Shown here in pieces: positions 1 through 64,000 of a stretch of 64,000 nt of DNA (positions within the stretch are counted from its first letter, which is position 1; each line of letters begins with the position of its first letter). Both the position numbers and the translations under genes were made by a program. The notes beneath the pieces are model-generated. The model did not search any database, was not told where the DNA came from, and saw nothing but the letters and a program-made list of their open reading frames with translations. The stretch comes from Trichoplax adhaerens. Its lineage: Eukaryota > Animalia > Placozoa. The DNA is taken from NCBI RefSeq assembly GCF_000150275.1, contig NW_002060943.1, positions 7,060,299-7,124,298 on the forward strand. Direction: 5' to 3'.

Positions 1-2429
1 ACCATGCAAATAAATGGGGATCGATCTGCAGTAACGGATGGGGAATAAAAGAAGCTAATGTTGCATGTCGGCAATTAAATTATGCGAAAGCAATGTCTGC
101 AAAAGGTATGCCTATCTATATGCAAAGAAGTAAATCATGTTTGATTTATAGCTAAAATCACAGCGAAATAACAGTTTAATTTTGTCTTCATCATTAATTT
201 ATCGTAGTTTGTGCTATGATTCCGTCCCATGTAACTCTCAACCAATGATCATACTTCCAATTTAGCTTCATTGCGACAAGAATCTCTATCAAAACAATCA
301 TGGACAGGATTTATAGCTTGTCAAGGCAATGAAATTGCCCTTTCTCAATGCGAGCAATCGCAGTGGATTATTTCTGCAGAATGTACAAGCCAAAGTAACG
401 CACGTATTTCATGCGAAGCGACTGCAGGTTAGAAATCTCGAATTAGCTGCATTCTAAAATTATAAGACTGTGACTAAATGCACTGATAATGGCCATGTGA
501 AGCCGTTCAACTAAATACATTTTTTACTCTTGCAGATAATCCCCTGAATTGTATCTTTGAGCATGGATTTTGCAGTTGGAAGCAACCTAAGAGAAACTAT
601 AAAATGGATTGGCTGTGGACGGATAGTAATCACACGCCATTAAACAAAAAGTTCTCAGGTACGTATGAAAATCAATCAAAGCTTAAAGATATTATTCTCC
701 ATCAATAAATTAACTTTATTAGCTTATTTACGTTAGTTAAGACAACTTGAACGTTTAGGAAGTAAATCTATAATTATAATATAGCTCAATAATAATAATT
801 CACCATACTATAAAAGCTTATCGATGTGCGCTACTCATATTTGATGGCTATTTCATAGCGTGACTGTTATTAGTCAATAAATTATCCATTGCAAAGGTTA
901 ATCGTAAAGTACCCTATAACGCAAATGCATGCTAACATTTTACAGATTCATTAAGATTTAAAATTATAATGACACTTAATCTGGCCTTCCTCTTAGGACC
1001 CCATATTTTTTTAAATACTTTATATGGCAATGATGAAGAAGAAGCAACTCTACGTAGTCCATTATTGATGACTCCTTATCAAAGAAATATAACTGTAAGT
1101 ATTTAACTATTATTTTCTTCTGCAGAATGGGTTACATTTTCATCGAATAGATAGTTTGAAATTGATAATAAATATCCTTATAACAGTTTTCTATTTGAAT
1201 TCATTGCTATCGCCTCAGGTTACCTTCAATTACCACCAATCTAAGATAATTAGTGGAGCATTCACGGTTGAAGTTTTTACAAAAGTATCTCAAAAAATAT
1301 GGCAAGCTGATAAGGCATCACCACCTGATGACATTCAGCAAAGGAAAGTCGTTTTTCAAGCCCCAGCAAAGCATTTCAACGTAAGATAGAAGCAATTTAT
1401 TATAAACAAATCAGATTTATCTCGCATGCTTCATAAGGCATGGCGATTATAATTGATTTCTCATCTAGTCAATATTGAATAGTACGATAATAAATGTAAT
1501 TTAAAGAAATAATATTTTAAAAATTAGGTACAATTCAAATTTGTAAAAGGACGAAAATCGACCGGTGTTATCAGTATGAACGCAATCAAGATCCAAGGAT
1601 GTCGTGAAGGTTAGTACATTATCTCAGCCATTAATCCGTATCGTATTCAATCCGCTGTGCTTTATGACTGTGCTGAGTCTTTATAGATTAACTTTCTGAT
1701 GTGATAGCCTTGATACTGGTTATGATTTAGAGGGAGCTATATATATATCGAAAACTGCAGGAAACTGGTATCTAACCAGTCTCTAAATGACGTTATTAAC
1801 CTTCGAAATTTACCTTTAAAGTTAATTTTAAAAATTTATGCCATATCAGTCTATTACATACCTTAAAATTATGTTTTCAGTCGCTCATACAATTGTACAA
1901 ATCTTAGATCAGTTTTCTTATATATAGTAATCAGAAAATTTCCATATATTGCATGCGAATAATAAATTATACTACATTCAAGATATTGGAGAATCTAGTA
2001 TCTGAATTTAATACAAAAAAACCTATGAAGTTATGCTATAACACAAACTGAATTTATCTCGGGTGCTCATTTCTTGATAATAGCTCTAAAATTTTGGAAT
2101 TATCCATCTACAAGTCTTTTTATATTATTAATCGATAATTGTTAATGGGTTTACTGGCAGCATCAAAAGCAATTTATGACGAAGACGATGACTCTATGGC
2201 AATGGGATTCGGATTAGCTGCGCTCGTCTTCGGCCCAGTCGTTATATTTTTTTGTTGGAGATATCATACAAAAAAACAGGACGAGATTGCTGAAGCTAAT
2301 ACTTTAGCAAAGCAAGTTCGCACACATCAAAATCAAACAAGCCAACCTAGGATCCGAAATAGTAGCGGTGGAAATCCTACTGAAAGTCTTCAGCCCCTAT
2401 GTAAGCGAAGAAAATCTAAAGTTAATTGA
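1..2429 (+). CDS. SRCR-MAM single-pass membrane receptor, 5'-truncated by the window edge (exons ~1-105, 266-427, 536-658, ~997-1093, 1219-1380, 1529-1609, 2161-2429)
   Basis: Spliced translation gives SRCR motifs (KWGSICSNGWGIKEANVACRQLNY; ACQGNEIALSQC), a MAM start (NCIFEHGFCSW) and ATLRSP, then a TM helix (MAMGFGLAALVFGPVVIFFCW) and basic tail; GT-AG boundaries visible. Confidence 0.85.
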
Positions 2430-4946
2430 AAATGATTGTTATTCATCGAGTTGAATTTTCTTTAATTTTTTACTCTAAATGATTTGGCAGTAAAGGAAAA
2501 TGCAACTGATGATCGACAGGATTATAGTACAAGTCAAAAGCTTCATGATTCAGAATCACAAGGTAGGCTACCCAAAATGTGTTTAATCGTTCGATAAAAA
2601 GACTTAGATTGTTTATTTTAGTATTATAGGATATAAAAGAAAATTTGTATATCATCTGACTCATAGTGTATCAGATTTCTTAACTACTCTGATACTTTAC
2701 TTGTAACTTTAAATCGCATAATACCTAGTAATCACAAGCGACAATTTAAATTTCTTCATAACTATGAGAAATATCTTATTTTATCATCTATAAAACGGAT
2801 TCAGAAGCATGTATCACGGAAGAGAGCAACAACAAAGTCTACAATGTTTGAAGTCTATCTAGCAAATTATCAATATATCAACATGTAAAGATTAGCAATA
2901 AATATGTAACCAGTTTGAGCCAAGTTTTTAAAATAGAATTCAGAGTGATAGCGTTAGATTACCTATAACAATAGCCATTTGCGGAAGGTAACCTGTGAAT
3001 TTGCTAAATTACTGGATACCTATGGCTATTTTAGACACATCTGAGATTGCATTAGATTTACTATGAATGATCTTCTTCTTATTTGAAAATAATGACAAGT
3101 AATATACGCTGCCTTTGTTACAGAAATTCTAAATTTGAGAAGATTATAAATAAGTTCTAGTAGATGACGAGTAAACATTCCTTTTGCCTACATAAAAGAA
3201 TTTCATTTGGCCTATCAATAAATATTGTTTAACCGAAGCCATTGTCAAGGTATAATTCCAAATTGAATTAAAATCACACGTTATTTTACATATTCTGTAT
3301 TTCTAAAAAATTATTACTGCTCATAAATAGTACCTAATATCAATTTGTTTTGAAATGGTTTATATTCAGTAGTAGATTATTTAAAAAGTTTATTAACTTA
3401 ACTTTTTAAGTTGATCTTTAAATAGATGATATCGAAAAAATTATCTCCTGGTTTATTTTCATCAAGTATTATGGGATAGTTGTTTTATATCAAGCATAAA
3501 TGTAATCATACATAATCATGTCATGAATTAAGTGTTTAAACACTACTAATTGCATCTCTAAGATTATCTTCATTGAATAGAGTAATAGATTGAATTTATG
3601 CTTATGTAACTTTTTCTCGGTTTCGCTTGAATAATTATTTATACTTAAATAATAAACAAGTATCATTTATGTAATTACAAACTGAAACTAAACCGAAATT
3701 TTGACAGATCTACTTACGAGCTACAAGTGCACTATAACCGCTTTATATCATATTACTATGCTATGATCTGTCGACCTGCTATGACTAAGAAACATGCCAT
3801 GTTTTCTTACATTTATATTAAAATCACACCACTTGACAAGTATTCTACGTATAATTCTCAGGCATGCCTATTAATACTCGCAATTATAGATGAAGCAGAT
3901 GAAGCTGCTAGCTGGCTAGAATAGTAGATCTTCGATGATATAGAGTATATATGTAATTCCTCCTACGCTAGGAAATAAATATTACAAATTATTAAAAGTT
4001 GAGACTCAATGGTAATTATGATACCTAATAAGTATTGCTCGTAATCCTGTTATAAAGTTTAATTACAAAATTATTGGTCTATAATACGGTTATATTGATA
4101 GCTTTAATTGGGTATAATGGCTGCAATTGATCAAAAATATTGTCGATTTTTAGCAAGGAGTCTATCAATCTACAGACATAACTATACGTCAGTGCCAATT
4201 TAGACCTAATATATAGTGTATGCCTCCAGTTCGAGATTTGATTGTTCTTTTCATCCCGCTAATATCTTAATAGCAAATACAGTATAACAGAGACATTGCA
4301 TGGGTATGTACTGCAAATATGTTTAACATTAGCGTACAAGTCTACCAACTATCTTATCGCTCTCCAGAATCGAACAAATTGAAATATATTCTAGGAATCT
4401 ACGTGGCCTATACTCAACTAAAACCGATCACAGTCATGTAATCAGGCTATTCACATTTTATTGAAATATCGAGATATTTTCATCAATTAATTATCATATG
4501 TGAAGCAATCAACCAGGGTGCACTCTATCACAATATTTTGATTAATAAAGAAGCTTCTTAGCTAGTTTGTTGTGTAGCGTATACTGTATAGGCAAGTCCT
4601 AATTCCATCTAAATATCGATACTACATTTATTACCGCTTGTACAGCTAACGGACCTCGATCTTGATATTTTATTACGTAATAAATACCGGTAATCGCCAG
4701 CGCTGCATATTCATGTATATACATTATACAAGCATATAGATACAAAATGACACTGTAAAATGACAAATTGCTTATCATTGTTTACTTTCTGATGAAATAT
4801 CAGGATATTAGCCCACATAAGATTACAGCCTGTTATTAATGACTGCATAATAGATACATTACTGTGGTCTTATGTCAATATGCCCAGTATGCTTTGAAAA
4901 AAGCGTACTGTAAAAATAAACAGTAATTTTTAAAAAGGGTTTCAAC

Positions 4947-7900
4947 ATGTCTAAGCGAGAGAAGTATCTCTTACTCATTTTAATAATATATATCAGCAAT
5001 ATTGTTAGAATACATTCGTTCTTAACATTAAATGCATTGAATGGTTCTGATCATGAGTGTATCGATAGATGCACTTGTAATTTTAATAACAATCAAATGA
5101 AATGCAAGCTGGAAGATTTGCCTACTACAGATATTCCAAGTGGCATCACACAAATGTAAGTAAGAAAATACTGTATCTCGTTATCGACATTCGTTGATTA
5201 GCCTTAAAATATGAATCATAGCCGTAAAAGGAAATGACTTATTTCATATACATGTGATGTCTATATATGTCGCCAATATTCAGGTGTAATAGCGATTTTA
5301 AGTGCAACATCAAGAGCTGTGGTACTAATTCAGATCTTATACAACTTTAGCTTAATGATGACGAATAAGTATATCAAATTTTTTTTCTTATAACTCGCTA
5401 TCGTGAAATCACTTAGAAATAAGAGCGAATGATAAGATCAAAAATAATAATTATATACAATGTACAGTAAGGAAGAGTAGTTAATAAGAGCCTTGATTTC
5501 CAACTAAATCAATGCTGAAAGATTATTAGAATTGTCCTACATCAATGTGATGCTCGAACGTGCAGGTTGGCTAAGTTTATGTAATTTTATTTGTAAATCG
5601 ATGAAGTATAATCACCGATGGACACTTGCGATGTGATTGCTCCATAGCCCATATTATTCGATGGGCACAGGAGAATAAAGTTGGCTTGGAAGGTAAATGC
5701 AATTCTCCCACGCGTTATAAAGATAAAAATTTGAGCGATATTAACCTCTCCGTATTAGTAGCGTCATGCAACAAGGGTTCAGGTAAGAAAATAACAACTT
5801 AAATCGTCGAAGCAAATCAGTAATTTTAGTTAAGATTAATACTATTTGGATATAAAATTATTGCATTCATTTTATCTCATCTAAAGCGTCATAATACTGT
5901 ATCAACAAGTATTCAAATTACATAAGACATTGAAGTACTAGGAAGAAAATAGAAAAGTTAAAATTATTCCATTTCATTAAAAGTCTGATAAATCATTTTA
6001 ATATTGATGGATTGCATCTCTAGTTTTGCTTAAGGAGTATTTTAAAGAATGATTTATGTCCGATATACAGGATTCAGTAACAATTTGAGAGTTTTCAGTA
6101 ATAGGTAGTATCATGAATTGCTTATGATACTTGTAAGAACCTTATTTCTGAATTAAATGTTGTGTAATACTCAAAGTTATTACAACGAAAATATCTGACC
6201 ACGTGAAGGGTCATTATAATCAGATAAATTTAATCCCAATTTATGAGTAGTATAATTGATTTCAGAGACTACTCCGTTAAGTATTCAGCTTCAAAAGACA
6301 TCGCATAATTCAAATACCAAGTATATACTTTTATCGAACGGTAGTACTTGGCTTCCTATTTGCAATCGCGATTGGGAATTTGCTGATAGTATGGTGTCAT
6401 GTAGGCAGCTTAGGTATTTAGGAAGCAGCGAGAGTTTATCTCAAAATGGTAAATCGGTTATTGAATGTAACGGCAGAGTCTAAAAGAGATGCTTTACTAC
6501 TATGTTTTCATCCTTCTAATATACCTATGTAATGATATTGATTACATGATCGTTCACAATACAACTTAATAGACTTTGAGCTTGAAGTCAACCAAATAGC
6601 TTGGAGGCTAGATGGCAACTGTACAGGTCTAGAATCACGGTTATCAGATTGTAATATCCAAATAGATGATGTTGCTGATGATTGCCCCATAGCAACTGTA
6701 AAATGTCTCGAAGATGAAGGTAGCGTAATATTGGCATCATATTCAATCCTAAGAATTGGTCATTAGGGCTAATAGTAACATTGGCATACTGATGCTCTGA
6801 GAAAGTGATGAAAATATTGAATATATATTAATTACGTCCCATTATATTTAATTCTAGGCGGTGATCCAACAAATTGTAATTTTCAGAAAGGATTTTGCGG
6901 CTGGTCAAAAATAAATTCTGATTATTTATCTTGGATTTGGTTAAATAATAATCATAATCATGAAGGTGATCCCTATATTTATTCATACTATACATTAGTC
7001 TCATTTCTGTATATTGTACTAGCTAAGTTAGAAATTGAGATACCAATGTATTGGATGTTTTAAATAAATTGTTATCCTCCTAGGTTATCAAGTGTTAGTC
7101 TCGTTAACCAATCATACTAAATCGCAGTCTGCGGTGTCTCTTCAAAGCCCGGTATTAAAGCCACTCAAGAACAAAGTTCAAGTATAATTTTAAGAAATTA
7201 TCGTATAATATTAAAACATAGAATATTGTAAAATAAAATATATCACTACTTCATACATCATGTTTTAACAACATTAAAACGAGATAAATTGTGTATTGTA
7301 GGTTTATGTTGAGTATTATTTTAGCGGTATTATCGATGCTCAGCTCCTACTACAAATTCAGCTTGAATATGATGATGAGTATACGACATTATATTCGTTA
7401 AATATGGAAGAGCACAATTGGAATAACGCAAGCGTAACCATCACCATGAACCATAACAATTTTCGAGTACTGATTATATAATTTGTATTGAAGAATATAG
7501 TAATATCTAAATATTCATGTTTTCTCTTTATTGGTTACTAGATACGCTTCACAGTAAAAAATGGCCAAAATTCAGACGGAGAGATTGGCATTGGCCAAAT
7601 AAAATTAACGGATTGCAAGTTGCGTGGTGAGTTATTAGTTGTGAATAAGAACGTAGTTCTTTTTTACAATTCGTTATTAACCTAGATGAATACATCAAAG
7701 AAAAGCCTTTGTACCTAAGGTCTGGCTGAATATTAATATTTCTGTCTGTTAGATGATGAAGAAAATAGACCCAATAATCGCTTCGTTATTATCGTGGTTG
7801 TAATATGCGCCATTACTATTTTTCCTCCTTCAATATTCATTTATGCTTATGTGGTAAAAAGTCGTTCTGAAAATGGTCCTGAAATACAGATCAATTTGCC

Positions 7901-8255
7901 ATGTAGTAGTACCTGTAAAATATTATCTACGGTCTGCTATTGCTGTGGCCCGAGAAGCAGCAATACCTTCGAAATCTTGGAAGAAACGAACGCTAATTAC
8001 GAAGCGCCAAACTATGAAACTGTAGAGCCGCCAATAAGATCTGAAAGTCCACCTATTTTTCCCCCTGATTTCCAGGAATCTCTTGATAATTTACATCATG
8101 ATGCTCCTCCACCATATTATCAAACATTGACCGAAAACAGCAATATGAATAGTAATAATGACATTCAGCTAAGCTTAATTACGTTAGAGATAGCTAATAG
8201 CGAACGAAATTTGTTACCATCTTATGACAGTGTTATCGCTTCTGAAAGGAGTTAA
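4947..8255 (+). CDS. Signal peptide-LRRNT-LRRCT-SRCR-MAM-TM receptor with PY-motif tail (exons ~4947-5155, 5607-5782, 6266-6448, 6573-6719, 6858-6965, 7084-7181, 7302-7466, 7542-7625, 7753-8255)
   Basis: Hydrophobic N-terminus; LRRNT (CIDRCTC...MKC...PTTDIP); LRRCT (LRCDCSIAHIIRW...GKCNSP); SRCR (TWLPICNRDWEFADSMVSCRQLRY); MAM (NCNFQKGFCGW); TM (FVIIVVVICAITIFPPSIFIYAYVV). Exon structure over SRCR/MAM parallels the upstream gene. Confidence 0.85.
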
Positions 8256-11200
8256 GTCGAGCTTGTCAAGTTAGTCTGTAAAAGATGCGATTTATGTTGT
8301 AATCTTGCAGATAGATAACAATTGAAAAGTCATAATAATGATAATAAGAATCATAAACACTTTACGATAGAAAGTATGCAAAGAAATCAGTTTTGTTTTA
8401 GCTATATGCATACATACATATACCAGGATTTATAGAGCAAAATCTTTTTATCAGTTAATGCTGTTATCCATGATAATAACATTGTACCTATACGTAGAGC
8501 AAAGTTTACCGTCATTTTATCTACGTAAACTATTAATTGCTTCCCTCATGGACGTTACTATAGCAAAATAAGAAAATTTATGGCTTGTATTATGTAATAT
8601 AGGTAATGGAGGGTCTTGCATTGGATCGTTTTTACTGTTAGCTATCGTCTAGTAACGTCAGTTGTATTGTAATGTATTATACAGTCTTTCTGTTGCCAAG
8701 AATACAGTTGAAGTTTTTTAGTTTCATCTTCTCAATCTTTGCATGCGGTAATTTAGCTGTTCTATCTCAACGGTACATCAACAGTATCATTATTTTATTG
8801 GTGTGCCATATCAAATGAGCATAATTACGGTCAAAGAAACAAAATCTCATCTGTAATACTTTTTCATCAATATTTTCTTGTACTGCAGAGCATTATTATA
8901 GGGAGCATATAAGCTTCATCCAAATATGAATAAAACAGTGATGCAGAAAAAGAACTTTTTGAAGGGTTTACATCTTAAAATTTCAGTCCGTCTATTGGAA
9001 AATTTATTAATTGCTAGTCAAGTATTCCTATTTTCAGCTATTAGGACTGAATTACTTGTGACAATTTACACCATTTGCTCTCTGCATTGCGATTAGAATA
9101 TCACAGACTACTGTAATAAAAAAAATGGACCGCATTGTCGTTTTAATAGTCCTTTGACTACCGGTATGTGCTGTTTCAATGTTTATATTCGACTATCTAC
9201 CGTATATTGCATCTCTAAATCATAAAGTCCTCATTTAGATAATTTTTTTTTAACTTTTATGCTTAATACAAATACGTAGTATACAATGAATATACCTGAT
9301 TCATTCAATTAATAATACAGTATGGTAATAAGCAATATAGGAGAATTTTATATCCAACAGAGGCCCAACATCATCAAATTGTTAACACTTGAAAGTGTAT
9401 TCATTGCGTAGTTTATAAGGATCCAATAGTTCTTGATGTAGATGAATAATTTAGAACTAGCAGAACGTGTGAATTATAGAATTAAGCCTGTATCTCACTT
9501 AGAAAACTGAATTGTTTTAGTTTAGGCAAGAAAGAGTAACCCATGGATTAAGGAAATATCCGAAACCCCCGCTAAGATGAGATTCAGTTCATATTGATGT
9601 TGCGTAGCTATGTCGTCGATGTACTATTGTAGAAACAGGCCATAATTTATTCTGGATTTACCAATAATAATCTCCCTCGTTAATTGACGACAGATAAAAG
9701 TTAATATTTATCAGCTCCTTTCCTAGTATTCATCTTCGCCAATCTAATTCATAAGTTGATCATTGTGTATATTACTCTCTACTGTCCACCTATTTTCCAT
9801 ATAAAGATAGCATCACATGCAGTAGTATTGTTGGATATTCCTGTCTATTCAGAACAGCTTAGATCTCAAAATCGTTAATGAATTGATGAATAACTAGTAA
9901 TCATTCCATAATACTATTAGCTAACGAGAAATCGAGAAGTGTAAACTATCCTGGATACGTTAGATAGTCTTTTCAACTGTACCATGTAAAAATTGTTAAT
10001 TAATCCATTACATAATGTCTATTTCATAATGTCTATTTCATCTTTTACCGTATGGCCTATATAACATTCAGGAAATGAATCCTGATTTTACATTTAATTT
10101 AAATTCATGTATCATACTAACTGGATGTGATATTAAAGAGTCTTTTGAATCACTCAATCTTCCTCTTATAAAACATTGAATTAAAGCGTTTAAAATCAAT
10201 ATCTAGCAGTTTGCTATAAGTAGGACTGAATTCTATGAAGAAATGCTCTCGTTCTTAATGTATAAAATAAAATTATAATGTAACTGTCAGGCTTATTACA
10301 CTGTAGATTATTGCAAAGCCATTCATCAACCATAACTTTAGAACCCTTTATAAAAGACTCCAATGAATTTCTGATCGGTATCTCCTAGGGGAAAAATAAG
10401 CAATTGGCCACAATCGACGTAAAATTAGGTCGTGAATTTTATCCACGGGATATGATTACTCTTGACTAGTTATCATTTTACTGCTGTATATTAGATTCGT
10501 AAAAAATCCTACTATAATTTTTAAAAGATTCATGACAGCTGGTGACAACAATCAACCTGAAATCAGTAATTTCGTCTTTAAATAAATTTGCAATTCAATT
10601 CATGATTTATATAACATCGGAAGCCCACAATAATTAAGTAATCATAATTAATGTTTCATTCTTCAATTAGACTATTAATTGAATATAAATATGTAAACTC
10701 CGCTTTACCCATTCGATATGATGCTTATAGGATGATTACGATAAGAGATCCATTTAAAACCTAACCGCAAATTACTGATTTAAGCGTTTTGCACTGATCT
10801 AGCGCACAGCGTGGTTCAATCGTTCTTTCCTATGTCGGCAGTGTAGTGTAGTATGTTCTTAATTTCTAACTTTGAAACTGCTTTTATGCCTTATATAAAG
10901 CTAATATGTTGCGATTGCATTGCCATAGGTGGATTACAGTAAGTTCCTACATCCCTGCTTTCACTCTAACCTCAATTATAACGATCCTCTAAACCTTCAT
11001 TCATTCCTCATTAGCAACTTTTAAATGGTTGATTATTTTACTCACCATCTGTTCGTATTTTTACACAAAATCTAGTTTTTCTACTGTACAAGTAATTTAA
11101 TATATGAAAGCGATCAACATTTAGATGCCTAGCAGCAGGTATGATATTACCATTATCATGGGCTAATATAATTATTTACTCAGTTTATTTACTTAAAAAA

Positions 11201-12603
11201 TTGCAAGTTACAATTAGAGATAGGCTTTAAATTAAAAAATATCAGAGATCTAGCCAATGCTTAGGTATTTTTTACATATTATAAAAGTCTACTCTTACAA
11301 AATATAATTTATGCAGTTACATATGACTCATAATTTTGATACAGGCTGTTGAAGCGAAATTAATAACAACTACAGAAATAATAATACCAGTTTGATCAAT
11401 TCATCTTGATATTTTATTAATGTAGTATATCATACATACTCTACTACAGTGTATGAGTATAATATCATATAAGCGTATGAATCAATAACTAAGCAATTAC
11501 GTATTCACTTGATTATTATGTGTATTAATTATAAATATGTTATTTGTTCAGTTTATTTTAATATGACGTAATTACGTAGAGCTCTTATAAGAGCCATATT
11601 TACTACATTTTCTTCATGATGACTAATTGTAAGACTATAGATATACTGTGTAATTATTTTTCATGTTTTGCTCCTAAATTATGTATTTGACGTGAGTTAA
11701 ATAATAGATCAGGACAGGAGGTAGCCGCTTTACATCCGAAAATATTTTACTAATACTTAAAACTTACTAGATATTCAGGACATGTGTTATTTTATGAAAT
11801 TAGAATTTAATTTTTTCGAAAAATGATAGTACTCTGAAAGATGTGGTTATTTTTACTAAATGCAATATTGCATCTGAGTTATTCTGACTAGTTTTAAGGA
11901 ATATCATATAGAGTAGATTTATGTTTATTCGCTATTAGATTTTTTGCAGTCTGTAATAATCCTGTGCAAATGAAAGAATTTAGCACGATTTATTTATGGA
12001 CTACATTGGAAAAGTTTTTAAACTAGAAATTGAAATGTAGGCAACTAGTAAAACAAACCAATGTTACTATTTTAACTAAACTCTCTAATGTACTACATTT
12101 ATATTTGCCTGTTTACGTCCTACACTGGCGCCTACTGTTAAAGAAAATAAATACTCTATTTCTTTACATAACAACAAGTTAATGAATGAATCAGAAAATA
12201 AATATCTAAAAGTGATATCTCAGCCATTTACTATAATAATTATAATCGAATCTCAAGGTATAACACTATATTCAAGCCTTTCACTTATTTCTTTTTCAGT
12301 TAAAGTTAATCAATTACGTGCAAAACTTTATGTAAACGAATATTACTGGTCATTTTGAACTTAGGCGATATAAAATAGTGATGATTAATTATTATATATT
12401 GCATAGCAATCGGGAGACTTTTATTAAGTTTGCTGAATCTAAAATAAATAAATATCCAAGCGCAACGTCTCAACTACTGACCCCATTATAATCAACACTA
12501 AAAGTGCTATAATTATGTCATTGCTTTGCTCACTATTTTCATCAATATAAAAATACGGTAGCATAATTTAAACCTGTAATTAAATCTTATTTTTTAAGAG
12601 GAT

Positions 12604-12873
12604 TCGACAATGAACTCTTGTCGTAGTGCTCTCTATAAGATTGCTAACTTTATTGTTATCATTTTAGCGTTTAATCGTTGAACTGTTTTTAGATCGTTTT
12701 AATTGCGATGTGTTTTTAAAGTTCGGTTTTATTTTTTTCAGGCTAAGTAAACTTTGACAATGAACCTTTATCATAGCGCTACCTATATAATTGCCAACTT
12801 TATCGTTATGATTTTAGCGTTGATTCATTATATTAAGATAGCTCTAAGTACAAGACGTTTTTGCAAATTCTAG
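12604..12873 (+). repeat. Diverged ~70-bp duplication at 150-bp spacing; each copy starts a short upstream ORF (12610-12681 and 12760-12873)
   Basis: gacaATGaac...attgc(t/c)aacttt at(t/c)gttat(c/g)attttagcgtt occurs with ATGs at 12610 and 12760. Confidence 0.75.
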
Positions 12874-12918
12874 CCAATTTTCTGCAATTGACAAATAAAA
12901 TTTCTTTTCATTATCAAA

Positions 12919-13926
12919 ATGGGAGCAAAGTCGCATCTTGGAATTCTATATGGATTAAGCGCCTCATTCTTTATTTCTGTTATGTCTGCATGTGTAAAAA
13001 TGACATCGTATTATTTCTTTTTACTTGTAGCTACTCGAAGTGCTTTACAGATCGTATTACTACACCCTATAATCATTTATCAGCAAATAGACATAAGGAA
13101 AAGTTTTCGGTTACCTCAAGCTTATTTTGTGTTTGGTAGAGCGATTGCTGAAACAATATCCGTATCCTGCCAGTTTTATGCTTATCAAAATATGAATATT
13201 GGTGACGCAGCTGCAATTATCTATTCGTCTCCATTTATTACTGGTATATTGGCAGCTATTTTTTTAAAGGAAAAATTCACATTATTTAATTTATTAGCAA
13301 CAATTGTTAGTTTTGGTGGAGTTATCTTAGTGTCCAAGCCGCCATTTATATTTGGATCAGGAGAAGGTGATGGAACTCAAACCAATTTTGGAGTGGCAGG
13401 GATCGCCTTTTGTGGAGCTATCTGTACCAGTATTGCCATTCTAAACGTTAGAAAAATTGGCAATTCGGTTGATACATATGTTCTTACATATTATTTTTCT
13501 ATCGTATGTTGTATCGTACCTTTAATTATCACCGGCATTACCGGAAGTTTTGAATTGCCACCCTGTGGTAGTAGAAGATTGCTGTTACTTACCATTGGTC
13601 TATTAGGTTTCCTTGGGCATTTATCTTTCGTTAAAGCAATACAATTAGAAGAAGCCATGTTAGTCGCAGTTATTCGGACAGTTGATGTCTTGTTTGGCTA
13701 TGTTTTAGAAATAACCGTTTTTGGTACAACACCGTCTATTCTATCGATTATTGGTGCATTCTTGGTAGTATCTTCAGCTTGTGCTGTGGGATTAAATAAA
13801 GTGTACGGGATATCAAAGATCTGCAGCTGTAATCAACGCGATACTTCTAGTAACGAGAAGCAACCGCCGATGATACTCGTACATGGCTTAAGGAATGATC
13901 GTAATGGAGAGAAATGTAAATTCTAG
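12919..13926 (+). CDS. SLC35G1: SLC35G1-like EamA/DMT-family transporter, intronless, 335 aa
   Basis: About ten hydrophobic helices; EamA motifs FYAYQNMNIGDAAAIIYSSPFITGILAAIFLKEK, GVILVSKPPFIFG and KAIQLEEAMLVAVIRTVDVLFGY. Confidence 0.9.
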   Translation: MGAKSHLGILYGLSASFFISVMSACVKMTSYYFFLLVATRSALQIVLLHPIIIYQQIDIRKSFRLPQAYFVFGRAIAETISVSCQFYAYQNMNIGDAAAIIYSSPFITGILAAIFLKEKFTLFNLLATIVSFGGVILVSKPPFIFGSGEGDGTQTNFGVAGIAFCGAICTSIAILNVRKIGNSVDTYVLTYYFSIVCCIVPLIITGITGSFELPPCGSRRLLLLTIGLLGFLGHLSFVKAIQLEEAMLVAVIRTVDVLFGYVLEITVFGTTPSILSIIGAFLVVSSACAVGLNKVYGISKICSCNQRDTSSNEKQPPMILVHGLRNDRNGEKCKF

Positions 13927-14926
13927 TATCTAGGATTATATCCTAGCATTTTATCAATGTATGTGTATAAAATATCCTTTTTTATTTTTATCCTCTTTGG
14001 CTGTTGGGCAGATTAACATGCAATACTAGAGTATACTATGCGTTGTACGCGTATCTATAATTATTTCTTATTAGCTATAAATAATTTTAACAGCCGGGCA
14101 ATTTTATAATCGAAAGAAGCATAGATATTTTGCGATGAGATTTATGCAAGACGGTTGTGATATGTATGTAATGTTGCATTTTAACTTGGAGATATTCTAA
14201 GGTAAATGTTATGCCTCTGCATCAGTGTGAATGCTTATTAATGAAAGACTACTCGTACGTTACTACAAGAGTAACTGGTGCTACTCGGGTTACTTTTTTA
14301 TGTTTAAGCTTATTTAATAGTTATACATGGATTAACTCCATTAAATTAAATTTTGTACTGGATTACAAAATTGATTGTACCCATAAAATTAATACTATTT
14401 ACTCTTTACTGTACCGACTATATATTTATGCATGATTGATGGTGCGCCAACTGGATGGGATAAACCTTATTTTTAAAAAAATTTTCAATTTTATCTTAAT
14501 ATGAGAATTATCGAGATATAGGCCAGAGAAAAAAAAATGAATTGATTTACAATTAAATTATAATGGAAGGCCAGATGAGATGTTGTAGCAGATGAAATCT
14601 CAATCAAGAAATAAAGTCTCTTATTACTGTAGTATGGTGATTTGAACTGTGTTTACCCTTGCATACGTCGATTGTGGCGTTAAATAATACTCTGTTCCTT
14701 CTCATCGCAGTATAATTTAATTTTTAATACTAAGAGGCCAATTATAATATCAGCACGATACTTTATTAACTTTGCATAACACAGTATTACCATAATTAAT
14801 TATGAAACTGATGTAGTTATCATTGCTGTACACTGTGTACTTCTGCCATGTTAGCTCTCTACACAACTGTATCAAAGTTTGCAACAACAAAAATGAAAGC
14901 GATATTGAAGGTACTGTAGTAGTTCA

Positions 14927-15472
14927 TGCTTCTTAATTACCTAGGTTCTGCTGCCGCCATAGAATAAATTTGATATACTTTATTTTACCTCTATGGCTGC
15001 GGCAGAATATGGTAAGTTTTACGTCTGATGTACAGGCAAGGACTACTGCAATAAATCGCTGATGCTTTTGCTTCTTAAGTTACCTTGGTTCTGCTGCCGC
15101 CATAGAATAAATTTGATAAGTTTTATTTTACCTCTATGGCTGCGGTAGAATGTGGTAGATTTTACGCTGCTGCAATAAATCGCTGTTGCTTATGCTTCTT
15201 AAGTTACCTTGGTTCTACTGCCGCCATAGAATAAATTTGATAAGTTTTATTTTACCTCTATGGCCGCGGCAGAATGTGGTAGGTTTTACGTCTGATGTAC
15301 AGGCAAGGACTACTGCAATAAATCGCTGATGCTTTTGCTTCTTAAGTTACCTTGGTTCTACTGCCGCCATAGAATAAATTTGATAAGTTTTATTTTACCT
15401 CTATGGCTGCGGTAGAATGTGGTAGGTTTTACTGCTGATGTACAGGCAAGGACTACTGCAATAAATCGCTGT
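14927..15472. repeat. Tandem array of 4 units (starts ~14927, 15069, 15193, 15336; periods 142/124/143 bp), each containing a ~62-80 nt inverted repeat
   Basis: Directly visible near-identical units: tgcttcttaa(g)ttacc..gttct(g/a)ctgccgccatagaataaatttgata..tttattttacctctatggc(t/c)gcgg(c/t)agaat.tggta...ctgcaataaatcgctg. Confidence 0.97.
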
Positions 15473-15871
15473 TAGACTTTCTGTTAGACACGGAATGAAA
15501 TTTGGAAAGGCCATGAGGTTTCCAAGGTCGATTGTAGTATACCACCAAAATGCCCTGTATAAGGTACTGTACTACCGTACGAGTATGTGGAATAAAATTT
15601 CAAAAATTTTTTCAAAGTTGAATCTCTCTTCATAGCTACAGTACCGACTGTTGCTGCTATCTCATCGCTTTAGCATGTTCAATAATCATTTTTAGCATTG
15701 GAATGTTGGGCGTATTTTTGCCTATTTGCACTCAATTCTGTACTACTATCTGGTATGCCAGTTACGCTACTTTTAACCGATAGTATTGATTGCATACAGT
15801 AGTACCTTAGCATGGTAAAGCGGCAGCGCAATCATTCGACGTGGTTTTCACTTTACTCCTAGAGATAGCTG

Positions 15872-18800
15872 ATGGATTGCTTTCAATTAGAACTGGTACA
15901 AACCGCCCGCCAGAAAGATTATTTTACTCTTTTTGATTCCGTCGAAGATGAATTGAAAGTTTCTGCTCATATTTTACATGATTTTTATATAAAGTGGACT
16001 ACCGGCGTGCGTAATGGCCAACCCTTCGTGTCCTTGATGTTATGTAGCAATGGTTAGTTTTTCCCGTGCACACGTGTACGGTAGAACGATTATGAATGTT
16101 GTGATAGAAATAAAAAGTCGTAGGCAAAGTCAGCAAGAAATCTTGGTCGCTGACTGATAGAACGATTCTTTATGACTAGCGTTTACTGGATGCTGTGGCA
16201 CCATGGTATACGGTATAAGTTGTACATGAACTATTTTAGATGCAAATCCTAGAATCTTCATCAATCGGCGACCTACCCTGAACTTTTAGCGCCAAAAGTC
16301 GCACACTACTAATGATACCTTTTAATATAACAAGTTTCTCGCCAGTAGTAATCGTATCTAGTTAAAGGGTAATCAAAACTAAGAATGATTCTCTCTTTTC
16401 TTCGAACTAGATCCTAATCAAGTTGCAAATGCTATCAGAAAATTCTTGCCGACGCCTACTGACATTCATGTTGATACATTACTTGGCTACTCTGACAATG
16501 GCCTGGATGATATGGTTATTGCCTCTAGTGAAAAAATTCAATCTCTTCATCGAGATGATTGGAACAAATCGTTAGCATTAGTCTTCATGTATGATTGCCA
16601 TTATGCTGTGCAACATCGCCACCCGTATAATAACTTACTGCAAAAAATTGATCGTGAGCGTACACGCGTCATTGGCTTTACTAACTGTGTCTTTGAAAAT
16701 TATGACGAGGCTTTACTAAATGCCATCGCTAAAGCGATCAGTTGCGAATTTTTACTTCCTTCTTGTGCCGTAGAATTATCTAGGACGAATGATGGACCTT
16801 CAGAATTCACTATAGTTAATCAATCTTATAAGCCTAAAGCTGTCGACTTACTTAACAGTTGTATTAAGTATTTAAACTCGATTAGACGTCAAAGCTGCAA
16901 ACAAACCTGGCAAAAGGTAGATCGCTATCTTAAGATCATACAAGATTGCATGCAAGTCATGACAGATTTTGGAGAATGGGCATTCTTTCGTATCAAGAAT
17001 GTAATATTAGACGAGTTGATAAATGCCTATGATTCTGCATCTGACCAAATTCATGAAAAATGTACATCAACTATATTTGCTGTCAGTAATGAAATTAACA
17101 ATCACGATGTCGACGTGGATAACATTGATTTCAACCTGTATCCTAAAGTAGAAACACTAATCAAAATTTTAACAGCGTTAGAATTAAGTCCAGGCGTCGA
17201 ACGACTTCTTCTTTGTGCAGGAAATGCCTTCACTGTAGACGTTTTATATTATTTAATGAAGCATTTTAGGAGTCAATCTATCTTACCCTCGGTAAATATT
17301 AGTAAATTGCATGACGATGGATCTTCAATGCAGAAATGTCTCAGCCGCAACCGAGATTTGTTAATTGATTATCACTCGATGAGAACCAGTATAATCATTA
17401 TAGAACAATCTTCGCCGCTATTTCTAAATTTACCCTTATCCCACTGTATAATTTGTTTCGATGGCCTAGGACATTTTTATTCTTATCTCCAATTACGAAG
17501 TAAAGTCTCACAACGACTAGTGATCATGGTCAATCAAGATAATCTGAAATATACTCTATCCAAGTACAAGAGATGGCACATTCTCATGGATTATATGTGG
17601 AGACGTGAATATACCACCGAAATTGATACTACGAATATGTTGCAAGATTCCGCTAATGTTTCGACAATTGGATCTGCGCTTTTGCCTATTTATCGGTCAG
17701 ATAATAATATTGAATATTGACTTTTCATTTGCAACTTGCCTAGTTAAAATTGCAGATAATATACTGTAGTAAATTATGGAGAAAAATAGATTTCTTGATG
17801 ATCCCAATACTCTAAAAGGTGATGTTGACGCTTTGCTTTTTTCTAGCTTTTGTTGCTACTCAAACAATAATGATTTGAGATACCATTTTCCACTGTGGAT
17901 AGTAGAACAAGTACCCGATGGTTATAAAGCATGTTTGGAACTGCCATGTCGTCTTTCTGATAAAGCTATAATTGTAATTTAATACATGACTTACGCGATT
18001 ATAGTTAGGCAGTCTTAGTTGCTGAATGCTATCGCTAATACGTTTCACGATTTACTAATTGACTTTTTAAGGGCCCTGTGTCAGCAACACCATTTCTAGC
18101 GAAAACGTCCGCAGCGTTATTAAGCGTGCAACAGCTATTCAATCACGGTTATATCACAGAATATTTAAGTCCATATGTGAAGATTCGTAACTTAAGCCGG
18201 ACTTCATATGCCAGAGAAATGAAAAAAATAGATCTATATGAAAAGAAGGTGATTACCTGTGACATTCTATTGATGTAATTCTTTCATTGAGTTTGAATTC
18301 CACCTTGCCTTGGCTAGATTGCTGACATTATAGGCCTTTTTCCGATTATGCCTCTGGAGTTTTCATATGTGTATCCTTTAATCATGGAAGTTCAAGAAGA
18401 ATTTTTTCCGTTCCGAAAGAAATGTGATATTAGACATACTTTTGGAATTGTATCACCTGCCTTATTTCCACAGGTTGGATATACATTTTACACTTTATGA
18501 CTATTTATATCTGCGTGTGCCATTATCAGCGATGATGATTAACTGTAGATATCTAGTTTGCAGATTTCGCAATGACTACCACGCGTGGTAAAATAGTGGT
18601 GAAAGTAGCGGATTACTTTGAAAAAAAATTAGACCAAGATGCAATATCTCAAATCCACAATTTTAGCAAATTTGTCTTTGAAGAAATGATTACTTGTGCT
18701 AATTCCTCTATTTTTCAATTTGATGCCTTAAATGGGTTAAAAAAATATTTGTTAGTTCCGATTTTGAGAAGCGATAGGTAAATCATGATGGTCCTAATTG

Positions 18801-21288
18801 ATCGCGTGATAATATTGTAGACTGCATACGCTAAATCTAATGTAATTTTCTTACAGCAGGTATGACCTTGATTTTGAAGTGCTCAATTTATTTTGCAAGG
18901 AGGAACATAAACTATATGTAACACCAGCTAGCCATGATTATATCATACAGTATGAAAATGCAATGGTTGCTAGAAACTATCGTGGCCTTGATACATTAGA
19001 ATGGTTTTTTGTGTCAAACGTTTGTTCGGATATGTCGCCCTCCTCAAAATTTACTAATCCAGATGTTGCGTCGACTTATAGCGAATATTACAAGATCAAA
19101 TATGATATAGATATACAAGATGCCAATCAACCTCTATTAGAGGTGGCTAGATTTAAGAAGATGCACATCACCTTGCTTAATGCAAAGCAATCCGGTAGTA
19201 TCACTCATGATATACGTACATTGTCTGTTAATTCAAATAGCAACTCTATAGTTCTTATTCCAGAGCTTTGTTTGATACACGTTATTCCAGCTGAGTTGTG
19301 GTTTCTCTCTCAATATTTGGCCTTGGTTTTGTATCGTGTCGAGTCAATACTACTTGCATTCGAGCTGAGAGAATTGCTTAGATCACAGGCTAATATTTGC
19401 GATATTTATTCTGTTGATTACTTAATAACTGCAGTAGGTTCTGCGAAGCCATGCTTATTAGAAGCGATAACACTTTCTTCTGCCCAGGATCATTTTAATC
19501 TTGAAAGATTGGAATTCTTAGGCGATAGATACCTAAATTATAAGATAACTTTGACGACCTTACTTGAGCATCCATCATGGTCAATAAATGAAGTAATCAA
19601 TAGAATGAGATTTCTAACGAAGAACAAAAAATTGTTTCGGCTAGGTGCTGGGAGACGTATTCCTTACTACATTGTAGGGTGTCCTTTCAACCAAAATAAA
19701 TCCTGGGTGCCGCCAGGTTTTGTAATAAATCAAACGGTATCTGAGTTGTCTATTGCAATGTCGAGGGAATACACACATCAACCTTTGACGAAAAAAGCTA
19801 TCGCAGACTGTGTTGAAGGATTAATTGGCTATCTTTGCTTAGTTTGTGGTAGAAATTCAGTGCTTAGATTCATGCGCTGGCTAGGCTTTGAAATCTCAGA
19901 GTGTCTTGATGGAATTCAAGAATTAATACCTTCCATCGATTTTCGAACTAATCTTTATTCTGAGACTGCAAATAGTGTCGAAACGATCCTAAACTATTCC
20001 TTTCGTAATCGGTCATTGTTGATGCTGGCACTTACCCACAAGTCTTATTCCGGGCTGGAGAGTATATCTTATGAAAAGTTAGCATTCCTTGGTGATACCC
20101 TGCTAATATATCAAATATGCCTTTTCTTATATACTCAATACACTGACTATCAACCTAAAGATTATCACCTTTTGTTGGAGTACCTAACGTGTAATCGAAT
20201 GTACGGTATTGTGGCTATTGCATCTGATTTATGCAAGTTCTTGCTTCATAAATCAAGAGAATTGACTTTGCAAATTGACGAAATTTACCAAGCTTTAGAA
20301 GCGGATGATGTACAGGTGAGACTAATGAAGCATATTTTCGTACTCTAGTATTGTTAGTGATGAAATTTAATTATAGCTTAAGGATGATGTAGTTATGGTA
20401 CTACAATAATGAATTATTAAAAATAGGCAGGAAGAAAATGCAGCTACGAATATTCTAACTTTTGCGACTTTGAAATGATTTACAGTTAATTAGGTTATAC
20501 AACGAGGTCACTAATTTTTTGATTACCGATATCATTATAGTCCTACAAACGAGTCGCAGCTGTACAATGTTAGGTTGCAGGCCTTATAATTAATTAATGG
20601 TAGTGATTGATTGATTGATTGTACAAATATTTATTTCATTTTTCAAATAAGTCGTTTTCCTCAACGGTTCAGTCAGGCTGTTCATATAAAATGAAAACAA
20701 CTCTATTACTAGAAAAGTTATCAATTGAGCAATTCGTCCCGAAAGAGCTCGGAGATACATTCGCAGCGGTTGTAGCTGCAGTATTTTTGGATAATTATCC
20801 TGATGAGGACACGGCTGGGCGTATTATTAATTCGCTATTAAATCCAATTTTCGGTAACTAGTTTTAGGGTCTATTCAGCAGTATCATTATGCTTTTGGTA
20901 ACTATAGTTATGTATTCCTAATTTTTTTTTAACAATGTTACAGATGTGAAATATACGTGTGAAGATAACCTTCCCGTATCTCTAACACAGCAGATGTATG
21001 AATCGCTTCCGAATCGAGTTCGTACCTTGTAAGTCAAGTTTTAAAATTGTTGTTTGATTGTATTTTTATAATAATTATAATTATTTATTAATTCTAAAGC
21101 TTGTTCTTGATTATAGCTTTGTTGATAATAAATCCGGAAGTTATTCAATTTGCAATGTTAGCGTCGTTCTGAAAAACTCAACGGAGAAGACGTTTGCAGG
21201 AAAGGGAAAGGATCATGAACACGCGAAAACCCTTGCGATGGCTGCATTAACGAGATATATAGATGAAAACCCTAACCAATTTCAGTGA
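15872..21288 (+). CDS. DICER1: Divergent Dicer: degenerate helicase-DUF283-platform/PAZ-RNase IIIa-RNase IIIb-dsRBD (exons ~15872-16052, 16411-17695, 17847-17973, 18072-18248, 18318-18473, 18557-18777, ~18857-20315, unresolved small exon(s), 20713-20853, 20944-21028, 21117-21288)
   Basis: FQLEL and DCHYA..HPY helicase remnants; DUF283 (YKACLELP...AKTSAALLSVQQLFNHGYI); PAZ (SPSSKF...TYSEYYKIKY...NQPLL...LIPELC); RNase IIIa ERLEFLGD/IADCVEGLIG; RNase IIIb LNYSFRNRSLLMLALTHKSY...FLGD and VPKELGDTF; dsRBD (FAGKGKDHEHAKTLAMAAL). The symbol denotes the family; orthology is not established. Confidence 0.95.
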
Positions 21289-21999
21289 TTCGGAAGTGAT
21301 TGACAACAATCTTACAATTATGGTATTGATTAAAGGTAACTATTTTTGGACATGCTTGTGGGCTATTGACAACGTACAAACGCGAGAAGTAGCATTAAGT
21401 AAATTTCATTGAATACGTATAATTGATAATTGTACGACACACATTTCATATCGTCGTTAGATTGTTCGGTTAAGACGAATTCTTGAAAAAATACCTACGT
21501 CAGTGGCTGTATATCGTAGGCATTTACTATAATTAAATAGAAAGCTTTAAAAGTGAATTATTAATAATTATAATAGATTAGTCGAAAAGTGAGGACAGGT
21601 ATAAATAATTTCATAGTAAATGCAATGCTTCCCTCTGAATCATATTGCAAAATATGTTAAATTGAAATATTACGATATGGACTTAAGTTTGTTACAAATC
21701 AAGTACTGGATCCATAGCATTTTACGCTATTCTAGAATATATATGGGGAGATCAGAACGTGTAATAATTTAATGGCATTAATTTATCGACAAGGATATGA
21801 TTAAATAAGATTAGATTAATTCATTAAGGAATTAATTTTCCTTAAAACCAAAGCAAGCGCTTTAAATTACCTACTAAACAGCTGCCAATGTGTCGTAAGG
21901 TGTTGGTATCAACTTCGCAATGTAAAAATTAATTAATAAAGAATATCTTGATTGGTTATATTTAAGACCCGAAGAGTACGTGTATTGTTAGCGATGTTA

Positions 22000-23112
22000 T
22001 CAATACTTTGTATCTTCTAGTATTGATATCATTTTTAGCCACAATTCCTTATTCTTGTACAAGCTGCAGTCACTCAGACGTTCAAAATAATAATTAAATA
22101 TGTCAAAATTGCATGTAGTAATAATATTAGATCCGATGGTAGGAACAGAAAGCTTATTTAATACGGTAACAAGAATAGCCCATTCGTCATCAGTGATGCC
22201 GAAGGACGAACGAGCCTCCAAAAATTGCTTTTTAAGCATGCTTGCTTCATCCACCCTACCAAGGCATTCATTCGTAGCTAGGTTGTCTAGAAATTCTCGA
22301 ATGTCCCTAAATACTGTAGTAATGCGACAGTTTTGGAACAATTATTTATACAATAGCTTCATATCGATTATTTAGTAAAAACCGGTCAATCTCTAAGTGA
22401 ATTTATCAATATTGCTACCATTGAGAATAACCATCCAATACATACGTAGAGTATAATTGCAATAACAAGATTAATATGTCAGTATAACGGAATATCTGTA
22501 ATGCAAATCGATACATAATAATTACTATATAAAATCTAGTCGGCTGTAGGTCTTCTATGCTACTAGAGAAGTTTATCCTATGCTGTAGATAGTAAGTAAA
22601 ATGTATGATAAGCTTTGCATTTTGTCAAGATAGATCACGTAAAGTACCCCTGCAACATTTAATGTACCGCAAGTGTTAACACATTAACAATATTAAGAAT
22701 CATATCGGTTGAGACTTAAAATTGTAGACTAAGCTATGATTGATTAAATTTATCATCACTACGAAGCGTGAGAGCATATATAAGAGAGTGTATTCTATAA
22801 TGATTGCATCACATTGCTGAAATGAACTATAAAACAATATCAAATTTCTATAAGGTTTTGTATTACCTCTTAAGTTGTAAGAAACTTTCCGGACCAAAAT
22901 ATTCGATATACGATAAACATAACCGGCTACATAATTTATAAAGTCTTGTTCAGCAAAATGGCACTGAAGCTTTTCAGTAGGAGAGAGCTCAAACCAGGCG
23001 GCATTTAGACGTGACATCCTCATGGAGAAAATTAACCGTCAATCAATATTTCACTGGCGTTCCTTGAATCAGCTATCAATGCAATAAAAAGAAGTAGCAC
23101 TTTTAACAACAT
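22000..23112 (-). CDS. Probable multi-exon orphan gene encoding a secreted protein; internal exons uncertain
   Basis: ATG at 23112 gives MLLKVLLLFIALIADSRNASEILID with a phase-1 donor at 23036; a compatible 60-nt exon lies at 22926-22867; terminal 113-codon ORF 22341-22000. No family recognised. Confidence 0.45.
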
Positions 23113-23882
23113 GTGCTGTATCGATTGAGTATGTTACAATTGGTTATCGTTTAGCATTCGTGGACAATCGAATGGGGAATCTTTATAATAAGTAGTTTTG
23201 CTTGATCAAGTAGATGACAACCATACAACGCTTAGGCAATTACAGTGACCACATTTAATCCATCAGTTTTATCTACAGTACAGTATAACATGACATGGAT
23301 ATATCGATAAATATATCCTAGCAAATATGGCACCTTGTACAGTGCAGTTTTAAGCCATTACAGCCGGGATTAGTGGTGTAAATTAAATTATTAAGTCTAT
23401 AAGATGACATACTATACTCTACATTTGTGGTATACGAGTATAATAACTGCTATGTGCTACCATTTAAGTAAGAGACAATTGACTAATTAGGTAAGATTTT
23501 CTCATCGCGTCGTACAGCAATGCAGTAGTTCGCTATGAAGCACAGCAAAAGTCTTGTTGCTATCTACGCTGTAGGGTACAGCAGTTCATCACAGGTAGTA
23601 GCTAGTTCTGATAGAAAATAGCGTAAAAGAATACAACGATTGTAGAATTGCTACCGTAATTGTTCAGTTCTCAGTTAGAGTAACAACAAAGGCCAATATC
23701 TGTTTTATAGAACACTTGCTATCCTAGAAAAGGTTACCAACTATCCACGATCGTTGTAAAGAAGATGCCCTACAGCACAATAATTTTGCAAGTAAGAACG
23801 TATCGCTCTAGACTTTCAGCCTACTGTTGAAGTACAGTAGAAAAAGTAACTAAAAAAAGGGAATTGGAATAAGGACAGTAAA

Positions 23883-24261
23883 ATGCATCTGTTATTGTCT
23901 ACCATAATGATCGTCCACGAATCACTCGTAATCCGGAGTTGGAATCCACTCTTTACTACAGTAATACTCAGCTGCTTGCCATCCGCTTTTTATAACTGGA
24001 AATACACTCTACCTTTAGTGTTCCTCAGCTTTATCACATCCTTAGCAACGATCGAGCAAATTCATGCCATGCTTGTCTATCCTGAAGTCTACTAATTTTG
24101 CGGGTTAAATAGAATTGATCGATGAGCACTAACCTTGATTTACACTTTTCTAGTTTTCGCAATGTTCACGCCAAGGTCGTTTATACCGCTTACTATTGAT
24201 CGTGTACTCTATTTATATACTGGATACTCTTATATCTTCTGGATTGAGTACGGTAGCATAA
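23883..24261 (+). CDS. Possible small two-exon hydrophobic protein (23883-24086 + 24154-24261)
   Basis: Hydrophobic 70-aa ORF joins in phase to FSQCSRQGRLYRLLLIVYSIYILDTLISSGLSTVA*; the donor (gtctac) is weak and no family was recognised. Confidence 0.25.
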
Positions 24262-25442
24262 GAAGAATTTGCCTTTTAGGTGCCTTTAAAAGAGAGCTTA
24301 CCTAATTATCATATGTAAAGGAAGTATACCGTGCACTTGGACAGTACTGTAAGCTGTCTGCTTTATATAGGCGATGTTTTAGGAAGTCAGGTAGTGTATG
24401 GAATCTGCATCATTTTTGTCTCTCCAGGCTCAAAGTTTATTTATTGACTTACTTATAGAAAAAGAAACCTTGTTATTAAATGTTTGCAAAGTATCGACTG
24501 TCAGTCTGTTATCCAGACTTATTTTAATTATTGCTTTATTGTTCCTTGTTACTGGAGAAAAGTAGAGGTCAACTTTTTAGCTAGTATGCTTGCATAGCCA
24601 TCATGGACTCCTCGATACACCCTATCCACTAGTATCCAGAAGTCCATAGCATAACACTGACAGAATCATAGGACAATTTTGCTCCTGTCCTTTTCTTTTA
24701 CAAGTCACTAGTTTTGCACAGGCCATAACCAGGACAAACTGATATATTGATGTTGTTTGTCTTTTATTAGCTCTATCATGTTGTGTGCCATTAATTGTAT
24801 TTTATATTACCTATCTAGTCAATAGCGTTGATAGTTTGAGAATATTGGACCGGCCTTCTGAGCAAAATACAGTAATTGAGTTATGTCTTGAGAAAACTAA
24901 ATTTTGATTGGGGCTGAGTTTCAAGTGCGACTTTCGAGGATATACAGCACACAAGTCGTGATTATACAGCATTGCATACTGTCATTATAATCTTCATTTC
25001 TACCTTTCCTATCCAGTTTGATGATGAAATAAATGACTTCCTGCTCAGTTTTGGGGAAGTTATCTGCATCTGGCCATGTTGCTGAGTCTGCACGTCCGTC
25101 TATCCGCAATGCCTCTAAGTACAGTACTGCACAGGTTTCTTAGTTCTGATACTAGTGTACAGTATAGACACAAGTGTGCTGTACTATACAGTACCTTACT
25201 GGAGTGTGCCAGCGGCCTTGACGACTCTGCGTCAGCAGACTGTGCGCAGAACAGTCTGCGCAGAAGTCGATCATGTTGGATGACGTAGCAGCACAGCAAA
25301 TCCAAAGCCCAAACCTCCATCTTGATATGAAAGATTGAACGTCCTCAAGGACATGCAAAGATATCTTGGTAAAATTGGCCAATTAAAGGTTATTACAACT
25401 ATGTCCAAGGAAGAATCTTTGAAATCAGAATGGAATTCTTCT

Positions 25443-28400
25443 ATGCAACATTTATTCACTGTAAAAGAATCGATTCCATCCCTATTACATCAATTTCTAT
25501 GTAATAATATTACACTACGTCAATGGCAACTGGTTCGTTGTTGTTTTAAAACATTGATGCTAACATGGCCAAATTATATGCAACAGCATCCAGAATTAAA
25601 GCAAATTTTACTTTGGTTGATCAATGGATCTTCTTCAATTCGGTTGGAATGATGTAGCAATATAGAATTATATTTCAATATACAGTGTGCAATAGATTGA
25701 TCGTACATACAAATGAAAATTTTGCAAAGACGAGTAGCTACGCTTTTGATGGTTTGAAAAAATAGCCAAAAAAATCAAAATTCCTTAATTAAAGTTGGGT
25801 CGAGTAAAGTAGTCAGATTGTACAACAAGGATGCAGTGATTTGATACCTGTGTCATTTTTTTGGATACAACATTATAACTTATTACAACCTTAACCAAGC
25901 TTGTGTTTAGTAAAGTAGTCAGTTTGTACAATAAAGAAGCAGTGATTGATACCTGTATCGTTTTTTTTTAGATACATTACAGTAGAACTCATTGCAACCT
26001 TAATAATGTTGTGTTTAGTAAAGTGGTCAGTTTATACAACAAGGATGCAGTAATCAATCTTGTATAGTTTATTACACAAGATTATAACTTATTGCAACCT
26101 TAACAATGTTGTGTTCAGGTAAAGTTTTCAGTTTGTAGAACTAGCATGTAGTAATTGATATCGGTGTAGTTTATTATACAAAATTTCAACTCATTGCAAC
26201 CTTAACCATGCAATTACTTGGTAACGTAGGAATAACATCGATTTACAATGCCCTTCTTGGATGTTCTACCAAGAATTTGGCGATTTTTTCAAAGAGGTAC
26301 AGTATTACTACGTGTCTGTTTGAAAATGATACTCGTACCTTAGCTTGGTTTGCAGTCCTAAATCTAGTATATACAGCTATCTTGATATTTCATAAGAACC
26401 GTAGGAGAAATTATCTCATGCCAGGGAAATACTACGTTTACTTTATTTTAAATTATGTAAGCATTGCATTTATTACAACGTGTTTAAATGTATTATATTT
26501 CTTTTCTATTGCATTTTGCAATACGAATTAAAAATGGAAAGGGGGAGCTACCGAATAATATTGAAAAAAACATCGATTTCAAAATAGTCTTACAGGAAAT
26601 CACCAAAGTAACAAGTAGCGATAAATTCGATGTGATAAAGGTAAATACATAGCTATTATTACCAACAATTGAAGCTTGCTACTAATACAGTGGCTTATGC
26701 GCATAGACAGATTCTTGAATTTTAATGCAACTACTTCTGTTAGTGCAAATGGCAATATTTACATCTATTGCATACTACACCCTTGTCTTTCAGTAAAAGG
26801 AACCTGTGTTCTGTGATATTTTGGTGACGCACAGTAATCTTTCATTCTACATTTTGTGTTCAAAACGATAATATGTACCGCCACATTCGAATATTATACT
26901 GTACTGCAACGCAAGTGAAAGCGCTATAACGTAATCTTTAAAGCCATTTTACTACATGATATATTAAACTCGTAACTACCACAACCTTTCATTAATAACA
27001 AAAATGGCTAAATGCATGTCCGTACAAAATAAATAAATTGACGTACTGTAGACACATAAAGATATCTTTCATCGATAGGCTAACTTATTTTGTTCATTGT
27101 GTCATGTTATGTAGCAACTACATGATTATTATCAAGCGAATGAAAGAGATACTTTGGATCCAGCCAGTATGGATTTCTTAAGAAATTTATTAGTATCAGA
27201 TCATACATTTTTAGCACATCATGCTATCCAACATTTGATTAATATCACAACTAATGACGAACCTTTGTGGTGGCTGTACATTGACTGTATACAAGATATT
27301 ATTAGGAGCATAAAGAAAGCTGGACGATCAATTGACATTGATCAAAACTATAGTCATAAATTATATACCTTGTTATCTTTGCTTAGACCACCTAGTTCCA
27401 TCGTTTCTCAATTACCACTTGATGAAATATTAACTGAACTAATGAAGATGACAACAATCAGATTGTCAACAGATAGTAAACCGGTGTTAGATATTAAACA
27501 ATTATATGCTTCAATGGTTGATGATTATAAATACATGTCGCCTATTTTACAATCTAAAGAAAATAAGGAATATTTTAAGGAAGATTACTCAAATATATTA
27601 ATTAGCGATGAAAGATTATTTGCTCCATTCGATTGCTTGCTACCTGAAGATAGAAAGACTTTATGGAAAGCTTTCTTTTTTATGTGTTTATCATCGAAGC
27701 ATCACATATTTGAGAAAGTTTTGGTAAGATATTAATTTCATAATTTAAGCACAATAAGTTTATGATACTGTATAGCGTACATTAAATTCGTATAAAAAAT
27801 GTTCAGCATTTCAGAAAAATTTTAGTTAACGTAATCCAGTAGAAGAATACCTTTTGTAAGTGTTTTTGTTTTGCTAGGAATGTGGTTGTGCCTTTGTTCG
27901 TAAAGGGAACTTTAATCAGCTTAGACAGATCTTCAACAATTCAGAATTTAAGCCTTTAAAACTGTTGATGATTTTGATCGGTTGGGACATCTGTATTGAT
28001 TTCAGCGAGAAACAGAATCTTCTCGATGCTTTGTGGACAGAAGCGGTACAGGATCATTTTATTACATTTCTTTGTCAGTAGAAACTAAAATTTGAAATAA
28101 AGTAAATAATATTATTTTATAAATTCACCATTTAGGATATCACAGAATTGTGTCAACCACTGCTAACTGTAGCATGTAAGAAACTTGTTTACAACGTTAA
28201 ATTTGTACGTTGGTGTATGGACAACACAAAGTATGTTGGTTATGATTTTGAAATTATGTTCATTTTTTTATTGCATGAGAAATTTTACCTCTCTTAACTT
28301 TAATATACCTATTCATGATCTTGTATAGACCAGCTTCGCAGTTGGCAACAATGCTAGATGGTTATCATCACAGAGCTGCTGAGTTACTTCGTTCTTTAGA

Positions 28401-31400
28401 TACGCATTCAGCTTTATATACCTTGCATCAATTTACCGATTTAACTCAAATCGATGAAGAAAGCGTCGTCAAAATATTGAGTGAAAATTCTAAAAATTTA
28501 CAAGCAAAAAGTGATGATAATACAGTTAATAGCGATATAGTAACGTATCAATGTTATCTAGCGCTTAGAAATATTATGCAAGCAATACGAAATCAGATGC
28601 GTTTTGAAGACAACAATGTTGATACTCCACTGAAAAATCAAGAACATCAAGAAACAAATGCAAACAACTACGATCACCGTGTAACCAAATATTTAATAAA
28701 AAGCAAAGATGTAATAGCACAAATTCATCCATTAAGCTTTCGATTAGAAGTACTAGAGAATATATTTGCGTTATTATTTCTTACTCATGAAGATGTACGT
28801 AGTAAGAAACAACAAAAATATGAAGACAGTGATGCTCTGCCTGCCGATGATGTGACCGTCGATGACGAAAATTACAATCGAAATTTGTGCAGTAGTATGG
28901 ACAGCCTTGAAAGTGCCCCTGAAACTACGCCTATTAAACTACGATTTCGAAGAAGTACAGATGCCTCAGATCGAGTCCTAGCCTCTACCCCTAGTAAAAC
29001 TTCGACTGATACAAGGGGATCTCATGTCAAAAGAATTAATTTTTTTGCTCAGGAAGCGCTTCAAGAAGAAATCTGTCGTGAAAGTCCAAAAAGTAGCGAT
29101 TCTTCCAATAGTATTATCTCAAAAGAAGAAAATAATAATAGATCAGGTTTCATTTGTAATAAAAATATAGCAGCAAATCTATTGACTCTTGTCAAAGATT
29201 GCCTATTCGAAATAGAAATGGACATAACCCATTTTGCAACAACATCAACAAATAAAAATGAGCAAAAAACAGTATCAGCTAAAGAGACAGATAACGTTAA
29301 CTTTAAACAACGTATTAGTCGTTTAAAGACTTTTGTCAACGAAGCAAAGTGGAGGTTACAACTTGTTTCAAGCAATTTAGACTTACCAACGAAAGGTAGT
29401 TCTTTAAAATCGGACGATTGGCTTAGTGACGATGATATCGATAACTTCTACTACGATTATAGTAGTGATAATGAAGACATAGAAGTACTGGAAGAAGTAA
29501 AACCGGACAATTCTAAAGAGGTAACACCAGAAGGAGATAGTGCATCATCACAAAGATATGATGAAAGTGATAACGTGGTGGTTGGGAGTTCCACTGGACA
29601 ATCGGCTACCTCAAAACCAAAGAAAAAACTAATAAATAAAAAAAGAAAAAGATCATCTAATAGTGGAAGTGGCTTAGCATTTATGAGGTGTTTCAATAGG
29701 CAAAGTGAAACAAGTATAATAAATCGTATGCTTTCACCACCAGATGTACTCATCTTTTCATGTTTGCGTCAGAATAGTTATGATAGAGCACTCAATGTTA
29801 TAGGATTACTCAAACTAGAAGATTCAGATATTGGTGCATTAGCGCAATATGCGTTAATGTATAAAAAATGCGTAGTAGCTTTAGATAATACTAAAATCTC
29901 ATCGTCAACTGCTTCCTCCATTGGAACCATTACAAAAGATAGTAATGATAGCTTATCATCTTTTCGTGCTATTGCTGCAGCCGCTGCTAGCAATGTCCAA
30001 GAGCAATCGGTATCTGGTGTTATTGATCCTATTATTGCTTCTCCAAAATTGATTAAATCCATGAATGCATTAGGTATAGATTTCGAAGAGTTGAGAACCT
30101 CATCTGCGTTTTCACGGTATTTGCTATACAGTAGTACTGGAGTACTAACGATAATCGATCTTCTGTGTACAACGAACAGAATTAATACTTCTAAAAATTT
30201 ATTATCTATGTACCGAAATAGAGTAGCTAAAAATCAAGTAGACTCTTCACAGAATACGTTAGCACCTTGCTTTAGTCAAGGGCCATTGCTGGGGCCCGTT
30301 TTATTTATGGAAGGCATATCAACATTATTGGAATATCTGTTGGAAGTGTATAATACAGAAGACTCTTATCGTCATTTCTTATCTAGCTTAGGCCCATTAA
30401 ATACAAACCAGTACAAGAAGGCAGATATCAACGCTGAAGAGCAACAAACAGCATTCAACACATTATTAACTTTGGTACATCCCGTTACTGATGATGATAG
30501 TATAAATCACAAAGAATCAAAAAATGATACCATGGGTGGAGATTCATTGGATTCAAATGGACAATCTAACGAAAGTAACTTAGCCAAAATTATCGATAAG
30601 GCTATGTTAAAGCTATGTGACACTGTCAGCGAATTCGTAAGAACTAATGAAAGTCTATTTGATAAAGAGTTAGAAACCGAAATCTTATATCTAAACACAT
30701 TATTTGATCACATATCATTATTTGGAAATCTTTATAGAAAGTACATTAAACCACATCAAATTGATGACAGTGATTCCTCAAAATTACCTCACCCTTTTAT
30801 AGTTCTTAACGAAGGTCCGACCTCAATTTTAGGTAATCTAATGTTCGAGTTACACGTATCTCCATACCAATTGCAACAGGTAGCGTCGCAACTAAAACTA
30901 GATTTGGTGAGAGTTATTGTACAAGGGTGTTGTCCTAAAGTGCCTAATATACCAGATCTTGTAATGTCCGAATATACTTTGCCTAAGCTAACTACATTAA
31001 ACGAGTGTGAAGATGCTAAACGCCATAACCAACCTAGACATCCTCTAGATGTTTCTTACGATTTGGTGGCGCAATTAATATCTGTTTTTGCATGTGTTAC
31101 TGATGGAGGAAAAACTATGGATGTTAACGATTTGCTAAAATCTGGCCAAACTAAAGAATTTCAGCAACTGTTACAATCAGCTCAAGAATTATCATACATT
31201 GATTTGGATTTATTGGAATCTGATGTAGAAAGAATCTGTTTCTTTACAAACGTCCTAAACGTTATGATAGCTCATGCGACTATCATTAACTGCCAAAACG
31301 ATATCAATAATAAAACTATTGGCGTAAATAAGAGCGCAACAAAGCTACTGAGTGATTCTTTAATTCTTTCGCACCAACAATTTGTCTCGTGTCAATTGGG

Positions 31401-34400
31401 TTTCTTGCAACATATTTCATATAGAATTGGACAAATGGGCAAATTAAGTGCCTTAGATTTATACTTTAGAATCTTAAGGCATGGTCTATCTACTCCTAAG
31501 CGCTATTTACCAGTTTTAGATGATATTTATTACAGTCATTCTGATGACAACATGTGGTTGAGGTATGCACCATCTCCTGAGCCAAGACTGATGTTTCTTG
31601 TTAATTTTGGCCATGCATCATCTCCTCCCTTGCAGTTCCTTAAACCAAATGATCTTGAAAGCCAACTTTCGTCGGCAACAATGGAATACTTAACCAATAA
31701 TGTCACAATTAACGTTGAAGAGAACGAGGTTGTTATTCCAGAACTTTTGGAATGGTACAAACAAGATTTTTCAAGTCTCCACGTGGGATCTATCGAAGAG
31801 TTAGATAATCGTCAATTACCTCTGACTAGAGTTGCCTCGGACTCTGATATCGCTTATTTATATTCGATAAAATCATTCTTAACCGAAAAAGCTGCAGATC
31901 GATTAGAGCTGGTGTTAAGAGAATGTGAACTACAACAGAAAGTACGATCGCAGACGAACTTTAAAGCAAATAGCGGTCATGCACAAGCTCGTGACGGACG
32001 AAGCAACTTAGATGAAATAACTGGAACGGCGTTTCGTAATAAGTCTTCACTAAAGAATACACCTTTAAAGCTCGTTGTTCAACCATATTCTTGGGTGATT
32101 GGCTATCAAATTAATCCGCAATATTTTAATTTAGCTGCTACTCATTCACCTACTAAGCGTAGGAGTTCATCAAAGAGTTTCCCTTTAACAGTTGATGAAA
32201 AGCACTCTAATGAGACGGCCTACAGCAAGTTTGGATTTACGACAGAAACTTTAAAATATCTTGGAGAACATTCTGAATTAATTTGTACTCTGTCATCATT
32301 AGTAAACCAGACACAGCGTATTGCAATGGAAGAACAACAACGGAGCTATGTTGATGTTGAGAAATTATATGATTTCCTAGTAAAATGTTCTTCACCTGGT
32401 AGAGATCAACTCTACGAGAGTATGCTTCAGTTAGCAGACAAAATTGTAAAATTTCCGGTATTGCAAAGATTTCTCACTCAGCGATTAAGCTCCTTTGTTA
32501 CTTGCACGGAAAATAGCGTAGCCGTTCCATGCTTGTTAGCAGCCGAGAATTCTTCGGTAGTAATGCAAGCTCACATAGTAGCAATCAATGAATGTATCAA
32601 GGAGCGCAACTATCTGCAAGCAATTGACATATACCGTAGTTATCCTAGGCTAATGACGAATTTATTATCAATCCGCTTTTATGACAGCTTACTGAATATA
32701 ATCGCAACCGGTGTCTTGAAAAGTGACAAAGTAACACAAAAATCTTCCATCGATATGGATATTTGGAAAGGTTCTGACCAAAGTTTTGCTAGTCGGTCCT
32801 TTCAATTTTTGACTAAAATGTCAGATATCCACCTTTCATGCAACATTATTTTACAAAATTTAAATAATTGGTCCCTTGATGTTTGCCTTGATTTACTGTG
32901 GTGGGGTAATTATCATTTGTCATACGAATCCACAGACTTAGCAACTAATATAAAACAAAAATATGAAGAAATGAAGATATATAAGCAGGTATATCATAGA
33001 TTTCAAGCTGTTGTTCTACAGTATTTAGTACTACAACTTGCCAGTATTTATAAATTGCCTTAATTTCTTCATTTGCCTTGTTCGTTCTTTCGGTGATTAA
33101 AGTGAATCTGTTTTTTCAATAGCTGATTAATAGATTTTCCAATAATGAAACTGAACTCCATCAGATTGGGATAGATTTTAAGCGATGGGAAAATTGGCAA
33201 AATGTTGCTAAAGATTTACAAGAATATTCTGAAGATATTTTGCTTTGCTTGTGCAGATATGGCGAAGTAGTCCTAGCTAAATCCTTATTGAAATTATTAG
33301 GAATGTATCCTTCTAGTATTCAAAAGGTTATACACAATTAGTTTTGATGATCTAACCATAAAATCTAATAATTATAATAATGCTCACTCTAAGAATACTA
33401 ACAACGTTTCAATTGTAGGCACTTGCAGAATGCGAATTATTATCTTGTGTTGAAGCTGAGTCGGATGTAACAAAGGCTTATTTGGTAAGAACTTTGATGT
33501 AATCTTATTTACAAGAGCTTGTTGTTACTGAAGAAAGATATACATATTCTCATCAACTATGGCTAGATTCTCGAAAATATCAAGGACAGAGGGATTCGAT
33601 TTCATGTATGCGACAAGATCTTAAACCAGATCGATGATCTAGCTATCAAGGCTTTCTTCACGAAGTATATTATTAAAAATCTTCGAGATGAAATTAGTAA
33701 AGAACAGGTTGATCGTATTCTATCTCTTTATCTAGGGTGTAAGGTGAACAAGTATACATATCATTCATCTATTTATCTCTATTTTGTCATATATTTGGCC
33801 AAGTTATGTAAACCATCGTTCACTTAAGTACTTACGCGGACACTTACAGGTTGTCAGCTCTCTGCCAGACTTCGCCCAAGCCGGAGTAGCTCATTTAGTC
33901 CCGAAACCGAAGCTGTTGCTGGAACAGCTCCTAATGAATCGAAAGGTAGCCTCGTATCGATCTAATCCTGCATAACTATGATGTTCATATTATAATCGAT
34001 ATTTAGTATAACGTGAAGATTATTTTGCAGCTTAAATGGGCAAGTCTAGTTTTCGAAAGTTATCGCTCTATCATTAGCAGCAATGAAGTTTGGATCGAAG
34101 ATAAAACTAAAGATATGAATAGTATGGAAGGCTTAGTCCTTGAATTTGCATCTAAAGCGTTACAATTCTCGATCCCTCAGTTAGGTAGATCAGAAGCTAA
34201 TCTCGGTCTGAGTGAGATATATGCAATAGATAATGTAATTTACCTACAGTTTAATTTTATCGTTTAGACCCGGATCGACTTCGGCGAAATTCTGAGATAG
34301 CTGAATCTACCTCAGCTGATATAATTCCCTCGCTCCCAGAGGCAATCAGAGGAGCAAGCTATTCAAAGCCCTTAGCTAGTAAAACAATAGGTCATTAAAA

Positions 34401-37400
34401 GTAATTTAATATTAGTTTTTAATCAATTCTATTGTAGCAATAGTTTTCATACTTTATGAATTACCTTTTGTATAATTTAGATCAAGATTTACCGGAAAAT
34501 CCTCCGCCTAAATCGCAATGGGTACCCGATGCAGCAGTTGTTAGCTGCGCAGTTTGTTCCGAGTACTTTAGTATGGTAAACAGGGCTTATGTATGATATG
34601 TAATCACTGAAATCTCAAAGTTCACTGTGCGGCTAAAAGCATTTTCTTGTATTAAATACAGTTCAATCGCCGTCATCATTGCCGCCGTTGCGGTCGTGTG
34701 GTATGTGACGATTGTTCAAGGCGAAGATGCATTGTTTCTATTTATGGTACTCAGCCAGTGCGAACCTGCGATCAGTGCTATAACCGATTCTATGCGAAAA
34801 AGTAAATGACAGATAATGTGTTATTAGAAGAATATATAATTTATTAATAAACTAAATAAATCTAATTTCAGGTCACGAAAAGAAGAAGACAATAGAAGTA
34901 GTAAGAATTTTACTCTAAACTGAGTTTCATCGAATATGTTTATTTAATGCAATGTAATTCTTATTGTAAATTACAAATATGTATATTTTCTAATCCTAGA
35001 CGGTGAACGACAAGAAAGAAAATTGACTAACAATTTTGGTACAAATAATTTAACTGTGACTGATATGAAATTTAATTTAACAATGGATGACGATAGAAAT
35101 GAGATTGTCCGAGAAGATTTCTATTATGATCAGGTTAATAGCTGCTCTTTCTGGATACACAAATTCCTTGTGAATAATGTTACCTCAAATCAGTATCTTA
35201 CAGGATTCTTTAAAACGTATTACAGTCTCCTAGTACCGCATTATGCATTGCCATTCTGGATATTCTAACCGATTATCAAAAATGTGGGAAACACTTACTA
35301 CAACTAGTGGATGACTTGTCGAAATATTTAATTGTAGCAACACCTAACTACCTATATGAAGAAATCGACCGATCAGTTGTGATAAGGTTTTGATTTTAAT
35401 TTTATGCACAGGATTATCTAAGTAAAATGTCCATAGTAACTGACGTTCTAAATGATAAATAAAATGTGGACCGTTGACGTCACTTTGACCCAATATTTGT
35501 ATTTTTTGAATTTGGCAGTATGATGAAAAGTCTACTATTTTCAGCGAAAATGAATTTTATGAAAGCTGAAGATAGCACATCAGTTGCATTGGAATGTGAT
35601 AGGTAGTAGAACTTCAGTTGGCGTGACCTATTGTTTCTCATGGATAAAACTTTGTACATCAAATGACTAATGATATTTTGATATCCTAGCTACTTAAGCC
35701 TGTTAAGCCTACTGGAACTCTTGGTCAATTCATGTTATTATAACTTGCCGTCAATGAAACAGTTGTCGAAGTCCGGATCAATCAGGTACGCTACTTATTT
35801 TAGTATTTTTGTCTTCACTACATCTTATGTACTTGACTTTATCTTCAAGGCGACTAAGAGATCAGTTACTTGAGGACGAACGCTATTCTCTAGCACTTGA
35901 GGTTTCTACTAAATACGGTCTCGATACTCAAGGTGTTTGCTTTGTGTGGGCTAAATTCTGCTTAAAGTCTGGAGACTTTGAAAGTGCCAGAGAGAAATTT
36001 AGTAGATGTTTTAAGGTATGCTAAAAATATTAGTGGTTTTCGAATGGTCCTTTTTAAACTTTGTGCTATTATAATAACTGCAATATTTTTTATAGTCACG
36101 CCAATCCTTTAAACAGTCAGGACCCGCGTCGGACATAAAGCAATCGCAACTTAATCAGTCCCAAATGCTTAAAGATATTATTGATATCTTGGAGTCGTCA
36201 CCGCTAGTTAGTTATGGTTTGGTAAGCTAAAAACATAAAATAGTGCACGTGTTAATCCGTTTCCTTCTAAATATTAACCGATATTGATTTCATGGATATT
36301 CAATAGACTACTGGGTTCATTCCTGATGTATTGAATTCAACTTCGGAAAATCTATTGGTATTAAAGCTTATTTATCGTACTGATTTATTCATAAATGCAC
36401 ACATAAATCTCATAATTTTATTAACTCTCCCTGTAGCAATCAGATATAGAGACTAATATGGACATGCGAAGGTTTTCAGAGTGCAAGTACTATTTAAATT
36501 TGTATGGAGATCAGTTATCATACATTCGTTTTCATGTACGCCATGGATTTTTGGATGAAGCTTGTCGAAATCTTCAAAAAAATGTAAGATTTTCGATTTC
36601 AGAAAGTTTAACTTGGTTGAATTCATTTTTTGTCTAAATATTTTTATTGTTGATTTAGAATTGTTCAAATGAAATGTTTATGGAAGAGATTCTAAAGCCA
36701 TGCATAGTCAATGGTGACGTGACCGTTTTACTCCAAACTATCCAGACGATTGATCCCGAGTTAGTGTCGTGGGAGCGGTACTTAAATTTCTCTTGCTTGG
36801 CACTGAAGAAAATGTTGCTATTTCATGTTTTATATGAAATTCGACTTTTTATGAAAGTAAGGATGCCAAGTCATGTTGTAGTAACAGTAATGTTGCAGTT
36901 AAAAGTACAAGGGTAAATGTTGTAACTTTCATTATTTTCAATTAGGATTATGTTAGTGCTGCAGCTGTTTGCGTTACTTTGTTTCATGGTAAGAAAGGTC
37001 GTTGTAGTAGTTATGAAGAGTATCACCATCGGTTAAAGTATTTGCTGGATGCTAAGTCGCATTACGAAGTTGTACAACAAGAACTCAAAACTGGAGCTAA
37101 ATCGCCAAGATTGAACTACTGCTCGCCTATTAAACAGCAAGAATTAACGTATTATTTGAAAATGATTGAAATGCAAATTGAGATAACTAAACATTTCCAT
37201 GATAATGGGTATCCATTCCTAAGACATGATACTGATAGTGGTCTGACGCTATTTAGTAGCAAATCGCGACCAGAATTGATTAGTCAGGTATTTGGAAAAA
37301 AGATCACGGATTCTTAATTAAAAATTATTTATATATTCATATAACATAAAAAAAGGAAGTCAATGACAATGTCATTATGTCAATGGTGTTACAGATAATG

Positions 37401-38217
37401 CTTGCTGGAAATTCTTTAATGGAAGGTTTTGAATTAGCCCTTAAAATTGTTCATGTCAGTAACTACTTTAATGTGAATATTTCAAGATATGGTTAGCAAG
37501 AAATTAGTGAATAATGCATGCTCTTTGTTTAATAGGTATTTCATGTTGATCCAATTGGTGCTTTTGGTCGTACTGGAAAATTGCTTGCTCGAGCAAAACA
37601 GTATAAATCAACAATAGATTTAATTAAATTAATCAAGGAACGCCAAGTTTTCGAAGACGAAATAGTAGATAAAATCATTCTGGCACTTTTACCTGCAGTT
37701 AATAAGGGACCAGAAAAGGCAAGTTGTTATATGGCCGTTAACTGTATGAAAATGCTCTAATAGACGTAACTTCATGAATCAGATTATCACATGCCTAGAA
37801 TTTTTTTTAATCCAATAGGACATCGAAACTTTGGTTAAAGAGCTTATCAATCTGATAGCCAGCCTGAAAATCCGGGTCATTTTTTTAAATTATTTGCCAA
37901 TATTTAAATTTTAACTCTTAGTGTTACAACAATTTATAATTTTAAAATGATACCTTTAATACACAATGTCTTACTATTATTAATTTTTAATGGTCTAAAC
38001 TAAATGATATTAATTTATATTACCTACAAACTTTGTATCTTTACAGTTTGAAGCACAAATGGCTTGTAACAGGTTAGTGCAGGCACAGCTAACCGCTGTG
38101 AATCTTGGAGTACCTTATGTCAAGCAAGTGCTCGCTGTTACCGAGAAAGGGCAAAGCACTACTGCAAAGCATGTTGGTAACATTTGTCGTAAATGGCTGG
38201 ATGCACATAAGACTTGA
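25443..38217 (+). CDS. ZFYVE26: Spastizin (ZFYVE26/SPG15), many exons including a ~4.66-kb exon (28330-32988)
   Basis: N-terminus MQHLF...[20 protein letters not shown] resembles the spastizin start; [25 protein letters not shown] and [13 protein letters not shown]; FYVE domain ([34 protein letters not shown]...VRTCDQCY, ~34500-34790); [24 protein letters not shown]; C-terminal ICRKWL. Confidence 0.93.
25803..26215. repeat. Intronic tandem repeat, ~4 diverged copies, period ~101-108 bp
   Basis: (a/g)gtaaagt..tcag.tt.ta.aa...caaccttaa recurs at ~25803, 25909, 26017 and 26118, in ZFYVE26 intron 1. Confidence 0.9.
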
Positions 38218-38864
38218 TATAAATTTTAGATTTTTGATACAACTTTGAAACTGTTGTGCAGTATACTTGCTTATTCAACTCTTGAGGACCTGACTAAATT
38301 GATTTAAAATCAAGACAGATTGTGACAATTTGCCACTTAAATGCACTATAAACGATCGCTTTGGCGATCATTTTTAAAATTTGAAATGTCAGGTTTAGTA
38401 TACGCGCATTCCTGGCCCATTCTATGTTTTTTTGCCTAAAACTAGCTGGGGCACTGACGAGTATATTAGGTATTGTACGATATGCCTACAAAATGGTTAA
38501 AAATTTTCTATATTGTTATTCTGCAAAACTAGTTTGGTTAAAGCAATTTGATTGATATAGCATTATATTTGATAAACATTTTACGACATACATCGTATAA
38601 CAACTAATTGATTTAGCAGTAGAATGATTGTTGATTTGTTGATATTACCTATAGAAGAGATAAGTGATCATAGTCTCGCTGATTTTTTTGTACTATATGT
38701 AAAAATGTAAATACCATTTTGGTTTATTCAATTATTAATATTCAAGTTATATTGTACAAAATTAACATAACATTACAAAAATACACGAGGCAATCATTTC
38801 TTAGCAGACAGGTTTATTTTTTTAATCCATTGAATATAGATGTATGTATAAAAGATGCGTCAGT

Positions 38865-38888
38865 TATATATATATATATATATATATA
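38865..38888. repeat. (TA)12 microsatellite
   Basis: Perfect dinucleotide run between the convergent 3' ends of ZFYVE26 and FICD. Confidence 0.95.
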
Positions 38889-39240
38889 CAGTATACAGTA
38901 TTTACTGCGAAGAAAAAGAATTGTTATTTGATAACCTTTATCAATTAAAAATTGCAGTAATTTATGTTGGCAATGGTCATTGCGAAATTTATATCATCCT
39001 TAAGTAAAGTCCACATGATGGACGTGCTAATAAATTTTAAATTTCGTATATTCTTTTATAGTATTGAATGATTTAATATTTAATAGTTAATATTTTAAAC
39101 ATAGGATAATGTAGCTTGTTTTGTAAATTTAGAAGTATTGATACTCAATTTACACTACCAGCGTTACTCTACATCGAATATAGGATACTAATATTGAATC
39201 TGCCAATACCTTAATAAAGCGACAACACCGTAGCTATGAC

Positions 39241-40790
39241 TTATTTTTTATCATCGCCTTTGGGGGTTGATTCTTTGGAAATTGTAACATCAGTATTAAC
39301 ATCATCATTCTTCTTACGGCGAGCATTATTTAATTCAATAATAGCAGGTACAGATGTATAATTTAGGTATTCATCTAAAGTAAATTCGGTCGTATCAGCA
39401 ATAAAGCGCATAAATGGTCTTACGTCGCCATCATTCGCTTGTGACAGATATTGATAATAATGGAATCGATCGTGAACACGAATAATTATGGGAGGGAAAC
39501 CTGCTCGCATCAATATACAGTTCATGAATAATCGCGCAGTTCTGCCGTTTCCATCCACAAATGGATGAATATGAACTAATTTATAATGAGCTAAGGCTGC
39601 TAATTCAATTGGATGTAATTGCCTTGCTTCACTGGATTTCAACCAATTATCAAATTCTGTCATTTTGGCCGCTACTTGACCAGGAGGTGGTGGCACATGA
39701 TCGGCAATGTAGACTTGGCTATTACGATAGTTACCGGCTTCAAAAGGATCGCTAAAGCCGTAAACACGTCGATGAATTTGTAGGATATCTTGAACATCGA
39801 GTAGTCCAGCCTTATTGATTAATGTGGTATTGATATAACTAAGAGCTTCGTCCATACCGATAATTTCGTTATGTTCCATGACACTTTTACCACCAATAGC
39901 GATACGATTTTCGATAACAGCCCTAGTCATTTGTAAATTCATGGTATTGCCTTCAATTGCTACAGTATGGTAGACATGTTGATAATAACTTTCTCGTTTC
40001 ATCCTTATCAAGGCTGGATCAGTTAATGGAAGAGCATAAAATTTACTACGTTTAGCGGCTATACGTGCTAATCGATCGCGATCAATTTGTTGAACTAATG
40101 GTAGTGTTCTTTTTCGATTGGATAAAGCCAATTGATGATATGGATAATGAGATAATGCTGCTGTATAATAGTATTCAGCTTGAATGACATCTTCATGTTC
40201 TAAGAATTCACCATAATTATTTAATACATCAGGATGACGTGGCGCCATGCGTATAGCGTAGACGAATAATTTGGTTGCTTTCTTCTTATCGCCTTTCCTG
40301 GCTGATCGCCATGCTTGCTTGAGCGTATAAATAACTTCTTTGGTTAAATTTGTGGTTGCTGGTATTGCTATAGAGTTGATAGACAAAGCAGATGTATTGA
40401 TTAGAATTACTTGTTGCTTGTATACGTCAAAGGTATAGTCAAACTACGTGTCGGTATCCAATTTTTGTAATCAATAGCACACTAAGTGGATAACCAACGT
40501 AAAATTGAACTCAATAGTATGACATGCTTCAGTCATGAGTAATACTCACCTGGTGATTTGTTCAGCTGGGATTTTCCTTGATGTTTGCCTTGTAAAAAAC
40601 CAGACATACAATGACTGATACCATCCTTGTTAGGCATTTTAGAACAGGAAAAATGTTCAAAATCCGCCGATTTTCTGGTGTTGTCATAGACGAAGACATT
40701 ATATAGTAATATGATGATGGAACAAAGTAATAAATGGCGCAACATCATTGTAGATGATGACCTGTCACTAGTATGAAGTGTTGTAGCCAT
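39241..40790 (-). CDS. FICD: FICD/HYPE AMPylase; exon 1 40790-40550 (TM anchor), exon 2 ~40410-39241
   Basis: Fic motif HPFVDGNGRTAR, autoinhibitory TVAIEGN, TPR region (PRHPDVLNNYGEFLE), GDVRPFMRFIA; exon 1 has a hydrophobic helix and a gtgagt donor. The exact exon-2 acceptor is unresolved. Confidence 0.96.
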
Positions 40791-41259
40791 TGAAATAGGA
40801 TGAAAACTAATAGTACGAATTAATCCGAATAGCGCTAATAAATAATTGAGTTAAAAGATTGGACTAGTAGGCCTTAGGGCACTTTGCGAACGATTCAATT
40901 TTTCGACTCCACACAAGAAGAATTATATAATTAATGAATCATTGAAGAATGATCAACAAGATGGCCACAAGGTGTCATCAATCCACGTCTCTCAATCGAA
41001 AAGGTTGAATTACAGTCATACTACAACAAGGCAGGCTAGGATAACCATTTTTATTTATTAGTATTGCAATAAGATAGAGTAAAAAGTGCAAGACGGTCTA
41101 AAGCGTTGAGCAATGTATGTAATAATGATTAAAGGAATTTTTCTTCACCAATTCAATGGTAGCTCTCTCCGTCTGGCTCCTTTCTCGGTAGTGCCGATGT
41201 TTTTTTTGGCCTACAGATTGTCAAGGTCCACGTACCGGTAAAGATTGACAGTCGAAGTC

Positions 41260-41793
41260 CATGACAGTAGTAGTATGGACTCACAGTCAAATCCTGTTAA
41301 TAATCTTTACCCGGTAGGAGTACACAGTACTAGGTATTGTATGATACAGTACTATACTGTACATGGAGCGTACTGTACACTGTACAGTCACAGTTTTCCA
41401 TACTGTTCAACGCGTCTCAATAAAGCGCATACAGACTGTTGTTCATGTTTATCATGATTGAGTATTCATACAGTCGATGGCAATCAAGCGTCTATGGTAG
41501 CGTACAGTACAGTAAACCGACGAAGCCGAACAGAACAAGCTAACTACCTACCTTGCTGGTCATTTTACTCTACTGTATCACCGTTATCGTACGCTGTACT
41601 GTCTTGCACTCTCCAGTCTACAGTGTACAGTACTATGGACTGTAATCGAGATCGACTGAATTTTATGGTTGTATTGTACAGTGTACAGTGTACAGTACGC
41701 TGCACCCTGTCTTCAGTAGGCTCTCTAGTGTTGTTGGAGGCCTTTAGTAGTCCATGGTATGGTACAGGCGGAAAAGAGAAGAAAGTCACCTAG
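41260..41793. promoter_or_regulatory. Putative bidirectional promoter region dense in TACAGT/ACTGTA words
   Basis: Locally raised GC and many tacag(t)/(a)ctgta words between the divergent starts of FICD (-) and the SNX gene (+); candidate 5'UTR donor at 41794 and acceptor at 44043. Confidence 0.5.
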
Positions 41794-41845
41794 GTGATAT
41801 ACTTTGAATAAATAAATAAAATGGCAATATGGAAAATAATGTCAA

Positions 41846-44018
41846 TTTACTTCATCTTCCACTCATACCAATTTTTGTCTACATTACCATATGAAGCATT
41901 CAATGTTGATTCCAATGATATAAGAATGAATTCTGTAAGTTACTCAACCACAAAATGCTTCAAAATATTCTTGATGAAATGCAGTACCGTATCATGCTGC
42001 ATTTCGCAAAGTCAAAGTCTATTCCAAAATGACTGACGTAAAGTACGACTTGGGCATTCCTGCTTGATCAATTCATTAATTTGTGGTCATAAATGAAAAT
42101 ATCGACATGAAAGCTCATTGTAATCCAAATCGGATACTGCATTTATTTGTCTTGATAATAAAACTATTTGCTTGAAAGTTTATTGCAATCCAAATCAGCT
42201 ACTGTATCGGAGGACATCGAAATTAAACCTTCAATGCATAAAACTCTTTTTTTTTCAACGGGCGGATTCTATTCCAACTGCCGGCCGCCAGCATGTCACG
42301 GTGCTAGCTCATCGTTCCAAAATAGTCCATGCTTTGCGGCTATAATGATGTTGTAAGCCGAGGAGATTACATAACCAGATATAGATTGTAGACGGTACGA
42401 TTTAAATGGTGATGTGTTATAGGTCATTTATATCTATAGTTGGATTAGTAGTATTCTAAGAGGTGTGTTAAAGCTTGTAGATAAAATCTATTTAAACGAA
42501 TGGACAAATCAATAAAAGTTACTTCTTAGTTCCTAAGGTTAGAAGTATAACGGAAATCGATGGCGTACGAATTATTGCGAGATCGTACATTCGATCACAA
42601 CGTTATCTTGCCACACGGGAGTTTGTGACACAGCAATATTTTTTCTAATGGAAAAAATAAGAATTGTCATGTTGATGTGCGGTACCCCAATCTGATTGAA
42701 CTACAACACTTTGAACATTGAAGGAATGACCTAGGATAATCGAATGATGTCATTCCCCATGATTAATGCAATCCTTGAGACTGTAATACTACATCAGCAT
42801 TCCATAGGCAAGCAATAATAATTTGCATATTAGTCCAACGGAAATGGAGCATTCTCAATTTTTTCACAAAAATCTCCATCCTAAGCGTTCAGTTAGAGTT
42901 ACTGCCAAAATACTATTTTTGCAAAATAAGGACTACATCATCATACAGCCCTTGCTTGCCAATCCCATCAAGTTAACCTCCTTAATTAGCGTTTAGCTAG
43001 ATCGACTGCCAAAATACGATCATTGCAAAATAAGGACTCCATAATCCAACTGCTCTTTCCTGGCCTATCTCATCCAATTAGCCTTCTTTATTGACATTGA
43101 GCTACATTGACTGCCATAATACTGTCAGTAAAAAAGAAGGACTACATCGTCCAACCATTCTTGCTTTACTAAGATGGCTAACTACCGAAGCCATCTTGAT
43201 CTGTTATGTATGATAGACTGGTAATGTCTAGGAATTATTGCGTGATTGACCTAGTGTCGCACGAGAGAACACAACGGATCACCTATAATAGCAATGATTA
43301 AAAGGGAAAACTTGATGATATATTATCACTTATCGAGTGATTAAAATGATTAAAAGGATGAATGAATTATGATAAAGTCATTACGAAATGATGGCAGAAT
43401 CCATGACTACCATTCAATAACTAAGCCCCCAAAATTCAATTTGAATTCATCTGTTCTTTCTGCTAGGCGATGGCTGCCAATTGAGTCATAAAAGAAATGG
43501 TCAGTCGCCTAGTCGTACTATATAATAGTAATATAAAAGTAAACATATTTAAGGTGCTGTATCAACAATTCAAGCTGTTTCCTCTTCCATTTTGAATTCC
43601 ATTCAACTTGTTCAATCATGGCGTAGCTACTATAACTATTAATGAAACAGGTAGAAAAGGTAAAGCAATTAGAGTGGATTAGTTTGATTCATTCCATGCT
43701 GCTATTTTCATTTGTATAGCGGTTAGCATGGCAAGATTAAAGACAAGTAATTGAGCTATGAGTAAGCCACCAGCCACTCAGTATTATTGGCTCTATTTTC
43801 GTCCTAATAATAGAAGGCAAACAATCATCAAGTCAATAGGTAGAGTCTTAATCAAAACGCCACAATAGATGGCTTAGTATGCAATTCATTCTCGATGGAA
43901 TTGGGAAACTATGAACAACTAATTAATATTAATAAGTAATGCTTTTTTTCTCCCGTCATTACTCATAGTCCATACCTTCATCTACACCACGTAGGAAGTT
44001 GTTGAGAATACACATTTT
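41846..44018 (-). pseudogene. Probable decayed multi-exon gene, weakly MGAT5/GT18 glycosyltransferase-like
   Basis: Run of AG-bounded minus-strand segments with stops or frameshifts: YSQQLPTWCR*, IEQVEWNSKWKRKQLELL, FYDSIGSHRLAERTDEFKLNFGGLVIEW, D.LCSL, HQHDNSY, AKHGLFWNDELAP*. Resemblance judged from memory only. Confidence 0.3.
42883..43160. repeat. Tandem repeat, ~3 diverged copies, period 104-105 bp
   Basis: actgcca(a/t)aatac...aaggact(a/c)cat at 42901, 43005 and 43110. Confidence 0.88.
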
Positions 44019-44050
44019 CTAGTTTACAATTAAGGTTAACTAGAGCAGCA

Positions 44051-47000
44051 ATGTCTCAACCAACCCAGGTAAGATGGACTTTCCTCCAGCATTGAACTAT
44101 ATAATGCCGTAAAATTTATTTTTTTTCCTGTCAATGAGTAATAAATTTATTTTAAAGTTGTTACCTTTAAGATTTGGAAAATTGGATAGTAACTAGACGA
44201 TCATAGACTAAAAAAACGATAAAACGCAGTTGTGATTACCTCAATTTTTTTTCTTTCTTTCTCTATCGTCTCACTCTTTCTGAATATTGATTGAAATAAT
44301 TGCAGTTTAGATTATTATACGACTTTTATCCTGAAAGTCCTAGCGAATTGGAAGTCCTAGCCGGTACTATTGTGTCTCTTTATGAATCGGTAAGTCAATT
44401 AATCTAGACATTCCTTAATCAATTTATTCCATCGACTTTCTATCCTACAAATTGGTGGGATGGAAAATAATCCTACTGCTGATGTTATTACTCAGCAACC
44501 TTGACCAAACGGAAGTGAAACTTTCTTGTGCCTTTATATCTCTAAAACACTATCCCCTTAAATACTATACTATCATCATTACGTTCAAATAGAATGCGTA
44601 TAATCCTGAACAATAATTCATTCAACTTCCATAACCTGTTGGTTGATAGTCATACGCCCATATTTTAAATCCAAAAGAAAACTTTTCTTTCATTTCTTTG
44701 AGAAGAGCTTCTATTCCCATTTAATCGCTACCGTTGTTATTCTTGCCACCTATTTTTAGGCTTGATCGTAGTAATCTTGATTATCGAATTAAATAGCCAT
44801 ATGAACAGTTTACTGCATATTCATATATACGTATACCAGTACCGTGTATAATATATAAGATTGATATTCAATTTCTTATTCGATAGGAAGAGAAAGACGA
44901 GCTATGGACGTGTATTATCCGAGAAGATGGAAAAACTGGTTTTGTGCCAACGTCATATCTAGAAGTAAGCGAAATCATCGACTAACATTATTAGGCATTA
45001 CATCATCTCCTACTGACTATAAAACAGTAATCAACTTACGAATGATTCGTAAAATATCGAAAGTATTTCATTTGAAGTTCCAATGCCAGTTGATCCAGTT
45101 CTCATAACGCAATTTATCGACTTTTACAATTTTACACCGATCGCTCTTGGCGGTGAGAACGCCATTTTTTAGCGAACTACTGTAGTGATACTATCATTAT
45201 TTTAATAAACATCATTATCTACACTTTGTTAATTTATTTTAATGTCTATGAATTGTTATTTCATCGACATTACGTGATCAAGCATTGATAAAGAATTGTT
45301 GATCTTAGTACAAGCTTGTTCTCATTAATAGTACAGCGAATGCAGTACTGATATATTTTGGGCAGAATACGAACTAAAACAATTTTATATTAAATAAAGA
45401 ATCATCGATGGGTTCATTGATGGTTCTGTTTCGCATTGGCAAATTGCTTTACGGTCATAACATTATGCGTAACTACTGGGACAAAAAGACCAATATGTTG
45501 ATGTTATTACATTACAGTATAACCAGCAGATTGGATTCAAAATCATTTCTAGATATTGAGTAAATAAAAAATAGTAAATACTCTCCGATATCCTCTAAGC
45601 TATTCCCTAATTAGAAAATAGATAGTTTACTTTACAGTATTTTCGTCCATTTTTAAAATTACTTTGAACTGTTGAATGAGACTGCTTAATCTAATTTTAT
45701 GTTATCCAGTTTATCAACTATTTAACAGATAACCCTATCATCTGCAATCATTCCTTAGACTTCGATTTAGTTATCTTACGCGTATATATTTTTCAGCCTG
45801 CTAGCTAATCAAGAGAAATCTTTCATATTTAGAGATATATTGAAAGTCCACCTAAATAGTAATCACTTAATAAGCCTTAACGTACTATTGCACTTTTTAA
45901 TCATATTTTAACTTATCTTTTAAGCTATCGAGTACCACCACAGATATTGATTTATGAAGCTAATTAAAATAAATAAATACGGTACATATTCTTCTGACTC
46001 TTAATTGCCTAGTAGGTAACCTGGATCATCAAAGTAGTAATAATTTCCTTAGCTTGATATGAGCGTACCTATCGAACTATCAGCCAGTAAAACAGATAGT
46101 AAATCTAGTTAGTAATCTCTTTCAGGCTGTCTTAGTGATAAAATAACTAACTTCTTAATCTACTTCTACATTGTACAGTACATTATTGAAACTTGCAGTT
46201 ATTCCTTTTTATTTCATAAGGACATCCAATTAAATATTATAGCTTCCGATGATGATTGCCTAGTCGTTGAAGCTTCTGCATTGCACATTATTAAAATTGA
46301 TCATCATTCCTTTTTCTTTCATAAGGACACTAAATTAAATATTATACCCTCCGATGATGATTGCCTAGTCATTAAAGCTTCTGCACTGCACATTATTAAA
46401 ATGGATCATCATTCCCTCTTGTCTTGCAAGAATACTTATAGTAGTTAAATAAATATTCCCTTAGCCTATAATTTTTCTAATAAATTCAGTTTGCAGCTCG
46501 TATATTAATAGAACCTTTAGTACTTTTTCTTTAGTACCGCGTTCTAAAAAATATTTAATCAAAATTATAATGGCGACTTTCAGTATAACAAATTGAGATT
46601 TATCAGCTATCCTGAGCTTATGTCTCAACCTTTGACTGATACCAAATTTTGAATTCAATGTAACATTTTTTTTTTAGCCCTTTAACAATTCATCGTTTCC
46701 CGAACCCAACGAAAATACTACTGAAAATCCGGTAAGACATGGATTGATAATCTTTAACCTATAAAATGAATAATAATAACTCACACAGTCTAACGGGGCG
46801 AACTTAACATTTATTATTGCTATCTTACATTTAGAGAGTATACCTAATCAGTAATTAAATGGATATATAGAACTTGATGAACGCATTATGTAGTTTTTAC
46901 TACTCCAGTTGTGATTGAATGATATCGTCTAGTCAATAATTAATATGTAATAAATTAATATTAGAATTGATTCCATGTCAATTCCAGCAATATTTGGCAA

Positions 47001-50000
47001 TGTATAATAGATTATTGACTTCATTACCACACGTAATCATGACTAGATAATCAATTTGCATTAATACTATTATCCTACACGTCAAGAAACATAATATCAA
47101 CCTTAGGAATATTTAGAAATGTATTTCATGGATAAGTTCAGTGAACTATTTGTTGTTTTATGTTATCATACGTATTTTATTCAATGATAGTAATTATCAT
47201 CAGTTACATTAATTGTAGTCGTAAAAACTGATCATAGCTAATTATTAAGAATACTTTCTTCTTTAGCATCCTTATTCCGATGCAGATACCTCATCTGAAG
47301 ATGAACCAGATGGATTGAGTACTGTCACCAATAGACAGGAAACGGTTACGAATACAACTACCATTACAGGCTCAAAGACTGATGCAAGTCGTAACACTGT
47401 ATCCAAATCTCTGATAGCGTTAGTAAAACTTTATTAAAGTCTAGATTTAAATAGTAAACGTATAATATTGTTAGAAATAAATATTAATCTAACATTACCA
47501 TCTCTTATCACTTCTTTAATGGCGTTATAATTTTATTAGGGCAATTACTGCCCTAAAGAGCTTATACTTTTCTATTACAATCCTTATATGATTTTAATCA
47601 TTTTGTTGCATAGGAGATCACCATTTGCTATATTTGGTGCTGAGAGATTTCTACGTGGCGAAGAAAATAAGCTTGATATTCAAAAATTAATGGATTACGA
47701 AAAACATATTATAGTGGTTAGTTTAAATATAAACAATACAGTAAAAACATAATAGCTGCATGTATGGAATTATAATAGGATTGTAGTATGTATAAAACTG
47801 CTATTTCTACTTCCTTACATACTCTAAATTCACTTCTATTCTTAAATTCGATAATTCTGTAATCTTAGAAGATCCTAACGTATGTTTATTATTATTCATA
47901 TTATTCCTATATAGGTTAATAAGAATGGTTTAACCTGGAAGCCGGCCAAAAATGAATGTACTTATCGAATTGGAAGCACAGAAACAGATTCTAAATATGC
48001 TGGAGCAAAAACCTATACAACCTATAAAATCCATCCTATAGTAATGATCATCATGATATTTATTATTGCGATATCATTATCATCACTAATATCAACTTCC
48101 TTCTACCATTTGAAATACTTTCATTACTGATTGAAATAATAATATAGCATGGAGATGATGAAGCCATCAGAAGACGATATAAACAATTTGACTGGCTATA
48201 TGGTCGCTTGGTTGCTCGATTTCCTACAATTGCCATTCCTAAATTACCTGAAAAAAGGATTAGAGGTGCCACTAGCTTATAAAGAATGGAATAGATAATC
48301 TATTATAATGTAAAATAGTCAATACTTATATTCAACATCGAAATTAAGTGATAAGTATTTTAAATCAAAACTAATAAGTCGGAAACTAATATTTATCCAT
48401 GCTGTGCGTATCTAAGATATATTAGTGAGATCATAACTGGATTGTTAAAGGATAACATTTTCCTGTCACTTTCTGATACCCATTTTGATGCTTAATATTA
48501 AATCATAGGTCGATTTAGCGAAGATATTATCCAAATGAGAAAAGAATTGTTAGAAACCTGGTTAAATCGACTAGCTAGACATCCTATCATTAATGAAAGT
48601 CAAGTGTTTTCAGGGTTCTTGAAAAAGCAAGATCAAATAGTTCGTTTCGTACATACACTTGTGGATAAATTCTACTTTAGTTCAGATTAAATAATTTTCC
48701 AATACTAACAAGAAAAGTGCGTTTTTATGATTAATTAATAATTGACTTAAAATTTTCATTACAATATCATCTTATATTCACTTAATAGGAATGGAAAGAA
48801 TTTAAACGTAGAATGGAGAAAGATCCTGGAAATTATTCGGGTTTCTTTGCTCGAACAGAAATAAAAGATCTATTTAATAATAGCCTAAATTCAATGTAAT
48901 CACTTCGATTTTTAAATATTACTATCTAACAATATTGTGAAAATTAATCAACATTACATTAAAAAAATATTATAATTTGCTCAACCCAGTAATTTACCAT
49001 GCCTCATACAAATTCTATTAAAAATTTGTCTAATATTACAATAAATAATTTAAGAACGAAATTTCAACACTAGATGACGGTATATCAAGTAATATACGGT
49101 ATATTATTCAATTTCTGTTCATATTCCAGAAAGATACTGGTAAAAGAAAGAATTGCTAAGAAATATCTAGCTAGTTACAGCTATTCCATTCTTATTCATA
49201 CTAAACACTTGATACTGATCTAGGAACAAACTAAATAGAATATGTATATAATTGAGTTACAGCTCTAATTATACCATCTGCCTATATCTAACTGTTAACG
49301 CTAAATTACTTTTAGGCTAGGAAATGCTGCTAGTTGGGAAAAGCTAACCAAAAATTTACAAGAAAGCATATCTCACTTTAGAGAAGTTCTCCAGCATCAC
49401 TCTACAGACTTTGCCCGTTGTAAGTATTTGAAGCTCTTATTTATTCGCATCTATTGCTTATTAGATTTTGAGCTAAATTATTTAAGCACTGATTTAAGAT
49501 GTCGTTATTATTGAATTCTCAAGTGAGCTTGAAATTTTAACCAAAGTACTAACCTAATACACCATGATTCTGAAAATTTATCTATAACAGTTGATTTAAG
49601 AGTTTCATATTTTAATTACTGTACTTCTATTACTTGTAATTATTATTTAAACTACTTAAGCAAGATTGCTTATTAATTAGCCGCAATCGTAACCCTAGCC
49701 ATAATTTTAACTATCGATAATACTGATACACACGATGCAAACTTATTCTTTGACGTAGTATTGCATTTTATTTCAATAGGTTATCAAGATGAATATGTAG
49801 CTATGGGCAAGGCTATTGGCAACCTTTCATCCTGTTTTCAATCCGAAAACCATTGTAAGGCTCTTAGATTTAAAATAAAGGCGTTACTGATTTTACTTCC
49901 TCTTCACTGAGACACCCTTCCATAACCATAAGCTATGCCGCCTATTTACTATAGTCCATTCCTGTATTTGATTATAGATCCAGAAGAATTTAAATTTGCT

Positions 50001-51478
50001 GTTAAATCAGTAGGTGACATCTTTTCAGTAACCGGAAAAGAATTTCACAATAAGGTTAGTCAATAATTTATATTATTAGAATACATATTTGTCCCTTATT
50101 AGCGTTGGTTACATGTTTATTAAATATACTCGTTTATAGCAAGTACAAGATGCCGTGCCTCTTCGTAAAGGTTTAGATGAATATCTCAATCTCCTCTCGT
50201 CACATAAACAGCCACAGTCCATAACAAAGGTAAGAAATATATTATATGAATAATAGTATCCTATTAAAGACTTACTATTTAGAGAAAAATTTTGCGGACA
50301 TACCATGCATAGTTGACTTGTCGTACATGAATACCTTTATAACTATGGACACTCAGTGATCCATGTCGCAATTGCTGACTTATCATTACTATGCTGATAT
50401 TTCGCACTTTGCCACTAGGATACTTTAAAGAGATTAAAGGAAGCCAGAAAGGTAATTGCTTGTAGTAATCCAATTATTAGCACTAATATTGCCGGCAAAG
50501 CCTTCAATTTGAATATACGTGATATTAAATTTTCTTACCATCATACACTTTTTTTTGTATGTTATATTTTAGCATCAAAATGATTCTTACATCAGCGGTA
50601 AATGCGCCGTTGTATATGCTACTGTTGAAGGTACAGTATTATCTCATTTGAGTATTTGTACGTAATAATTATGCAACTATTAGGTGTTTAGTACTACATT
50701 GTGCTACGCAACATATATGGTACTAGACAAACGCATTTGATCATATGAAATTTTAAAATAGATCAATTTGCTTATAAAGTATGCAATAACTTGACCTGAT
50801 TATTTTACAACTTTTAATTCCTTATCTGCTTATGAACTTTACCATATTATCTTTCTTTAATGTATTTAGCTGAAATGAATCACTTTCAGCAAGAAAGTAT
50901 TCAAGATATAAGCGAATTAATGATGCGCTATCTACGTTTTCAAATTGCTTATCATAAAACGGTATGTGTCTATTTTCTGCTCAAAGTAGCAAAACGTTAT
51001 GGCATGTCATTCATTTTACTAATATATGTCGTAGAATTACAATATGATAAAGATACCGCAATTATCATTATTTTTATATTCTATGTATCGATAAGCAAAA
51101 ACATACTGTACGCGTACATATGCATATCTTATGTAGAAAATCTTGTGGAAGGGAACAATTACTGCATAATCAAACGACTTATATGATGAATTAAATTTAA
51201 TTTCCTGTACTGTATTTCTACAGGTCACTCGCAAATTTGAGCAATCTTTAGAATCATTTATGAGATTTAGTGGTAAAACAGTAATCGGCGAAAGTAAGGA
51301 TTCACCAACAATTGATACTCCTCCACAAGCAAGTACCAATTTTTCATCACATGAAAATAGATCTTCTCCAAAGCCTTCACCAAAATCCGTACCACCATCA
51401 GCAAACGTAACTGCATTATCGTCGTCGCCACCGCCACCACCACCACCGCCACCACCAGAACAGCCAGCATCATTTTAA
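44051..51478 (+). CDS. SNX9: SH3-PX-BAR sorting nexin (SNX9/18/33 family) with a proline-rich C-terminal extension
   Basis: SH3 from exons 44051-44068, 44306-44389 and 44887-44964 (LLYDFYPESPSELEV...LWTC...KTGFVPTSYLE); PX (RRYKQFDWLYGRLVARFPTIAIPKLPEK, 48148-48266; RLARHPII); WKEFKRRMEKD; BAR end AEMNHF (50870-50961). The symbol denotes the family. Confidence 0.92.
46181..46420. repeat. Intronic tandem repeat, ~2.3 copies, period 105 bp
   Basis: attcc...cataaggaca...ccgatgatgattgcctagtc...gcttctgca.tgcacattattaaaat anchored at 46201, 46306 and 46411. Confidence 0.93.
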
Positions 51479-53997
51479 CTCTGAAAAAGAGCAGGAATTA
51501 TTCTAAAACTGATATGTTACCATTTTTAATTCATCCATTTTCATCTAATACTTATAAAATTTTAATAAAATTTCTAAGCTAAGATTACCTTACATAAATG
51601 GATATAGCAATGGATATCACTATAACTGAAGTATGGTGTTTGCTTTTTAGACTTTAACTTATGTGCTTAAGTGGACCATGGCGTCAGTGTAGTAACTCCC
51701 CGAGTGAACGATAGTTTTTATCGTTTTTTCCAGATAGACTTTCATGCACCAAATTTAATTCATTAATCTGGGTACTTAGCCATATTTATCCACTTTGTAA
51801 TCATTAATAACTCTTACCGACACGTTACATTCTAAGTTGGCTTAAGCTAACGTATATCATATAATTAAAGTTCGCAACGTATGCAAACTGTAATAGTTAC
51901 CTATATTGGTATTTATTATAAACAATTTTAGACCGTAGAATATTCATTTGATTTGTTCTAATTTTAAAATTTTTTACTATCAATATATACTATTTTCATT
52001 TTAGTATGCCATTCATTGTTTCAAATCTTGATATCAGCTAAAAGTCAATGAAAGCTTTACATATTTTATAAGTTAAGTAGCAATTAAAAAAAATGAAATG
52101 AAATTAAAATGTCATTCATCCTTATTTTCTTAGCATTGCGTTCTTATTTTAGATCTTGTATCTAAATAACGTCAAATGTGTACACTTTTTCTTCTCTGTT
52201 TTGAATAAACACGTGTTAACTATTATGATTGTACAGTATAAGTTTTCTGTTCGCAAGATCGTTACTTTAATAAAAAATGAAATGACCTTGTAATAAATTT
52301 CTATTAAATTATAGTTTGACCTGAAAAGGGTTTAATGAAACAATTAGTAATAATAACTGTATGGTTCAAGCAATAGAACGTAATTATGAAACAGTTAATT
52401 TCAGCAGATAACAATCCATCTACGGTCTTGCAATGTTAGTGCATTGATGAGTATTCGTATAATCCACATACTGTACGTACAATGTTATCTTACATGTTTG
52501 GCTCTCCTTTTTAATACGATTATATTAAATACGGTATCTGATAGTGCTATCTATAAACCCTTTATATATATACTCGTACGTAATTATGTAAAGATAATTT
52601 TCGAAATCGATAGTATTATTTGCCTTATTTTCATGTTATTTCATATCAACCGACGACGAGATGCTATTCACGAATAATAATAAATAAAATTCTAAATTTT
52701 ACAACAAGCAACTACAAAATTAATTTGCAATATAGTCACATGAAAAGAATTAATTGAAATTATCCAACTTTATGAATATCAATAACTTTACTAAGAAGTT
52801 AACTGCTTCAAGTTAGCGTATAAGTTTATATACGATGCAGCATATGTATACTTCTTAAAATATTTGTGTCAGCAAATAAAATTTCATAATTTGTTACTAG
52901 CTGACGGTATCTCAGCCATTTCCGTTATTTTTCAATGATGAAAAAATTAAATGTGTACTGGCTTATACTGTACTATTTAACATTATAGCTTAATACCAAT
53001 TGCTGTTATTAATAGCTGAGATATTTCACGTATATACAAATTATACAGCATTTACATATCATAATTTATGATAGCATCTGCTAATCAAAAATCTTGATTT
53101 ATACAATAGGCATAGCAAATATAGTCTAGTAACAGATTGATTAAATTAAATTATTAGTATCTACCGTATACGTATGTCACACTACATAGCTTCGTTTTAT
53201 AGCTTATTCTTGAGATTAGAATTGCATGCCTAAGCTATGGATATTGCATATATAAGTTGAAGAATTACTACTCTACAAATCAAAGGCTAATTTAACAGCT
53301 ACAATTAGAATTAGTATCGTTCAAAGAGATTTAGGATTAAAATGTAGAATCAAAATACTTCTTTTGCCTGATATAATATTTCATAGTTAATGAGTAGCCT
53401 CATGAATAATTAGTCAGGAACCATGATAGTTTATACTGTCACCGTAATATTGTACTTAGATTTTGAAGATTAGGATTCGGTTAGAGTCAGGATTGATTGC
53501 CTTGTCTATGCAAGTGACTACGACTTGATAATCGAACAAGTTTAGATAATTTTACATCTTCTTATATGGTACTTTATTGTGAATAAAAATCAGATAAAAT
53601 GAAATAGTTACATATGTTCAGCGTACATTTTTACAAGGATAAATGCGTATCTTTATAATAAATTAATAACGCTCTATTTTTGGCTTTCTAATCTATTCAT
53701 ATATGAACGTATACATAATTTATTTTCGGATGATTAATGCATATGCATGTATATTGTTTTAATAAAATAATGATGTTAAATATATAAATGAATCGTATTA
53801 ACGACGTGATATATTCCGTTTTAGAAAATAAGATAACTTATAACATGACCGAATACACAAATGGTTTTACTGCATATAGAATATACGTGATTATTGTATG
53901 ATTGCTATACGCATCTACGTTAGATTAATAAATGAACGATAAAAGACTATAAACCAATTACTAACATAATAGCTTCTCTATTAGTAAATAGGGCAAC

Positions 53998-54687
53998 TTA
54001 TAACATGACTGAATGCATCACTGGCTTTACTCCTACCCAGCGTTTCTGAATATTGTGAAAATTAGTTTTTTGCACTAATTTCAAAGATTGCGCAAATTCG
54101 AAGTGAACAATAATAGGATTATCGCCAAACATCTTATGTTTTTCTCCACCCTCAGTGACCTCCATAACCGGTCCAAATTGCTCAAAATACTTCTTAACAA
54201 CATCATGGCTGATTCCATGAGCACCAGAAACAGCAATACGATTAAAAGCAGTCTTAGCATCTTTATCACGTTTGGGTACTGTATATAAGCTAAGTGATCT
54301 TTTCGCAATTCGATGCTTGGATTCAGCGGCTAGAAATTTCTTAGCAGCTTTAGTTTCATGAAATTGTACAGTAACAGCAATACGCCTTCTACCTGTAATA
54401 TTATCAATGGTTAATTTCCTTCTACTCATACTGGCAACATCGCCGTACTGGCGGAAATAGGTGATTAAATCAGCTTCAGTTGAATCATTAGATAAACCCG
54501 AGACTAAAATAGTACGGCCATCATCATCATCATCTTTCATTTCTTCTACATGACTCCATCGACGTAAATGCGGATCATATTCTTCAGCATAGGTCTGAGG
54601 GCGATCATGTTGATTCCCTTCATCGCTTTCTTCATCGCTTACCGAAGGTAATCGACTATTTATTCGGATTTTTTTGCGTTCTTGTTT
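53998..54687 (-). CDS. Intronless tandem-RRM reading frame (hnRNP A1/Musashi-type, degenerate RNP motifs), probably the true end of the adhesion GPCR
   Basis: RRM1 TILVSGL..STEADLITYFRQYGDV and RRM2 VKKYFEQFGPV...FHNIQKRWVGVK. The frame is stop-free from 54687, 147 nt upstream of the first ATG (54540), and overlaps the end of the 737-aa ORF in the -1 frame. Confidence 0.8.
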   Translation of the reverse strand, partial: KQERKKIRINSRLPSVSDEESDEGNQHDRPQTYAEEYDPHLRRWSHVEEMKDDDDDGRTILVSGLSNDSTEADLITYFRQYGDVASMSRRKLTIDNITGRRRIAVTVQFHETKAAKKFLAAESKHRIAKRSLSLYTVPKRDKDAKTAFNRIAVSGAHGISHDVVKKYFEQFGPVMEVTEGGEKHKMFGDNPIIVHFEFAQSLKLVQKTNFHNIQKRWVGVKPVMHSVML

Positions 54688-57600
54688 TTATCTATATTTT
54701 CATCTGTTCCATGTTGTTGTTTATTCACCTTATTTTGTACCTTTGCAGGTGGATCTACATGAACAGAGATCTTAGAGTTATTCGATGCTAGAAAGACTTC
54801 ATCATCATAGTCATCTTGTGATTCTGCGCTTGCATGACTGGAATTATCATGTGCTGGAAAACCTTTATTGGCATGGATAGTAGAGCGCTGTTTGTTCATA
54901 CCTGCATTGGCCGAAGTAGACATATTGGGATTTATATACATGCTTACTTGACTCTTTTTATTGGATTCTGAGGGTTTCAATTCCCCTTGTTGATTTCTCT
55001 TTTCCTTATTTGAATTCATAGAGTTCCGACTTGCCTTATTATCTTGTAGAACTGGAGGTTTTGATCTCTGACTAGATGAATCTTTTTTAACATTAACATC
55101 AGTTGAAGAAGTCGATTTATCATGAATTGAGCTTTTCTTTATGGCTGGTGGGATCGAATGATGAGAATCATGATGAGAGATTCCATTATTTATTTGATTT
55201 ATTGGTTGATGTGTTAATTTCATGCTTGCTTTTTTCAACGGTTTTATAGTATCATTATCGGAGATTTGTTTTGGTGAATTCGGTTGACCTCGATGACCGC
55301 TTAATGAATCTTGGATCGTATTCGACAAATTGCGATGAGACATTGTCGGCCCGTCATCAATCGAAATATGATCCGATCGATTAGCTATCATTGCATTAGT
55401 TGTACTAGCTATAATTTCTTTTTGGTTGTTAGATGAAACATCAGCCTGTTTTTGAATATCAGTCTGATTCTTTTTTTCAGGCATACCAGCTGAGCTTGAT
55501 AGCTTAACTTGCTGCTTTGTACCTATATTACGTGATATTTCAGCTTGATCATGAACATTCGCCGATCTACTGTTACCTTCTTTCTTAACACTAGAATTAT
55601 TTTTTTCCTGATTTCGATACAGCTGAGTTGATTCTTTCTCACTGGATCTACTATGCATGGCCTGCTGATTATACAGAACCTTGGTTTGAGCATCTTGACT
55701 AATTGCTTCGTTCTCAGGCATGCTGGAATTCTGTCCATCTAAATTGCTATTATAGCGATGAGTTATTTCTTGCTGATCTGATGTATCGTGGACAGACTGC
55801 TGCTTCTGCATAGGTTTGATTATCGCCTGGCTAGCAATGATCTCATTTGTAGCAGAATTTTGCCTTTCTAATGGATTACTACAATGATCGACTGACTTTT
55901 GTTGATTTATATCTTGTCTTTCTAACTGATAATTGAGAGAATTAGATATTTGATTCACTTTAGCAATGCCAGAATTTTGTCGTTCTGTTAGTTGATTCTG
56001 TTGATTATTTGACTCATGTATATTTGATTCGTCGTGTATAGATTGTTGTTTACGTAAAGTTTTGACTGTAGCACCATGAATTATTCCACTTTCTTCAATG
56101 TGAGTCTGATCTCTTGCCAATGGACTTTGATGAGAACTCTTTTCTCCTTTATAGGACGAATCATGTCTTAACAGCTGATTATGTATGGTATTAGTCATAA
56201 CAGTGTTGGTAGATGGAGAATTATTATGGGTATATTGAGCCGAGTTGGCTGGATTAGAAATGCTGTCTTCATCAATTGGATGGCTGTACGATCTGGTAGT
56301 ATCATCATATGAAGGTGAATTTATTTGAGCATCTGGTAGATAGTCATATTGTGGAAGTTTCCTTTGACTAGTTTCTGTCAAAGTTGATGTATTGACAGTA
56401 GGTTGTTGATGCTCTACAGTTACTACACGATCTCCTCTATCTGATAGGATAGATGAAGAAACTACAGATGCAGAAACTAACGAATTATCAGCATTTTGTT
56501 GTATGGCTTCTTTTACCTCTGGTTTTGGACTATTTTGATCAGAGTTTCTTCTCTCAATTTCTTCCCTTGTCTCTATGGGATCTTCATTCTCTGCTAAAGC
56601 AATCGTGGAAATTAAAGTAGCAGCAGCTATCGATTCCTCGAGATTTCGCTTTGCAATCTCATCCGCTGTTGCTTTTGGACTAGGTTGACCATGATGTTTC
56701 AAACTACTTCTTCCAGGGGTAGCATTAGGACGAGGGTTTGATTTTACAGAATAAAATCGAGTAAGGGATGGACTGCGACCGACATTACGATACTGACTAG
56801 AAATATCACTATTTTTATCATCTTTTACCGCTTCTTTATCATTAGTTGCTCCCTTTTCATGAATTGTAGGCATGTAAGCAAAGTGGACTTTCTTAGAATT
56901 GATTCTATTGATGTTATTACTATAACTTGGCTTAACATCTTGCTGGTCAAAATTAAAATTTTCTTGGCCGATATCTTGTTGGTCAGTATTGGAATCTTCT
57001 TGCCCGATATGACTTTCGTGAATAACTGTAATATCATTAATTAAGTTTTTATGGTCCTTACTATCTCCCCACCTAATGAGTAATATTGGATAGGTAATGT
57101 TAATATATCTAGTTGTCGATTAGAGTAGATAACAAATAATACCATAAAGTTATTCTACCGATATATCATCTTCTATTCGATCACACGTTCTATTAAAACA
57201 GATTACTAACCTGTTGACATTATTATAACTATTTTGGCTACTATTATCGGCTGAATAAGCAGAATCTCCATCGCTATACCTTTCGTCTGAAGAGCTTGAT
57301 TATAGAATTAAAGATCAATAATACGCATGATATTAACATTAAAGATTTTTTTCTTGTTATTATAAAATTATAATTAACCTTAATCACTCAGTGCTGTAAT
57401 AGCATCGTAGTTATCGATTAATATCGTACAAGTTATCAACATTAAGAGTTTATTCTTCTTATTATAAAATATTAATTAGCATGAATCACTTAATATTATA
57501 ATAGCATTAAAGATATTGATTAATAATATACTAGTTATTAGCACGAAAGGTTTTAAGCTTCTTGTTATTGTAAAACTATGATTAGCTTTAATCACTTAAA

Positions 57601-60600
57601 TATAGTTATAGTATTTAAGAGTTAATTACTTTATAGTTGATTAAATCGTAAATAAATGAAAATAAACTATCGAATTAACGAATCATAACAGCTTTCATTA
57701 ACATAACCAATAAATTATAAGAGCGTCTTAGTTTAGATGGCCTTATAACGGTTAATTTATTATCCACAATTTGATAAAATTAGAAGTTGCAGTATGTTTT
57801 AAATACAGCCTTCTTTAGCTCATGTCAACTCTTACCTATGATTGTAGCGACCTGCACCCCACCTGGAAGTATTATTTCTAGGAATGCCTCTTGCACTGGA
57901 TGCAGACATAGCAACAACTTTATTGCCATGACTAAATAGAGATCGAGCGACAATAGGTTAGCTTTCTTAATGTGTATTCACGATAAAACTATTCACCATA
58001 GTAAAAGTTTACGCCTTATGTTAGAAAAGTAGATCAATTAACTGAAATTTCTATGTAAATGGCAAGTTAAGCCGTGATAAATAAATACTAAGATACTTCA
58101 CTTTCAATGATATATTATAGTAGTCAGTGAGATATAAATGCAGTATGAATTAGAAATTACAGTGATCTTTCCAGTCTTGTTACAACTCTTCCAATGCTCC
58201 TATGTCTTCTAAGATGGATTCGTATCTATAAAATCAAGAATGTTCTTAGATACTTTCCTGTAAGGGCTGCTATTTTATTTTTAGTCTGAAACATATATTA
58301 ATACTATCGGCATTCCTACAATAAATCCAATCACATCCCTTATAAAAGATGTGAGGTTCAATTTATTGCAAAATAGATTACGACTAATACTACAGTAATG
58401 ATTCAAACGTACGAGTAAATTACCTGTAGCTCAAGCACTATATGCAGAACTTATAAAAAGTATTAGATTCAATTTATTGCAGAATATATTAGGCCTATGC
58501 ATATAACATTAAAAACATAAATACCCGTGGATCAAGAACTACGTGCAGGATAAATACCAGTATTCCCTAATTGCAAGTAAAATGGAAAGTTATAAACCGA
58601 GGTCAAATAAGTAAAATATGTAAGGAACATTATTACATCTACTAAGCACCAACTCTACACCTTTGCAATACCTGCGATGCAGTTATAACAGCAAAAATAA
58701 TAGCTGCTATATCAGTCGTAGCTCCACTGAATGCTAACGGTCCACCAAGCCACCCAATTCCAAGTAATGGCAATAAGACTGCAAGAGCTCTGAGCGATGC
58801 TCTTAGGTTTGTTAAAAGTGGACATAACAATTAATTAATCTCTTTCAATCTCCTCAATAATATTAGAAATGGTTCTTTAAAAGCTACATCTACTGAAGTA
58901 GTCAATGCATCTCTTTATTGGTAAATAGGAAAATAAAATTTTACTTACTTGACTTTATTTTTCTCGTTCTTAGTTGCGAGAAAGGAGTCCAGAGTAAGTA
59001 GTGATTTCAAAGTTAAGCTCATGTAAATGATAATAATCTGTGATAAAGTATCAAATAAAATTGCATTTATTTGGCGAATTAAGCATACTATGATCTTGGA
59101 AGAATGTTCATTTCCAATGCAAATTATAAGCAGCGATCGATAACGTTCCGATTCTTACTTACCATTATAATTACTACCCCTGGAGCAGCAAGTGCAAATA
59201 TACTATAATTACCATCGGTATTCATCCAGCAACTAGATTTATTTTGTGCAAATGAATGCATAGAATCATTGTATGGAGTGCAAAAAATAGCAATACTACA
59301 ACATATTTATTACTTTGATATGCGTATTATTATAAATCAACATGCCATCTTATGCCAGATAAAAAAAGTAAAATTCTCAGCCTACTTTGCATTTGTCGCA
59401 CCATCACCATAAGCTGAATCTCCTAGAATCGCCATAGTAGTACCAACTACAACAAATGGAACGACTGCAATTGGTCAAAAAATGAAAATAATGATTTAGA
59501 ATACTTTTTATCTTGAAAAAGTGTGCCAGTAATAGTTACTAGAAAATCAATCATTACTTGAAATCAATAAGGCTATTGTACAAAAAGAAATATTTAAATC
59601 CAAACATAATTTAGGACTTAGATGTTACTATTAGCGGAAAATTCGTCGATGTGAACTTGAAAACAGTAAGTAGTTTTAAGATTTTTAATTTATTCTATAC
59701 AAACGCGCTGCAGTAGCAATTGCTAATAGGCAAAAAATTGTTTCTACTTAATTCTTACTGATTAGTAAATACTGCTATTAAACTGAAAATATACCAAAGT
59801 TGACACGGAATGTTAATAATATCTGATAATGAACAAATCAATTTGCTCTTTCTAGAATTTATAACATTTGAAGAGCCATCTTTGACATGCTAATTTACGT
59901 TTGGACAAATATACTTACGCCCTGTAATAGCGATACAGATTTTAAATTATAACCACAATTAAGCAATCATTAGCAAGCTAACTAGCTATTCAGTAGATCA
60001 TTTTAGTAATATGCCGACGATGATTTTAAAATGCCAAGTGATTTATCTAAGGCCTATCAGCATTACTTACCTATGTTGGCTAGAAAATACCAATGAACCT
60101 TAATTGGTTTCAATGTTAGTTTTTTCAAAGTAATGTAGATGATGATACTTTCAGTTAGCATCCAACAAAAAGTGTAAATAACAAAGTAATGTAAAATTGC
60201 CCCAATAATAACACATCCAACCTAAATTTTTTACAGGAAACAAATATTGAATTACTGCTATAATTAACGGCAAGTATGTAGTTTATTTTTATGTAGAGAA
60301 ATTTACCCTACTATGACGAACTAATTCCTTATCAATTCCTATCACCATCATAGTATTGAGTAGTAAAAGTGATATAGCTATGCTAGTATGGGATATGATA
60401 ATACCAATTCTAAATGTTTTCCTAATGGTAGATTGAAAAAGTTATAAATATAATGAAATAAATAATTTTTAAGTTGAAAAGCAATGGATCAATTTATTTT
60501 TCATACAAATATGTTAAAAATTTTAATAAGAAAAGTTATAACTACTTACTTCCATAATATTGAATAGCATATTAACGTGATTACAAGCCATGTAATTGAT

Positions 60601-63600
60601 ATTGCACTCCCAATATAGCTCGAGATTCTAACGCTTCGAACGGAATTAATTACCTATAGGGATGAATATATACTTCAGCTAGGAAAGGAAACACTTGTTA
60701 CAATCAAACTTTTTACAGTCTTAAATTACTTTTTAATATCGTTAATCATTTAAATATCAATTAACTTACTGGTAAAGGCTGCAATAATACCGAAAAACTA
60801 GTTAAATGATCACATTGGCAGACCACATGACTTTGATTATATTCGGAAGCATTGCAACCCGATGGAGACCAAATATTATCAACACTATCGTAAAATGATA
60901 CATGATATAATTAGAAAATCTGAGTATTTTCACATTACTAACTTAAGTGAAGGTATATAATCTGTTCTAGTTAATATCTTTCACTATAACAGAAATTAAT
61001 AGTTTTGAATAAGAGGAAATAATGAAAATGTCTTTTCAAGTCGTATAGAATTACCTTGCACTAGTGTTCCAATAAACGCAGATAGGAGAACCTTGATTGC
61101 TAGCACTAAGCTGATTATTCTATTATAAACCCATTAGAAATTAATTAAAATATATTTTCGAAAGTAATAACTCGAATGAGTAAATCGTCGCTGAAGTAAA
61201 CCTACCAGTTTAAAGGTAATGGTAACAGGCAATTCGAGGTCGTTTGACGGACTACCACTGATAGTTGCAGATACAACTTTTGCTACAGTATTCTGTCTCC
61301 ATGTTGAACTATCGTTAGAAAATTTCATTAATTCTATTAGCTACGAAATTAATTTACTGTAATGAGATCATCCTAGCTAACAAACAAAAATATTGTCAAA
61401 TATCGAGTAATAATTAAAAATTTAATCCAATAACCTCGTAACTAGCTGGCTGAGGATTATTCCCAGCGTTTTAAACTGATACGTTGTTACTTTAACCTTG
61501 TTACCTGATACAGTTTAATCCAACAAAACAGTTCGAAAAAGTAATTTTAATTAGTTATAACCGTAAATTTAATATATCTGAAATTTAGAAATTGAAAAAA
61601 GTAAGATATTTCTATCATCTCTCATTACACAATACCTATGAAAATTGTTTCAGGTAACTGAATGCTGGTATCAGTATAGGAATTTGTAAAAGAATCGGTC
61701 AGATTTTCTACTACATTAGAATTTCCATCTGCATCATTGGCAACGAAATTAATAGTAAGTACCTTGTCATATCTCCTATTAATCGAGTCTATACTGACAT
61801 TTAATTAGTATATGAGTACGTAAATTATATAATGTAAGAAATAGAATTTAATTATATCAGTTGCTATCATTAGCCTTACGCTGCTTGTCAATTATGGAGG
61901 TAAATAGAAAATATTTATATTTTATATGAGCTAACTAACTAACCAACATTTAATGTCTTGGTGGTAATCGTTTCACTGCTTTTATCCAGTAGATCAAAGC
62001 AAAATGTATTCAAGTTGTCAATAACTTGGCGTAAATGTTTCTGAAATGGAAGTGATACAGTGAAATATTTCATTAGTATTAGTTACATCCAATATCATAC
62101 CTAGAACACTTTGATCTAATTTATTAGAAGTAATACTGGGCGGATATCTGCTATCGAATGTTTATATATCATTCATTTTAAACCATAATTCAGTATTTAC
62201 AACAGTAACTACAAACTGTAGCGAAATTTCCAAATTATCTGATATCGTTAAGTTCCTATTTAATAAGCGTTATCTGCTACAGGTATCGATATATTAGACG
62301 CTAAGACATTGTAAGGGAAATACGAATATATTCGTTTTTATACGGTACATATTACGATTTATTCTGCAGATACACATTTTATAATTTGATCTATTGAAAA
62401 TATCCAAGAAATCTGCCTTGAGCAAAAGCTACTTATTTGCCATATAGTTAGATCTGTATGAATTTTAAGCTAGACATTTTTAATTTAGTCTATACCACAA
62501 GTGAAACCGAGTAGAGTCTTTCTATATGCTCATTTGCTAATATTTTACAAGTTTTAACAGATTCAATATTCTGGACCGGATATGAAGTAAATTTCTAATC
62601 AGAAGTTGTATCAAGACTTAATCTCATTCCTTCGGTTTACGTTAACTACATCTTACTATGGCTGTTCGTTTCCAAGATTGAATATTGGACTCCGCTAGGA
62701 TATTACTGGTGGTTTGAAAGAAATTCTAGAAAGAATAATTATAGTTGCATATATTAAATATAGAATTTAATATTATAGAATGATTGTATGTTCGATTACT
62801 TTGGATTACTGACTTAAAATGAGCTAGATAGAATTTAATGATTGTAATCACTTATAACTGCTATTGAGCAGAGTTTTCAAAGTTCTATAATGATAAAATT
62901 TCCGATATTTTTAATAATTGCTACAAAATGAACTAAAATAGGATTTTGACAGCTGAATATTATAATATTACATCTTCAATTAATGGTAGCTGAGCAGATG
63001 GTGTCCCATTCTTAATTCTTTTAATAGCAATATCCATAATAATATTACTCCGTATCAAGTTGCCAGGTTTGACGTTAGTTATACTCCCATTGTTCATTTG
63101 AGCTGTAATAATATTCAGTTGCCCTAATAAATTCATCGTTGTGGAAACGCCTGGCGGAGAGTTAGCTGACTATAAAAAGAAAGTTTTACCATGATAAAGG
63201 CATTAATTCGAAAGATAAATGATCATCTATTGAGATTCAAGAGCAAATATTATTAAATGAAGATAATTACCGCAAATACAGTATATAATACACCTTTCAA
63301 ATATCAAATTTGTACAAGTTAAGCTTAATGATGTAGTAATAATTGATTTAAATCATAGTTTACAATCAAATAAAAAGAATTATACATACATGTATTAACT
63401 TTAACAAATATAAGTAGCACAGAGTTTGAATCAAATTTTCAAATGCCATTTCTTAGTAACTTGGAATATGGTGAATAATAGACAATATATTGAAAAATAA
63501 TTTTAACGTTCTACATCTTTTGCATGGCTTCGTAAGTTAACTTGCCTGAAATTGCAACTTCCAAAATTCTGGAGACGCACAATTATCGATGTTAGCCTCT

Positions 63601-64000
63601 TGCCATATTCCGCTACTACTACAATAGCGGGTAGCTATCCCTAATGAAGAACAAAGCTGAAAATTTCGGTATGAATGATTATGAATTAAACTAATTTAAG
63701 CTGCCGATATAAAGGGAGGCATATCTCTATTCAAATTTGTATAGTAGCCGTTCCAATTGTAGAAACAGTCTGTAATAAATATCTCAGTTGCAAAGATTAC
63801 TTCAGGATAGAGTATCTCATCATTTTATCTCGCGGAGACGCATAGTAGATAGAAAAATAATTTCACATTGGTATCTTTTGTTTATAATTCACGACGAAAT
63901 GATGGATAAATACAAATTATAGCTATGAAATGTAGACTAAAAGACTGAAGATATTACAGGCTATTAGTCTAAAGTTTAAATTTATTAATTAACTTTAAGT
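54660..64000 (-). CDS. Adhesion GPCR (HormR-GAIN/GPS-7TM, ADGRD/ADGRL-like) with a ~880-aa low-complexity cytoplasmic tail; 5' end probably outside the window
   Basis: HormR exon 63641-63546 (ATRYCSSSGIWQEANIDNCAS); GAIN (KVVSATI...LPVTITFK); GPS (WSPSGC...VVCQCDHLTSFSVLLQ, ~60775-60880); 7TM (GCVIIGAILHYFVIYTFCWMLTESI; RALAVLLPLLGIGWLGG; QGILVFILHVVLD). Exons 58225-58161, 57931-57836 and 57294-57211 splice in phase into a terminal exon from 57072 that contains the 737-aa ORF. Confidence 0.92.
57331..57620. repeat. Intronic AT-rich tandem repeat, ~3 diverged copies, period ~102-106 bp
   Basis: ttctt.ttatt.taaaa...aatcact...atag motif with aatcact at 57382, 57484 and 57590. Confidence 0.8.

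What the first reader, a model, noticed from the sequence alone, without database searches (positions are those of the whole stretch)
19503..20765. A 'half-dead' Dicer: RNase IIIa intact, both RNase IIIb catalytic glutamates replaced by Ala (predicted dsRNA nickase)
Seen: RNase IIIa keeps all four acidic residues (ERLEFLGD 19503-19526; IADCVE with D at 19806, E at 19815). RNase IIIb reads EKLAFLGD (GCA at 20082-20084) and LGDTFAA (GCA at 20763-20765). Established: the equivalent human DICER1 motifs are QRLEFLGD (E1705/D1709) and GDIFES (D1810/E1813); loss of E1705 or E1813 abolishes 5p-arm cleavage and spares the IIIa cut of the 3p arm. Inference: two separate E>A changes in different exons, in an otherwise open gene with a good PAZ and dsRBD, point to a naturally evolved Dicer that nicks one strand and would yield only 3p-type small RNAs or nicked hairpins.
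Basis: partly seen in the sequence, partly recalled or inferred. Interest (0 to 1): 0.9.

Follow-up and report, generated by a model that had tools for sequence, protein, structure and literature searches.

The report
Placozoan Dicer with dead RNase IIIb
One of the five Dicer genes of the simple animal Trichoplax has lost the key metal-binding residues of its second RNA-cutting centre but keeps the first, is expressed and is under selection, so it probably cuts only one strand of double-stranded RNA, which no experiment has yet tested.

Summary
Window 19503-20765 lies in a multi-exon Dicer gene of Trichoplax adhaerens (TRIADDRAFT_52064, probably 'Dicer E').

- **Motifs.** RNase IIIa reads ERLEFLGD and IADCVE. 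RNase IIIb reads EKLAFLGD and GDTFAA. The Ala positions align with human E1705 and E1813.
- **Sequence is real.** Spliced RNA contigs and the independent Trichoplax sp. H2 assembly show the same residues.
- **Orthologue.** A syntenic orthologue (63% identity) from an unnamed run also keeps IIIa intact. Its IIIb reads EKLRFLGD and GELFMA, so the same positions are lost to different residues.
- **Selection.** dN/dS is about 0.07-0.2 in every exon, IIIb included. This is not a pseudogene.
- **Rarity.** No other well-aligned Dicer among about 150 cluster representatives lacks these glutamates.
- **Fold.** The AlphaFold model matches mammalian Dicer in the dicing state (TM 0.74).
- **Helicase.** The ATPase motifs are also degenerate.

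IIIb is therefore a conserved pseudo-nuclease domain. Single-strand cutting by IIIa is a reasonable inference, not a shown fact.

Precedents exist: Paramecium Dcl1, trypanosome KREN/KREPB pairs and DICER1 hotspot mutants.

A second Trichoplax Dicer (3.894 Mb) is the mirror image, with IIIa dead and IIIb intact. The scan had noted it on other DNA, and I re-derived it here.

The parts
15872..16051 (+). First mapped coding exon (ATG at 15872). It is helicase-like, but the Walker A position reads DSVEDE instead of GxGKT.
   Evidence: tblastn of the H2 model P0162; RNA joint 16052-16409 in run X4; sequence of P0162
16410..17708 (+). Large exon of the helicase / partner-binding region. YDCH stands in place of DECH, and no Pfam helicase family is detected.
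   Evidence: (only a weak Dicer_PBD hit); RNA contig 16410-16944
17848..17973 (+). Small exon. Its donor is joined to 18072 in RNA.
18072..18473 (+). Dicer dimerisation (DUF283) region. It holds two exons with a short intron whose limits were not fixed here.
   Evidence: Pfam Dicer_dimer; tblastn
18557..18775 (+). Platform-domain exon
   Evidence: Pfam Dicer_platform, weak; tblastn; conserved in orthologue locus L001
18849..20315 (+). Large exon holding PAZ (about 18999-19304), RNase IIIa (about 19503-19850) and the N-terminal half of RNase IIIb (about 20010-20252)
   Evidence: Pfam; donor at 20316 confirmed by spliced RNA contigs
19503..19526 (+). RNase IIIa signature ERLEFLGD, all acidic residues intact
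   Evidence: invariant columns E285, E288, D292 in alignment A2
19806..19817 (+). RNase IIIa second catalytic pair D..E in IADCVE, intact
20073..20096 (+). RNase IIIb signature EKLAFLGD. Ala (GCA 20082-84) replaces the Glu equivalent to human E1705; Gly and Asp are kept.
   Evidence: the orthologue reads EKLRFLGD
20652..20853 (+). Exon with the C-terminal half of RNase IIIb
   Evidence: Spliced RNA contigs of X7 and X10; orthologous exon P0160 in L013
20751..20768 (+). GDTFAA. The Asp is kept (20754-56). Ala (GCA 20763-65) replaces the Glu equivalent to human E1813.
   Evidence: the orthologue reads GELFMA
20944..21028 (+). Linker exon between RNase IIIb and the dsRBD
   Evidence: RNA joint 20854-20943; orthologue dN/dS 0.10
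21117..21288 (+). Last exon: dsRBD and the TGA stop
   Evidence: AF2 strands and helix at residues 648-701; orthologue dN/dS 0.07

Best explanation
This is the placozoan Dicer paralogue TRIADDRAFT_52063+52064, probably 'Dicer E'.

Its RNase IIIb domain has become a non-catalytic pseudo-nuclease. It has lost the two glutamates that bridge the two Mg2+ ions. It is still kept as the folded partner of RNase IIIa inside the usual intramolecular RNase III pseudo-dimer.

The PAZ/platform module would anchor a dsRNA end, and the dsRBD and IIIb would hold the duplex. Only IIIa could hydrolyse, so the strand whose 3' end sits in PAZ would be cut and the opposite strand left intact. The helicase module has lost its ATPase motifs, so the action would not depend on ATP.

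Shown here:
- the residue replacements and their positional equivalence to the human catalytic residues;
- expression and splicing;
- purifying selection on every domain;
- loss of the same positions in a deeply diverged syntenic orthologue while IIIa stays intact;
- a Dicer-like predicted fold.

Inferred:
- that IIIb is inactive (very likely);
- that IIIa is active, and so that the enzyme nicks (moderately likely);
- the substrate and the biological role (unknown).
For: - **Motifs and reading frame:**
- **Domains:**
- **Equivalence to human E1705 and E1813:**
- **Rarity among Dicers:**
- **Orthologue** (Logan contigs L001, L013, L014; 63% identity; downstream gene syntenic): IIIa reads ERLEFLGD and IADCVE, while IIIb reads EKLRFLGD and GELFMA. 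The four IIIb catalytic positions read A/D/D/A in Trichoplax and R/D/E/M in the orthologue, while the flanking residues are identical.
- **dN/dS (Nei-Gojobori):** 0.18 for the large exon (IIIa 0.19, IIIb N-half 0.10), then 0.20, 0.10 and 0.07 for the three 3' exons.
- **Conserved positions:** Both orthologues keep the IIIa catalytic residues plus N325 and K382. In IIIb, Trichoplax keeps 25 of 38 conserved positions, and both orthologues keep the signature Gly and N515.
- **Expression:** spliced RNA contigs in two declared RNA runs, with no change at either Ala codon.
- **Structure:** AF2 pLDDT 85, pTM 0.86. The best structural matches are mammalian Dicer in the dicing state, TM 0.74.
- **Established knowledge:** IIIb hotspot mutations in DICER1 stop cleavage of the 5' arm only (PMC6695490). 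Artificial RNase III heterodimers with one dead subunit nick one strand, and KREPB4 is a natural pseudo-RNase III partner whose signature glycine is essential (PMC5648035).
Against: - No biochemical or small-RNA data exist for this protein.
- IIIa differs from other Dicers at several otherwise conserved non-catalytic positions: the Lys after GDSFL is Asn, and the HEG motif is lost. Its activity is therefore not guaranteed.
- Only two placozoan lineages could be compared, and dS is saturated (1.0-2.3), so the dN/dS values are rough.
- Retention of five IIIa residues in two sequences that are 69% identical in that domain is only modest statistical evidence.
- Trichoplax has no known hairpin-derived small RNA class that would need such an enzyme.
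- The runs with spliced contigs are labelled metatranscriptomic, and contigs cannot give expression level.
Confidence: 0.55

Rival explanations
1. Non-cleaving dsRNA binder or scaffold. Neither centre is used for catalysis, and the protein acts as a sensor, a sequestering factor or a regulator of the other Dicers, much as a pseudoenzyme does.
For: - The helicase ATPase motifs and the IIIb catalytic site are both degenerate.
- IIIa has lost several Dicer-conserved non-catalytic residues.
- The dsRBD is the most constrained part, with dN/dS 0.07.
- Paramecium Dcl1, with a mutated second RNase III domain, is regarded as catalytically inactive (PMC5871716).
Against: Both diverged orthologues keep every IIIa catalytic residue plus N325 and K382, while the IIIb catalytic positions drifted to different residues. 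That asymmetry is what continued use of IIIa would produce.
Confidence: 0.2
2. Half of a two-enzyme dicing system. Dicer E makes the IIIa-type cut and a second nuclease makes the other cut, so that duplex small RNAs still arise. The most attractive partner is the mirror-image paralogue at 3.894 Mb (IIIa dead, IIIb intact).
For: - The paralogue at G000:C1414:3.894 Mb reads NFNKIKYIGK and IAECISA in IIIa, and EKLEFVGD and ADVFES in IIIb.
- An earlier scan note says that this gene keeps a full ATPase helicase and lacks the dsRBD. Those are exactly the modules that are dead or present in Dicer E (not tested here).
- Cooperation of two Dicer-like enzymes on one product is documented in Paramecium (PMC5871716).
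Against: - There is no evidence of interaction or co-expression.
- The sister grouping of the two paralogues (SH-aLRT 97) dissolves when either one is left out, so it may be long-branch attraction.
- Two other Trichoplax Dicers have all eight catalytic residues, so dicing does not need such a pair.
Confidence: 0.15
3. RNase IIIb is still active, using other acidic residues or a single metal ion, so the protein is an ordinary dicing enzyme with an unusual active site.
For: Both Asp positions are kept in Trichoplax, and a Glu stands three residues before the lost one (EKLAFLGD).
Against: - The orthologue puts Arg and Met at the two Glu positions and Glu at one Asp position. That pattern is hard to reconcile with a conserved alternative metal site.
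- The equivalent single changes in human DICER1 stop 5'-arm cleavage (PMC6695490).
Confidence: 0.05
4. A decaying gene copy or an assembly error.
For: The annotated model is split in two (TRIADDRAFT_52063 and 52064), and several enzymatic motifs are lost.
Against: - All exons have open frames in two lineages, with conserved intron positions and stop codon.
- dN/dS is 0.07-0.2.
- RNA contigs are spliced.
- The independent H2 assembly has the same residues.
Confidence: 0.03

Closest known systems
Human DICER1 RNase IIIb hotspot mutants (E1705, D1709, D1810, E1813)
   Same: The same two glutamate positions are lost while IIIa is intact. These mutants fail to cut the 5' arm of pre-miRNAs and keep the 3'-arm cut (PMC6695490; alignment).
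   Different: Those are somatic, tumour-associated single substitutions in an otherwise canonical enzyme. Here both positions are replaced in a germline gene that is kept under purifying selection, in an animal reported to lack miRNAs.
Paramecium Dcl1 (ohnologue of Dcl2)
   Same: [quoted passage not shown]
   Different: It is a ciliate Dicer-like protein of independent origin and is regarded as inactive. No conservation or selection analysis comparable to the one here was seen in that paper.
Trypanosome editing endonucleases KREN1-3 with KREPB4-8 partners
   Same: One catalytic and one degenerate RNase III domain pair up so that only one strand of a duplex is cut. The degenerate domain keeps the signature glycine (PMC5648035, PMC9508840).
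   Different: There the two domains sit on separate proteins in a large complex. Here they are the two domains of one Dicer polypeptide.
Other invertebrate Dicers with altered catalytic residues (Hydra Dicer C, flatworm Dicers; Gao et al. 2014)
   Same: Loss of RNase III catalytic residues in Dicer paralogues of early-branching or parasitic animals. The same paper lists Trichoplax 'TadhE' (707 aa) in its data set (PMC3991619).
   Different: The text of that paper does not mention the Trichoplax E changes. No orthologue comparison or expression evidence was given there.
Trichoplax Dicer at 3.894 Mb (probably 'Dicer B')
   Same: Same genome, same family, also half-dead.
   Different: It is the mirror image: the IIIa tetrad is replaced (K, K, E, S) and IIIb is intact.

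Membership tests
Eukaryotic Dicer (class 3 RNase III) | Two tandem RNase III domains in one polypeptide | tested here: met
   Pfam PF00636 matches two stretches, plus PF14622. AF2 gives two helical RNase III folds, and Foldseek's top hits are Dicers.
Eukaryotic Dicer (class 3 RNase III) | PAZ domain with platform and connector | tested here: met
   PF02170 E = 2.4e-14; PF20931 platform weak. phmmer aligns it to the human platform-PAZ cassette 4ngb.
Eukaryotic Dicer (class 3 RNase III) | Dicer dimerisation domain (DUF283) | tested here: met
   PF03368 E = 6.5e-8 on the H2 model P0162.
Eukaryotic Dicer (class 3 RNase III) | N-terminal helicase with ATPase motifs | tested here: not met
   No Pfam helicase family hit, only a weak partner-binding-domain hit. 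The Walker A position reads DSVEDE, and DECH reads YDCH. This feature is not universal in Dicers.
Eukaryotic Dicer (class 3 RNase III) | C-terminal dsRBD | tested here: met
   AF2 gives alpha-beta-beta-beta-alpha at residues 636-701. HMMER aligns it to the human Dicer dsRBD. Pfam dsrm was not reported.
Eukaryotic Dicer (class 3 RNase III) | Complete catalytic tetrad (E, D, D, E) in RNase IIIa | tested here: met
   E288, D292, D386, E389 of P0001.
Eukaryotic Dicer (class 3 RNase III) | Complete catalytic tetrad in RNase IIIb | tested here: not met
   A478, D482, D590, A593. The orthologue reads R, D, E, M.
Eukaryotic Dicer (class 3 RNase III) | Measured cleavage of dsRNA into about 21-25 nt duplexes | not testable with these tools
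   Needs biochemistry.
RNase III enzyme / pseudo-enzyme pair (KREN-KREPB type logic) | One domain with the full catalytic set paired with one that lacks it | tested here: met
   The AF2 model places both domains as in Dicer in the dicing state.
RNase III enzyme / pseudo-enzyme pair (KREN-KREPB type logic) | The degenerate domain keeps the signature glycine needed for dimerisation | tested here: met
   G481 in AFLGD and RFLGD is kept in both lineages. The role of that glycine is taken from PMC5648035.
RNase III enzyme / pseudo-enzyme pair (KREN-KREPB type logic) | Cleavage of one strand only | not testable with these tools
   Needs biochemistry.

The most novel reading that the evidence does not exclude
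Placozoans have split the two cuts of dicing between two specialised Dicer paralogues. Dicer E has a dead helicase, a live IIIa, a dead IIIb and a dsRBD. The 3.894 Mb Dicer has a live IIIb and a dead IIIa, and an earlier scan note reports a live helicase and no dsRBD. Each would be a strand-specific dsRNA nickase, and they would act together or in sequence on one substrate. That would be a natural case of complementary degeneration of the two active centres of one enzyme family.
Probability: 0.12. Interest if true: 0.85.

Novelty: new member of a known kind. Interest (0 to 1): 0.55.

Why it matters
Dicer's two nuclease centres are almost never separated in nature. What is known about a one-centre Dicer comes mainly from engineered mutants and tumour mutations.

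Here a one-centre Dicer has been kept by selection since two placozoan lineages split. It sits in an animal with five Dicers and no recognised microRNAs. That gives a natural system for asking what a strand-specific dsRNA cut is good for.

With its mirror-image paralogue, it also lets one ask whether the two cuts can be divided between two enzymes.

The work corrects the annotation as well. TRIADDRAFT_52063 and TRIADDRAFT_52064 are one gene of about 1,350 codons.

Tried and rejected
- **Third lineage:** A search for IIIb fragments with the N-terminal half of IIIb found nothing. A third lineage is seen only as a 127-residue PAZ fragment, P0107, whose DNA could not be fetched.
- **Other 'degenerate IIIb' Dicers:** The apparent cases in the quick alignment (P0141, P0136, P0109, P0124, P0032) are misaligned or divergent stretches, not convincing cases.
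- **Sister relationship with the 3.894 Mb paralogue:** Dicer E groups with it at SH-aLRT 97. This is not robust. Without E, that paralogue joins another long branch. Without it, E joins the A/C placozoan clade at 94.
- **Paralogue at 6.970 Mb:** It has IADVMKA in IIIa, but its 56% identical orthologue P0004 has IADVMEA. That change is lineage-specific, or an error, and was not used as evidence.
- **Run X1:** It behaves like DNA (contigs run through introns), and its contig ends at 19993. It does not cover the Ala codons.
- **Literature:** de Jong et al. 2009 (Mol Biol Evol), which first described the five Trichoplax Dicers, is not held in the library. I cannot say whether it mentions these residues. 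The figures of Gao et al. 2014 are not held either.
- **First MAFFT run:** It timed out.
- I built no joined spliced model of my own and sent none to any search. Whole-protein steps used the public models P0001 and P0162, and everything else was done exon by exon by reference. No complex prediction was run, because I do not claim a binding partner.
Full report
**1. The observation.**
The window is AT-rich eukaryotic DNA.
- ERLEFLGD is at 19503-19526.
- IADCVE has its D at 19806 and its E at 19815.
- EKLAFLGD has GCA at 20082-84.
- GDTFAA has GCA at 20763-65.

Pfam finds PAZ and two RNase III stretches in the large exon. It finds weaker Dicer partner-binding, dimerisation and platform matches in upstream ORFs. 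phmmer against solved structures aligns the two IIIb motifs with human QRLEFLGD and GDIFES. The two Ala residues therefore stand at the positions of human E1705 and E1813.

**2. Which gene it is.**
An exhaustive HMMER search returns a 707-residue protein that is 100% identical (P0001). It is named TRIADDRAFT_52064 of Trichoplax adhaerens. The length matches 'TadhE / DCL-E, 707 aa' in the table of Gao et al. 2014 (PMC3991619), so this is probably the catalogued 'Dicer E'.

The same 90% cluster holds TRIADDRAFT_52063 (439 aa) and a 1,355-residue partial Dicer of Trichoplax sp. H2, P0162.

Mapping P0162 on the window gives exons from 15869 to 21288. RNA contigs join 16051 to 16410 and 17973 to 18072. 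The two T. adhaerens models are therefore one gene.

On P0162, Pfam finds the partner-binding domain (weak), Dicer dimerisation, platform, PAZ and two RNase III domains, but no helicase family. The Walker A position reads DSVEDE, and DECH reads YDCH. The helicase module is kept as a fold remnant without ATPase motifs, as another first-stage note had said.

**3. Is the sequence right, and is the gene alive?**
I laid four runs on window:15500-21400.
- Contigs of two declared RNA runs (X7, X10) skip 20316-20651, and X10 also skips 20854-20943. Both introns have GT..AG ends.
- One X10 contig runs from 19550 to 21028 across both joints. Its only differences are at 19919 and 19994.
- X4 and X7 also cover 20082-84, and X7 covers 20763-65. 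No difference is reported at either Ala codon.
- The H2 assembly, an independent genome, encodes the same residues.

The codons are therefore real and the transcript is spliced. Contigs cannot give expression level. The runs are labelled metatranscriptomic.

**4. Comparison with an orthologue.**
A 479-residue ORF from a Logan assembly (P0151; locus L001) is 63% identical to the large exon. A 94-residue ORF (P0160; loci L013, L014) matches the next exon. The three contigs are identical where they overlap.

L013 carries all remaining exons, with the same intron positions and stop codon. It also carries the same downstream neighbour gene at 77% identity. The locus is therefore syntenic and orthologous.

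In this orthologue IIIa reads ERLEFLGD and IADCVE. IIIb reads EKLRFLGD and GELFMA. The four IIIb catalytic positions thus read A, D, D, A in Trichoplax and R, D, E, M in the orthologue, while the residues around them are identical (LLLEKLSIEQFVPKELG..F.AV).

Nei-Gojobori dN/dS by region:

| Region | dN/dS |
|---|---|
| Large exon, whole | 0.18 |
| PAZ | 0.21 |
| RNase IIIa | 0.19 |
| RNase IIIb, N-terminal half | 0.10 |
| 3' exon 20652-20853 | 0.20 |
| 3' exon 20944-21028 | 0.10 |
| 3' exon 21117-21288 | 0.07 |

dS is saturated, so these values are rough. The direction is clear, though. The whole protein, dead domain included, is under purifying selection, and constraint has been lifted only at the IIIb catalytic positions.

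**5. How unusual it is.**
In a quick alignment of 152 Dicer cluster representatives, the IIIa positions are essentially invariant. The two IIIb glutamates are E in 126 of 129 and 89 of 94 filled rows. The other apparent exceptions are alignment artefacts.

In the better alignment A2 (43 sequences), E478 of IIIb is E in all 41 other rows.

Both Dicer E orthologues keep the IIIa catalytic residues plus N325 and K382. Both differ from all other Dicers at some non-catalytic IIIa positions: the Lys after GDSFL is Asn, and the HEG motif is lost.

IIIb keeps the signature Gly and Asp, N515 and most structural positions, 25 of 38 in all.

**6. Structure.**
AlphaFold2 on P0001 with alignment A2 gives pLDDT 85 and pTM 0.86, with a C-terminal alpha-beta-beta-beta-alpha unit. 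Foldseek's best matches are mammalian Dicer in the dicing state (7yyn, 7zpi, 7xw2) at TM 0.74 over about 700 columns. The catalytic core architecture is therefore that of a working Dicer.

**7. Paralogues in the same genome.**
A six-frame search of the genome with PF00636 finds five Dicer loci on the same contig, plus two other RNase III loci. Their catalytic motifs are as follows.

| Locus | RNase IIIa | RNase IIIb |
|---|---|---|
| 6.319 Mb (P0016, 685 aa, 'C') | intact | intact |
| 7.053 Mb ('D') | intact | intact |
| 6.970 Mb | IADVMKA (E to K) | intact |
| 3.894 Mb | NFNKIKYIGK and IAECISA (K, K, E, S) | EKLEFVGD and ADVFES, intact |
| 7.080 Mb (this gene) | intact | A, D, D, A |

The E to K change at 6.970 Mb is not shared by that gene's 56% identical orthologue P0004.

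The 3.894 Mb gene is the mirror image of Dicer E. An earlier scan note (s1-739319) describes the same thing. Another note (s1-739579) says that gene has a full ATPase helicase and no dsRBD, which I did not test.

A quick IQ-TREE places it as sister to the Dicer E clade (97). The leave-one-out trees do not keep that position, so I treat the relationship as unresolved. The tree does show that the A, C and E paralogues each have an orthologue in the second lineage. The duplications therefore predate that split.

**8. Mechanism.**
In RNase III enzymes, the glutamate of the signature motif and the C-terminal glutamate, with two aspartates, hold the two Mg2+ ions. Each domain cuts one strand.
- Single changes at these IIIb positions in human DICER1 stop cleavage of the 5' arm and spare the 3' arm (PMC6695490).
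- Artificial bacterial RNase III heterodimers with one dead subunit nick one strand.
- Trypanosome editing endonucleases are natural enzyme/pseudo-enzyme RNase III pairs in which the dead partner needs its signature glycine (PMC5648035; PMC9508840).

On that basis I consider IIIb of Dicer E dead (about 0.9). I consider the protein most likely a PAZ-anchored, ATP-independent cutter of the 3'-anchored strand alone (about 0.55).

The main rivals are a non-cleaving binder and a two-enzyme system that uses another nuclease for the second strand.

Trichoplax is reported to lack Pasha and recognisable miRNAs (PMC3563456).

**9. Novelty.**
The gene is catalogued. Dicer paralogues with degenerate catalytic residues have been noted in Hydra and flatworms (PMC3991619). 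Paramecium Dcl1 has a mutated second RNase III domain (PMC5871716).

I found no text that describes the IIIb state of Trichoplax Dicer E. The paper that first described these genes is not in the library.

New here are four things: the demonstration that the state is shared by a deeply diverged orthologue, the evidence that it is under selection and expressed, the corrected gene model, and the pairing with a mirror-image paralogue. I file it as a new member of a known kind, of moderate to good interest.

I made no joined spliced model of my own for any search. Whole-protein steps used the public models P0001 and P0162.

Noticed in passing
G000:C1414:3.894 Mb (locus L010:814-2361): A mirror-image Dicer paralogue. 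The RNase IIIa tetrad is replaced (NFNKIKYIGK; IAECISA) while IIIb is intact (EKLEFVGD; ADVFES). By locus-tag order it is probably 'Dicer B' (an inference). The scan had noted it before (s1-739319).
   Followed up: partly
G000:C1414:6.970 Mb (loci L003, L005, minus strand): Another Dicer paralogue reads IADVMKA in RNase IIIa (Glu to Lys). Its 56% identical orthologue P0004 reads IADVMEA, so the change is lineage-specific or an error.
   Followed up: partly
window 15872-21288: TRIADDRAFT_52063 and TRIADDRAFT_52064 are two halves of one gene. RNA joints (16052-16409, 17974-18071) and the 1,355-residue Trichoplax sp. H2 model span both.
   Followed up: yes
window 15872-17708: The helicase-like N-terminus has no ATPase motifs (DSVEDE for GxGKT, YDCH for DECH) and no Pfam helicase hit.
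   Followed up: partly
window 20121; window 21303: The RNA contig of run X4 has C>T at 20121 (Leu to Phe in IIIb). All three RNA runs lack 3 bases at 21303, in the 3' UTR. These are probably strain differences.
   Followed up: no
window 19833-20708: One RNA-run contig (X4) runs unspliced through intron 20316-20651. This is intron retention, pre-mRNA or DNA carry-over.
   Followed up: no
window 21991-23023 (minus strand): The downstream neighbour gene, with exons at about 21991-22347 and 22865-23023, is conserved at 77% identity and syntenic in the orthologous contig L013.
   Followed up: partly
window 12919-13926: An upstream single-exon ORF of 335 codons is an EamA-like transporter (Pfam E = 1.5e-25).
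   Followed up: no
G000:C1409:3.647 Mb (L012) and G000:C1413:3.498 Mb (L007): Two further RNase III loci. L012 reads QILEMIGD and LANYTEA. L007 reads ETLEYLGD and QRLEFLGD, with stops between the exons. Their identity was not worked out.
   Followed up: no

Follow-up and report, generated by a model that had tools for sequence, protein, structure and literature searches.

Adhesion (class B2) GPCRs with Ig, HRM, GAIN/GPS and 7TM regions have the so-called ADGRA-like layout. Tandem RRMs of the hnRNP A/B, hnRNP D and Musashi type consist of two folds joined by a short linker; hnRNP-type pairs are found in soluble RNP proteins. The conserved aromatics of RNP1 and RNP2 stack on RNA bases. GPCRs of other kinds can end in a globular domain, as GPCR-PIPK and GPR155 with its DEP domain do (PMC12716839); an RRM is not mentioned among the C-terminal GPCR domains in that survey, and our literature search turned up no description of an adhesion GPCR that carries an RRM. 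The locus analysed here lies in a window of 64,000 nucleotides, the whole stretch of Trichoplax adhaerens DNA that was studied. It resembles ADGRA-type adhesion GPCRs in its GPS motif, 7tm_2 helices, HRM-like exon and long disordered cytoplasmic tail, but differs from the adhesion GPCRs described so far in that its C-terminus is formed by RRM folds. With GPCR-PIPK and GPR155 it shares the fusion of a 7TM receptor to a cytoplasmic functional domain, although both the receptor class and the domain differ. The first-pass annotation had called a receptor ending in RRM folds an unfamiliar architecture, and our results support this architecture, for which we came across no published description. Very probably, a single gene encodes the receptor, its tail and the RRM pair in one frame in most of the sequenced material, and the frame offset seen in the reference is due to a missing base, with no slippage or splicing involved.

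The gene upstream of the RRM ORF is identified as an adhesion GPCR by its GPS and 7tm_2 matches. The GPS motif, which reads CxC..HLTxF, is located directly before TM1. In a Pfam search run exon by exon, the TM3 exon (60066-60221) matched the secretin-type 7TM family (PF00002, 7tm_2; E 9.6e-8, 32 bits, cut-off 20.6), and the TM5 and TM6-7 exons gave weak 7tm_2 matches in order. According to a script frame check, a single open frame runs from the TM4-TM7 exons into the terminal exon and the tail. The parts of the gene are as follows:

63540-63695, minus strand: HRM-like exon, a weak match (E 9e-4, 20 bits, under the Pfam cut-off of 26.2)
60764-60910, minus strand: GPS motif (PF01825, E 5.4e-13, 49.7 bits, cut-off 22.5)
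60549-60653, 60292-60441 and 60066-60221, minus strand: TM1-TM3 exons, with borders from open frames only
57209-59466, minus strand: eight upstream exons defined by RNA joints, encoding TM4-TM7 and the proximal tail (59386-59466, 59163-59232, 58949-59037, 58671-58801, 58525-58565, 58161-58225, 57836-57931, 57209-57294)
53998-57070, minus strand: coding part of the terminal exon, from RNA contigs and frame check; it holds the disordered tail, the linker, the RRM pair and the stop

Four sequencing runs covered the region. Run X1 is unspliced and DNA-like, with even coverage of introns, while X4, X5 and X10 are spliced RNA from three studies. X4 and X5 each provided one unbroken contig over 53800-57070, and X10 five overlapping contigs over the same stretch. 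The contigs of these three runs that reach 57070 join the eight upstream exons; the joint nearest to the terminal exon is 57070/57209, and all joints are CT..AC on the plus strand, that is, GT..AG on the minus strand. A transcript that spans the 7TM exons and the RRM ORF, as proposed before, is thus confirmed by unbroken spliced contigs from three RNA studies.

In the reference, the tail frame on the minus strand ends with GCA AAA AAA TCC GAA TAA. The RRM frame is open from 54687 to a TAA at 53998-54000, and is preceded by a TAA at 54690-54688; its translation from 54687 begins KQERKKIRINSRLPSVSDEE. Between the tail ORF and the RRM ORF there is no intergenic space. The features reported in the first-pass annotation, including the position of the A7 tract and the stop two codons further on, are all present. 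The elements of the junction are:

54684-54685, minus strand: indel site; the reference and X4 are one base short, X1, X10 and X5 are longer
54669-54675, minus strand: A7 tract, split as A AAA AAA by the tail frame of the reference; the orthologue does not share it
54660-54662, minus strand: TAA of the tail frame, which terminates the reference/X4 allele only and falls outside the reading frame of the +1 alleles
54634-54656, minus strand: small hairpin, which folds as first described but is not significant; the orthologue has AGTCA instead of the arm GGTAA
54595-54728, minus strand: candidate GT..AG intron, unused in assembled transcripts; the alignment shows conserved coding sequence inside it
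54514-54687, minus strand: conserved linker (KQERKKIRINSRLPSVSD ... RRWSHVEEMK), which continues the tail frame in the orthologue P0001/L002

An extra base behind 54684 was observed in three of the four runs, the DNA-like X1 and the RNA runs X5 and X10, while the RNA run X4 had the reference length. In X1 and X10 the additional letter is a C on the plus strand, and X5 shows an added T together with 54685 T>C. On the minus strand, these +1 alleles read GAT AAA AAG CAA or GAT AAA AGA CAA, which keeps the RRM frame. According to the script frame check, the last exon of both +1 alleles comprises 1040 codons, counted from the upstream stop-to-stop limit 57119 with the extra base included, and its sole stop is at the end. 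The -1 offset stems from a one-base indel in the reference at 54684/54685, not from programmed frameshifting. The suggestion of a one-base assembly error or allele was therefore right as to the difference itself but not as to its place, since the site is 9-10 nt upstream of the A7 homopolymer. Counting A7 against A8 gave A7 in all four runs and no A8, in assembled contigs from which minor variants are dropped and allele ratios, heterozygosity and rare A8 transcripts are unreadable.

A mere mistake in the reference assembly, with no genuine truncating allele behind the missing base, is unlikely. Such an error would fit the comparison with X1, in which no other letter was changed over 54036-55577 and the extra base was the one gap, and the remaining evidence all favours the in-frame state. 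Against it stands X4, an independent spliced RNA contig with a different SNP background (54731, 54775, 54792, 54938), which is as long as the reference, with 0 gaps across 3271 nt. Since the reference state is seen in this independent contig, a real allele is the most likely explanation, and the frameshifted state of the reference is probably a real truncating allele. A short product devoid of RRMs is also encoded in some material, by the reference/X4 state.

As one option, the first-pass annotation had proposed that A AAA AAA induces programmed -1 frameshifting or transcriptional slippage, which would give short and RRM-bearing isoforms from a reference-type allele. The heptamer (54675-54669) is indeed in the X XXY YYZ phase, so that a -1 shift or an A8 transcript would enter the RRM frame, with a stop two codons on and a hairpin 12-13 nt downstream; moreover, the reference-type allele is transcribed, as X4 shows, and could be partly rescued by weak slippage. 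However, these signals occur at chance level: the A-rich tail ORF contains 6 in-phase XXXYYYZ heptamers versus 5.35 +/- 2.3 in codon shuffles, and the hairpin (MFE -15.9 kcal/mol over 79 nt) has a z of -0.93, with 35 of 200 shuffles folding equally well. No stable stimulatory structure was found at the usual spacing of 5-9 nt past the heptamer. In the orthologue, AAAGAGA stands in place of A7, the hairpin arm is broken and the frame is uninterrupted, and a conserved two-frame arrangement with its signals was found neither there nor in the three runs where a frameshift is unnecessary. Given the extra base upstream, the chance-level signals and the one-frame orthologue, we reject frameshifting or slippage as highly improbable: the heptamer and the stem-loop exist, but neither is conserved.

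We attach a minimal probability to a further route, in which a 134-nt GT-AG intron at 54728-54595 would join the tail to the RRM frame by splicing. Its ends, GT at 54728-54727 and AG at 54596-54595, are both found in the sequence and the phase fits. However, no joint for this intron appeared in X4, X5 or X10, although eight neighbouring introns show joints in the same contigs, which could hide a minor isoform; it is left unremoved in all three spliced RNA contig sets. Besides, the interior of the candidate intron is the linker, which is conserved and in frame in the orthologue.

The comparison with the orthologue P0001/L002, which is diverged (dS of about 1.2), supports the fusion and counts against frameshifting: tail, linker and RRM follow each other in one frame, and in the alignment the reference is one base short at precisely the 54684/54685 column. 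The dN/dS of the linker was 0.09, that of the RRMs 0.15 and that of the tail 0.51, indicating that linker and RRMs are under purifying selection. These data also bear on the alternative that the RRM ORF forms an independent gene, abutting the GPCR gene on its downstream side and starting at its own ATG at 54540. An ATG-initiated ORF of 180 aa does exist there, and transcript starts are invisible in contigs. Nevertheless, this alternative is very improbable, as there is no intergenic space ahead of the RRM ORF, protein-level conservation extends over the 57 codons ahead of this ATG, which follow on from the tail without a break both in the orthologue and in the +1 alleles, and at two paralogous loci (see below) the RRM pair sits inside the tail ORF. 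An exact look-up of the 180-aa ORF gave no record. Word-index protein searches, in a collection that may omit the proteins of this genome, returned the fragment P0001 alone for the 229-aa RRM piece and no match for the 819-aa tail. An exhaustive search of representatives again gave P0001 as the sole close relative, followed by generic multi-RRM proteins at 28% identity, and none of the long matches checked among those protein searches contained 7tm_2.

The 229-aa piece encoded by the RRM frame contains two predicted domains:

54280-54513, minus strand: RRM fold 1 (aa 59-136), with ILVSGL as RNP2 and RRIAVTVQF at the RNP1 position
54022-54240, minus strand: RRM fold 2 (aa 150-222), with IAVSGA as RNP2 and NPIIVHFEF at the RNP1 position

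The assignment of the first domain to the RRM family is based on Pfam (RRM_1, PF00076; 34.4 bits versus a cut-off of 20.7, aa 60-131), and that of both domains on the predicted fold. The second domain had no Pfam match, yet AlphaFold2 confidently predicted a beta-alpha-beta-beta-alpha-beta fold for each of them, with pLDDT mostly above 90. The top Foldseek matches were the tandem RRMs of hnRNP A2B1/A1 and PUF60, with an E value of 9e-12 to tandem RRMs. The earlier reading of the open frame as two RRMs thus agrees with the ORF, Pfam (domain 1), AlphaFold2 and Foldseek. As a lead only, the ESM Atlas returned nothing but RRM clusters of a generic kind, all scoring below 0.9 and some of the GRSF1/RBM12 type. 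Ahead of the domains, the linker combines a basic stretch, similar to a nuclear localisation signal, with an acidic/serine stretch.

In both sequence and structure the pair is closest to the tandem RRMs of the hnRNP A/B, hnRNP D and Musashi type, which share with it the arrangement of two folds and a short linker. Identity to hnRNP-type tandem RRMs is nonetheless only 18-29%, and the pair in the window forms the end of a membrane receptor, in contrast to its soluble counterparts. In the alignment to hnRNP-type tandem RRMs, the canonical aromatics of RNP1 (positions 3 and 5) and RNP2 (position 2) are absent from both domains, where Leu, Ala, Thr, Ile and Val replace the Phe/Tyr residues. Since these aromatics are missing, non-canonical RNA binding or protein binding by the pair would be more likely than classical stacking of single-stranded RNA. 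The orthologue also lacks them at the three motifs covered by its contig, both motifs of RRM1 and RNP2 of RRM2, the contig stopping before RNP1 of RRM2. As a separate observation, contig L002 has an in-frame TGA at the Leu codon of RNP2; this may be a contig error, or else the orthologue, too, may have a dispensable or polymorphic RRM module.

Two further adhesion GPCR loci of the Trichoplax genome, L007 (C1414, about 11.14 Mb) and L008 (C1408, about 1.73 Mb), have 7tm_2/GPS exons followed by a terminal ORF whose single frame runs through a disordered tail into a collinear RRM pair at the very C-terminus. When a profile of the three RRM pairs was run against the genome, strong matches were confined to these three loci. 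In comparison with the window copy, the identity of the RRM pairs is just 20-24%; one RNP1 aromatic is kept in L007 and L008, and L008 also keeps a Tyr in RNP2, all of which are absent from the window copy. The reference sequence of L007 and L008 is in frame, whereas the window copy carries the one-base deletion. Judged from these sequences, the receptor-RRM architecture is real, conserved and common to three genes of this genome.

The product would comprise the HRM-like exon, the GPS and the 7TM region, then a cytoplasmic tail of about 900 disordered residues leading through the conserved basic/acidic linker to the C-terminal RRM pair, which may act as a cytoplasmic effector or docking module. 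A reference-type allele would truncate this receptor just ahead of the RRM module and, with its premature stop in the last exon, should escape nonsense-mediated decay. It is conceivable, though rather doubtful, that the three loci form a small placozoan adhesion GPCR subfamily linking the sensing of cell contact directly to the handling of RNA or RNPs at the membrane, or to a released intracellular fragment that the basic linker would carry, with the natural one-base deletion at the window locus removing only the RRM module. If so, RRM-bearing and RRM-less receptors would both occur in living cultures and offer a ready-made loss-of-function comparison. Because the tails of adhesion GPCRs are poorly understood, one with a folded, selectable module would be a handle on signalling beyond G proteins. 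What remains is an adhesion GPCR ending in two RRM folds, in three genes of an early-branching animal. Frameshifting would have been a rare cellular -1 event in animals; the actual cause is an ordinary one-base indel, and its reference state would lead automated annotation to truncate the gene or to invent an intron.

Concerning the ectodomain, a first impression of an LRR-Ig arrangement was dropped, as a Pfam search of exons lying upstream of the window gave no LRR match. The stretch 61137-61804, upstream of the GPS, contains open frames only. Further upstream exons with Pfam matches to Ig_2 lie on the same strand as the receptor and are a candidate part of the gene only.

The genome searched comprises 105.6 Mb in 1414 contigs, with the window on a contig of 13.26 Mb, and all gene features of the locus lie on the minus strand. 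The reading frames concerned are the following:

57119-54663, minus strand: long tail ORF, stop to stop, 819 codons, ending GCA AAA AAA TCC GAA TAA
54669-54675, minus strand: A7 tract, read from the sequence
54687 (opening) to 53998 (TAA), minus strand: RRM frame, 229 codons

The first-pass annotation had described this tail end with its A7, the other frame open from 54687 and its RRM content, and the sequence, Pfam and AlphaFold2 showed the description to be accurate. RRM_1 scored over its Pfam cut-off at residues 60-131 of the 229-codon ORF, and AlphaFold2, run on an alignment with tandem-RRM proteins, gave two confident RRM folds (residues 59-136 and 150-222), whose best structural matches were the tandem RRMs of hnRNP A2B1/A1 and PUF60. 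Since the upstream exons, searched singly, hold a GPS motif (Pfam, E 5e-13), pieces of 7tm_2 (best E 1e-7) and a weak HRM match, the gene is an adhesion GPCR, as had been proposed.

Contigs of four public sequencing runs from four studies (X1, X4, X5 and X10) were aligned to 53800-59799. X1 behaves as DNA, because it covers exons and introns evenly and has no joints; the contigs of X4, X5 and X10 are spliced. The stretch 53800-57070, which includes the RRM ORF, the A7, both stops and the entire tail, is spanned by a single contig in X4 and in X5 and by five overlapping contigs in X10. The contigs extending to 57070 link on to eight upstream exons through these introns:

57071-57208, 57295-57835, 57932-58160 and 58226-58524, minus strand: GT..AG introns, from RNA contig joints
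58566-58670, 58802-58948, 59038-59162 and 59233-59385, minus strand: GT..AG introns, from RNA contig joints

When joined computationally, the eight exons form a single open frame with the tail and code for TM4-TM7. Therefore, one mRNA carries both the 7TM receptor and the RRM ORF, which bears out the proposed linkage. A 134-nt GT-AG intron (54728-54595) had been suggested as one route between the two frames; its joint, 54729/54594, was absent from the aligned run contigs, so that it is not spliced out of the dominant transcripts. In the intron 59038-59162, X1 is 4 bases shorter than the reference at 59134, a polymorphic intronic indel.

The two frames are reconciled by a single base. In the contigs of X1, X5 and X10 alike, one additional base follows 54684 (plus strand): a C in X1 and X10, and a T accompanied by 54685 T>C in X5. 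On the minus strand, GAT AAA AAC AAG thus becomes GAT AAA AAG CAA or GAT AAA AGA CAA, and with either +1 allele the terminal exon reads as 1040 codons in one frame, with its sole stop at 53998. An assembly error or allele of 1 bp in the homopolymer had been considered, with a count of A7 versus A8 to decide; a one-base difference does exist, but it lies behind 54684, and the tract is A7, as in the reference, in the contigs of all four runs. X4 matches the reference in length, with 0 gaps across 3271 nt, and six SNPs relative to the reference mark it as separate data. For this reason the frameshifted state is probably a real allele, and a pure error of the reference is unlikely. The X4 RNA contig shows this allele to be expressed and spliced. 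The difference may reflect either heterozygosity within a clone or a strain difference, the comparison across runs being made on contigs, which give no allele ratios. Because its premature stop sits in the last exon, the deletion allele should escape nonsense-mediated decay and would yield a receptor complete except for its C-terminal ~226 residues. Across the four runs (span compared, 53998-56400), the RRM region has one SNP, 54394, read as synonymous (ACA>ACT), and the tail about ten, including 54731 AAG>CAG, read as Lys>Gln.

The sole close relative in the protein collections searched was P0001, a 263-residue fragment encoded by the 1175-nt metagenome contig L002. It runs in one frame from an acidic tail end (…DDDDDVFLAEDNS…) through GKQERKRIRINSRLPSVSD into the first RRM, and in the DNA alignment the indel column itself is where the reference has its single-base gap. 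The A7 corresponds to AAAGAGA in the orthologue, and the hairpin arm GGTAA of the window is AGTCA there. At a dS of about 1.2, dN/dS was lowest in the linker (0.09), followed by the RRMs (0.15), and highest in the tail, which aligns poorly (0.51). This shows the supposed switch region of the frameshift and intron models to be a well-conserved coding linker. L002 has an in-frame TGA (840-850) in the position of the window's RNP2 Leu codon (VSG-L-S), and its frame continues, conserved, past this point. The TGA may be an error in the contig, a nonsense allele, or else a second lesion, of independent origin, immediately ahead of the RRM module or within it.

The genome holds two paralogous loci:

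L007, 4.0 Mb further along the window's contig: 7tm_2 exons and a 357-codon terminal ORF
L008, G000:C1408:1729500-1739499, minus strand: GPS motif, TM exons and a 458-codon terminal ORF ending in an RRM pair

In L007, a single frame of the terminal ORF covers a disordered tail plus an RRM pair (RRM_1, E 9e-13), and the terminal ORF of L008, the third locus matched in the genome search, has the same build. Aligned with one another, the three RRM pairs are collinear and 20-24% identical, and their profile strongly matched only these three loci (E 4e-81, 3e-78 and 6e-78; next match, E 1e-5). By these matches, the layout of adhesion GPCR plus RRM pair appears to be a small family of three loci in this genome. 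As both paralogues are in frame in the reference, we regard the offset in the window as a lesion and not a mechanism. The claim of programmed -1 frameshifting found no support: the A-rich tail ORF has 6 in-phase XXXYYYZ heptamers versus 5.35 +/- 2.3 in codon shuffles, and the 79 nt 3' of the heptamer show no folding advantage over shuffles (z = -0.93). Taken together with the lack of conservation of these signals, this led us to reject it as the design of the locus; a trace of slippage may occur on the deletion allele.

The RRM module is functional, as the strong purifying selection on it shows. In alignment, the aromatic residues of RNP2 and RNP1 that stack on RNA are absent from both domains of the window's copy, and likewise from the orthologue wherever L002 reaches; one is retained in RNP1 of L007 and of L008, the latter with a Tyr in RNP2 as well (KIYVGGL). 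Our best guess is that the pair would serve as a cytoplasmic module for docking or for non-canonical RNA binding, ending a long flexible tail, and the conserved basic linker stretch KKQERKKIR would be consistent with a released fragment being imported into the nucleus. The architecture had been called unfamiliar for adhesion GPCRs, and a literature search for an adhesion GPCR with RRM found no published case; among domains at the C-terminus of GPCRs, a recent survey gives PIPK and DEP, with no mention of RRM (PMC12716839).

A direct repeat of 75 nt with 73% identity (53797-53871 and 53957-54031) takes in the 3'-most ~34 coding bases together with the stop and the first part of the 3' UTR; the second copy lies 160 nt downstream, within the UTR. 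In the DNA past the window's end (L003), a further 7tm_2 TM6-7 exon on the same strand (9339-9494, minus; E 5e-5; about 9.4 kb past the end) places a neighbouring adhesion GPCR in tandem; no RRM was detected near it when the genome was searched. Ig_2/I-set exons upstream at L003:1621-2004 and 2243-2530 (minus, as the receptor gene; E 6e-11 and 9e-6) probably make up the ectodomain of the window's receptor. Elsewhere in the window, a 381-codon ORF with a Fic motif, HPFVDGNGRTAR (39241-40386, minus strand), looks like a candidate FICD/HYPE-like AMPylase.
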